A stretch of 64,000 nt of DNA from Octopus vulgaris. Its lineage: Eukaryota. How positions within the stretch are numbered: position 1 is the first letter of the stretch; every line of letters begins with the position of its first letter. Location: assembly GCA_951406725.2 (NCBI GenBank), contig OX597825.1, forward strand, positions 74,648,001 through 74,712,000, in the 5' to 3' direction. This document shows positions 1 to 64,000 of this stretch, piece after piece. The notes under the pieces are model-generated. The model was not told the origin of the DNA. It worked only from the letters and a program-made list of their open reading frames with translations, and ran no database searches. The position numbers and the translations under genes are program-made.

Positions 1-13
1 TAAATGCATTTAC

Positions 14-195
14 TCGTGGGTGGGACACCGGACACCAGTTCATTGCTGGATTATTCATATTTGTTACCTGATTGGACTATAAAACAAGGAAATTTTTTTT
101 TTCAAGAACAAAATGAATCATCCGGTCCATGGATGAAAACCACGATCCTATAATCAAGAGTGCATCGCCCTAACAACAAAGCCACGTGCCTCCAC
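14..195 (-). mobile_element. Degenerate tRNA-derived SINE (type C-like), partial
   Basis: Minus strand begins GTGGAGGCACGTGGC with a decayed A/B-box head; GGGACACC..CCAGTTCAT resembles the tail of the copy at 32625-32934. Confidence 0.5.
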
Positions 196-531
196 GAACT
201 GCGTGTATTATTCACATTTACGCACACAGACACACTCACATTCATACTCATATATCTATTTATTTTTTATTGATTTATCGATGAATTTCGACATGCGTAT
301 CGATGATATATCGATGAATTCCGACATGCGTATAAAAGAATTCTTGTTATCTCATGAATGAAATGCAACTAGTCGATGATGATGCATCTTTATTTTCCAT
401 CTTGGTACTTTGGCATATATACAAAAATATATAAACGCACACACACACACATACACACACACACACATATATATATATATGTATATATAAGTACATATAT
501 ACACATATATGTGTATGTGTGTGTGCATATG

Positions 532-572
<41 letters not shown>

Positions 573-576
<4 letters not shown>

Positions 577-797
577 TCTTTACTCTTTACTCTTTTACTT
601 GTTTCAGTCATTTGACTGCGGCCATGCTGGAGCACCGCCTTTTAGTCGAGCAAATCGACCCCGGGACTTATTCTTTGTAAGCCCAGTACTTATTCTATCG
701 GTATCTTTTGCCGAACCGCTAAGTGACGGGGACGTAAACACACCAGCATCGGTTGTCAAGCAATGCTAGGGGGACAAACACAGACACAAAAACACAT

Positions 798-836
<39 letters not shown>

Positions 837-982
837 TACAACAGGCTACCAAATCCACTCACAAGGCATTGGTCGGCCCGGTGCTATAGCAGAAGGCACT
901 TGCCCAAGATCCCACGCAGTGGGACTGAACCTGGAACCATGTGGTTGGTTAGCAAGCTACTTACCACACAGCCACTCTTGCG

Positions 983-984
<2 letters not shown>
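573..984 (-). mobile_element. SINE type A (tRNA-like head, internal microsatellite, AGTAAAAG-repeat tail)
   Basis: High similarity to copies at 3143, 11012 and 47388; family head GGAGTGGCTGTGTGGTAAG..GGTTCAGTCCC and tail GGCGGTGCTCCAGCATGGCCGCAGTCAAATGACTGAAAC. Confidence 0.9.
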
Positions 985-1021
<37 letters not shown>

Positions 1022-1093
1022 ATATTTTATGTTTATTGTCATGTATATATGTATGTGTATGTGTATATATATTTATAAATATATATATATGCA

Positions 1094-1155
<62 letters not shown>

Positions 1156-1183
1156 TATATGTGTTATATGTATGTATGCATGT

Positions 1184-1570
1184 TTCAAGAAGCACTCCGT
1201 CGGTTACGACGACGAGGGTTCCGGTTGATCCGATCAACAGAACAGCCTGCTCGTGAAATTAACGTGTAAGTGGCTGAGCACTCCACAGACACGTGTACCC
1301 TTAACGTAGTTCTCGGGGATATTCAGCGTGACACAGAGAGTGACAAGGCCGGCCCTTTGAAATACAGGTACAACAGAAACAGGAAGTAAGAGCGAGAGAA
1401 AGTTGTGGTGAAAGAGTACAGCAGGGATCACCACCATCCCTGCCGGAGTCTCGTGGAGCTTTTAGGTGTTTTCGCTCAATAAACACTCACAACGCCCGGT
1501 CTGGGAATCGAAACCGCGATCCTACGACCGCGAGTCCGCTGCCCTAACCACTGGGCCATTGCGCCTCCAC
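1184..1570 (-). mobile_element. SINE type B head with tail 1
   Basis: Minus-strand head GTGGAGGCGCAATGGCCCAGTGGTTAGGGC..GGTTTCGATTCCC (A and B boxes); possible TSD GTATGCATGT at 1174-1183 and 1572-1581. Confidence 0.9.
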
Positions 1571-2929
1571 CGTATGCATGTATGTATGTAAACACATACA
1601 CAAACCTAAAAATGCATATTTGTATAAATGTGTGGCTATATAAATGCGTGTATATATAAGTGTGTGTATATATGTTCGTTTATATATGTTAATGTTATGT
1701 GTGTGTGTGCGTGTGTGTGCGTGTGTGTGTGTGTTTGTGTAGATATACACAAAACCACTGATTTTACTTATTAGGTATTAAATAATCTTGTAACATTGTT
1801 CCTTATATATTCACTGCAATCATGCTGTTTTCTCGATTACCGCTACTTTAGATCAAATAAAATATTTAATGGCATTCAACCATGAAAATTTCATAATGAC
1901 AAGGAATACATCATATCTGACATCTTCTAGTAAATAAATAAGTAAATGAATAGACAAATAGATGAATAAAATATAGGAAAGCAATAAGAACTATGCACTA
2001 ATCAATATGGTATCCATTTTAGAAGATTTGTTACTCGGAATATATTCGTCTCGTGGTTAAAAATACAAGCAAAAATTATGTTAGGGCGTTTTTCATGTTT
2101 GAAAACAGAATGAAAATTAATATAGAATATGGAGTATGATGGATATTACAAAATTCTATTTATGGAGAATGCTTTTAGCTTGAATTTTTAACCACCATTT
2201 AATGAAAACAAAATTTTAATAAACAAATGAACTAAAGATTGTGGTAGTTGTAAAAGGAAAATAATAGAAAACAACCTATAAAATGCTAAGAAATCTTCCA
2301 AATTTAGTGGTTTCGTTTGGTAATGCTTAAGACATCAATAGCAACAACGGAAATTGTAGTTAAAATAATTCCATGATTCAACTCAAGTTAATTATACTAA
2401 TACGTGAGGCATATCCTTGTAATTCCTTTTCTCCGGTTTACGGCTGCATAAACATTTCACAGCTCACATTTCACTAACAGCTCACATTTCATCGAATAAA
2501 ATCAGTGAAAGAAGGCAATCTGTTGAGAGAGCTTAGAAGTAATTTCATAAATTTCGGAAAATTTCTTTTAAATTTTGTTTTATTATTATCTAAAGGACAT
2601 GCTGACTTTCACATTTAGCATTTCAAATAAATCACATTCTGCTTGTAAATTAACAATTGACGATGCCAAACACCCGCTCTGTTTTTATGATTTAGTATTA
2701 TTTCACGCAGTAATTCCGAAGTCTTTCGTCTTTTGTAATCCAAAGTGTTTCTTTCCTTTTAAGCGAGGTTTACTCTCTCACTTAAAAACAAAACACAACG
2801 CGCTTTCTTTTTCTTACATCAGCATAAAATTAGAATGAGTGCATATAAACTGAAAATATTTCTCCCACGTATTCATGTCCGACCGAATTATCTCCCTTAA
2901 GGCCACTATCCAATTTGCATTCTGTATCT

Positions 2930-3142
2930 TACGAGGACTGCTAAAAAAATTAAAGTGTATCATTGAGAATTAAAACAAAACAGGAATAATCTTGCCATAC
3001 ATATTGAGATTGACTATGTATAGTATGCAGTAATTGTCAGAGCATAACATCTATAGATAACATTTAATTCTCACTGGCATAGTTGTCTTAACAGTAAACT
3101 ATCTTAGAAGTGTAACGCAACATTGGAAACCAGTAGAAATAC
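2930..3142 (+). mobile_element. Possible decayed 5' end of a mariner-like element, cut by SINE A
   Basis: Starts TACGAGGACTGCTAAAAA, resembling TACGAGG-type mariner TIRs; no matching right end. Confidence 0.25.
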
Positions 3143-3301
3143 AGGAGTGGCTGTGTGGTAAGTAGCTTGCTTACCGACCATATGGTTCTGCGTTCAGTCC
3201 CGCTGCGTGACACCTTGGGCAAGTGTCTTCTACTATAGCCTTGGGCCGACCGAATCCTTGTGAGTGGATTTGGTAGACGGAAACTGAAAAGAAGCCTGTC
3301 G

Positions 3302-3371
<70 letters not shown>

Positions 3372-3586
3372 TGTGTATGTGTGTGTGTGTGTCTGTGTTT
3401 GTCCCCCAATATCGCTTGACACTCGATGTTGGTGTGTTAACGTCCCCGTAACTAGCGGTTCGGCAAAAGAGACCGATGGAATAAGTACTAGGCTTACAAA
3501 GAATAAGTCCTGGGGTAGATTTGCTCGGCTAAAGGCTCCAGCATGGCCGCAGTCAAATGACTGAAACAAGTAAAAGAGTAAAGAGT
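3143..3586 (+). mobile_element. SINE type A, full length
   Basis: Head, internal (TA)n/(TG)n and tail match the other A copies. Confidence 0.9.
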
Positions 3587-3665
3587 ATATGTGTACAGTT
3601 TTGAAGATGTCCTTCCATGATTTACTAAGGGAACATGATTCCAGTATCATTATTATTTTTTGTAG

Positions 3666-3795
3666 TCCACCGAGGCTGACTTTGCCTTTCATCCTTTCGT
3701 GGTCGATAAATTAAGTACCAGTTACGTACTGGGGTCGATCTAATCGACTGGCCGCCTCCCCAAGAATTTCGGTCCAGTGCCTAGAGTAGAAAAGA
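3666..3795 (+). mobile_element. SINE type D, 5'-truncated
   Basis: GACTTTGCCTTTCATCCTTTCGTGGTCGATAAATTAAGTACC core; flanked by an ATTATTATTTTT..GT duplication. Confidence 0.85.
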
Positions 3796-4872
3796 TTATT
3801 ATTTTTGTCGCAAAAACATAATGTTCTAGGCATAGAGAAATGATTTTACAGACAGAACTACTAGGAAACCACGAAGCTTCATGTTTTTTCAGTTCATCTT
3901 GTTAAAACTGGTGAAATAAGACCAAGATTTTTTTTTCTTTCTGCGAGAATTTTGGCTTTTGAAATTAGTATGTATCTGCAGGCTGTTGATAAAGGAATGC
4001 TAGCTGTTGTAGACCGTAGTGATATTAGCTATATGTCATCAACTAATGTAGGTAATGAATAAAACCTCGTTGACAATATCTATAAATTTCCCGTCAGTGC
4101 GTTCTGCTTCCCTGTGAAGTTCCCATACATCACTATATTTTATTTACAAGCGAACGAGACAACCGCAATGTGGTCAATCGACTCACAAAATAAAAACCAA
4201 CCAAACTTCGTTCAAACTGTATATTACGGGATTTAATAAAGGATTATTTGACTATGTATTTCCTCACAAGTGTGAGGGTATTCACCTTGGAACATCATTG
4301 GTCATAGGTCTACTCGATCATAGACAACATGGCACCAAGTACACTTCTCGAAAATAACAACTGCACTTGTCAGACAGCATTTCAGACCTACTGCGTGTGG
4401 ATATGATGGACATTGTTTAAAATCCTAAATCTGATCACTCAGTCAATTAATCAATCATCAATCAAATTGTGTGACCTCTTCAGAAGAAATTTAGCCCGTT
4501 GAAGAAAGCAGAGCTGTAATTGATTAAATCTTGTTTCTAATCATTATCAAAATGTAATTTCTATGCCAATATAATGCTATGAGATTCTTTGTTGTTAAGA
4601 AGAAAAACAATTTGTAGAATCTTACCGGGTAATATTCGTTACAAATTGCACAAACTCAAGATATATTAGGATTCAGGAGAGACCTTAGTTGATTATGTCT
4701 AGAAATTCAGGATATTAGTAGTGAAGAAATCAAACCCGACAGAACTTCATAGCCAGTAGGATCGGCAACGGGAGCTTTCTCGATCAAATCAAACTTGAGT
4801 GAGAAAAAGGATATATTATATCTAGCGGAAAAACTCATTTCATAACAATTTGATACGCTGCACATTTTCATA

Positions 4873-4925
<53 letters not shown>

Positions 4926-5790
4926 TTTGGTGTTTGATATACGTTTCTCAGGATCAAAGAGTTCACAAGGGAAATCAACGTTAAAGTCTAAGAAAATCGC
5001 GCATGTCTACTGATTTATATAATAATGATGATATTGGGTTGCTTAATAATAAAGCTATATATATTTAGCTTACAGACCAGAGAGAGACTAAGTTCAATTC
5101 TTTGTCTTTTCATCAACAGAGGCAACCATTAATAGTTAATCAGCCATATTAAATACAAGAGATGAGGAAATAACGGTCGTGGTTTTCATGGTTGCAGAGA
5201 AAGCATTATAAATGGAATAAAGTTCCTTCAATTGAGAGTCGAAACTGAGTTAAAAGAAAATTTTACATATGATCCAGACAATGTATAACATTTTTTTTTT
5301 TGTTATATATAAAATGTCATTAAAGTATTTTATCACAAAGAGGGCAGAACTGCAAGCATGTATCTTACTATTTTCACTTCTTTCCTCTTTATTAATTTCA
5401 GTCACTGAACTGTGACTATATTAGAGACGACTTCAACGGTTTTCTGTTTTTGGTTTGTTTTATGGGACCGAAGTGTCAAGTAGATTACATAAGATCCGTG
5501 ACCTAGTTGTTACATAACCTGGCTCCCGATCATGAGGTCATGGATTCGATTCCGGATCCGGGAAGCACATAATTTGCTTAATCAAGATACTTTTCTTCAC
5601 ATATCTCTTGTCCACTCAACCAGAAAAAAGATAAGTTCTAAGACAGACAAAGCGCAAGTCGGAGTCAAGTAAGCGCAGCAGCGTTAACGAGTCAGTGGTC
5701 CATTTCAAATCTCAGATATATAAATATGTGTGTGTATGTAAGTCTGTGTGTTTTCATGTGTGTATACTCACATATGTGTGTATGCATATG

Positions 5791-6260
<470 letters not shown>

Positions 6261-6984
6261 TCATACATATATATATACACATACATATATATACACATAC
6301 ATACATATATATATAGTATATACATAGAATATTTGTCTTATTTTTATTTCCATTCTGTAATATATTGCAGAGCAGATTCCTTTTCTCCCTCTCCCTCCCT
6401 TTCTCTCTCTTACACGCTGTCTTTCATCTTACTCGCGCACACAACACCCACGCGCAACACGCGCGCAGACACACACTCACATATTTTGCTGTATATGCTA
6501 ACGTATTTGCATGTGTAGACCTATATAATGCATTTTTACATTCGATATTTTTTTTCATATATTTCATCATTAAATAATTCATGGTTAATTTAGATAATAA
6601 AATACGTCTGTGTGATTTATGATTCTAAATTGGCAATATAAAACCCAATGAATACCCATTTTTTTCTCCCGTTTATCTTAAAGTGCAAGATGTTGATTTT
6701 TTGCCTTTTACGGCAACATGAAACAAAAAGAATTTTCTTTAGTTATTTAAAAGCTATTATTATATTAGATACACGTCATATATTTTTAAGTAATTAATAT
6801 GAGAGTCTATCTTCGAATGATCTTTAGTTGCTTAGTTACCCATTCTTGTATATTAGCTAAAACGAACATAAAGTGGATCGAGAGGGTTTATGATAAATTT
6901 AGACGTTGTCTTTTTTTTCACCTTATTGCTTTTCTTATTAGTATCAGTTCAAGTCTGCTTCGAGCTTACAGGATAATGTGGTCG

Positions 6985-7692
6985 AAACTCATCCGGGTTT
7001 TCAAGGCGTTTACGCTAAAATCATTTCCTGAACGGGACGCCAGTCCATTGCATGTTTAACCCCAAGATATCTCTGTTACTCCTTTTCAGCTTAGCGTACT
7101 GGAGCAACGTGAAACGAAGTCTTTTGTTTAAGGAAACAACGTGTCGCCATACTGGAGCAACGTGAAACGAAGTCTTTTGTTTAATGAAACAACGTGTCGC
7201 CATACTGGAGCAACGTGAAACGAAGTCTTTTGTTTAATGAAACAACGTGTCGCCATACTGGAGCAACGTGAAACGAAGTCTTTTGTTTAAGGAAACAACG
7301 TGTCGCCATACTGGGGCAACGTGAAACGAAGTCTTTTGTTTAAGGAAACAACGTGTCGCCATACTGGAGCAACGTGAAACGAAGTCTTTTGTTTAAGGAA
7401 ACAACGTGTCGCCATACTGGAGCAACGTGAAACGAAGTCTTTTGTTTAAGGGAACAACATGTCGCCATACTGGGGCAACGTGAAACGAAGTCTTTTGTTT
7501 AAGGAAACAACGTGTCGCCATACTGGGGCAACGTGAAACGAAGTCTTTTGTTTAAGGAAACAACGTGTCGCCATACTGGGGCAACGTGAAACGAAGTCTT
7601 TTGTTTAAGAAAACAACGCGTCGCCCGGTTCGAAAATCGAACCCACGACTTAACGATCATGTTCAGCACCCGTTAACAACTAGGCTACGCGC
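6985..7692 (-). mobile_element. SINE type C whose central domain is amplified into a minisatellite
   Basis: tRNA-like head at 7626-7692; GGGACGCCAGTCCAT tail at about 7033; the repeat unit matches the ACTGGAGCAACGTGAAA domain of other C copies. Confidence 0.8.
7098..7625. repeat. 53-bp minisatellite, 10 copies
   Basis: Unit ACTGGAGCAACGTGAAACGAAGTCTTTTGTTTAAGGAAACAACGTGTCGCCAT starts at 7098, 7151, 7204 ... 7575; no spacers. Confidence 0.97.
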
Positions 7693-8126
7693 TCTAAGAG
7701 CGTCACTTTATTTTTTAAATTCACTGACTAGCTAAGGAGTAGGGATGTGCGTGTTCACTGCACCTTCTAAATAGTCAGCTAAATTTCCCCCAAGTAACAC
7801 CACCCTTTTAGAAAATGAAGAACACATTGGATTTTATATAATTAGAAAATCCTTTCCATTTCTCCCTCAGACTTCGCGCATGGTTGAAAGAAAAGTACAG
7901 ACAAATGGACACAGCTGGAATGTCTGTGATTACATATTTCCTCATAGAAAGATGTCCAGTAAATAGATGGCCTCAAATTCACTGCTACTTTAAGCCTCAC
8001 TTCAATATATATATCACCCATTTCATATCGATTATATTTTTGTATCATTGGAATATATTTGAAATAATAGAATTTCTTTAGAGGAATATTCCTTTCTCGT
8101 TTAATAATCTTACACACACACACACA

Positions 8127-8192
<66 letters not shown>

Positions 8193-9662
8193 CATATACA
8201 CACAGAAACGTATGTGCGCATGTGTGTGAGCGTGTGTGTGTACGCGGGCGCGCGGGCGTGTGTGTGTATCTAATTGTGCTTGCATCTGACGCTCAATGAC
8301 GAACGGTTGTGTGAGTAAGAGCTTTTCTTCGCAACTACATATATTGAGGTTCGATCCCAACGGGCAGTATCTTGGGCTGGTGCCTGCTGCTATAGCCATA
8401 ACGTTGTCTGAACGCTTTCTGTAGTGCCAGAACATCACGAGTTATCTGTTTTGTCTCGTATTGTAATTATTGCACTACTTACTATAGTATATGAGCCAGC
8501 GACATTTTCGTCCCTAGAGTGATCTTTCTATCCGACAGTCTCCAACACAATACTTTGCAAATTACGAAATAAAGCTGCACTTTTAATGGTTATCGATACT
8601 TCTGTCAAGTGACGATAAGCAGATAAAAAAAAATAATGAGTTGATGCGAAATGACAGAAGTCAAGTCCCAAGACAGAACGACTTATTAATTGCAGAGTTT
8701 ATTATACTACCAGTCTAATATCAATATTCAGCGATCTTTCGACGATCTTTGATTTTTTTGTCTTTCAATTAATTCCTCGACTTACTAGTGCTTACTATGA
8801 GACAAACAAGAAAATGAAGACTAATGCAGCTTGATAGCTAACTCCTACATTAAATCAACATTCCAGTTAAGTGTTTGTTATTACCTCTTTCCTTGACAGA
8901 TACGATAGATTAATAATAATGCGTTGGGAGAAAACTGCATCAATTAAATTGATAAATTCATGTCTTCCTTCAAATTATCTGTCCAAACAAATATGATTTC
9001 TTTTACTGACACGAGTTTATTCACTTAGAGAAGTTGCTAATGGGGGAGATTAAGGAAGGCGTTTAATCGATTGAATTGACCGATCCATAACATCGTTTGC
9101 ATGCATTTGGTTAACCCTAGAGAGTTGACGACAGACAGAGAATAGAAACATGAATAAGTCGTTAATGGAGAAGGTAAAAGGAGGGAAAGACCAAATACAG
9201 TTGTTTTACAATCTATGTCAATTCACTAGCAATATTTTTTTAATGAAAGTGTGATATTTAAGCTTCATAATTATGCTTGATATTATAGATTGATATTCTA
9301 ACTTCATAAACTATGGACGCTGAATCCATCGTTCACAGCTGTTCTTATATTTAAACAACAAATAATAAATTTTCTGATGTATGCGAAGCTTTGCCAATAG
9401 TCACAGTGGTGCGATTTTCATACACGTTGTCTTCGAGAGAATTTCTCTTCCAGGGCACTTTTCGCAGAGAAGGTCTTTATACGTTTAAGTGAACACGAAA
9501 ATCTTAAATATGCACATATTTTAAACATTACTTCTTAGTGGGCCTCGGATTAATAAATTCCAACTTAAGAGAGCTTTTTCACGCATCACTAAATCTGTTA
9601 TTTAGTTCTGAAATTTAAGAATATCAGTTCTTATCAGGCTATGAACGACGGATTCAGTGTCT

Positions 9663-9703
9663 GCAGCTGATGAAGTGTAACGAAACAGAAACAAGTGTCC
9701 TAC
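9663..9703 (+). ncRNA. Degenerate minimal hammerhead ribozyme-like motif
   Basis: gcag-CTGATGA-AG-TGT..ACA-GAAA-CAAGTG-TC-ctac; stem I has one mismatch. Confidence 0.35.
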
Positions 9704-10311
9704 TGTCCGATGACACCATTCATCGCCCAGCTGAATATTTTCCCACAAATAATTTGTAACGAAATTTCTCTCTCAAGACAGTTTCCACAACAAACGTCAT
9801 TCCGTATTTGAATGAACACTAATATATTAAATATAATCGTGCACACCTATACTTTAAATATCATTAGTATACCTGTATTTTTAAACATCGACACAAACCT
9901 CGATACAAATTTTGTTCTCAATCGAGAATGAAAATGATATTGCGACATATGCTTAAAGAAAGTATGCATTTTTATAATGAAAATTATATAATTATATAAT
10001 GAATTATGTAATTAATGAATTATATGATTATTTAATTATATAATGAAAATTATATGATTATACATAATGTTGATAAAGAAGTACAGTATTACATTGGTTC
10101 TGTTATTCATTTGAATATTTTAAATTTATCTTCAATTTTATCCCTTTCGGGGCAATGAATGGCTCAAGTGTCTATAAGCTCGCTCTACATATTAGAAATA
10201 GCAAAGAAATCGCCTTCAAAGACATTCTGTCTTATCAAATGGACAGGTATTAGATATTTTCGTCTATTGGGTGTTGCAGCACGCCCAATACGACAAACAC
10301 CATGTAACATT

Positions 10312-10712
10312 GCTAAATAACAGTAACATTCGTTCTAACCAGGACTGCCACATTATGTTGGCAAATAATCTTTACTCTTTACTCTATTACTGAATGTTTC
10401 TCGTTGAGAGATTTAGAAATAATTTTTCTATTTATTAGATCAGTGTCTGTGTGTCACTTTAAAAATTGTAAATTTCGAATTAGAGTTTAGCAGTGCCATC
10501 TCTAGCCAAGCTAGCTGACGAAGGGAAATAACCCAGAAACCGCGGTACGCAGATACTGCTTTGTGCTGAGAGGGGACGTTAAACTCCTTTATTCGAAAAT
10601 AAGGATACGGATAGTGGGTCGTACAGTCAGCTGAAGACGATGTTTCCTGGGGCTAAATAACAGTAACATTCATCCTAACCAGGACTGCTACATTATGTTG
10701 ACAAATAATCTT

Positions 10713-10718
<6 letters not shown>
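10312..10718 (+). repeat. 67-bp direct repeats (10312-10378, 10652-10718) enclosing a hammerhead-like motif
   Basis: Four mismatches, exact 340-bp offset; CTGACGA-AGGG-aaataa-CCCA-GAAA-CCGCGG-TA at 10515-10547. Confidence 0.8.
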
Positions 10719-10756
<38 letters not shown>

Positions 10757-11011
10757 GTGTGTGTGTGTGCGTGTGAAAATTTATATCAACACAAAATTTT
10801 CAAGGTAATCTAAAATGGTGAAATTCTAACTGAATATCTAAAAACACGCTAACAAAAAGAAACATCAAACCAAATTTAACTTTAGACTTTCATTCAATCA
10901 AGAGCAACGTCATTGAATAACTGATTTGGTTTATGAAAATAAAATATTAAAAAATACCATACTAACTCGCTATTTTCTGACAATTTGAAATCTACATAAA
11001 GAAAAACCTAC

Positions 11012-11171
11012 AGGAGTGGCTGTGTGGTAAGTAGCTTGCTAACCAACTACATGGTTCCGGGTTCAGTCCCACTGCGCGGCATCTTGGGCAAGTGTCTTCT
11101 GCTATAGCCCCGGGCCGACCAATGCCTTGTGAGTGGATTTGGTAGACGGAAACTGAAAGAAGCCTGTCGTA

Positions 11172-11214
<43 letters not shown>

Positions 11215-11426
11215 TTGTGTGTCTGTGTTTGTCCCCCTAGCATTGCTTGACAGCCAATGCTGGTGTTTACGTCCCCGTCACTTAGCGGTTCGGCAAAATA
11301 GACCGATAGAATGAGTACTGGGCTTACAAAGAATAAGCCCCGGGGTCGATTTGCTCGACTAAAGGCGGTGATCCAGCATGGCCGAAGTCAAATGACTGAA
11401 ACAAGTAAAAAGAGTAAAAAGAGAGT
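11012..11426 (+). mobile_element. SINE type A, full length
   Basis: Near-identical to the reverse complement of 573-984. Confidence 0.92.
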
Positions 11427-11619
11427 AGTAAACAAGTATATTTATCTTCAAAAATTGATGTCAATGCATATTTAAAGAACAAAAACTTCAGACAAGAACT
11501 CTACGTTATGCTTCAAAGATAACCAAAGAATAAAAACTACAGATAATAATTCAACGTAATGCTTAATAGAAACTTACACACTTTACGTCACAATGATTGA
11601 TTACCCATTTATTTATTTA

Positions 11620-12180
11620 TTTATTTAATATAATAAACTCTTCTATAGGAATTAGTCTTATTTCATGATAACTGAAGCATTATTATATTCAACAGCATAT
11701 ACAACCACCGTGGGTCTTACTGGTTAATTAAAAAATAAAAATTACAGAAAAGACAACGAAATATCTATTTATTCAATATGATAAACTCTTATATAGGAAT
11801 TAACCTTATTATGTAATAAATGAAAAATATTATAATAAATAATAATATATATAAAATTATTGATGACTATGCTACATAACAAAAGAATAAAAATAACGCG
11901 TAAATACCTATTTATTTTATATTAGACCCTATTAAATGAATTAAGATTATTATATAATAATTGAAAAATTACTATAATTAATAATATATACAAGTCTTGA
12001 TGATCTCAGTGGATAATTAAAAGAATAAGAATTATAGATAAGAATTCTACATTATTCTTAATTAAAGCTTAGATACTTTACATCGCTATAACTAATTACT
12101 TACTCATTATATTAAGCACCTTAATAATAATAAACCTTATTATATAATGATTATTTAAAAGGCTACTATAATTAATAATT
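11620..12180. repeat. Degenerate AT-rich tandem repeat of about 145 bp, 3-4 copies
   Basis: TTTATTYAATATRATAAACTCTTMTATAGGAATTA at about 11622 and 11768; weaker copies at about 11911 and 12105. Confidence 0.55.
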
Positions 12181-12740
12181 GAAATATTTTAATGTCTTTC
12201 TAAATTTATGGCAACATTTTAATGTTAAGTGCCATTTAAAATTCAATAGAACTAATTTAGAAGTAATTATAAAATATATTTCTTCGAGGCAAAGATCACA
12301 AGTAGAATTATCAATGTTAAACAATTGTGCATAACTAAAAATGGACCACTTTAAATCATGTTTAACATTCTGATCCTTTAAATTCCAAATGCATTTAGTA
12401 AGATTAGTAGAATTACTTCTTCTATATTTAAAGGAATTAGGATGATTATAAAATCTAGGTTTCCACAAGTAGAAGAAGAACCAATATACCAATAATTACG
12501 ATGTCTAGTTATTACTTCACATTGATATACTATATTCTTCTTTAAAAACTGATTTTCTAAAGGGCATCGGTTTTGTCTACACAATTACACATTGATTTAT
12601 TCCCTTCTAAACTGCATTCATAGTTATAGGAATTTCTATTAGCGTATGTCTGTAAAATAAGTGTTAAGGTTGAATTATAATTATCATTATTATTAGAATT
12701 AATATTAATACAATACAAAAGACTAACTATAAAAAAGAGC
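12172..12740 (-). pseudogene. Penelope-like element GIY-YIG endonuclease remnant (Naiad-type pattern, inferred)
   Basis: Frameshifted CNCVDK/CPLENQ..IVYQCEV..YIGSS/KPRFYNH..SF..TNLTKCIWNLK..KWSI..CDLCLEE..LLN..KCCH, the PLE endonuclease motif order. Confidence 0.85.
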
Positions 12741-13175
12741 TTTGTTAAGTTACGTCGGAGCAGTGCGAGAAGGTAAAAAGCAAAAAGGAAAAGAAAACAA
12801 AACAAGCTTGCAGTTTTACTTCGTATTTCTATATTTAGGGGTTATGACCTCTTCTTCAGGACATCTGGAAAAAATCGATCGTTGGAAAAATCATTGCTCT
12901 TGATAAACCCCTGCCGCAAATGTTTAACGCGACTTCATTTTGTCCCTTATGCAACGCTCACAAACCAGATGTGACATTTTTTCATCTTCATTAATAGAGT
13001 ATGGGTTATATTTTCCATATCTACCATCTCTGGAGAGCACGTGTATTTAGATAACCATTCTCTAATCTAATATCCTATTACCTAATACCAAGCACGAATC
13101 AGATTGGTAAGATCGCCTGAAATGGATCTGTATCAAGGTATACTTTAATCGATATACACAGATATGTGTATATAA

Positions 13176-13249
<74 letters not shown>

Positions 13250-13565
13250 TATATATGTAGATATGTATACATATATATATATGTATGTATAGAATCGTCT
13301 GGAGATACAAAAATATTCCCAAGTTACGAAAGTACAAAATCTAGAATCATGAGATAATGATATAATCTACTAATTGATAAAACAATGTTTACTGAGACAT
13401 AATAAATTAGGTGTAGGTGACAAAAGACAATTAAGATTTTAATTATGTATCAAGTTTTTATGACACCTAGAGTAGATACTCTGCAATACCTGTTTATCGT
13501 TAATGGGCCGCTTGTGGTTTGAGGCAACTATATTTAGCCGGAATCGAAGTTAATGGATGTTTGTG

Positions 13566-13569
<4 letters not shown>

Positions 13570-13625
<56 letters not shown>

Positions 13626-13753
13626 TGTATGTATGTATGTATATGTATTTGTATCTGTATATATATATACAGATACAAATACATATACATACATACATAC
13701 ATACATACATACATACATACATACATACATGCATACATACATACATACATACA

Positions 13754-13790
<37 letters not shown>
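13570..13790. repeat. Palindromic (TATG)n/(CATA)n array with a non-repetitive self-complementary core
   Basis: TATTTGTATCTGTATATA|TATATACAGATACAAATA centred at 13663/13664. Confidence 0.9.
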
Positions 13791-13850
<60 letters not shown>

Positions 13851-15230
13851 AATTATTTTTTTTACTTAGCTAATAATAGGTAATAAAATTTCTGAAACAT
13901 AGGCACAACTGCATATAGAACAAGAGGAACTAGAATATGTTTATCTTCTATTGAGGTAGGTACAAAGTCATAAATATTAGAGGAGGAAGAGGAAGACCAG
14001 GTGGTGGTGAAAGAGGAAGAGGCAGTCGACGAGGAGGAGGACGATGAGGAGGAGAAAAAACGAGTGGAGACTAATTAAACGTTGTATAAAACTCAGTAAT
14101 TGTCTAGCTGTTCCCAAGCTAACAAGGGAAAGAGAGTTTAGTGGATAGATTCTCTACAAATAGCAGCCAAAGCTTCCACAAAACCATGCTCCATTGTCTT
14201 AAAAATAAATTCCAAATTGTACTTTACAGTGGCAAGAAACTCTCAAGAGAGCTGAACAGCACAACGTCTTCAGAGAAGAAACCCTTCTCAGGGAAGTGTT
14301 TCGGCCCTTAACTTCTTACATTTTCAGGGGACGGGTCGCATTCAGGTCATCACTACAGATTGCCCTTCTGCTGACACTCTTTAGCCAATTGGATATTGCA
14401 GACTTGTGCGTTTAAACTGTTTGGAGATTTTATAGAGTTGTAACTCTTCTCAAGTTAACTCAGCTTTCAAACTTATTACACTTAAAGAAGAAATAAACGT
14501 TAGTTGTCATGGAAGCGGTGAAACGTCAACGCTATCATAATGACACACTTAGAGTTACTTCCCTTGGCATTAAAATACAAAAAATATCGCCTTCAACCGA
14601 TATGGGAGTCGTTTTTGTTCGTCCCCGAAAAAAAGACCTCAATACACTACATAAGGAAAAACAAACGTGATAGTCTCTGAATGGCTAGAGAACTTCTGAT
14701 CAATGGCCTATTGTGTAAGAATTGAACTTATGCTAAACAAAATCGGGAACAACTAGGTATAGGTCTTTTGCAACACTTTTACACAAGTTCTGGCAACACT
14801 GCAGGTGTGTATCAAGATTATATTAAATATCAAAAAAATAATTATACTTCGATAAAAATTCATAGCTTGTAAGTAGTCATGCGCATAAATTTAAATAGTT
14901 GTTAGCAAGAATTAAATTTTGGGGAATAGCCCTTTAAAATGAATAAATTTACAATAATTACCATTTTCTTTCGTCTTCAAGGCAGGAAACCTAAATATTC
15001 TTTACTTACTTTTCTTCTTTTCAATTTAGATCTAAATTCATTTTCTGGATGTTGCGGGTCGAAGCTTATACCACGTGACGATTTCCTTCCTGTACCTACC
15101 TTTGCTGATAGGAGAGCTCCCGGCGAACTTCTCCATGTGGAAATCGAGTTCTGAACAATAATTGCATCGTATATTTTTAAAGTAAATCAATATTTACTTG
15201 CAAAAATATGTTTTGTAATACATAGAATCG

Positions 15231-15318
<88 letters not shown>

Positions 15319-15694
15319 GCATGTGTATGTGTATGTGAGTGTGTGTGTGTAAGTATGCATGTTTATACTATCATATATGTAAATATATATATGTAATATA
15401 TAACCGCTATAATAAGCGTAAACATATCTGTATATAAATGCCTAAACGTTTAATATATATTTATAATTAATGTTCATATATACATGCATAGATTTAAATA
15501 CATAATCACTCATAATTACTCATACACGTATGCAAACGCCATACGTTTGCGTGGCAGCTTATATTCTACATGTGTGTGTGTGTTTCTCTGTGTGTGTGTG
15601 TACAGGAGAACGTGTGTGCGCGCGCGTGCGTGTGTGGTGTATATATATATATATATATATATACGTGCGCTTGTGTATGTACGTGTATATGTAT

Positions 15695-15728
<34 letters not shown>

Positions 15729-16020
15729 ATACATATATATACATATATATATGTACAGATATATATGCATCAATATATATATATATATATGCGTGTGTGT
15801 GAGTGTTTGTGTGTGTACGTGTGTATGTATGCATTTATTTATATAAGCATATATGAATAATATGTGTAAACAAAGGTATATATATATATAAATGCCGTCT
15901 CAGTGGTTATAGGCACATCCGTATCCGTGTATACATATACACATGTATATATCCATAAGTATGTACACATATAAATATATACACACATGTATATATCCAT
16001 AAGTGTATACATATATATAT

Positions 16021-16118
<98 letters not shown>

Positions 16119-16852
16119 CGTGTCGTCTAAATGGATGTAGATAAACATCAACTTAAAAGTTAATGAAAATGTATTTTGTGTTCGTTTTTAATTTATGGTC
16201 TGCCGTGTCAAGTTAATGAAAAATAAAAATCTATGAATATAAACGTTAATAAAACTTACTTTCAGATATTGAATTTTTCTCCATACCTCCACATATGTAT
16301 ACACACACACAAACACATACACAAAATCACACACGCACACACACACACAAATACACACGCACGCACACGCATATACACACATGTACTTACATTACAGCTT
16401 AATTTCTTTTAAATGGTACTTACATCGGTATTTTCATTTTCATATCGACTAAGAACGAATAGAGTCTCCGTTGCTATTTTTGAGACGTTATATTGCATGA
16501 CCTCCAACTATCCCACCTCCCTCGCGGCCATTGCCGTCGTCACCACCAAATTTTGCTATTGGTAGTTTCTCATACTTACAGTTCCTTATGTAATGTAAAA
16601 TATATAATACCATATTGCGTATTAGGAGCTGTTTTCATATTTCGTTATAAATTTCATCCTTTAATGTATATTCTCTTTGTTTTTTGCTTTTATTTGGTGG
16701 GGGTCTTTTTCTTAGACATTTGTAATGTCTAGAATCCCCACCTGAGACGTATGAACGTTCTTTTTACTTTCGTTTTCTCTAATGTACAGGATCACTTGAC
16801 AAAGAAATAATATATATACGCGCATAGAGACAGATACACACAAATAGCTAGC

Positions 16853-16856
16853 TAGC

Positions 16857-16945
<89 letters not shown>

Positions 16946-16955
16946 GAATAGATGA

Positions 16956-17024
<69 letters not shown>

Positions 17025-17112
17025 CAAATAGACCGACAGGCACACTGATACATACATACATACATACACACATACATACACACACACACACACACATACA
17101 TACATACATACA

Positions 17113-17140
<28 letters not shown>
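16853..17140. repeat. (GATA)n plus (CATA)n/(CA)n compound microsatellite
   Basis: Direct reading. Confidence 0.95.
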
Positions 17141-17143
<3 letters not shown>

Positions 17144-17212
17144 CGCTTATCTTTTACTTGTTTCAGACATTCTGTTGCGGCCATTCTGATATACTACCAT
17201 TCTGATATACTA

Positions 17213-17340
17213 AGACAGAGGCAGATGAGGGAACAACAGACAAGATGGGTTAATTTGAGCTCAGGAAAAATGAAGAAGTCTCTGACGATTCGATCCTATG
17301 CTCTTCGACAGAAAATTGTTACTAAATCAAACAAGACTAG
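17213..17340 (-). mobile_element. Decayed PLE-type terminal fragment with a mutated hammerhead motif
   Basis: Minus strand tttCTGTCGA-A-GAGC-ata-GGATC-GAAT-CGTC-aga, resembling the intact motif at 47669-47703 and its downstream sequence. Confidence 0.5.
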
Positions 17341-17370
17341 CAAAAGAAGACATGAAGTTGAAAATGCATA

Positions 17371-17441
17371 TGGCGTAGTGGTTAAGAGCGCGGACTACTA
17401 ACCCTAAGATTCCGAGTTCGATTCCAGGCAGAGACCTGAAT

Positions 17442-17531
<90 letters not shown>

Positions 17532-17765
17532 AAGAAGAAGAAGAAGAAGAAGAAGAAGAAGAAGAAGAAGAAGAAGAAGAAGAAGAAGAAGAAGAAGAAG
17601 AAGAAGAAGAAGAAGAAACAACATCAAAAAATACCTTAGGAATGAGAACCCAGGTTCGAAATTTCCCCAAGACACCTGATGAAGGCTGGAGAGTATATCG
17701 GCCGAAACTTTGTGTTAACAACAAACAAGACAAGGACAAATACCCGTCAATTGTAAATAATGTAA
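17371..17765 (+). mobile_element. tRNA-headed short element with internal (AAT)n(AAG)n and a hammerhead-bearing tail
   Basis: A box TGGCGTAGTGG at 17371-17381, B box GAGTTCGATTCC at 17414-17425; hammerhead fold at 17671-17716. Confidence 0.7.
17671..17716 (+). ncRNA. Minimal type I hammerhead ribozyme motif
   Basis: Stem I GACAC/GTGTT, core CTGATGA, stem II GGCTGG/TCGGCC, GAAA, then CTTT (one change from the palindromic ACGT stem III). Confidence 0.7.
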
Positions 17766-18364
17766 ATTCTACTTAGTTTTAATAATATTTTCTGTCCATT
17801 TTCAACTTCATTCCTAACGTGAGTGTGTGTGTGTGTACGTGTGTGTGCGTGCGCAACGAAATCAGACGAAATATCTTAAATTATATTGTTCTAAAGATAA
17901 TGTTGAAGACATTTGTAGTATAGTCATAGAGTGAAAGTAATTTTGTCGAGAAATAGAGAGGACCAATGATAGTAGTCTCACGTAGTCCGAGAAAGACGGT
18001 TCTGCAATTTCTTGCTGAACCTGCGCGCCGGTGTGCATACACACGCACACAACAAGGTCTGAAGCAAACAAACGCGGTCTCCGTAACGGACTAAGTCGAA
18101 AGTCATTGAAAAGTTTGCGAGTAACAACAAGAGAGGTTTGACAAAAACAAGACAAATGACTTACTGTTTAACCAAATTAAACAAACAATTTATTAGTAAG
18201 TTGGATATTTTTAACCAATTGACTAATATTAAAAGAGTTTATTTCAACACACGAATTAACATAATGAATCTTGCAAACCAGATACAAAAACGACTCTGCA
18301 CAAACTATCTATTATCTGGTTTATTATCTAACATGTAATGTGCCATACATTAGCTCTCTTCCTC

Positions 18365-18550
18365 CATCAAATCGACGTTGCTTGAACCGGTGAACGGCTT
18401 GCCACACGTCAGATGTCGAAGTGATCGTAAAAACAACATGAGATGAAGTGTTTTGCTCAATAACACAGTGCACCACCCTGTCCAGGAATTGAACCCACGA
18501 TCTTGCAATCGTTAGTGCGACTCCTTAATCACTAAGTCATTCACCTTTAC
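18365..18550 (-). mobile_element. Degenerate SINE type C
   Basis: GAAGTGTTTTGCTCAA..AATTGAACCCACGATC..CCTTAATCACTAAG matches the C body and head. Confidence 0.7.
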
Positions 18551-18973
18551 ATGATGACCAATACCGTATGTTATATGCCATGAAGGATATGAATTTAACA
18601 TTCAACACCATCGGTGTAATGAGAATTAATTGCATCAAATTCACCAAACGAAACCCCTATGTTGCTAAGAAATTAAAGATTTCTGAAATCCTGTTTAAAC
18701 GGAGTTAAATACTGAAAATTGGGCATTACTGTGCGGCATCAAAACATTGTAGAACGAAATGTTCCTCCTGCAATCACAAAACACACTGGAAAATTCAAGG
18801 ATTAAATTCACAATTTGTGGCTGTATTATGTAAGTTTTGCCAAGATATCTCAATATGCACAATGTTGAGTCAGCATTTAAAAGAGTCCGCTTATATCTGT
18901 CATTCAAACATTCACGATTTCAAGGGTATCGACTTTGTTGTAGTGTTATATAATCATCATGACTACAGAACCA

Positions 18974-19190
<217 letters not shown>

Positions 19191-19915
19191 GAGAAACAGA
19201 GCAGCAGAAAGGGAGATCATAACTGAATGTTGAACAAGCGTTTGTAAAAATGTCGGTGATTGAAGACTTGCCAATCACTTTGGCGGACGTAACACTCTGG
19301 CTATTATCTGACATGTAAGATCGTGTGATTTATACCATAGATCTAAAATTTCATGCGCATAATAACTATGTAGATATTAAAGATAGTGGAGTGGCAGAAT
19401 CGTTAGAGCGTCGAACAAACCGCTTTGTGCGTATTTAGTTACAGTTCTTTGCATTCAGAGCTCATGCACCATTGAGGTCCGCTTATATCATTGTGGTTAT
19501 GCAAATCGGTCTAACTTATTTAGGAAAATCATGATATATATCGACGTAAATATCTGTTGACCATAAATCTCTCTTTCCCCAGTAATACAAAGTAGGGTGC
19601 CCAGTCACAGATAAAGGTCGTAGTCAGCCCACCCCTACTTTTTCTCTGTCCACAGAGAGACCAAAAGTTATTTGTTTACATTTGTCCACAGTTATTAGAT
19701 AATACATCAGAGCGAGGCTTGAAATTTGCAAAGTTTTTCATCCGACATTCCTTTCTATATATTTCGCTTTGGCAACAAACTTTGTTTAGTGACTCATTAA
19801 GTGTGTATATATATGTGTGTGTGAACGCGCGCGCGTGTGTGTGTATGTGCATTCTCGAGTATGTATGTATTTACATAGTTCTCCTTCCTGTCCCTCACTA
19901 TACATACATACATGC

Positions 19916-19969
<54 letters not shown>

Positions 19970-19970
19970 C

Positions 19971-20057
<87 letters not shown>

Positions 20058-20059
20058 TA

Positions 20060-20172
<113 letters not shown>

Positions 20173-20639
20173 ATATATATATATAACCTGTAAGTAGCAA
20201 CTATTTTGTTGTCAATAATTTTTCTTTCTTTCATTTGATTGAGTAAGTATCATGATGTCGGTTTTTCAATCACCAATATTACTTAATCAATTCAGCCATT
20301 GGAACGAGAACCAATACAATACTGTCCTTCAGGCATCGTTTCATGATAATCGATATTCTTTCCTGTTTTACTTTTGATTCAGCAATATATTTCGATCAGT
20401 CTCCTAGAGAATATTTCAATCGGTTAAAAGGTAATTAATATTTATACGCTTCGAATAGCACACTAGTAACGTTAGCTTCTCTGCCGTTTCCAAAACATTT
20501 AAATATATGAATAAAAATTATATATTTTATATTTCATTGAGGTAAACAGACATATTTAGACGTGTGTGAGTATATATTTTTCCTTTGGTGTATCTCTAGA
20601 AGTTGTGTTCTACTTCTGTTGATCTCATCAAAATGGCGG

Positions 20640-21170
20640 CTCTAATTCTAATTGAAAGAAGTCTTCTTACACACTTCCTTTCATGTCCATCAATCCTAGT
20701 GATCCCTTTCCGTTTGAACCTTTAGTTTTTTCCCTAACATAATACTCTTTTCTACTCCACTTGACCTCATTACCTAACGAGAAATTTTTCATCTTTCTTT
20801 GACAATCAGTGGCTTACTTTGATTCACTATTGATCTTCTTTCTGTCCACGATATTCTCAATAATCTTTTCCAGCACCATATTTCAAATTCATCAATTTCT
20901 CTTCTTTCTTGTTTGTTAATCGCCTAGCTTTCGCATCCGCGCATCATTACTGGATATACCATTGATTTTTAACAACTTCGTCTTTGTTCTTTTTGATACT
21001 CGTTTATATTTCATGATGTTCCGTAGTCCCATTATGATACCCTTTCCATGAGCTGTCCCTTTGTAATTTTATCTGAGGATCTTTCATTTCTTTCAGCTTT
21101 GAATCCCACAATCCATAAAGAAACGAAATTCATACACTATTTTCACTATCTTCCCTCTAATCTTAAATTA
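20640..21170 (-). pseudogene. RTE-clade (BovB-like) LINE C-terminal fragment
   Basis: Minus-strand translation VYPVMMRGCES*AINKQERREIDEFEIWCWKRLLRISWTERRS matches the RTE/BovB motif VFPVVMYGCESWT..IDAFELWCWRRLLRVPWTARRSN. Confidence 0.8.
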
Positions 21171-21955
21171 CCTTTAATTTGAAATTGCCATAACAGCTTG
21201 ATGACAGCAGGAAGAAAAAACTATCCAACATGAAACGTGAGAATGTGACACTTGACTTGAAATAAATGTTGGTTGTCGACTCGCATTTCGTGTAACCATC
21301 ATTTGCTCTGAAATTACAGAGGTAATTCATCCCTTTCATAGAGTCGTACGTCGATGAAATCATACAACAGTTTAACAATAACGAGGCCACCTCTAAGACA
21401 CTGTTGGCTCGTCAACAAGCGGCGCAGTTGCGAAAATTTGGGAGAATGGGGACTCCTCCGGCCTATTCTAGACATTCTTTCTGCCGTGAAGAACAAAGGA
21501 GATGAGGAAGCAGTTGTAATACCATAGAAACGAGTGATACCGAAAACACTGCGTTGTGAGGTCCGAAACTAGAGATTTGACGTAGGCCATAAAGAGAAAT
21601 AGCGTCGCGGCACAAAAAGGATCAACACATTTTATAATGAAAAGCGTTTGTGAGGCACGAGTAGAAGCCTTGAAACTAACAAAGAACAAAAGTGACAAGC
21701 TGACTAGAGGTCACAAACAAAGCAAATTCCAAACGAGAATATCCTTTTCCTATATTGCATTTTTTCGTACAAATTTAAAATTACATGTGCATGCACATGC
21801 ATATACACATCATTGGATGGATGGTTGTTGAATCATTTGAGTTTTTACAGGTTTAAATTTCCTCTTCCATAATGTTAAAAACTCAGCATCCTCACAAAGC
21901 AAGCATGTTAGTGTTAGTTTAGCCACTCTCTCTGTCTCTTTCCTTCTGTCTTTAC

Positions 21956-22021
<66 letters not shown>

Positions 22022-22176
22022 CAAATATATACGTTTTTATTATTATTTTGCAATTTATTTAATCATCGGTATATTATTGTTATTTCAATTTTAATATTTC
22101 TATTATATGTAATTTTCTAGATGGTGTAATTTAATTGTTCGTTTTGAATTGATAAAAGGTGTTTTTTCTAATTTTT

Positions 22177-22232
<56 letters not shown>

Positions 22233-22518
22233 GTCCTCAGATTGCACTATCCTCATGTTGACACCCAAACACTCTGAAATATTCATATTTTAGCTTCCGG
22301 CGCGAATGCCAGGCAATGCAGCATGTCGTTTCCAAATTTCTGGTATAGTGAATTGCGGCATGGTGGTGTTTTTCTCAAAGACGGTGCCCAACTGACCTTA
22401 CTATACTGTGTAATCGATAAAATCAAAAACAACCAATGCGCATGCACGGAATAAAAAATGTAACATTATGAAAATTTACCCATCGCTATATATACACGCA
22501 CACACACACATATATATA

Positions 22519-22574
<56 letters not shown>

Positions 22575-22674
22575 GTGCGTGTGTGTGTGTATGTGTATAT
22601 ATATATATGTATGTATGTATATGTATATATGTATATGTATATATATATATACATATACATATACATATACATAC

Positions 22675-22776
<102 letters not shown>

Positions 22777-23591
22777 ATGTGTGTGTATGTATATATACAT
22801 ACTATCCCCACAGGCCTTCATGTGGATTGAAAATAAGAGCTAATGAGAAAATTATCACTTAATCCCTCGTTACCCTATAATTTACAACCAACTAAATCTC
22901 TCTTGAATTACACCCTCACTGCGAAAAATATAAAGAAAGGATACATTCGATGATATAATCGTAGACATCACAAAAATAACCGGATGGTCACAGCTAGTAT
23001 GCCTTGATCGTTGCTGTGCTTAGCCAGGGCTTATCTAGTGCCAAATAACAATAAGAACAACAAAAGGCAACAGTCTTCATCACACTGATTCAGTATGCAC
23101 ATCGAGTCAAGATGAAAAGGAAGAAAGTTTTCAGTGAAAATAATGGAAGAATGTTGTAACATCTAATATAGTTCATAATGGAAGAGACGTACTTTTCTTA
23201 GTGACTGCCTCATTTTACCGAAATCCTGCTACCCTTAACTAGAAATCTTAATTAAGGAAAGTATATTAAGAAATAAACTCGTTCTGACTAAAGGCAAATT
23301 CGGATGGCGTATAGACGCGTTCGTTAAGAAAGCTTGATTGGATAGCAACACGAAAAATAAAACAAAATTAAGTCAAGATATGAATACAATTTAGAAGTGT
23401 TCTGTTTGGTATGGAAATTAGGGGAGTGTTGAAAGAAATTTCTAGCATACGAATGTAATGTTCATATCGCATTTGCCATCAAGTGAGATGTTTTTACACG
23501 TTAATACAGTGTAAAACTTAATCATCTTCACGAGTAGAAACGGAGAAACTGTGAAACAGAGGCACAGGTGTGCCGGTATAGTTGTGTTTAA

Positions 23592-23825
23592 GAAGGCGAC
23601 GAGCTGGCAGAATCGTTAGCACACCGAGCGAAATGCTTTGCAGTATTTCGTCTGCCGTTACATTGGGAGTTCAAATTCCGCCGAGGTCGACTTTGCCTTT
23701 CATCCTTTCGGGGTCGATAAATTAAGTACCAGTTACGCACTGGAGTCGATGTAATCGACTTAATAACTATGTCTGTCCTTGTTTGTCCCCTCTGTGTTTA
23801 GCCCCTTGTGGGTAATAAAGAAATA
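23592..23825 (+). mobile_element. SINE type D, full length, inserted in a decayed SINE A head
   Basis: 17-bp TSD GGTATAGTTGTGTTTAA at 23575-23591 and 23826-23842; head GGCGACGAGCTGGCAGAATCGTTAGC. Confidence 0.92.
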
Positions 23826-24169
23826 GGTATAGTTGTGTTTAAAACGTTCCTTTGATAACCACGTGTTTCTTGGTTCTATCCCACCGTGCAGTACCTTAGA
23901 TATGTATCTTTTACCCTAATTTTTGATGGGGCAATACCTTTTAAATGCGATTTCTTGGACTGGACTATGCAGAAGACCCTCGTGGAAGTGTAGGCGCAGA
24001 AATGGTTGTGTAGTCAGTAGTTTGCTTCCCAAACATATTTAGTTGCCTAAAGCTTCACAGAAGCAAACTGGACTTCGCTTTCTGTTCACCTGACAGCTTC
24101 CGGTATAGTCCACACACACACTCACAGACACACACACACACACACACACACGCGCGCACACAAAAGCAC

Positions 24170-24330
24170 ATGTGGTTTCCGTCCACCAATTTCATCCAGA
24201 AGGCATTAGATTGGTCGGCTCGGATCTATAGCAGAAGACTCTCACCAAAGGCTGAGGTGTAGTGGAATTGATCCCGAAAGCATGTAATTACCAAGTGACC
24301 TTATTAACTACAAAACTAGGCCTGCGCCTG
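24170..24330 (-). mobile_element. Degenerate SINE type A 5' half
   Basis: TTTCCGTCCACCAA..TTGGTCGGCTCGG..CTATAGCAGAAGAC resembles family A. Confidence 0.65.
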
Positions 24331-24749
24331 TGGAAATATTTCTGATAATAAATTGTATCGTTGCTACGCTTACTACGTATGAAGTTCGGTAACTAAAAAA
24401 TATGACGAGGTAAATAACCTACAGACTGCAATTGCTTGCCACAATAACTCAGTGAATTAACGATTTACAGACATGTTAATTCTAAACGATTTAGAAAGCC
24501 AAATAGAAAAATAAAAGATTTAACGCTTGTCAAGGAGAAATCATTTGTTATTAGCCGAAATGAAGAAATTTTGAAAAAACAATTTTTTTTTCTTTCTTGT
24601 TAAAAAATTATTAAGAATAACATACTGTGAAGGAATAAAATGATACACGTTTCGTGATGAGGCTGAATGTGAACTTACTAAAAAAGCGAAATAACTAGAT
24701 CGAGCCAATCTTCTTTCTATATCACTCAGTAATTCTATCTCGGGTCCAA

Positions 24750-24960
24750 GGATTCATAGAACCGGTTGCCTGGTTGTTATGACGTATAAGTGACCGAGAC
24801 TAGAATTCCTTCTGATAATAAAACTAGGATGTTACAGGGTTAATTATGTACAGCTGACTTAACTGGAGCAACGGGAAATGAAGTATTTTGCTTAAGATCA
24901 CATGATCGAAACTACGATACTACGGAAAGTGAACGCAACGCCCTAACCACTATGCCACAC
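24750..24960 (-). mobile_element. Degenerate SINE type C
   Basis: AACTGGAGCAACGGGAAATGAAGT..CCCTAACCACTATGCCAC. Confidence 0.6.
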
Positions 24961-25414
24961 ATTGTACATTCTGCATTACTAATGTTTGATTTTAAAGTAT
25001 GCAATAAAATCCTTTAAAAGTGGATCTGCTTTTAAAGGATTATCATCAACTATTTAAATCGATCAGTCATTTAGTACTGTTCTTTTGAACCGAATTAAAA
25101 ATTAGATTACAGAACACGTGTATGCTGTATGTTGTCGTTTTAATACCCGAAACTTTTTATGTAAATTGTTTCTCTCAAAACTCATCTGTTCTGCACGCTG
25201 GTGAACCTGGATTTAATGATGTTTCTGATTATAGAAGTACTCAGGGTATTTGGCATTTAGCTTTAAAGAATCTCTGAGAGTTAGAATATTTTAGAAAAAT
25301 TTATTGCTTAAAGGTTTGATAGCGCTGTTGTTATAGCAAACAAACTTAATGGCATCCATGTAAAATTTAGAGACTACCATAGTAAATTTTACTCAACTGT
25401 TATTTTAAAACTGG

Positions 25415-25667
25415 AATTCCGTCGGTTACGACGGCGAGGGCTCCAGTTGAACCAATCAACGGAACTGCCTACTCGTGAAATTAACTTGCAAGTGACTGAG
25501 CACTCCACAGACATGCGTACCCTTGACGCAGTTCTGAGGGAGATTCAGCGTGACACAGAATGTAACAAGACTGATCCTTTGAAATACAATACAGGTACAA
25601 CTCTCTTGTGCCAGTTGAGTGGACTAGAGCAACGTGAAATAAAGTGTCTTGCTCAAGGACACAAGGC
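25415..25667 (-). mobile_element. SINE type C body with tail 1, head missing
   Basis: Matches 38010-38330; abuts the truncated mariner directly. Confidence 0.85.
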
Positions 25668-26778
25668 GCGACTGGTTTTCGGGTGCGTCAAAAGCGGAAG
25701 AACTTCCCTGGGAGACGACGATGAGTAAACTGGAAGACCTGTCACGAGAATCACTCCTGGAAATGAGGAGAAAAATCATCAGTTTGTGCATGGGGATCAC
25801 CGGACGACAATCAATGACATTGCTGATGTTGTTGGCCTGTCGTCGTGTGGATCCGTGCAGGCAATTCTAATATCTGAATTGAACATGCGACGTGTCTTTG
25901 CCAAGTTTGTCCCCCACCTGCTGACCGCTGAGCAAGAAGAACATTGTGTCGAAGTCTGTCGAGATTTCCGTCAGCGTGTCGCTGATGACACATCTTTCAT
26001 GTCGAGGATCATCACTGTTGACGAGAGTTGGGTCTACAGGTTCGATCCTGAGACGAAGCAACAGTCATCACAATGGGAAAGCCCTTCATCTCCACGACAG
26101 AGCCGCAGCTCAATCAAGGGCATACTCATGGGTTTTTTTCGATATATATGATGTTGTGCATCGAGTATTCGTTCCCCAGAGCCAGGCTGTCGATCAAAAG
26201 GTTTTACTGCGACATTTTGGAGCGTTCGAGGGAGGACATTCGGCGAAGGCGACCGGATCTGTAGAGCGCAAAGAATTGGATTCTTCACAACGACATTGCA
26301 CCCTATCATTGAGCTTTCTCACGCGTGAGTTTCTTACCAAAAATAACGTGGCACCGCTTCCGCAACCGCCCTATTCGCCCTTCATTGCTTTCTCATTTGT
26401 CCGACATTAAGCAATATACGTGGATATTGCAAACATCTGATCGATTAGATACATTCTTCCGTGCTTATGAAACACTTCATAATAGCAATGGGAGTCATTT
26501 ATGTCTGCGGACTTTTATCTCTTTCCCAAGATGAAAATGCATCTGAAAGGTCGCCGTTTTAGCACTGTTGTCAGGATCAAGAGCGAATCGCAGAAGGTCC
26601 GCGATTCATTCACGGAAAATGACTTCCAAGCTGGATTCCAAAAGTGGCAACAACGCTGGGACCGGTGTATTGCCGTGCAAGGGGTCTATTTCGAAGGAGA
26701 TAGTATTAAAACTTAGGTGCATAAGTTATTTTTTCATTAAACATAACTAGTCCGGGAATTGTTTCACACCACATCGTA
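25668..26778 (+). pseudogene. Mariner transposase pseudogene (irritans-like, inferred), 5'-truncated, with right TIR
   Basis: KSGRTSL.DD, AKFVPHLLT, IITVDESWVY.FDPETKQQSSQW, WILHNDIAP.H, PPYSP, ADFYLFPKMK..LKGRRF, RWDRCIA.QG.YFEGD; stops and frameshifts; end TAGTCCGGGAATTGTTTCACACCACATCGTA. Confidence 0.93.
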
Positions 26779-27139
26779 TTTGTGCAATAAAACTTTCACC
26801 TATAAACGTTTCTAGCGTTAATAACTAAAGTTTTAATCCTTTTGTTACCGTATTTGATATGTACAGCTTTTGTTTCAATAAATTTTGAAAATAATAAAGA
26901 ATTTAGCGGTCATTATTAAGTTGATGCTTCGAAGGAATTTACAGAAAATGATTAATGAAAGCTTTAATTGAAATAGCTTTAAAACTTAAACTTTCCCTCA
27001 TAGAACCAGGGGCAGTCTTAGTTGGATTGATACCAAAAAAGGACAATGCGTGGAAAATTAATTGAAAATATTTAAATACGAAAAGGAATTTGAGCCTCCG
27101 GTATACGCAGTTAAGATAGTATCTAATTAAAATAGCCAA

Positions 27140-27140
<1 letters not shown>

Positions 27141-27198
<58 letters not shown>

Positions 27199-27207
27199 TG
27201 TGTGTGC

Positions 27208-27262
<55 letters not shown>

Positions 27263-27272
27263 AGCGTGTGTA
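27141..27272. repeat. (TG)n microsatellite
   Basis: Direct reading. Confidence 0.95.
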
Positions 27273-27727
27273 TCATACTTAATGTATAATCGACAGTGCG
27301 TATACATTGAATATGAAACATAGATGGCTATTTTAATGAAATACTGCCTCGATTGCATACACCGGATTTTTATTCAGCCAGGCAGAAATTAACAACGCTG
27401 ATCAATGTTTTATTCACTGTTTCTGATAATAACGACGATGAATTTTCTTCCGAACACGTAGTTGGCTGCGAGTACGCACCACCAAGAAGTCCCAAGAAAG
27501 GCCTAAATCCATCTGGTGCTCTTGCTGGCCGCTGCTGGAACGAATCTTCGTCCTTCCCTTTGATATTTATTATATTTTTAACTCAGTACTTTCATCAGAT
27601 GTTATCTCAGGATAATTCCTGCAATGAATTTATCGACAGTGAGTATACATCAAGTATGATACATGGACTTATTTTATTCATATCCTGTAACTGTTTCTAT
27701 ATGATATAATAGAGGTAAGGGGACGGA

Positions 27728-28715
27728 TCTCTTATTATAAAAGGCAGATTTTATCTGCCTCCCTTTGGGAGTTATACAAATCTACAATATAGGATTTCTT
27801 CAATTACAATTTACCTTGCATTTTTAAGAGTACAATGCATCGCGTCATGCCAAGTCCAGTTTTTAAAATTTAAACTCCAGTTAAGCAAAATTTACAGAAA
27901 ACTCACATTCTGGTGTGTGTGTCAAATGCTTTTCTTAGTCTGGTTTACACCACACGCAAACGCACACACACAGTGGGCAACGAATAAAATGAAAGTAATT
28001 GACTTACTGTAGTGAATGATTCTTTCACTCTGCCTCCCACTTCCTCTTTCCACACAGACACGCAAATATATAAATAAAATTGTAAGCTAACGTGCGTGTG
28101 TGTGAGTGGGTGTGTGTTGGTGTGCACGTGTGTGTGTGTGTGTGAGGGTGTGTGTGTGTGTGCGTGTGCGTGAGTGTGTGACAGGAAAGTTTTTTTACGA
28201 CGAATATAACACCTATATCCAAGTAGCAGAAAGATAAGACAGTAAGGTGTGATTTGAGGGAGATTTGGCTGCTATTTCTACCATGTCTAGCTGCCATGTA
28301 GGGGTCTCCCTCATAGGCTCATACATACATATATACATAGATAAGACAGTAAGGTGTGATTTGGGGGAAATTTGGCTGCTATTTCTACCAGGTCTAGCTG
28401 CCATGTAGGGGTCTCCATCATAGGCTCATACATACATATATACATAGATAAGACAGTAAGGTGTGATTTGAGGGAGATTTGGCTGCTATTTCTACCATGT
28501 CTAGCTGCCATGTAGGGGTCTCCCTCATAGGCTCATACATACATATATACATAGATAAGACAGTAAGGTGTGATTTGGGGGAAATTTGGCTGCTATTTCT
28601 ACCAGGTCTAGCTACCATGTAGAGGTCCCCCTCATTGGCTCATATATATATATACATACATAAGACAGTAAGGTGTGATTTGAGGGAGATTTGGCTGCTG
28701 TTTCTACCAGGTCTG
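27728..28715 (+). mobile_element. Probable non-autonomous Helitron 5' part carrying tandem repeats
   Basis: A|TCTCTTATTATAAAAGGCAG start typical of Helitron 5' ends; no 3' hairpin/CTRR found. Confidence 0.5.
28232..28713. repeat. 107-bp minisatellite, about 4.5 copies, alternating variants
   Basis: ACAGTAAGGTGTG at 28239, 28346, 28453, 28560 and 28665. Confidence 0.96.
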
Positions 28716-28784
28716 TTAGGCCTTCTCATGTAAACTCAAGCTTTCTCATGCCTTCAACATATGACCAAAGCAGAGAATGTATTC

Positions 28785-29000
28785 TTTTATTCTTCTGCTT
28801 TTTCCAGCCATTGGTCTGTGGCCATGCTGGGGCAATGCCTTGAAGAATTGTAGTTTAATGAATCAACTCCAGTTTTATTTTTGTAAGCATTGTACTTATT
28901 CTATCTGTTTCCTTTGTCAAACTACTAGGTGACAGGGATGTAAACAAACCAACATTCGTTGTCAAGCAGTGGTGGAGGACAATCACAAGCACAGACACGC
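28785..29000 (-). mobile_element. SINE type A 3' half, diverged
   Basis: GGCCATGCTGGGGCA..TACTTATTCTATC..GTTGTCAAGCAGTGG. Confidence 0.75.
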
Positions 29001-29079
29001 ACACACACACACACATACATGCATACACATATACACACATACATACATACATACATATATATATGTGTGTATATATATA

Positions 29080-29402
29080 TTGCAGCGTGGAAGGTGTTTG
29101 TAAGCCATTTAAGAAACACACAAAAACCGTTACATTCACTTCAACATTTAAATTTAATTTGCCAAAATATTTTCGTCGCTTTCAGACCGCGACCTGTTCA
29201 CTGACAAAAATATCGTGCTAACAGGTCGCGGTCTCAAAGCGACGAAAATATTTTCACAAATTAAATTTAAATGTTGAAGTGAATCTAACGGTTTTTGTGT
29301 GTTTCTTAAATGGCTTATAAACACCTTCAACGCTGCAACTGTTTTCGTTCCAGCACACGATCTCAGATCAAGTCACTTGCTATGCAAGTACATCTCTGTA
29401 AC
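29080..29402. mobile_element. Foldback insertion (119-bp inverted arms) with a hammerhead-like fold; PLE-type
   Basis: Arms 29080-29198 and 29220-29338, about 6 mismatches, 21-nt spacer; flanked by (TA)n on both sides. Confidence 0.8.
29158..29208 (-). ncRNA. Minimal type I hammerhead fold with a G3:C8 core
   Basis: tttgtca-GTGAACA-G-GTCGC-ggtctgaaa-GCGAC-GAAA-ATAT-TT-tggcaaa. Confidence 0.65.
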
Positions 29403-29504
29403 TATATATATATTTATATATATATATATATATATATGTATTGGTAAAAACAGTAAGATAACAAAAGAAAGAAAGAGACCTCAATATTATGTAAATAGAG
29501 GAAA

Positions 29505-29899
29505 TCTTTATATATAAAAGTGAGGTTGTGTGTCTGTCTCCTACGATTTAGATTCCTAACTACTCCCACATTTTGCGGTGCAGTTTAACCAAAACCGGGT
29601 ATCTTATAGTCGTGATTCATATCGAGACCGTCTGGGTATTAGCGCGCGTCTACGATGAGTCTACGATTTAAAAAAAAATTTACCATCAATTTTTCCCATT
29701 TTTAATCCATTTTTGACATATATAAGGGAAGTAACTCTCTAAAATTTATTATTAAATCTCAGAACGTAAAAAGCTACAGTAACACCCCTCCCCCTTTGTG
29801 GTTAGCCATATTGAGATGGCTATTATACTTTACATCTCTAAAAATGCTTATATAATTATTTCCCTTACAAACCCGAGCAACGCCGGGCGATACTGCTGG
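29505..29899 (+). mobile_element. Non-autonomous Helitron, complete
   Basis: A|TCTTTATATATAAAAG 5' end, subterminal hairpin CCCGAGCAACGCCGGG, CTGG|T 3' end, no TSD. Confidence 0.85.
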
Positions 29900-30107
29900 T
29901 CCTTAATAAATTGCAACTTCCCCTATGAAACCTTAGGCTGAACTATTCAACACGTCAACAGTTTTCTCTCGTGTATACCTAAATAAATACAAAAGTATCA
30001 GTAAATATTGTGTTTTGTTCTCTCCGTATAATTATTTCTAATTATATTTATTTTTAAAGCTTCCTGTATCAACAGTAATTTAACTTCCGATGAGCAGAGG
30101 CCATTGT

Positions 30108-30520
30108 ATTGGTTTCAAATTTTAGCACAAGGCCAGTAATTTCGAAGGAGATGGAAAATTGATTACATCGACCCCCAGCGCTCAACTTGTACTTATTTTT
30201 TTGAACAGGGAAGGCAAGGTCAATCCCGGCGGAATTTGAACTCAGAATGTAAAGATAGACGAAAGGCCGCTGAACATTTTGCCCGGTATGTTATCGATTT
30301 TGCCAGATATCATTATATTCCTTTCTACTCTAGGCACACGGCCCGAAACTTGGAGGGAGGGGGGCAGTCGATTAGATCCACCCCAGTGCGCAACTGGTAC
30401 TCAATTTATCGACTCCGAAAGGATGAAAGGCAAAGTCGACCTCGGCGGAATTTGAACTCAGAACGTAAAGACAGATAAAACACCGCTAAGCATTTTGCTC
30501 GGTATGCTATCGATTTGGTC
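30108..30520 (-). mobile_element. Two tandem SINE type D copies
   Basis: GGCGGAATTTGAACTCAGAA occurs twice (about 30228 and 30444) with D tails. Confidence 0.85.
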
Positions 30521-31339
30521 AGATGTCATCATATTAGTGCTAGAACAAACAGAGAAGACAGTATGCCTGTGTCCAGAAGCCGAAGTGTACCCGTTAGTGA
30601 TAGAATGTCAATGAACCAGCCCTTCTCTGGGTGCAATCCACAATGACAGTGTAAAACGCAACAGCAGTGTCCCAGATGTACACGCAACACTATTGTGAGC
30701 CTCATTCCAGCTTAGTAGGGTGCCCCAAACCGTTGGGAGGAAAAAGTATCTTCTGACTGGCTTTTTTAAATAAAATCAGCATTAAATTTGTTAAACACTA
30801 GCTTTACTAATACTCCAAGTTTGCATTTTTATCATCTTCCCTTTAAATACAGTAGCACTAATTTAAATATTGCTTCTGTTTTGTTTTTGATCATACGCGC
30901 TTCAAACATACTAACTCTCAGTTAACTATTCTCTCTAGTTAGATTTTTAATGTTCCAAGCATTAAAGGTGTAAAGAATAACTTTATTATTTTTTCTAGTT
31001 TGCTTTTTAGTGCGCTAAGCATTAAATATTTTAACACGAAATTAACTAAATCAATCCTAAATTTTAAAATAAACCAGAGACTGAGAAAACTAGTAGTAGT
31101 CTGTGTTGATAAAAAAATAATTTAGTAAATTAGTATTCCGAAGAGAGTAGAAAACTCTGTGGTCGGAAAGATAACTAAATTTACCAAGTTTACTAAATCA
31201 ATATTAACTTACATGAAATCAATAACTACTTCACTGAATTCTTAGGCATATTTCAAACAGCTTTGTTAAATATTAGTCAAGGAATCTTCAAGTTTCTGGA
31301 ACGTTCTCTCGATATTTATTTAATTTTGGAGCGCAAACA

Positions 31340-31500
31340 AAATAGTATGATTAAGAGCTTCGTTTCGCTATTGCGTTGTTCCGGGTTTTGACTCCACTGA
31401 GCAGCACATTGGGCAAGTGTCCACTGCAATAACCTGGAATCAAGCAAACGTCTTTTGAGTGTTCTTTCGGTAGACTTAAACTATTTGATATCCTGTCGGA
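31340..31500 (+). mobile_element. Degenerate SINE type A 5' half
   Basis: GTTCCGGGTTTTGACTCCACTG..TTGGGCAAGTGTC..GGTAGAC. Confidence 0.6.
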
Positions 31501-31535
31501 TACATAAATACATACATACATACATACATACATGC

Positions 31536-31620
<85 letters not shown>

Positions 31621-31625
31621 CATAC

Positions 31626-31677
<52 letters not shown>

Positions 31678-31729
31678 GTGTGTGTGTGTGTGTGTGTGTA
31701 TGTATATATATGTATCTCTATATATATAG

Positions 31730-31952
31730 CAGGAGTGTCTGTGTGGTAAGTAGGTTGCTAACCAACCACATGGTTCCGGGTTCAGTCCCACTGCGTGGCA
31801 CCTCGGGCAAGTGTCTTCTGCTAAAAGCTCCACGAGGCTACGGCAGGGGGGTGGCGATCCCTGCTGTACTCTTTCGCCACAACTTTCTCTTACTCTTTCT
31901 GTTGGCCTGCTCGCTTAGCCAGCGAGGTGGCGCCATTTGAAGGCTAAAACAA
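31730..31952 (+). mobile_element. Chimeric SINE: type A head fused to type B body and tail 2
   Basis: A sequence up to GTGTCTTCTGCTA, then B sequence AAAGCTCCACGAGGC..TTTGAAGGCTAAAACAA. Confidence 0.88.
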
Positions 31953-32133
31953 CATATACATACATGCATACATACATATAGATAGATACATATATATACA
32001 TACACACACACACACACACAAACACACGCATATATATATATATACATATATAAACGTACTTGGAAATGAATGCGTGGCGTTCAATTAAATAATAAATATT
32101 GAATGATATACAGTATATATATATACATACATG

Positions 32134-32325
32134 TATGGGTAAAGGATGTCACCAACGGTTCAATCATGAAATGCGTAAGCAAACGAGTTAAATACGTAAA
32201 CAACGAAGAAAAAATGGAAAACAGGACAAGTAAACACAGAGAAAGGACCCTTTAGCAGTTGTCGGCTGTCTATCTGCTCCTCGTTTCGAGTATTCAACGA
32301 CAATATGAGTCTTCAAAGACAGTTT
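32134..32325 (-). mobile_element. Possible PLE-type terminal fragment
   Basis: Layout similar to 39474-39632 (GAAAC..CTG.T.AAGGG..CTTGTC..TTCGTTGTT..TCCT.TAC.CATA) ending in a TA-rich microsatellite. Confidence 0.4.
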
Positions 32326-32624
32326 AAAAGTATTTTTGTCAAGTTAGTTACATTTATACATATACCAGCGTCACTTTGCCCGTTGTCCCTTGTCGAGATG
32401 TCTAATATAAGGACAAAGCAAATTTCTCGAATTGATATAATAGACTGAAATTCTTCAGTGTAATACCTGAAATTAATTAGGTAATATAGAATATTTTGCC
32501 TGACCTGCAACGATTCTCATATTTGAAAAATAACTTTAAAACTAAATTCTCCAATATATAAATGCCAATAGCAAATGACCACTCCAATTAAGTATCGGGA
32601 AGGTTTTGAGTAGAGTAGAAACAT

Positions 32625-32934
32625 TATTTTTCGCCATTTTCAAGTCTAGGCAGGCTCATGGGCCCGGTTTCCCGGTTTCTGTGGCGTATGTGTTCCCCCC
32701 AGCTGGACGGGACGCCAGTACATCACAGCGTTACTCAAAAGACAGGAAGAGAGAGTGAGAGAAAGCTGAGGCGAAAGAGTACAACAGAGGTCGCCACCAC
32801 CCCCTGCCAGATCCTCGTGGAGCATTTAGGTGTTTTCGCTCAATAAACCCACACAACGCCCTGGCTAGGAATCGAAACCGCAATCCTTCGACCGCGAGTC
32901 CGCTGCCTTAACCACTGGGCCATTGCGCCTCCAC
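32625..32934 (-). mobile_element. SINE type B head with tail 3
   Basis: 13-bp TSD AGAGTAGAAACAT at 32612-32624 and 32935-32947; tail contains ACTGGCGTCCCGTCCAG..CAGAAACCGGG. Confidence 0.9.
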
Positions 32935-35367
32935 AGAGTAGAAACATAAAACTAGATTAATGCATTTATTTAGAGTGATGAAGAATGTTCCTTATGATAT
33001 TTAGTCACAGCACTTTACAATCTAAGGTCCAACCCCACTAGGTGCAATAAGATAAAATGTTAGTCAAATATGGTTCGATATAATTAATGTTCATTTTTTT
33101 TCTTTATGTGGCTTTGTTCCAGTGTTAGAAAACTGTATTAGATTAAAACACTGAGACCTAAGAAATTTTCGGATCGTTAGACACACAGACAGTTATGCTC
33201 CCACATGTCACTGCGAATGTTGCTGTCGTTTCTGACATTGAGCTTCAAGTCATCTCTTTTGGAGCAGACATATAATCAAAAGACTTGCATGGAGTCTTTT
33301 TAGAGATTTGCCTCTAATTTATACCAGGCTGGCTTGCGCTTTTATGTGTAGATTAATAACAAGAAATGTAGTATTAGTATTGACGCCTTCTTGAAGGTAC
33401 CCGATATTTGCATTCAAAAGCAATTCGATTTTGCAAAACTAACAATTGGAAATCTCTAAATGGTAATCTACTGTAGCATTATCTCAGATTCATTTTTGCA
33501 GACATATCTTTGATATATTTCATATCCCGGCAACAAAAGTATCAATAATTACATTAAATCTTTGTAGTCATAATCCTTATTTAACCAATGAAAATGCTCC
33601 GTAAAAATCAGCTACGTGTATCATTTCAAATATGTTCCAGTGGAAATCGTGACTATTTATGTAAATCGCTACTATCCATGCAGACACTGAATGAATAGCA
33701 ATTTTTGGAATGAATCCTTAAATAATTGGTGTCATCACTATTTTAGCCTCTCTAAATTAATTGCTTTATCTAGACTCCTGAAAACTCCTTTTTTCAATGG
33801 AATCCATTTTGATTATTTTTTCTACATTTTAGTTAATAATTCATACTTGAGTCACATTTACAAATACTATATTTATTTCAGTTTGTTCTTTTTGTTACAC
33901 TAAACATTAAAAAAAAACACTTGTGTTCTTCAAAGTCGACTACATCGAATGATATTTTCTGCTGACACGTTCGGCTTATTTTTTATAAATACATTTGGCG
34001 TCAAGCATTAATAAAAACATTAACTATGTCTATATACACAAGGTCTTTTGTAAATATGAAACTGAATAGCTAATGATTCATATTTTTTTCTTAAATATGA
34101 ATTAAGAGAAAGTGCTGCAGCAACTTTTTACATTCACAACAAAATGAAGTTTTTTTTTTTTACATCAAGTATTCACAAGTTAAATACTATTCTCTTTGAA
34201 ATAAAATATTTTTCAACAAATTCATCATTTTTGCTTTTTGTTTGCGATATAATTTCTTATTTATTTTAATATATTCTGTCAGAGACTGTCGCCTAAAAGT
34301 TAAAATATATGCATATTAGAAAAGAGTAAAGGAAAGGAAAAATCTGTGATCACCACAAAGAATAAAATGATATCAAGTTAATAGTCATTTATTCTATTCA
34401 CGTAGTACATGAGATGTTTCGCATGTATGGACCACTGTAGCTGCGATAGCTGTGTGCGTATTTCTGGGTGCATGGCGTCTTTAACAGCGTATATGTGTGC
34501 ATATTATATAGTAGCTTGTGTGTACATAAGTCTTTGAGCGTGAATATTTGTGTATGAAAAATGGTAGCTTAAAAAATACGATACGACGTTTAAAACAAAG
34601 TAATGTTTCTTTGACGTGAGTTAAATTTCATGGCATGTATTTGTCTGCTATCTGCCCCTTCCAAATAATGAGCTCGTTCGGTAATTATATGCAGCTCTAT
34701 TATATAAATCATTGTTTAACTGCAACAAAATGTTATTTTCAATGTTCATTCCTATTATCTGCTTCTTTACAGATCTGTCACATTAGGCTTGATCCCATCC
34801 ACATTTTCAGTATGTTTAAGTATTTGATAGATTGTTTATGTCTGAAGCAAAAGTAAGACAATAGCTAATTTAGTGATAGAATATTTAATACTGCTAAATA
34901 GCTTTTGTTCCTTGAAGCTACCTGGGCTCATACTATCTTTACTAAAGCATTTTCGACTCACCCGTCTTTTGTTCTGCCATTTCTCCTTGGCTCTCCTCTC
35001 ATTTCTACATCCAGTACATCCTTCTTTCTTCCTAGAACGACTGCCTTTTAGAACTCTCTCCCTGCGCATCTCCTCCTCGCTGGTGTGGACTTGCAAAGGT
35101 TCAAGATAAACATTAGGTCATCAATCTCAGCAGTCTCAGAGGACCTTCTGAGAAAAAGAACCATGAAAATTCAAATATGCATCTTAAACAATAATGTGGT
35201 GAGGAAAATAAAATATTGATTGATATTATTGATATTATTTTAATTACATTATCAAGTAAGGATCACAACTCAGGGTGTGTTTCAAGTTTATTAAATCTCA
35301 TCAGCGAAACACAGATTTCCAAGCTGTTATCGAAGTAGTGGTGAAGAAATCACTAAATAGATGTGCG

Positions 35368-35565
35368 ACATGTGTGGCTGTGTGGAAGCGCAGGCGTGGT
35401 TGTGTGATAAGAAGCTTACTTCCTAACCACGTGGTTCCGGATTCAATCCCAATGCGTGGCACCTTAGGGTACTTGTCTCCTACTATAGCCTCGGGTCAAC
35501 CAAAGCCTTGTGAGTGGAATTGGTAGACGGAAAATGGAAGAAGCTCGTCGTGTATATATATTTGA

Positions 35566-35604
<39 letters not shown>

Positions 35605-35825
35605 TGTGTGTGTTTTTGTGCCTGTTCCCCAGCACCGTTTCACAACCGGTGTTGGTGTGTTTACGTCTCCATAACTTAACCGTTCGGCAAAAGACACCGA
35701 TAGAATAAGTATCAGGCTTGGCAAAAAAATTAAGTACTAAGATCGACTCATTCGACTAAAAATTCATCAAGGCGGTGCTCCAGCATGACCGCAATCTAAT
35801 GACTAAAATAAAAGTTAAAAGTTAA
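35368..35825 (+). mobile_element. SINE type A, moderately diverged
   Basis: Head, internal (TG)n and GGCGGTGCTCCAGCATG tail. Confidence 0.88.
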
Positions 35826-36535
35826 TATTGTTCACGTTTTAATATAGTAAAGTAGCATATCCATTAAAAGTAGATTACTCAGAGACGCCATATGTATTAA
35901 AACAATAGTTAAATTATAGTTAATTTGTTCAATGTTACTGAGCATTTAAAACTAACTGGAAATATTTATGTAGTCAGGAAAAGAAACTATAATTTACCTA
36001 CTCATACACTCTCGATCGTTCTCATTACGCTTCTTCAGTAAAGAGTAACGAAATCTGCCATGTGTTCTTGTGTTCTTTAACCGCCAGGTTAAACTTGAAC
36101 AGTAATAAATATTCCAGCCCTACTCATCTCGATTTTTTTGTATAGACGAGATATCTGGAACTAAATAATCCGATGTCCTACCGTTATTATAACACTAGGG
36201 TGCGATATGAGGAAAAAATCTGATCGCTATTACGATAATCACGTACACAATATAGAACTGTGTTGCACTTGTAGAAGTAGGGTCGATAGTATGTTGGTAC
36301 TCGAGAACGTTCGATTGGATGCGTTTGTGTCAGGGATAGCTGCAAACAGATCTAAAGTGTAAAACTATCAATTGAATCTACCTGTGGACTTCAAATTGAT
36401 CGAAATAATATCTAAAATACTTTAGATCACAGCCTACCGTCCTAAGAAATGAAAGACATTTTGGAAAATGCATATTCTACTCAACAACTGTAGAAAAACT
36501 AACAGGTGTAGGTTTGTACTTGAAAAGTCTTCACT

Positions 36536-36540
<5 letters not shown>

Positions 36541-36566
<26 letters not shown>

Positions 36567-36584
36567 GTAATAATAATAATAATA

Positions 36585-36658
<74 letters not shown>

Positions 36659-36678
36659 TATCATTATTATTATTATTA

Positions 36679-36767
<89 letters not shown>

Positions 36768-36827
36768 GCGCAGAGTCGGTACCATAGCCAATGATGGTTA
36801 TCCGAGGTGTAGTCATTGCTAATTGAA

Positions 36828-36862
<35 letters not shown>

Positions 36863-36872
36863 GAACAACAAT
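36541..36872. repeat. (AAT)n/(ATT)n microsatellites in alternating orientation
   Basis: Direct reading; short unique island at 36767-36826. Confidence 0.93.
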
Positions 36873-38009
36873 GACATCGAAAATTTCCCAGGGGTGTTTC
36901 TGCATAAGGGATATATAATGAAACACACGGTTCTTAAATTGATGCGTTCAGTTGAAAATGTGTTTTGGTCAATTGAATTTATGACCATAATAAGAGGGAG
37001 AAAATTGATTATGAAAATTACTCCAAGGGCGAAAGAAGAGAGCTCATGCAGTTTCCACTGACCAAAAATTAATTTGAGACAAGCTGAAGTAGGAAATGAA
37101 TCTAATGTTTAGCAGCTGGAGTGAATGTCTTCGGAGTTCTCTCATTTACTGGGACGGACGTAATAATACCGAAATATTTCACCGTTTGTCTTCAAAGGTT
37201 CAAAATATCAAATTCGCTTCACTGCCATTATATTTGCAGTCCTATGCACTAATACACTATTTACACATACACACATGTAGAGAATTGTGTATAATAGTTT
37301 CGAAAGCGTGCACGTATATACTATGCATATGCACATGCATGTGTACTTGACACGTCTTAATGCAGTCGCATACCTATGTAATTCACTTTCAAAAGTAGCC
37401 ATAAACGGACTTCACCACGCTTTCGCGCACGTTTGTATGTATTTCTTTGTGTTCACGCCGCCCTATAATAGACGTATACATGCATTTAAACATAACAAAC
37501 GCAATGAGTAACAAATGCTCGTTCAACAGTGAGTCGATGATAGAAAGTAGGATGAATCAAGTAAGTTACTTTTAATAAATGAATTAAGTTGGGTGAGTAA
37601 TGATGAGGACGAATAAATAAATTATGCCCTATGGTAAATAGAACAAGATATATATATCAAATAGCAATCCGAAGTGATAACTGATAATTGATGAAAGATT
37701 ATAAAAGTGACAGGGGTGATGAAATAATATATATCAGTGTTAAAGGAACTTTGTTCTGGCAAAAAAGAAAATAATTCGAAGCAAAGCAATGAATATAGGA
37801 ACTGACCTGAAGCAGGAAGAGATCTTAAGAAAGGATTTTAAGAAAGCTAAGAAAAGCAGCGAGATTGTTTCACAGTATTGCTTACAAGTCTATTGCGTGC
37901 GACTTTGTGTGTTTTTATGTATGAGTAGAAATATGTTATGCGTATGTGTATGTTTGTGTCTGTGTGAGTGTGTGAAAGGCAAATCTATGCCGAGACATGC
38001 TCCTATACA

Positions 38010-38330
38010 GGAGCACTCCGTCGGTTACTACGACAAGAGTCCCTGCTGATACGATCAACAGAACAGCCTGCTCGTGAAATTAACGTGCAAGTGACTGAGC
38101 AATCCACAGACACCACGTGTACCCCTAACGTAGTTCTCAGGGAGATTCAGCGTGACACAGAGTGTGATAAGGCTGGCCCTTTGAAATACAGGTACAACTC
38201 ATTTTTGCCAGCTGAGTGGACTGAAGCAATATGAAATAAAGTGTCTTGTTCAAGGACACAACGCGTCGCCGGGAATCGAACTCACGACATTACAATCGTC
38301 AGCCGAATGTCCTGACCACGCGCCTTCACA
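38010..38330 (-). mobile_element. SINE type C head with tail 1
   Basis: Head GTGAAGGCGCGTGG..GAGTTCGATTCCC, domain GTGTCCTTGAACAAGACACTTT; tail shared with 1184-1370. Confidence 0.9.
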
Positions 38331-39473
38331 TATAAATACCCATATAAATATGGGTATACATGCATACTTATTTTCAGGAGCACATGTACGTACATACAAT
38401 GTAGATGAACAACAATGAAACGTAGAGACATGCGTGTGGGATTCACATATGCACAAACACACACAATCATATACACACACACATACATACACATGCAAAC
38501 CCAAACAAACACACAAACACACAAACACACAAACACATATGCATATATACGGGAGACGAGAATGAAATATGCAAATAAAAACACCACAATTCTTCCCACC
38601 ATCGACCTCTAACGGAAAGCGAATAATCTCTTATTTTTTCCTAGTATTCTTCCGCCCCCACATGCGCTTTTACTCCCTTACATTCCGTACAATATCGAGT
38701 TGTTTTACATGACCACAACGTCACACAACCATTCATCCAACAAACATGGGTCATATTGATATGACACCCGCTGGCTTTATACTTTCCATATTACTTTATA
38801 TTAATGTAACACCGATCGAATTCATCATCTTTCCATACGACCTCTTCACAATCCATGAAATGCTTCTCATACTTTATGTTTCTATACCTCACTCATATAC
38901 TTCACTCATGACAAAGCAAGGGTGTACTAAACCTTTCCATCCATCTGGCATGTTCACTTATGCGTGGAAGGCACAAGAAGGGGACATGTTATGGCAACAT
39001 CAAATCACGTTACAGTATTAAATTCTTATTATCCTCCCAAACAGTATTTTCTTCATTTGACCACGTTTTGCTTATTTTATTTTTCAAATCTGTCTTTTCG
39101 TATTTATTTTCTTACTTAATTTTATTTATTCATTATTATGGTTGTTTCTGGTTTGATTGTTTTATTTATTTATTTTTGGATATTTTTATCCTATTTTTAT
39201 CCTCTGAATAGTTTTGTTTACTGCATGTTAAGCTCTAATCTCTACTACTGTCCAAAAATTGGAATCTTCACAAATTGGAAAAAAGTTAGTCAGGTTTGCA
39301 ACTTGCAATAAATACAATAACTCCCTACATCTGTATTGAGTACTTCCTCATCGTGTTCGCATAATTCTTTGCACGATAACATACATACATACATACATAC
39401 ATACATACATACATACATACATACATACATACATACATACGTACATACATACATACATACATATATATATATA

Positions 39474-39632
39474 GTCGAAACAGGGGCAGCTGAAGAAGGG
39501 GAATATTCCTTGTATTGCTTGTCTTGTACTCTGTTTTTTTTCGTTGTTAAAAAAAGTCCGTTTCCCTGTTTGATTTTATGTTTTCGTTTCTCGTTGTGTT
39601 CTACATTTTTTTGTGGTGTCCTGTACTCATAT
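39474..39632 (+). mobile_element. Possible PLE-type terminal fragment inserted in (TA)n
   Basis: Unique island of about 160 bp between TA tracts; contains GAAAC and CTGAAGA followed by the hairpin AAGGGGAATATTCCTT. Confidence 0.45.
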
Positions 39633-39633
39633 A

Positions 39634-39742
<109 letters not shown>

Positions 39743-40651
39743 TATATATATTAATAAGTAAGGGTACTAACAGGTTGTACCGTCATGCTAACATAACAGT
39801 CAAAATGACCAAACCACGAGTTTGTATACATGTATATATGCATGTATGTATCTATGTGTGTGTGTGTCTGACTTTGCATATAGGTATCTGACTGATACAT
39901 ACATATATAGACGCAACGAAAATTTCAGGAAAATAAAAATAAGAAATAAGTGGAAATTTTACCGGTGAGTGTGTTACATTATAAGGCACAAAAAGAAAAT
40001 GGTTCTCCCCAGACACAACAGTATGTATATATGTGTCTGTGTGTGTGTGTGTACATTATATATATATATATGTACATTATATGTGTGTGTATGTGTGTGT
40101 ACGTGTGCGTATGTGAAGAAGTATTTATGTATGAATCCGTTTGAGTGTCTGTGTGTACGTATGAGTATACAGGAATGTGTTTGTATGTGCGTGTGTGTAC
40201 ACACAGTGAGACCAATCTAAATATCTTTTTCTCACAGATAGACAGAGACAGAGGGAGAGAGAGAAAGATATATATATATAGAGAGAGAGACAGACAGACA
40301 GACAGACAAATAGAGAGAGAGAGAGAGAGTGAGAGAGAGATTTTATTCAGACATACATGCTTGCATATATTGCTGAAAGCGTATTCACGCACGTACGCAT
40401 TGCGTGTTACGCAAAACGAATCTGTACGTACGTAGCTCTCTACGCATTGAGTTCCCTGTCCTCATCAGAGTGCATTTATCTTAAAACTCGGTCTGACAAC
40501 GCAAACTAAGTTCATTGATTTTTAGGTTTTGTTTTGGCAGTTTATAACATTGGAAGACGTTGTAGGAATCTAACTCGACATGTCTTTGTTTAGAAATTAA
40601 TGTATGCTTATATTGTAGAATGTTTTTCTGTTTTTCTGGACAGAAGTATGT

Positions 40652-40755
<104 letters not shown>

Positions 40756-41171
40756 CTAAGTACGTTTGTATGTACGAATAGATGTATGTTGAAAAGCTGT
40801 GTAGGCATACAACTCCAGATGTCTATATCTCAAAATGTATGTTCGCAAATGTGAATGTTTTTCCGGTTTATATGTATGTTTATATACACATATAAATATA
40901 TATATATATGCACTCAAATACATACACGTACATAATTATATATTATGTATGTATGTACGCATAATGTATAGAAATATGTATTTATGTGTGAGCGCTTTTA
41001 TGTCATATTTGTACATACAAGTAGGTGTATGTATGTAGATAGATATAGATATATTTTACATCGATATATATATAGACGTATGCATATATATATATGTACA
41101 CACAGTTACATGATAATATATATATATATATATATACGTATATATATATGTATGTATATGTGTATATATAT

Positions 41172-41230
<59 letters not shown>

Positions 41231-41299
41231 AATATTAGGGAATAAATCCAAATTTACAGGGAAAAATCAGATTCAGGATTGAATCCAATTTTATAGTAA

Positions 41300-41362
<63 letters not shown>

Positions 41363-41654
41363 ATATGTATGAATGTATGTATGTATGTGCGTACGTACGT
41401 ATGTATGTATGCTATGTATGTATGTATTTATGTTATGTATGTATGTATGTATGTATGTATGTATGTATGTATGTATGTATGTATGTATGTATGTATTATG
41501 TAATGCATGTGTGTATCTATTTGCCTGCATAGCATTGTGATTAGAAACTTCACTTCCCAATTACGACATCCAGGGCTTGGTGCCACTGCCTGAGACCTTG
41601 CGAAAGGGTCTTTTACAATAGCTATGGATCGACACAAGCTTTAAGAAAATAGAT

Positions 41655-41823
41655 AAATGGGCGCAAATGTAGGAAGCTTGCTCCCCAATCATGTGATCTT
41701 ATAGTCAAGTCTCTCTGCGCACCACCAGGGGCAAGTTTCTTTCTTATAGTGCCTGGCCGACTAAAGCCTTATGACTGGACTTGCTAGACTGAAACAGAAA
41801 GAATCCTTTCGTATATTATATAC

Positions 41824-41856
<33 letters not shown>

Positions 41857-42135
41857 TGTATGTATGTATGTACGTATGTATGTATTATTTATAAGTATGT
41901 GTGTATTTATGCATGTATGTATCTGTGTGTGTGTCTTTGTCTTCGTGTTTGTCCCGAACCACCAATCGACAACCGGTGTTCGATTGTTTGCGTAGCGGTT
42001 CGGGAGAAAGACTCGACAGAATAAGTACCGAGTTTGCTTAAAATGTGTACTGGGGTTCACTTGATGGACTAACACCCTTCAAGGCGGTGCTCCAGCATGA
42101 CCGGCATCCGAACATTGAAACACGTAAAAGATGAA
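41655..42135 (+). mobile_element. SINE type A, diverged (older A head at about 41520-41640)
   Basis: GGCCGACTAAAGCCTT..GATAGAATAAGTAC-like..GGCGGTGCTCCAGCATG. Confidence 0.8.
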
Positions 42136-42584
42136 ATATAAAAAGGGAACAGTAAAACACCCGTCGGATTGATTGTAAACCTAAAGATAGAAAAGGGTCA
42201 CCCTTGGTACACAGTGCTCAGGCTGCTTCTGCCTGAAGAATATCTTGAGGGTAGAAGTACAATAGAATTCTAAGCCTACTAAAGCTGTTATCCAATGAAT
42301 TGACAACTTGTTTGGCTGAACATTTACAATGCGTAACGTGGAAACCGACGGAGAACCATTAATGTATTTTTATATTATTTCATATAAGCATGTTGATGTA
42401 GAAAACGTATTTATTGATGTCAATTGTATGAATGTAAAATTGCGAATAAATATGTACCGCAAACATACGAATAAATAAAAGGAAAATGTCACTTTTTCCC
42501 TGCCAAATATAATCACAACTGATGCTGGTAGAACTCTGAAGGCAAATATATGAATATATACGATAATATACATACATACATACA

Positions 42585-42616
<32 letters not shown>

Positions 42617-42621
42617 CATAC

Positions 42622-42711
<90 letters not shown>

Positions 42712-42734
42712 GCATGTATGTATGTATATATATG

Positions 42735-42766
<32 letters not shown>

Positions 42767-43006
42767 CATATATTTATATGACTGTATGTATATATATACT
42801 TACATACATGTGTGCGTGCACTTATTGAATTATGTATAAATACATATACATACAGAATTTTCTGTATTCATAAATATATATAAACACATACATATATATT
42901 CATATATAAACATATATTGTTAATGTATGTGTTCATATGCTATATGTATATATGTGTGTGTGTGTATGTATGTTTGTGTTTATATATATATATGTATATA
43001 TATATG

Positions 43007-43042
<36 letters not shown>

Positions 43043-43649
43043 TATATGGAATGTATATAAGCATATGCATGTGTATGTATGTGTGTGTATATGAGATAAA
43101 ACAGAGAATATGAGATTGATTGATAAAATATATATTGCAACCAAGGAGTCACCGAAGCGGAACACCAAGAAAATGATTTTCTGTTGTAATTTCATAGAAA
43201 GTTTCAGTTTCTTTAGTGATGGAATGTTTTCAGTAAACATCGACGTATAGAAGGAAAGAGCCTTTAAAATGATTTTTTTTTTATTCTAGTAAATGAAAGG
43301 AGTCCTCGATTCATACTGAACCAAAGTCATGTAGTAAAATAACAAACGCAAACATTGGAAAACCGTATTGGAAAAGCTAAAAACAAATGCTTAGGATATA
43401 TGTGCGTATAAAGAGAGAAATGCACGCAAATAGACTGACGCATGTGGTTATCTGTGCACGTACGTGATGATACTGATGTACCTCGTGGGACACGTATTGT
43501 TTATTTTGCATACATATCCCCAGGTTTGAAATTATAGACGTGTACTTGTGATCTGAAGTCATATACATACATACATATATTACATACATTACATAAATAC
43601 ATTACATCCATACATACATGTACATATATATGTATACATATGTACGTAG

Positions 43650-43713
<64 letters not shown>

Positions 43714-43952
43714 CTTTTTCAGGTGGTGCTATTGAGTTTGTCATGTCCTGAGCCGATAATAGCCGAAACTAATCTAAGTTATCTAAGTTATATATAACTA
43801 CCGAACTACCCTCTGTCGATCTACGAACCTTTCTACTAGCTAACAATATATTTTCATTATATCTATCTATCTATCTCTCTATCTATCTATATATATATAC
43901 TCCCTTTTCTCTTTTACTCTCTTTTACTTGTTTCAGTCATATGACTGTGGCC

Positions 43953-43983
<31 letters not shown>

Positions 43984-44429
43984 GGTCTATTTTGGAAATT
44001 TCCATTCTCCCGATATCCTTTCTTTTGTCATTTTCTTTGTCTACAGGATACGCTCGTGTAACCGAAGGGGCGTAATTACTTTATATGAATATCATTATAT
44101 AACTTTCTGTTCCACTCTTGTTCTCAAAATGCTATAAGCATTTATATTCCAGATTCTCATACAACAGGAGAAGGATACAAAACGGGGAGTAGGTGTCCCA
44201 GCCAAGTGTATCACACAACGCTGTCATAAGTTTTTGAACCACTTGTAGTCATTTAAGATCTTATCTACTGGAAGGTTTTTTTCTTTTTATGTGCTTACAC
44301 ACACACAAATACGTACGTAGATTCACACATACAGGAATGCAGACCACGTGTACACACACAAACACACACAAATACATGTGGCTAGATAGATGGATGGATG
44401 GATGGATAGATAGATAGATAGATAGGTAT

Positions 44430-44506
<77 letters not shown>

Positions 44507-44566
44507 CAAATAAGTAGACAAACAGCATGTGCGTGCGCGTGCACGTGTGTGTATGCATGTATGTAT

Positions 44567-44600
<34 letters not shown>

Positions 44601-45244
44601 TGTATGTATGTACTATGTATTATGTATATATATTTATACACATATTTAACCTAAAGCCTAAACGAGACGAGCTTTTGTTAGCGGCCTGCGAATCTTTAAG
44701 TCGCATGGAACCGAATCAAACTATTTTAAATAATATATATGTGTGTGTATACACATCCACACACTCGAGCGCGCATGTGCACACACACACACACACACAA
44801 ATATTATTGATATTGAGTAATTGGTAAATCTTGCTGATCCGTGACTAAACAGCATAGATAACGTGATAAACATGTCACTGGTAACATATTGGAAATACGA
44901 ATGTAGATAAAATATATATCCCAAATACATGTGGGGATGAGTAGCAAAATAATTAAATACTACGGAGTGAAGATATATATGAGGGCGATTTACAGATTAT
45001 GAGATGACTTATTTCGCCATGTTACATATATCGAATTATTACGATGTCTGAATATCCAGCTTTCAGTTTCTCAGTTTATTCACTTATATCGATTCGTTCT
45101 AATGCTTGACTAGTAATTACACGAGGTAGCGAGGAATTCGACAATATCGTCTCTCAATACGCTAGAAATGACATCCAACTGTTATACACTTAAAATGACA
45201 TTAACAAAAAAGATATAGTCCATGATACGCTACGTAAAAGAGAT

Positions 45245-45560
45245 TATCATCATCATTGTTCGACCGTGGTCGAGACAATGGAACTTACTATGTTACGCCA
45301 GACTTCACGGTCCATCATAGCATCACAGAGGTCTTGTTGCTGGATGCCCGTATCCCTGGAGATTACATCAGAGTAGGAGAGTGTGCGCCCCCTGGTATCG
45401 CGAGCAGATGGCTTCCAGAGGAGAAGAGGAGAAATTAGCTCGTTTTCAGCTCTACAACAATGTCCAGCAAACTGGACTCTTCTACCTTTCACAAGGTGGT
45501 AACTTCCCATATATTTGTACTTTGGTTGGATGACGCTTCCACGAGATATTTTGAACTCTC
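45245..45560 (-). pseudogene. RTE-group LINE 3' end fragment
   Basis: RRVQFAGHC.R..NELIS.LLLWKP..GR...Y.D.ISRDTG....L..AM.DR.VWR, stop codon, then (TGA)n tail. Confidence 0.85.
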
Positions 45561-46087
45561 ATAGTGAAAGCTGGAACGCTGTTGAGCCCAGCTCGGCTTT
45601 AACTTACTAATGTGAAACTAAACCCGAATGGCAATAATTGTTATTATTTTACACAACTCGGATGGAAGAAAGATTGAGGTCGATCTCGGTGGTAATTGAA
45701 CTTGGAACGGATAGGAACAAGTATATGCTGAAAGCTATGCCTAGGTACATACTTGCTTACATTTTGATAAGTAGTCTTCCACTGCTTACACTCGGCATGT
45801 TAGGAAGAAAAGCTCAGTGAATCCTGATGATTTGCTAAATAACTATGAAACTGGTTAAAGAAAAGCCTTTTGTGGTGTGTAGTTTTACGTGACTAAATGC
45901 AAAAAGTATTCTTCTGTACATTTATTCATAATGCAAGCCCTGTTGGTAGCCTAGTAATAAACACTGCAAGGAATTTTGTTAACCTGTACCGATGCCATTT
46001 TATTACAAATTGAATTTTGCCACAAGAAACCATCAGTGGCTTCTTTTGATTCATGTCTTCTGTATGTACCACAAAGTCGTACACTTG

Positions 46088-46103
46088 TAGATAGATAGAT
46101 AGG

Positions 46104-46168
<65 letters not shown>

Positions 46169-46203
46169 GGATAGATATATAGATAGATAGATAGATAAAT
46201 AGT

Positions 46204-46273
<70 letters not shown>

Positions 46274-46335
46274 TATAGATAGATAGATAGATAGATAGAT
46301 GGATAGATAGATGGATAGATAGGTAGGTAGATAGG
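46088..46335. repeat. (GATA)n microsatellite
   Basis: Direct reading (another at 44383-44507). Confidence 0.95.
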
Positions 46336-46439
46336 TGATTGTGTGACTACATACTTCCTTCCATCCCTGCGAATATCTATTTGTTTGTGTATTTATCTGT
46401 GCCTAAATGAATTGCCATCCAGTACACACATTCATTTAA

Positions 46440-46490
<51 letters not shown>

Positions 46491-46624
46491 CCCCTCTCTC
46501 TCTCCCCTCCATCCACCCTATACATACAAATAAATAAATATATGGTCTTCAGTTCTACAGCCTAACATCATCTCCTACACTCTACATTATGTCTGATCTC
46601 TGTCACAATGTCACGGGCTCATTA

Positions 46625-46880
46625 GGACCAAGCTTATCCCAGTTTCCAGGATATAAGCGACCAAAAGTATTATAACACCGCCACCACCCCTAATCGGTTT
46701 ATCGATCCGGCACATGGTTAATCTCCAGCTATTGATGGGGACCGTTATTGGCTGAGTGGAAAGGAGCAACGTGAAATAAAATATGCTCAAGAACGCAATT
46801 CACCGCTCAGTATGAGAAACGAAACCCTGACTGTACGATCGTGAGTCCAACAGCCTTAATCACTAGACCACACACGCTCA
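46625..46880 (-). mobile_element. Degenerate SINE type C
   Basis: GCTGAGTGGAAAGGAGCAACGTGAAATAAA..CGATCGTGAGTCCAAC..CCTTAATCACTAG. Confidence 0.65.
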
Positions 46881-47560
46881 TATACTACACATTATTAACA
46901 TAGATTAATTTTGCGCAACAATCTGAGACCTTGTCTCAACTCCCTTTCCACAATTCCCTTCATTCTGTCCAAATCAAATTCACATACAACCACCAGACCT
47001 CAACCCAAGAGTTACACTTAATTCTTTTTCTGGCCTCTCACTATTACGGCCAAGAATCTAATTTATGTCTTTCTTTGTTTTATTGACTCGGATTAAAAAA
47101 ATCTATCTTATTTTTTCGAATGGTCAATACAAATTGTTCATTTATAAATATTTGATGCAAAACCATTAGGCCACTTATTTGCACCTGGGTATTCCTGCGT
47201 TAATACAGACACAGAAATATTAACTACAATGAAAACAAACCTGCCAACCTACAAAAATATCCTCAGCATCATAACATATCACACACACACACGCTCACAC
47301 ACACACAAACACACACACTTCACAAACCTTGGTGTCAAAGTATGTTGTGTCCAAAGACAAGAAGAAAGATATTTGGAAAATGTACATAGGAGTGGCTGTG
47401 TGGTAAGTAGCTTACTTACGAACCACATGGTTCCGGATTCAGTCCCACTGCGTGGTACCTTAGGTAAGTGTCTTCTACTATAGCCTGGGACCGACCAAAG
47501 CCTTGTGAGTGGATTTGGTGGACGGAAACTGAAAGAAGCCCGTCGTATATATATATATAT

Positions 47561-47780
47561 ACATAGTTAATCCAAACATGAAAACACAAAGAGAAAACAC
47601 AACAACGTGAGAACGTGGAACAAGTATAGTGTTATTGGACGCCCAGGAAAGGAAAGAAAGAAAGGAGGATTTAACGTTTCGAGCAGAGCTCTTCGTCAGA
47701 AACATAGGAAAAGGAAATATCCAAGGAAGGGTAGACGGAGGAAAAAAAATCGCCAACGATACGCACGTGGTCACATTTTG

Positions 47781-47782
<2 letters not shown>
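47561..47782 (-). mobile_element. Non-coding PLE-type insert of about 220 bp
   Basis: Absent from the other SINE A copies; flanked by (TA)n; contains an intact hammerhead motif. Confidence 0.75.
47669..47703 (-). ncRNA. Minimal type I hammerhead ribozyme, consensus core
   Basis: gttt-CTGACGA-A-GAGC-tct-GCTC-GAAA-CG-TT-aaat; palindromic ACGT stem III. Confidence 0.8.
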
Positions 47783-47850
<68 letters not shown>

Positions 47851-48151
47851 GTATATGTTTGTGTGTCCGTGTTTGTACCACCAACATCGCTTGACAACCG
47901 ATGCTGGTGTGTTTTCGTCCCCGTAACTTAGCGGTTCGCCAAAAAGTGACCGATAGAATAGGTATTAGTCTTACAAAGAATAAGTCCTGGGGTCGATGAT
48001 TTGCTCGACTAAAGGCGGTGCTCCAGCATGGCCGCACTCAAATGATTGAAACAAGTAAAAGAGTAAAAGAGGGTACATTGGATAACACCTGTTATGTAAC
48101 TTAGCCATGTCACCTTTACCTATCTCACTCCTCCCGATCACATATGATACC

Positions 48152-48384
48152 TATTTTTTTATTACCCACAATGGGCTAAACAGAGAGAAGACGAACAAGG
48201 ACAGACAAACGGATTAAGTCGATTATATCGACCCCAGTGCGTAACTGGTACTTAATTTATCGACCCCGGAAGGATGAAAAGCAAAGTCGACCCCGGCAGA
48301 ATTTGAACTCAGGACGTAACGGCAGACGAAATACGGCTACGCATTTCGCCCGGCGTGCTAACGTTTCTGCCAGCTCGCCGCCTT
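48152..48384 (-). mobile_element. SINE type D, full length
   Basis: 18-bp TSD CCGATCACRTATGATACC at 48134-48151 and 48385-48402. Confidence 0.93.
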
Positions 48385-48861
48385 CCGATCACGTATGATA
48401 CCACACATACAGGTGGACACATACTTGTGGATACAGCCTATGTTTATTGCTGTTAATTTTCACTTTTCTTATGTAACGTCAAGTCTTTTTTTATTCTTCG
48501 TTTCATCCTCCCATTCTTCTATTATACAGTTTTTTTCACAATTCTTCATTCTTCGTATATTAACTATTTACTTTCTATTTCTTATCTCTCATCCATTTAT
48601 TTATATGTCACAGTCTCCTTTGAGATTCAGCGTAATGCGAAAGGAAAATAACACGTTTTTTCCATCTAAAAGTTATACGCACAAAATGGCTTTATCTACT
48701 TCAAAACATTCTTCGATAAATGTTGATAGGATTAAAGAAAGCGACTTAGTCGTTTGCTCTGGGATAAGAAGTTAATTATAACCACAAAAAATCTATAGGT
48801 TGTATTACTTTAAATACATATACATTACCCTGCACATCTGTGAATCAAACCTTATGTATTA

Positions 48862-50167
48862 CATGTATGTATGTGTGTATGTATGTATGTATGTATGTAT
48901 GCATGTATGTATGTATGTATGTTTGTATGTTATGTATGTATGCATGTATGCATGTATGTATGTTTGTATGTATGTATGTTTGTATGTATGTATGTATGTA
49001 TGCATGCATGTATGTATGTATGCATGTATGCATGCATGTATGTATGTATGTATGTATGTATGTATGCATGTATGCATGTATGTATGTATGTATGTATGCA
49101 TGCATGTATGTATGTATGTATGTATGTATGTATGTATGTATGTATGTATGTATGTATGTATGTATGTTTGTTTGTATGTATGTATGTATTATGTATGTAT
49201 GTATGTATGCATGTATGTATGTATGTATGTATGTATGTATGTTTGTATGTTATGTATGTATGCATGTATGTATGTATGTATGTTTGTATGTTATGTATGT
49301 ATGCATGCATGCATGTATGTATGTTTGTATGTATGTATGCATGTATGCATGTATGTATGTTTGTATGTATGTATGTTTGTATGTATGTATGTATGTATGC
49401 ATGCATGCATGTATGTATGTTTGTATGTATGTATGCATGTATGCATGTATGTATGTTTGTATGTATGTATGTTTGTATGTATGTATGTATGTGTGCATGT
49501 ATGCATTATGTATGCATGTATGTATGTATGTATGTATGTTTGTATGTTTGTATGTATGTATGTATGTATGTATTATGTATGTATGTATGTATGCATGTAT
49601 GTATGTATGTTTGTATGTATGTATGTATGCATGTATGCATGTTTGTATGTATGCATGTATGTATGCATGCATGTATGTATGTATGCATGTATGTATGCAT
49701 GTATGTATGCATGTATGTTTGTATGTATGTATGCATGTATGCATTATGTATGTATTCATGTATGTATGTATGTATGTATGTATGCATGCATGTATGTATG
49801 CATGTATGCATGTATGCATGTATGCATGTATGTATGTATGTATGTATGTATGCATGCATGCATGTATGTATGTATGTATGTATGCATGCATGCATGTATG
49901 TATGTATGTATGTATGCATGCATGCATGTATGCATGTATGTATGTATGTATGCATGCATGCATGTATGTATGTATGTATGCATGCATGCATGTATGTATG
50001 TATGTATGCATGCATGCATGTATGCATGCATGTATGTATGTATGTATGCATGCATGCATGTATGTATGTATGTATGTATGCATGCATGTATGCATGTATG
50101 TATGCATGTATGTATGTTTGTATGTATGCATGTATGCATGTATGTATGTATGTATGTATGTATGTAT
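48862..50167. repeat. 1.3-kb degenerate (TATG)n array with CATG and TTTG variants
   Basis: Direct reading; explains the 432-463 aa ORFs in all three plus frames. Confidence 0.97.
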
Positions 50168-50802
50168 AGCGTTTATGATATTTATGTATGAATACAGGTG
50201 CTGATAAAGGTAAGAAAAAATTAAAGGTAGACTGACATAATACAGAGAATTACTACAGAAGCGTAACTAAGTATCTGCTGCTATCTCTCAGGATCGGTAT
50301 GATTAGCTGGTTCGTGCCATGCTTTTGCTAATTCATTTAGACGTACATATAGTCACGAGCAGACTTATACGCGCTCTTGCTCTCGCACACACGCTTCTCA
50401 CTTCACCCAACGGATTATCCAGAATAAGACAGCAAAAGAAGGAGGGAACTGCATCAGTATTCATCTGGTACTTTTGTTAAAGATCCCGAAAGAACAAAAT
50501 GCAACGTTGATGTTGACGGGATTTGAACACAGCGAGCCAGAATTGATATTGCGACGACTTTGTCAGTTAATCTCCTTACGAAAAGCGTTACTTTTGAATT
50601 AAAATACACTTACTGATGCAAATATTTGACTATTAAGATTTTATTCTGCATCACTTGCATGCTTTCTGAGCTGGCTAATAAAGCGAACATCGTCTTTCTA
50701 CGTGGATCATGCGTGGACACAAGGAAGAAACATAAACGCCTTGTATAACAACAAATATGGCTTTAAAATCTGTCAGGTGCGTAGTGTCCTATTATATTAT
50801 TT

Positions 50803-51248
50803 GGGTCTTTTCGGTTTGAACGGCAGTTTTTTCTAACGGTGTCATATGAAATTGTCACCCATAATTATGACCCTAGAATCGATATATTGCATTTCAATCT
50901 CTTTTAGGGTTAGGGGTGGGGGAAGGGTATCTTTTTTTCTTCACAAATGTAAATAAACCTAATCTGTTTCTTAAATGAGGGACATATTCATACTTTTTCT
51001 TTATTTTTATTTGAGGGACATATTCATACGGCACAGAATGCTTTTTAACTCAAAAGACGTCAGTGATTGGTTGAAACTGCAGAAATTGGAGAAAAAAAAC
51101 AACAAATATCTTACAAACTATAGAATTTTTTCAATAAAGCCAAGAGAAAAAGATGTTTTATAAACACATTCTACCAGTATACGAAGTTTAAAATTTTTTA
51201 GTTACCTAGAAATTATGTTAAAAGCTGCCGTTCAAACCGAAAAGATCC
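50803..51248. mobile_element. MITE, 446 bp, 29-bp TIRs, 8-bp TSD (Merlin-like, inferred)
   Basis: TIR GGRTCTTTTCGGTTTGAACGGCAGYTTTT at both ends; TSD TATTATTT at 50795-50802 and 51249-51256. Confidence 0.9.
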
Positions 51249-51265
51249 TATTATTTAAAACCGTT

Positions 51266-51708
51266 GAAGACGACGAGCTGGCAAAATAGTTAGCATGTTG
51301 GATAATATGCTGAGCATTTTTTCTTCCAGTTCTTTGCTTTCTGGGTTCAAATTCCTACTTTTCCTTTCATTCCCTTTTGGAAATGTTGATCAATCAAGTA
51401 ACAGGTGAGCACAGGGGTCGATGTGATTGATTAATCCCTTGCTCTCAAAATTGCTGGCATTAGAGCTCTGAAAAAAACGTTCCATTATTCGTTCTGGTTT
51501 GTCCCCTCTGTGTTTAGCCCCTTGTAGGTAGTAAACAAATAGGTATTTCGTCTGTCTTTAAGTACTGAATTCACATTCCGCCGAGGTTGGTTTTGCGTTT
51601 TATCCATTCGGAGTCGATAAATTAAGTACCAATTGCGTACTGGGGTGGATCTAATCGACTGGCCCCCTCCAAAAATTTTAGGCTTTGTGCCTAGAGTAGA
51701 AAAAAAAC
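51266..51708 (+). mobile_element. Cluster of SINE type D pieces (old monomer, then a tail-to-body dimer)
   Basis: D head at 51266; tail GTCCCCTCTGTGTTTAGCCCC joined to GGTATTTCGTCTG body and a second tail. Confidence 0.8.
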
Positions 51709-51712
51709 GATT

Positions 51713-51780
<68 letters not shown>

Positions 51781-51907
51781 ACTCACTCACTCTTTCTTCG
51801 TCTCTCGCCCGCTCTCTCTATGTCTCTATCTCTCTCTCCTTCAGTATATCTAGCTAGCTATCTTTCTCTCTAAGCCGAAGTTGTTTTAGCATAATTAATA
51901 TATATTA

Positions 51908-52111
51908 GTTTCTATTTTTGGCACAAGGCCAGCAATTTAGGGGTGGGGGCGTAAATCGATTACATCGACCGCAATGCTCAACAGGTATTTATTCTATTCT
52001 ATGAAAGACAAAGTCTATCCCGGCTGAATTTGGACTCAGAACGTAAAGACGGACGAAATGCCGCTAAGCATTTCGCCCGGCGCGTTAACAATTCTGCCAG
52101 CTCGCCGCTTT
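51908..52111 (-). mobile_element. SINE type D
   Basis: 17-bp TSD ATAATTAAWATATATTA at 51891-51907 and 52112-52128. Confidence 0.88.
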
Positions 52112-52650
52112 ATAATTAAAATATATTACAAGTTCCACGATGAGAAGTTTCTATTCTCCTGCATTCATAAACATTTATAACAACTTCCTGACTGACACTC
52201 TTAATATATACTCACCATTTTAATATCAAGCATTTATTATTACAGAAGACATTATACGGAGATGATATCGATTGCAGAAATGATATATGATTGGCAATAT
52301 TGATTCAAGTAGCCAACTCCTCTGGTTAATATTGATTTTACAACCGATAATTCCAGACTCGTATGTGATTCAGCCTATATAAACTTTTACCTTTGTTTTA
52401 GGGGGTTTTTTTGTATTGTTTTTCTTTCCCCCTTTCGGTATTGATCTAAAAAAAAAGAAGAAAAAAACTCAACTATTTTACATGATAGGCAAATAAATAG
52501 GAAACTATACCTGGAATTTTAAGCAATCTATTGTAAGTACATACGCGCGCATGCACGCACGCACACGCACACGTGCGCGCATACACACACGTGCGCGCAT
52601 ACACACACACGCACACACATATACACATATATACATATACATACGCTTTG

Positions 52651-52745
<95 letters not shown>

Positions 52746-52795
52746 TATATATATATGTGAATGGAATGGTGGATGCATGTATGCATGCATATATA

Positions 52796-52834
<39 letters not shown>

Positions 52835-52972
52835 GTATATGAACATATATTTATATATGTATTTATATATCCATATATGTATTTATATGCATATATACAT
52901 TTATATTTGTGTATATATATACATACATATATACATATATATTTATATATATATATATATATATATACATTT

Positions 52973-53003
<31 letters not shown>

Positions 53004-54315
53004 CATTTACATATATTTACGTGTTTGTATGTGTGTATGTGTGTGTGAGTGTGTGCGTGTGACTGTGTGATTTGTAATACTAAACAAATTTAAAGAATAA
53101 AATTAAAAAAAGAAAATATATACAATCAGAAGCATGGCATAACTTTGCAAATTATATACCTGGTAAATATATCCTTCAAATGGACGCTACCTATATATTT
53201 AACTACGTGAAACCGGAACCATCTTTATCACGCATGGTTGTTTTTTTTTGTGTTTTTTTTATTCTCCTTTCGAAACATAAGCGCACTTTAGTATAAAGGA
53301 TTATCAATTACAAATCAAGCCTTTCGGAATGGCCAAGTTATCATTTACACCACTCAACAAATGAATGGAGATCTAGTTACTGGATTATTGATTCGTAGTG
53401 ATTTTTTTAAAATTTACTAAATAAATCATGTTGAATGCTTATACCTAATTTTGAACTTCATCGTAAGCTTTGAAATATATCCAATACAATCATGGCTACG
53501 CACTCGGAAAAGAAGTACATTTCCTCTCTTGAATACTAGAATTATTCTACGAAGTACAAGTGGCCTCACATAATTCTTTGATAACCCTTGTTTGTTACGT
53601 CACAAAATTTTTTATTGCGTCACAAGAATATCTTTTTTTTTTTCAGAACAGTTCAACTTAATCACTATCAATAAGCGCTTATTGTAAACGAAATTGAGTG
53701 TAGCAAGGAAATCGACTAAGGGACTAGTAAATCCCTTTCCCATTTGTAGAATCTGTTGATGAAGATTTATACACTGAGGAATATTACCCAAGCGGCTTTG
53801 CTTCCAAACCGACCCCAGGCCACGCATATTTATACATCCTCCTCTGGTGTCTATTATGTTGGTCACAAAAAAGAAAGCAAAAGTAGTCACCTAACTTTAT
53901 CTGGGCAAAGAATGGATAATCCAGTTTTCTATATGGGCTGGGTTCCCTTGGATAGCCTAGTTATGTATTTTTGTTATGCATCAGAGCCAAGCATCCGAAG
54001 TACAGTTTCTTCTGAACTGTAAAATGTTGAGATCGCATGACTGACGAGGCTGGAATTCTAGAATGTGACAGTGCGGACGTAGCACAGTAACTTCATCGAG
54101 TGCCCAGATTGTGTCTAAATAGAGTAATTATTAGGTCAGTATACAAGAGTATTGCTTGATGTTCACAATTTCAACTGGTTTGCTACCCAAACCACAAACC
54201 ATAGTCGATCTAGATAGAACTCGTAGGCAGGAACCCGGTTTCTGGAAGCTGAACGTGCCGTTCCTAGCGCGCAAATCCTAAAAAGACAAAATTAGCGTTT
54301 TAGTTAATCGGCAGT

Positions 54316-54440
54316 TTCCACTGAGGTTGACTTTGCCTTTCATCCTTTAGGGGTCAATTAAATAAGTACCAGTTACGCACTGGGTTGATGTAATCGACTT
54401 AATCTCCTCCCCTAAGCTGCCCTTGTGGGAACATTTTTCA
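54316..54440 (+). mobile_element. SINE type D, 5'-truncated
   Basis: GAGGTTGACTTTGCCTTTCATCCTTT..AAGTACCAGTTACGCACTGG. Confidence 0.8.
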
Positions 54441-54444
54441 ATCA

Positions 54445-54491
<47 letters not shown>

Positions 54492-54810
54492 GGTGAGTGG
54501 TGACCCCCTTCGGTCAGACACTGACCATGGGTTTGCACCTAGAGAGTTACCCTCTGAGGCACAATTCTGGGCAAGGTTGTTTTATGGAAGACCAGCAGTC
54601 GCCCATGCATACCGGCCTCCCCTCTCCACGTCACCGATGTTATCCAAGGGCCGATACAGCTTGGCACCTGTGACGTCGCAACTCATTTCTACAGCAGAGT
54701 GAACTGGAGCAACGTGAAATAAAGTGTCTTGCTCAAGAACACAACACGCAGCTCGGTCCGGGATTCGAGCTCACAACCTCACGATCGTAAGCTCGACGCT
54801 CTAACCACTT
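54492..54810 (-). mobile_element. SINE type C head with tail 4 (RTE-like, inferred)
   Basis: C domain ACTGGAGCAACGTGAAATAAAGTGTCTTGCTCAAG joined to a tail unlike tails 1-3. Confidence 0.82.
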
Positions 54811-54877
54811 TATTATTATTGTTGTTGTTGTTGTTCTTGTTCTTGTTCTTGTTGTTGTTGTTCTTGTTATTATTATT

Positions 54878-55880
54878 CCTTCGTAACAGTGTAGGTAAAA
54901 ATACACCGGAGTCTTTCGTTATCTGTCAAGTCACAAAAAGGACCTCAGGCAGATAATACTTTCCTTACGATGTGCACTGTGCCCAATAAGGTTGCTTTTT
55001 GCGAGACATCAATTTTGCACGGGATTTCCAGTTGCCTTAAGAAGTTTCGAAGTTTCAATGGGATTGAGCCCAACACTCCAGTCACCACTGGCATCGCTTT
55101 TACATTACCCTCTCGCTTTTACATTATCCTCAGTGTATAAATCTTCATCAATAGATTCTACAGTCTTGCCATTTCCACTTTCAATTCGGAGTACTTGGTG
55201 GCTTTTTCAACTTCTTTACTCACAACATTCATGTCATTTGGTATGGTTACATCAATGATCTAACAGTATTTGTTTCTCTTATTCAATATGACAATATCCG
55301 GCCGACTGTGTTCGATTACACGGGCCGTCTGAAAATCATAGTCCCAGAGTATCGTTACATTTCCATCCTCCTGTATAACTTTACTTGGTACATGCTCATA
55401 TCAGTTCTCTGTTACTTTATATTGGTATTTACGGTATAAGAGCTAATGAAGATACACACACACACACACACACACATGATCGTGGCGGCGTTTGTATTCT
55501 TTTTGTGCAAGGCTCTCACATTCACTTACCAAGTGGGTCAAATTTTCCACACTCTTTCCACAGAGTCTGCATTTCTGGGTGTCAGAAGTTTTATAGATGT
55601 TATACTTCACCGAATTGGGTGTCAGAAGTTTTATAGATGTTATACTTCACCGAATTGGTAGCGAGAGCCTGGTCTTGTGCATCAATGATCAGGCTTTTGG
55701 TGGAACGCTTCAAATCAACTCGCTCAAGCCATGCCCACGATGCTGTATTATCCTTAACGTCTCGTGTATTGCTTTCAAACTGTCTATGCATTCTCATTTC
55801 AAGAAGGGGCTTCTTTTCTCTTCTCCTCAGCTCTTTGGTTAAACTCTGCCTCGCTCATCATTTCATCTGCATTTACACCC
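54878..55880 (-). pseudogene. R4/Dong-like non-LTR retrotransposon 3' part (CCHC knuckle plus restriction-like endonuclease)
   Basis: SWAWL...LK.ST..LI..AQDQALATN; CRLCG..E..THLVSEC..LAQKEYKRRHD; ILWDYDFQT..IEHSRPDIV..IIDV.IP.D..EK.TKY.EL; PVV.G.LG; QKATLLGT.HIVRKVL stop; ends in a (TAA)-like run; 40-bp duplication at 55576-55658. Confidence 0.92.
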
Positions 55881-55884
55881 ATAT

Positions 55885-57430
55885 TTGGAACACAAACAAG
55901 TGAAAGAACCGGTGGATTTCTTTGCCGCCTCACCTATAACCAGCGAGGCAGTTACGATGGATTACATCAACATTAATGAAGAAGTTATACTACTAGCCAT
56001 AGATGAGGTGGACGCAGACTCAACTGCTGGCCCTGATGGTTTCCCAGAAATCCTCCTCATATCATATAAGAAGTGCCCTGGAGAAACCACAACTGATTTT
56101 CTTCCAGAGTTTTCTTGCAAGTGGCAGGATGCCAAGCAAAGTGAAGGAAGGAATAATATGCCCAATCCATAATGGAGGAAGCAAAGCAGATGCCAAAAAC
56201 TATAGGCCTATCTCTCTGACTTCAAACATCAGCAAAGTCATAGAATGGATAGTCAGAGGCAAACTAATTGCATTCCTTGAAGAAATCGATTTGCTGAGTG
56301 ATACCCAGCATGGCTTTCGACCAGGTAGGAGCTGACTGACCCAGCTCCTACAGAACAATGTCTGGATGTTGAGGCAATTACTAAACAACCCAAATGGGGG
56401 ACGTAATATACTTTGATTTTGCAAAAGCTTTTGAGAAAGTGAAACATGGTATGACATTCCACAAACTGTGTGATCTCGGTATAGCTGGAAAACTTGGAGA
56501 GTGGTTACGTGACTTTCTGAAAGACAGAAGTCAGGCAGTAGTGGCCAATGGAGTCACCTCAAAGCAAACGCAAATAGTGAGGGGGTATTCCACAGGGCAC
56601 TGTCTTGGGACTACTGCTTTACATTATGGCCCTCTCAGATATGCCCTCAGTTTCCCGGATAGCCACCCTTGTTAGCTACGCAGACGATACGAAAGTGTCC
56701 CAGAAAATACAGAACCCCAGCGATGTTGCACACCTGCAGAAGGAGTTGGACTCAATTTACAGATAGGCTGAGGAAAATAACATGCAGTTTAATGCTGGAA
56801 AATTCCAAGCTCTGTGCTACCAGCACCAAAAACTGAATATAAAACTTACAGGGTACACTGGCCCACAGGGCATTACAATCCCAGAGCCTAAATCAGTGTA
56901 GGCCCTGGGTATCGACATGAGTGATGATACCTCTTTCTAAGTGCACCTTGCCAGGATGGCAATGTACAGACGATTGGCTGGATGGATCCTGAGAATGGGA
57001 CAGATATGCAGTAATATACAGCTGGAAGATCCTGGAAAGGATTGTACCAAATTTTGGTATTGAAAGCTACACAAATACCAGAACGGGTCACCACTCCACA
57101 GTGTCAATCCCAGCAATGCCATCGCGCTTCAAGACCAGTTAATGCAACAGCTTGGGTTTCAATGGCCCACAGCTTTTTAATATTCTCTCAAAGAGCCTGA
57201 GAGACCTACACAAAGTGGATGTAGGTGCTTTCGAATCAAACTTGAATCTTTTCCTGTCGACAGTCTCAGATGAATCTACCTTGTGGCAGGGGGTGCAAAT
57301 GAGGGTAGCGACATCAAACTCCCTTATTTACCAAATGCCACATATCAGAGAAGGACCTCAATAATAACAGTGTAGCAAAATGGTGGTGCCCCAGCATGGC
57401 CACATCTTTGAGCTGAAACTAATAAAACAT
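55885..57430 (+). pseudogene. CR1-group LINE reverse transcriptase and 3' end, decayed
   Basis: AGPDGFP, NYRPISLTS.ISKV.E, QHGFRPGRS, DVIYFDFAKAF, PQGTVLG, YADD at 56677-56688, NNMQFN..KF; stops and frameshifts; 3' tail at 57382-57427. Confidence 0.93.
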
Positions 57431-57493
57431 AGAACATATAAATATATATATAAACACACGCATATATGTATGTATTACGTATGTGTGTATGTA

Positions 57494-57548
<55 letters not shown>

Positions 57549-57602
57549 TTATATACATTTACGTATGTGTGTATTTATATATGTATGAATTTACATACAT
57601 GC

Positions 57603-57652
<50 letters not shown>

Positions 57653-57771
57653 GTAGGCATATATGTAATTAAGTACATTTACAACGATAAATGTGTGAAC
57701 TGGCGAATGAAAGCCTTTAATTAAATATAAGTATATATATATATATATATATATATATCTTTATGTGCGTG

Positions 57772-57839
<68 letters not shown>

Positions 57840-58526
57840 GGTAAGTAGGTAGGTAGGTAGGTAGGTAGGTAGGTAGGTAGGTGTATACAGGAGAAATATG
57901 TACATTAATGATGATAATAATGATGATGATGATGATGATGATGGTGATGATGTAGACGATGCCAGATGATGAAAAATGATGAAAATGATGTATATGATGA
58001 CGTAGGTGGACGTCTTCATCGCATCTAGGTTCGCTTTGCTTTGTCTTTTCTGGTTTCTTTTTTTTTTTCTTGTTGTTTTTAATCAAACTGCGGCAGCTGT
58101 CCTCGTCTGAATAGACGAATGTTCACCGCAAGCTTCTCATTCCCCTTCTTCTATATATTACAAACTTCACCCAATTGTAATTAATGAAGAACATCAAGAA
58201 TTTTTCATATCTAAATTGCACAGAAATGAAATATTGCCGTTATTTTTCTTTTATACTCGATTTACTTTAGAGGAAACTAGTGCAGCGTTATATAAAACTA
58301 CCTACTGCCACCATCACCACTGTTATTAGTGAGACTAGTACTACTACTAATACATTGCTATTTCTTCTACATTTTATCGTATTTGGGGTTGTTTTTAAAA
58401 TAAAAACACATTTGCAAAGTTCTTCGTATTGTTTATAATGTTCGTGTACCCCGCTTTTTTCCTTTTTTCGCTTTCGCTCTTTTTCTTTCATCCCCTACTG
58501 CTTTTTATTCTCCTCCTTATTCTTCT

Positions 58527-58569
58527 CACTACTACTACTACTACTACTACAACTACTACTACCACCACC

Positions 58570-58619
<50 letters not shown>

Positions 58620-58620
58620 C

Positions 58621-58670
<50 letters not shown>

Positions 58671-58716
58671 CACCACCACTACTACTAATACTACTACTAC
58701 TACTACCACCACCACC

Positions 58717-58749
<33 letters not shown>

Positions 58750-58750
58750 T
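58527..58750. repeat. (ACT)n/(ACC)n compound microsatellite
   Basis: Direct reading. Confidence 0.95.
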
Positions 58751-59296
58751 CGTTATTGTTATACTTTTTACGATTAAATTTATATTTTTAATGTATTTTT
58801 ATAAACAATTTTTTTTTTTAATTCCTTGTTTCTTTCTCTTTTTTTTCTTTTTTTTTTAAATTTATGAGGATTTTTTTTTTTTTTTTCCTGTCTTTATGTT
58901 TTTCGTTCTTTATCTTTGAGTACCTTTTGCTCTCGAAATAGTTTCTCTTGAAAAGAAAAACAAAAAAGAAAACAACTAAACAAAAAAATATAATTTCGTT
59001 TCATTTTATTATATTTGCTTTTTTTTCTATTTTGTCATGTTTTGTTTGTTTTTATGCAAAATTTTTGTTTGCTTTTCTTTTCTTGTTTATTTCATTTTTC
59101 ATTTTCTTTTCTTATTTATTTATAATTTCTATTTAATTTATTTATTTATTTTTTGTCGGGAAAAATATTTTCTAAACCAATTATTCCATCCAAACTAATA
59201 GAATTTTTCATGTTTTGTAAAACATTTTTCAGTTAAAAATTTGTTTTTTAGTCAGTTATTCTTTGTATACTATTACAACAACAACTACTACTATTA

Positions 59297-59331
<35 letters not shown>

Positions 59332-59463
59332 AGTACTTCTGCTGATGATGATGTTGATGATGATGATGAGGAGGATGAGGAGAATACTTACACCGGTAAT
59401 AATAGTAGTAGCAGCGGTGGTCGTAATAGTAGTAGTAGTAGTAGTAGTGGTGATGGTGGTGGC

Positions 59464-59496
<33 letters not shown>

Positions 59497-60620
59497 TTCT
59501 CCTTTATTTGCTCACTAAGGGCTCATTTATACACACAATGAAAGCATTATACGTAGGGCTTACAAAACGTGTGGTGGTAGACAAATAAAATTACATTTTA
59601 AAAAAAAGCACCTAAGGATAAAGAAATGCAATAAAACATAATTGTTTAAGGGGAAAAAAGCATTATATAATTTATCTAACAGGAAAACTCTTCGAGTAAC
59701 TCATCCGTGAATGGTAATTCAGTAATTAGGTTGGGTCAAGGTACCCTGCTTTTCTGCCACTCGACCCCTACCAGAAAGCTTGTTCCCACGTCGAATGAAT
59801 CCATGTGCAATTTGGATATAGGAGTGAGTAGGAAGAGACCAAAGTTTTTTTCTGGTAGTTCAGGTATATCTTTCAATAAGCTAATTTTGCGGTTTTCACA
59901 TTCTATCTTTTGAATGCTCCCTGTAATCTATTTCACACTTCTTCGCAAACAAGAACCGAAATTCGATTCCGTTTTCCTCTTGCAGTTCATTTTCGAAGTC
60001 CATTAAATATTTTTAGGGCAGTGATCTTTATGGCTTCTGTGAGAGTTTCTTCTGGGATAGGAATGGACCTCATTTGTCTATACAGTAGCCTTCTCTTGGA
60101 ACTGGTTTTTCTTCTTCGTGTCTTCCTCTTCTACTCTTTGCACTTTTCCTAGTTGCTTTCCACGCTCGCTCACGTTCCACATCCTCCTCATTGACATGAT
60201 AGGATGGCACCATTGTTCAGCACCATTTTTCAGAAAAGGGGACCTCTGTTTGTTAACTTTCAGTCTTGAGTACAAGATGGGTTTTCCGACCATCTTTGGA
60301 GCTTCACCCACAGCAACCTCCAACATATGCTGATGTTACTGTTGTCGCTGCTGTCTCTCATTTCTTTCTCCATACCTCACTCCATCCCTCATCCTACCCC
60401 TCTTTCTCCATACCTCACTCTTCATCCTTCTTTCCATTTTTCTCTCACTGCCTCTCTCCATTCCTCTCTTCATCCCTCTCTCACATTTTCTCTTGCTCTC
60501 CTTCTCTTTGCCCTTTCAGTTCTTCAGAAAACCCTCAAAAGGCATTTACTGCCAGGTTTTCTGTTCTGCCTTGCTTTTCTCATTACTTTTGTATCTGCAC
60601 CCAAAAAATTTGACTAAAAT
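59497..60620 (-). mobile_element. Decayed retroelement-like segment with broken ORF and T-rich 3' UTR (possibly L1/Tx1-derived)
   Basis: Purine-rich broken reading frames on the minus strand, then TGTAAGCCC..TGTGTATAAATGAGCCCTTAGTGAGCAAATAAAG ending at a trinucleotide run; no diagnostic domain seen. Confidence 0.35.
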
Positions 60621-61184
60621 TTAGCACTTACTTATTATTTCCATAAACATTACTTGAAAATTAAAAACATTAAAACTTACTTAAAATTCTAGTATACCAC
60701 ACTCATTAAAGTTTTCCTGCGAAATCAACATTTTATTTTAATTAACAGAGATTTGCCATTATTCTCAAATTAAAAGACAAAGCAAAACTCAGCGAAGGAT
60801 TTTATCACGTTTTTCAGTGATGTGCGAATGCGATGTGAGAAGAATCTCTTAAACTTTTCTTATTTCAGCCTCAGATTTCATAATGCCTGCTGAGATGGAA
60901 TCGCATGTCAAACGCTTGCTTGGGGTGTTGCTTCACCATCGTCGTCATCTTCGTCATCTCATCGTTGTTGTTGTAGTTGCTTTGATTATTGTTATTGTTT
61001 AGTTCTCAAGTGAGCTCTCGTTAAGAGAATCTACGGTCTGTAGACTTAATTTGCGGTCCGATTTAACACATCTCTTTGTCATTGGATACTTATTGCAGTC
61101 CATTCACTTGCAGGCATTCGGGTTACGGTTTCCCATCTGATGACAACTTCCTCTCTTTCCACCATTTGTGTAAGTATGTGATAT

Positions 61185-61453
61185 GTAGGCGACCGACTGG
61201 GAGATGGAAGAAGCAGGTTAAGGAGGGGGTCGACACCTTTGAAAAGCACATATTCTTCATGAAGACTTTAAGCGTACTGCTCGAAAGCGCACTGCTAGTG
61301 TAGTGAATGGGGAAAGCTTGGTTTGCAATGTTTGCAGTCGAGTATTCTCGTCAAGAGCAGGGCTCTGTAGCCACCAACTGCAAAATATAAGAGCGTATAA
61401 TGTTCCTAAAGTTCAGCAATGGTCTTCCTCGGTCACAAGTGAACGGCCATCAT
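61185..61453 (+). pseudogene. RTE LINE extreme 3' fragment with C2H2-like finger
   Basis: RWKKQVKEGVDTFE..CNVCSRVFSSRAGLCSH followed by a short UTR CAATGGTCTTCCTCGG. Confidence 0.75.
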
Positions 61454-61504
61454 GTATGTATGTATGCATGTATCTGTATTATCTGTATTTATGCATGTAT
61501 TCAT

Positions 61505-61720
61505 GTCTGTGCGTGTGCATGGCTTTGTGTTTGTTCCTGCTACCCCCACCGCTTGACAAAGGGTGTTGGTCTGTATACGTCTCTGTGACGTAGCGGTTTG
61601 GCACAAAGAGAACGATAAAAAAAAGTACCAGACTTCAACTAAGCACTAGGGTCGATTTGTTCAATTAGCCATACAAGGTGGTTTTTCAACGTGGCCGCTG
61701 TCCAGTCACTGAAAGAATAT
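61505..61720 (+). mobile_element. SINE type A 3' half, diverged
   Basis: CCGCTTGACAA..TAGCGGTTTGGCAC..GGGTCGATTTGTTC. Confidence 0.7.
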
Positions 61721-62448
61721 TCTAAAACAGAAAATATAATATAAACAGGATGTATTGTGCGAGACAGCTAATTTGGCGTCGATCTGATACAAACGTATTT
61801 GATGCTATGCGGTAAAGCTGAGGTCGTATAATTTACGAGACAGGTGGTGTTGTTGAGTGGAACGGGTGCAGAGGAAGCTATGGAAAACGATTAAACTACA
61901 TTACGTGTGACAAGAATATATTTGAAGTGATGTAATTTCTAAGAAGCTTGAATATTTGAAATAGATTCATTAACCATCGAATAAAAACCGCCAATATACA
62001 CAGCGACAAGATTAATTTGGTTCCAAAGAAAATACTCTGCAGCAAAGAAATACATCAGAATGTGAGACAAACAAATAAATAAATAAGAATAGTAAATGAA
62101 AATTAAAAAGAAAAATTTTATATTTTTTTTAGAAATTTTTGAATGAAAATAGAAAAAGCGGACAGGGCGTAACTAACATTAACAATAGCAAACTAAAATC
62201 AATACTATATGAATAAACTACATCTCTGTACTTAATACATTATATTCTGTTGCACACTTCTTTATTTTGTAAAAGAGCCAGTTGTCACTCGTGAAAGTGT
62301 ATGGCTTAGAAACATGTAGCATACTGACTAATTTAAGTCCAGGAATTGAACCCATGACATTATAATCGTGAGCCGAACACCCCTATCCACCAGGTCACAC
62401 GTATTCACTATTTCATTATGGAACATAAACTACTGAGTAATTTTTACC

Positions 62449-62682
62449 CATTTCTTTACTACCCACAAGGGAATAAACACAGAGAGGGCAAACGAGGACA
62501 GACAAAGGCATTGAGTCGATTATATCGACCCCAGTGCGTAACTGGTACTTAATTTATCGACCCCTAAAGGATGAAAGGCAAAGTCGACCTCGGCGGAATT
62601 TGAACTCAGAACGTAACGGCAGACGAAGTACCGCTAAGCATTTCGCCCGGCGTGCTAACGATTCTGCCATCTCGCCGCCATT
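62449..62682 (-). mobile_element. SINE type D, full length
   Basis: 20-bp TSD ACTACTGAGTAATTTTTACC at 62429-62448 and 62683-62702. Confidence 0.93.
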
Positions 62683-62749
62683 ACTACTGAGTAATTTTTA
62701 CCATTATTTTCGACGCTAGCCTATCATTTCTGCTTTTCTCCAGTTGAAT

Positions 62750-62955
62750 CCCTCTTGAATTTCTTGGAGGGAAAGCCTTCCCCTTGCAGATGCCGCTTTT
62801 AATTGTCATCGATGATTCTCCAGCTTTTCTTGTTTTCCTTTTTTCTAGGTAAGAGTGTTGACCCAAGGCAAATCCATCTTAACCTCTGAGGAGAGATGGT
62901 CTATATTTTGTCTAGACTCTGTCCTTTGATTTGTCTTGCATGGGTGGCCCATGTA
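62750..62955 (-). mobile_element. Possible RTE 5' UTR remnant
   Basis: Minus strand GGGCCACCCATGCAAGACAAATCAAAGGACAGAGTCTAGAC resembles RTE leader motifs; based on recalled similarity only. Confidence 0.35.
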
Positions 62956-63067
62956 TATATCTGTGTGTATATGCGTGTGTGTAAGACAGAGAGAGGGAAA
63001 GTGCATATGTGCGTGTGCGTTGTATTAATAAGAGATTTCTATGTGTGTGTGTATGTGCGTGTTTGTG

Positions 63068-63137
<70 letters not shown>

Positions 63138-63139
<2 letters not shown>

Positions 63140-63530
63140 ATTGTTCAGTTTCATTTCAAGATTTTAGTCAATAGACAAAGAGCCGGTTTCTAACCTAGAT
63201 TCAAGGATCCTTCATTAGAATTTCGACATCAACAACATGGTATGTATGGTATACATGTATATAGGTATGTATGTATATGTGCAGAATTGTATGCTTTGCT
63301 TTATGTATGTATTCTCATGCATATAGTTGTATGTCTAGATATATTTAAAGAATATATTTAAAGGATAAACTTCTGGGAAAGTTTTACAGACTTTTACAGT
63401 TCCATTAAAGGATTGGATCTGAAGTCTTCGAATCAGCTTTCTCCTCTCTGGTTTTGTGAAGCCTAACTTCTCAAGATTTGTATTTAGGCAGTGTGCTACA
63501 TATCTCTGTACCCCAAAAATTACAGATTGT
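63138..63530 (-). pseudogene. Second R4/Dong-like 3' fragment
   Basis: VIFGVQRYVAHCLNTNLEKLGF..LIRRLQIQS.NGTVKVCKTF resembles the C-terminus of RLE-type LINEs (PIIIGALG..Q...GT.KI); 3' UTR ends at (CA)n. Confidence 0.6.
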
Positions 63531-63792
63531 ACATATGTATGCATCCATGAGTGTGTGTATACATACACACACATACGTTGATATAAATAATATTGCGCAA
63601 TTATAACGAAATAATATCTTGTTGCAAATCATTTTCACAGACAACTCAAAGAGTGTGAAAAGACATTCGTATTCATATAGTTATAATGGACTACTATGAA
63701 TCGCACACTCACATACACACACGCGCGTGCCAACGTATCTCTAAATATAATTATATATACACATACATATGTGTGTGTATATATGTCTATGT

Positions 63793-63850
<58 letters not shown>

Positions 63851-63927
63851 TATATATATATATATGTAAACATGTATTTATATTATAATTATATTATATA
63901 TATATATGTGTGCATATATACACACAA

Positions 63928-64000
<73 letters not shown>

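Follow-up and report, generated by a model that had tools for sequence, protein, structure and literature searches.

A predicted solo pLTR in the octopus genome unites a tRNA-derived head and a minimal hammerhead

The copy in the window and its family

Within the window, by which we mean the whole 64-kb stretch of Octopus vulgaris DNA analysed here, there is a repeat copy on the plus strand consisting of a tRNA-derived head with A and B boxes, an (AAT)n(AAG)n spacer and a tail containing a minimal type I hammerhead (Table 1). The A and B boxes, the spacer, a second GGTTCGAA word, the hammerhead and the TGTAAATAA-type end all lie where the first-pass annotation of this DNA had placed them, and we take the A box to be a match to the type 2 Pol III promoter consensus. 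Homology to the family begins 5 bases 5' of 17371. The copy is a single arm that ends at the proximal of two 3' sites, without the ~25-30-nt extension seen in the family, an inverted partner or a clear target duplication. No second copy of the element was found within the 64-kb window, and Rfam and ARAGORN called neither the head nor the hammerhead. Elsewhere the window has a tandem array of 53-nt units that are 97-98% alike (6991-7731), a frame that presumably represents a fragment of a mariner transposase (25729-26410), and another that resembles, we assume, a fragment of a LINE RT (56003-56335).

Table 1. Positions in the window of the parts of the repeat copy
Feature	Position	Strand	Remark
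tRNA-derived pLTR head	17366..17436	+	Copy starts at family position +9, inside the range that holds the starts of most short copies
A box	17371..17381	+	Also family-wide
B box	17416..17425	+	32-mer around the box abundant in the genome
(AAT)n(AAG)n spacer	17437..17617 (repeat itself from about 17440)	+	Expanded in this copy
pLTR tail	17618..17767	+	Runs straight into the ORF in full-length elements
Candidate start codon ATG	17642..17644	+	Frame open through the hammerhead; the PLE ORF frame in ORF-bearing copies
Second GGTTCGAA word	17653..17660	+	Family-conserved; inside the open frame
Minimal type I hammerhead, PLE type	17671..17716	+	Predicted cut after 17711
Hammerhead stem I	17671-17675/17712-17716	+	5 bp
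Hammerhead core CTGATGA	17676-17682	+	Followed by an extra A at 17683
Hammerhead stem II	17684-17689/17698-17703	+	6 bp
Hammerhead GAAA	17704-17707	+	No stem III
9-nt TGTAAATAA repeats	17752..17767	+	Proximal of two family 3' end sites

The family is abundant. Exact 32-mers from the 3' half of the hammerhead, the B box and the sequence just before the head gave 2788, 972 and 505 matches, respectively, in the source genome (G000, 2.8 Gb), and the controls gave none. A homology search of the same genome returned more than 1200 candidates for the head and more than 1200 for the tail. Scaling by exact-match rates of 14/111, 4/65 and 17/43, with loci not de-duplicated, leads to very rough copy numbers of ~20,000 tails, 10,000-16,000 heads and 1,300 ORF ends. 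The copies of SINE size number very roughly 10,000-20,000 per genome, and copies of the ORF end are ~10-fold fewer than short copies.

It had been proposed that head and tail belong to one unit, and this is borne out by their linkage. The tail lies no more than 700 nt from the head in 157 of 181 distinct head-bearing arms, which, like our samples generally, came mostly from one contig and from searches limited to 30-40 loci. Twelve of the 24 unlinked arms have a LINE in the (AAT)n spacer (two of these being the query insertions themselves), one was missed by the filter and the remainder end at the spacer. In two cases the head was recovered 2.2-2.5 kb upstream, across the insert. No other body, such as a separate SINE with the same head would have, follows the head in any of the 181 arms. 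The length of the (AAT)n spacer is variable across the family, with a median of 38 nt and a range of 7-660. The LINEs inside the spacer bear an RT (L229:7442-9664, L232:6742-9221 and 10 further arms, one with a 630-aa open frame), and from their C-terminal motif we take them to be R4/Dong-like. R4/Dong LINEs target (TAA)n.

The tRNA derivation of the head, with its A and B boxes, is upheld. Out of 35 distinct tRNAs sampled from the source genome the closest is tRNA-Arg, with 49 of 75 positions identical (~65%); the margin is thin and the isotype is tentative. The octopus OR1 and OR2 SINEs derive from tRNA-Arg. The head does not form a tRNA cloverleaf, with a fold z-score of +1.4 and ARAGORN calls at 0 of 10 loci. 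Changed positions amount to 6.3% in the A boxes, 2.3% in the B boxes and 5.1% in the rest of the head. Conservation is thus only somewhat higher in the B boxes than in the head outside the boxes, and it is no higher in the A boxes.

A protein-coding parent element

The parent was found from the flanks of position-ordered copies, where the sequence upstream of some heads translates to the C-terminus of a Penelope-like element (PLE). In loci selected by a piece of this ORF, the ORF stop is followed by the tRNA-like head, (AAT)n and hammerhead in 29 of 30, two of the loci being near-duplicates. In most of 30 loci tail sequence lies ahead of the ORF, and the full-length elements L223 and L224 have it on both sides of the ORF. 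Thus ORF stop, head, (AAT)n, hammerhead and ORF start make up one repeating unit, and the extension present on some short copies is the beginning of the ORF region. The junction between ORF end and head is bridged by contigs of organisms B-E. No contig was found in organism F (run X21), which is not proof of absence.

The ORF carries an RT, as seen from matches to the RVT_1 domain. Pfam did not call GIY-YIG directly in the ORF, and its C-terminus aligns with the GIY-YIG domain of a relative (P0007) at 39% identity. The majority ORF has ~784 codons with one in-frame stop. By eye we see no CxxC linker (a Neptune-type Zn-finger) in the ORF, in which it differs from the Neptune-type family of the same genome, and no intron was identified in the element. 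A search for the parent by means of GIY-YIG had returned mostly Neptune-type families from the source genome, and the tail was present in 0 of those 30 loci.

On sequence grounds the stretch in the window is a solo pLTR of a protein-coding retrotransposon of Penelope/Poseidon type and not an independent SINE. The suggestion of a separate SINE with a borrowed PLE tail does not survive, for the whole unit, including the head, is the pLTR of the autonomous PLE. A SINE is a non-autonomous unit distinct from its partner, with which it has no more than a tail in common; here the unit lies within the autonomous element.

The tail may have a second role. The non-CpG variants that are commoner in the tail, at family positions 75, 114 and 126, leave the encoded residues unchanged when read in the frame opening at 17642, and this frame is also preserved through the 9-nt repeats. 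Together these suggest that the hammerhead region is also coding.

We then have to consider whether the short copies, although born as pLTRs, could now be Pol III source genes of their own that are mobilised in trans, that is, a PLE-dependent SINE. They are about tenfold commoner than the ORF-end copies, they possess the two promoter boxes as well as the two RT start sites, and they contain no TTTT. The head-start copies also looked less diverged (4.9% vs 6.4%), but this comparison is confounded by the way in which the loci were chosen. Among loci not chosen by likeness to the window copy there are no sequence variants private to the short copies; the tail variants are unlinked to one another and are shared between short and ORF-linked arms, and the main haplotype is found in 13 arms that are ORF-linked and in 26 that start at the head. 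The apparent restriction of two head variants to short copies was an artefact of picking loci by likeness to the window copy. In addition, the anole protein requires RNA extending ~55 nt past the distal start site, according to the available sections of PMC11167929, and solo copies lack this. Co-copied foreign flanking sequence was not noticed in any copy. We therefore regard mobilisation of the short copies in trans as unlikely.

Insertion ends and the hammerhead

An inverted partner is present in 18 of 27 position-ordered loci. Within these 18 inverted pairs the extension is found on one arm only in 15 and on both arms in none, and direct duplications of 8-13 nt are present in eight. The 3' ends gather at two sites (61 and 61 of 229), ~60 and ~85 bases downstream of the predicted cut site, and both sites lie a short way into the ORF. 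The position-ordered loci are single or inverted and not arranged in head-to-tail tandem, with partial tandems in L102 and L106 only. Two 3' end sites are the PLE 'tail' signature in the text available from PMC11167929, and inverted partners, duplications and this pattern of ends are described as signs of PLEs there and in 10.1101/2021.04.23.441226, so far as its accessible part extends. Copying by a Penelope-like RT, as first proposed, is therefore supported by the PLE-type inversions, the two 3' end sites and the RT in the parent ORF. A SINE would be mobilised by a LINE and have a simple-repeat or A tail; PLE-type ends and inversions are found instead. At one locus (L114) a 33-nt inverted duplication of flanking DNA, not a direct one, lies on both sides of the inverted pair.

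The identification of the hammerhead as a minimal PLE type is confirmed by its architecture. In common with the PLE minimal hammerheads in the part of PMC4209133 to which we refer, it has a short stem I, a long stem II, an extra base after A9 and a palindromic ACGU in place of stem III, and the motifs are mostly single and dispersed, with close pairs on opposite strands. From its sequence this ribozyme is of the ordinary PLE minimal type, and there appears to be nothing unusual in the hammerhead itself. The predicted stems I and II fold weakly better than shuffled sequences (z -1.4).

The helix III tetramer of the window copy is ACUU, which is not self-complementary, and that of the family is ACGU. 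The consensus GAAACGTT had been predicted for the family, and indeed G occupies the position in 93 of 138 tails and T, the letter in the window copy, in five. With ACTT the palindrome of ACGT is broken, so the hammerhead of the window copy is likely to be impaired, in agreement with the earlier view. A fully intact core is present in 46 of the 138 tails. Covariation in stem II had also been anticipated and was not seen within the family (138 tails); none is to be expected if the copies decay from a single source. The free N7 position is A in 14 of 138 tails, well above neighbouring transversions, and this excess is a hint that the source copies kept the hammerhead core. The core is changed at 3.2% of positions vs 4.8% elsewhere, a comparison confounded by base composition.

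If the copies were processed by their own ribozyme, as had been suggested, their DNA ends should be piled at the cut site. They are not: just one of 249 tail-internal or longer 5' starts falls at the base after it. Self-cleavage thus does not define the copies of this family. The anole element likewise has no ends at the ribozyme cut in the accessible text of PMC11167929.

Further hammerhead-like sequences were encountered. On the minus strand of the window (47672-47704) there is a second minimal hammerhead with an intact GAAACGTT, different stems, T-rich flanks and no tRNA head, which is likely to be a solo pLTR of another PLE family. A loose pattern scan gave CTGANGA...GAAAC words on the plus strand at 9662-9703 and 10510-10551, which may be chance occurrences or degenerate hammerheads. 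By eye, variant cores resembling hammerheads lie behind other PLE ORFs, TTGATAA..GAAACATG and CTGAAGA..GAAAGTAC (L066 and L085 at about 2150-2320 on the ORF strand, and the 3' UTRs of L064, L088 and L081).

5' ends, a candidate Pol III start and known systems

With the head's first G numbered +1, copies selected by the B box start at -1..+12 in 24 of 30 cases, inside the head in three and far into the ORF in three. Among arms that reach the start of the head, 39 of 45 stop within the 17 bases from -3 to +13, against 9% expected from the rate of stops within the head; this set includes partner arms and loci picked by the tail, the arms of one insertion are not independent and microhomology blurs the ends. 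There are two modes, at 0/+1 and at +7. The commonest single start is +7, the first base of the tRNA (12 of 39), and 17 of 39 starts lie 5' of it. In organisms C, D and E, too, no site gives more loose contig ends than the head start (80, 90 and 52 contigs, respectively), with position 2219 of L150 taken as +1 in that comparison. Two copies that abut unique flank, L263 from +5 and L264 from +10, extend 346 and 913 bases, respectively, into the ORF. An RNA that starts at the head is thus likely to continue into the ORF, and the 3' parts of these two copies could have been lost after insertion. A different picture is seen for the upstream pLTRs of copies containing the ORF start. Of those that reach the start of the head only two of eight stop there (Fisher P 0.0009), or two of six (P 0.01) without two deleted copies, from which we infer that the ORF-bearing copies use a different template from the short copies.

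Pol III starts 5-15 bases before an A box, and TTTT is its terminator. There is no TTTT in the 2464-nt majority sense strand. The expected number is 4.5 under a third-position model (P 0.006) and a mean of 2.65 under synonymous shuffles, the stricter test (P 0.036). In 47 real copies there are 14 such runs in 60,476 nt, or 0.23 per kb. In the Neptune-type family of the same genome, 1.8 kb contain 6-7 runs, the number expected from its shuffles. The sense strand is A-rich, and the deficit is modest. Unstranded RNA-seq reads from organism B gave no pile of starts or ends; 76-78% run into unlike sequence, and they come largely from copies inside other transcripts.

To our knowledge PLE transcription is known from one fly element. 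In Drosophila Penelope it starts inside the pLTR, and the promoter has been likened to TATA-less LINE promoters (PMC2377424, available part). As that element also starts within its pLTR, the pile of 5' ends in our family marks a start site and not an enzyme. The head might then be a captured relic of a tRNA that overlaps by chance the start site of an internal Pol II promoter. This would be a known type of PLE promoter and would provide for translation of the ORF, which is normally cap-dependent, and it fits with the lack of special conservation of the A box. However, the 5' ends lie 1-15 bases before the A box, in the Pol III start zone, and a deficit of TTTT would not be expected. Moreover, TATA, CCAAT and CRE-like words are absent from the end of this family and present in the Neptune-type family. 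We consider use of Pol II improbable.

The pile of ends might instead arise on a longer read-through RNA, by RNase P-like cutting at +7 or by fold-back of the RT at a GCCC/GGGC palindrome. The prominence of +7 would be consistent with the former, and perfect head-to-head palindromes centered on the GCCC/GGGC hairpin with the latter. Yet the head lacks a cloverleaf fold, nearly half of the starts are 5' of +7 and many copies start against unique flank with no partner. Structure would be expected to stall the RT on its 3' side, yet stops within the head are rare, and six of the eight upstream pLTRs pass the site. Processing or RT behaviour on longer RNA as the source of the pile is thus very unlikely.

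Most short copies begin at a tRNA-derived, promoter-like sequence, and we think it probable that the PLE RNA is initiated there by Pol III and that RT priming at the junction of the 5' pLTR and the ORF gives the SINE-sized copies. Pol III would start near the first G of the head in the 5' pLTR and, in the absence of TTTT, continue into the ORF. Priming at the 5' junction would copy only ~300 bases back to the 5' end of the RNA, generating SINE-sized inserts, and fold-back at a short palindrome at that end would give head-to-head pairs. Such fold-back may explain part of the two start modes. ORF-bearing copies would come from priming at the downstream junction on RNA that is tandem, or that has been cut by the hammerhead and circularised. 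Linear head-start RNA would therefore be the template of the short copies, and tandem or circular RNA that of the ORF-bearing copies. For its activity the hammerhead would need to dimerise or to be helped by protein.

A more far-reaching version is possible, although we advance it tentatively. The full ~2.7-kb coding RNA might be made by Pol III from a captured tRNA promoter, free of terminators, and its translation might be cap-independent, perhaps with a contribution from the hammerhead that overlaps the start of the ORF. The SINE-sized by-products could then be fossils of a step by which a SINE arises out of its partner element. Pol III processivity is stated to limit such RNAs to ~1.3 kb (PMC10886601, in the text available).

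The family has much in common with Penelope/Poseidon PLEs, as they are described in the accessible parts of PMC11167929 (anole Poseidon) and PMC2377424 (Drosophila virilis Penelope). They share an ORF with RT and C-terminal GIY-YIG, a partial-tandem pLTR, a hammerhead overlapping the ORF start, two 3' end sites with an optional extension, a truncated inverted partner, no ends at the ribozyme cut and a start inside the pLTR, the last being predicted in our family. What sets our family apart from those elements is that a tRNA-derived A/B-box head and an (AAT)n spacer form the beginning of the pLTR, that the head is where short copies start, that the sense strand lacks TTTT and that no intron was identified.

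Other systems have some of these parts. In the schistosome Sm-alpha and Sj-alpha repeats (review PMC6765202, part available) a Pol III-type promoter is likewise followed by a type I hammerhead, but these are non-coding tandem repeats released by cleavage, whereas ours are dispersed or inverted copies of the end of a coding element, and their ends are not set by cleavage. The TRIMp3 elements Cassandra, Helenus and Ajax also have a small-RNA-derived Pol III promoter or promoter-like sequence in a terminal repeat, proposed to have arisen by SINE insertion; they are non-autonomous LTR elements of 0.3-1.3 kb whose autonomous partners are expected to use Pol II (PMC10886601, same text), whereas the promoter-like head sits here in an autonomous element. 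Animal non-LTR retrozymes (10.64898/2026.07.22.740005; PMC7229834) are short hammerhead repeats from PLE pLTRs too, but they are defined as tandem repeats, which our family is not, and no tRNA head is described for them in the available portions of these sources. In giant squid 235 hammerheads were counted and not characterised (PMC6962438, accessible text), and the corresponding part of PMC13282606 mentions neither hammerhead nor ribozyme. In full-text searches of the literature, and in the available part of PMC3531059, we met neither a PLE pLTR with a tRNA-derived promoter nor an autonomous PLE transcribed by Pol III, and the family may be catalogued in Repbase or Dfam.

If Pol III is used, the family would provide a natural Pol III transcript that codes for protein, contrary to the expectation that autonomous elements depend on Pol II (PMC10886601, as above). 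It would also allow a direct test of whether translation without a cap can be linked to a hammerhead (compare PMC13725137, in the part accessible). The copies would map the 5' end of the RNA and both RT start sites in vivo, supporting the in vitro model of internal priming, and their ends would explain why solo pLTRs swamp full-length PLEs. Thousands of such copies would be mislabelled as SINEs in repeat annotations.

The Neptune-type PLE family used above for comparison (L067, L072 and others) is itself abundant. TGACGT and ATTGG words recur in its 3' UTR, where there is also a TATAAA. It has many intact frames of 781 aa with identical scores, and is therefore probably young.
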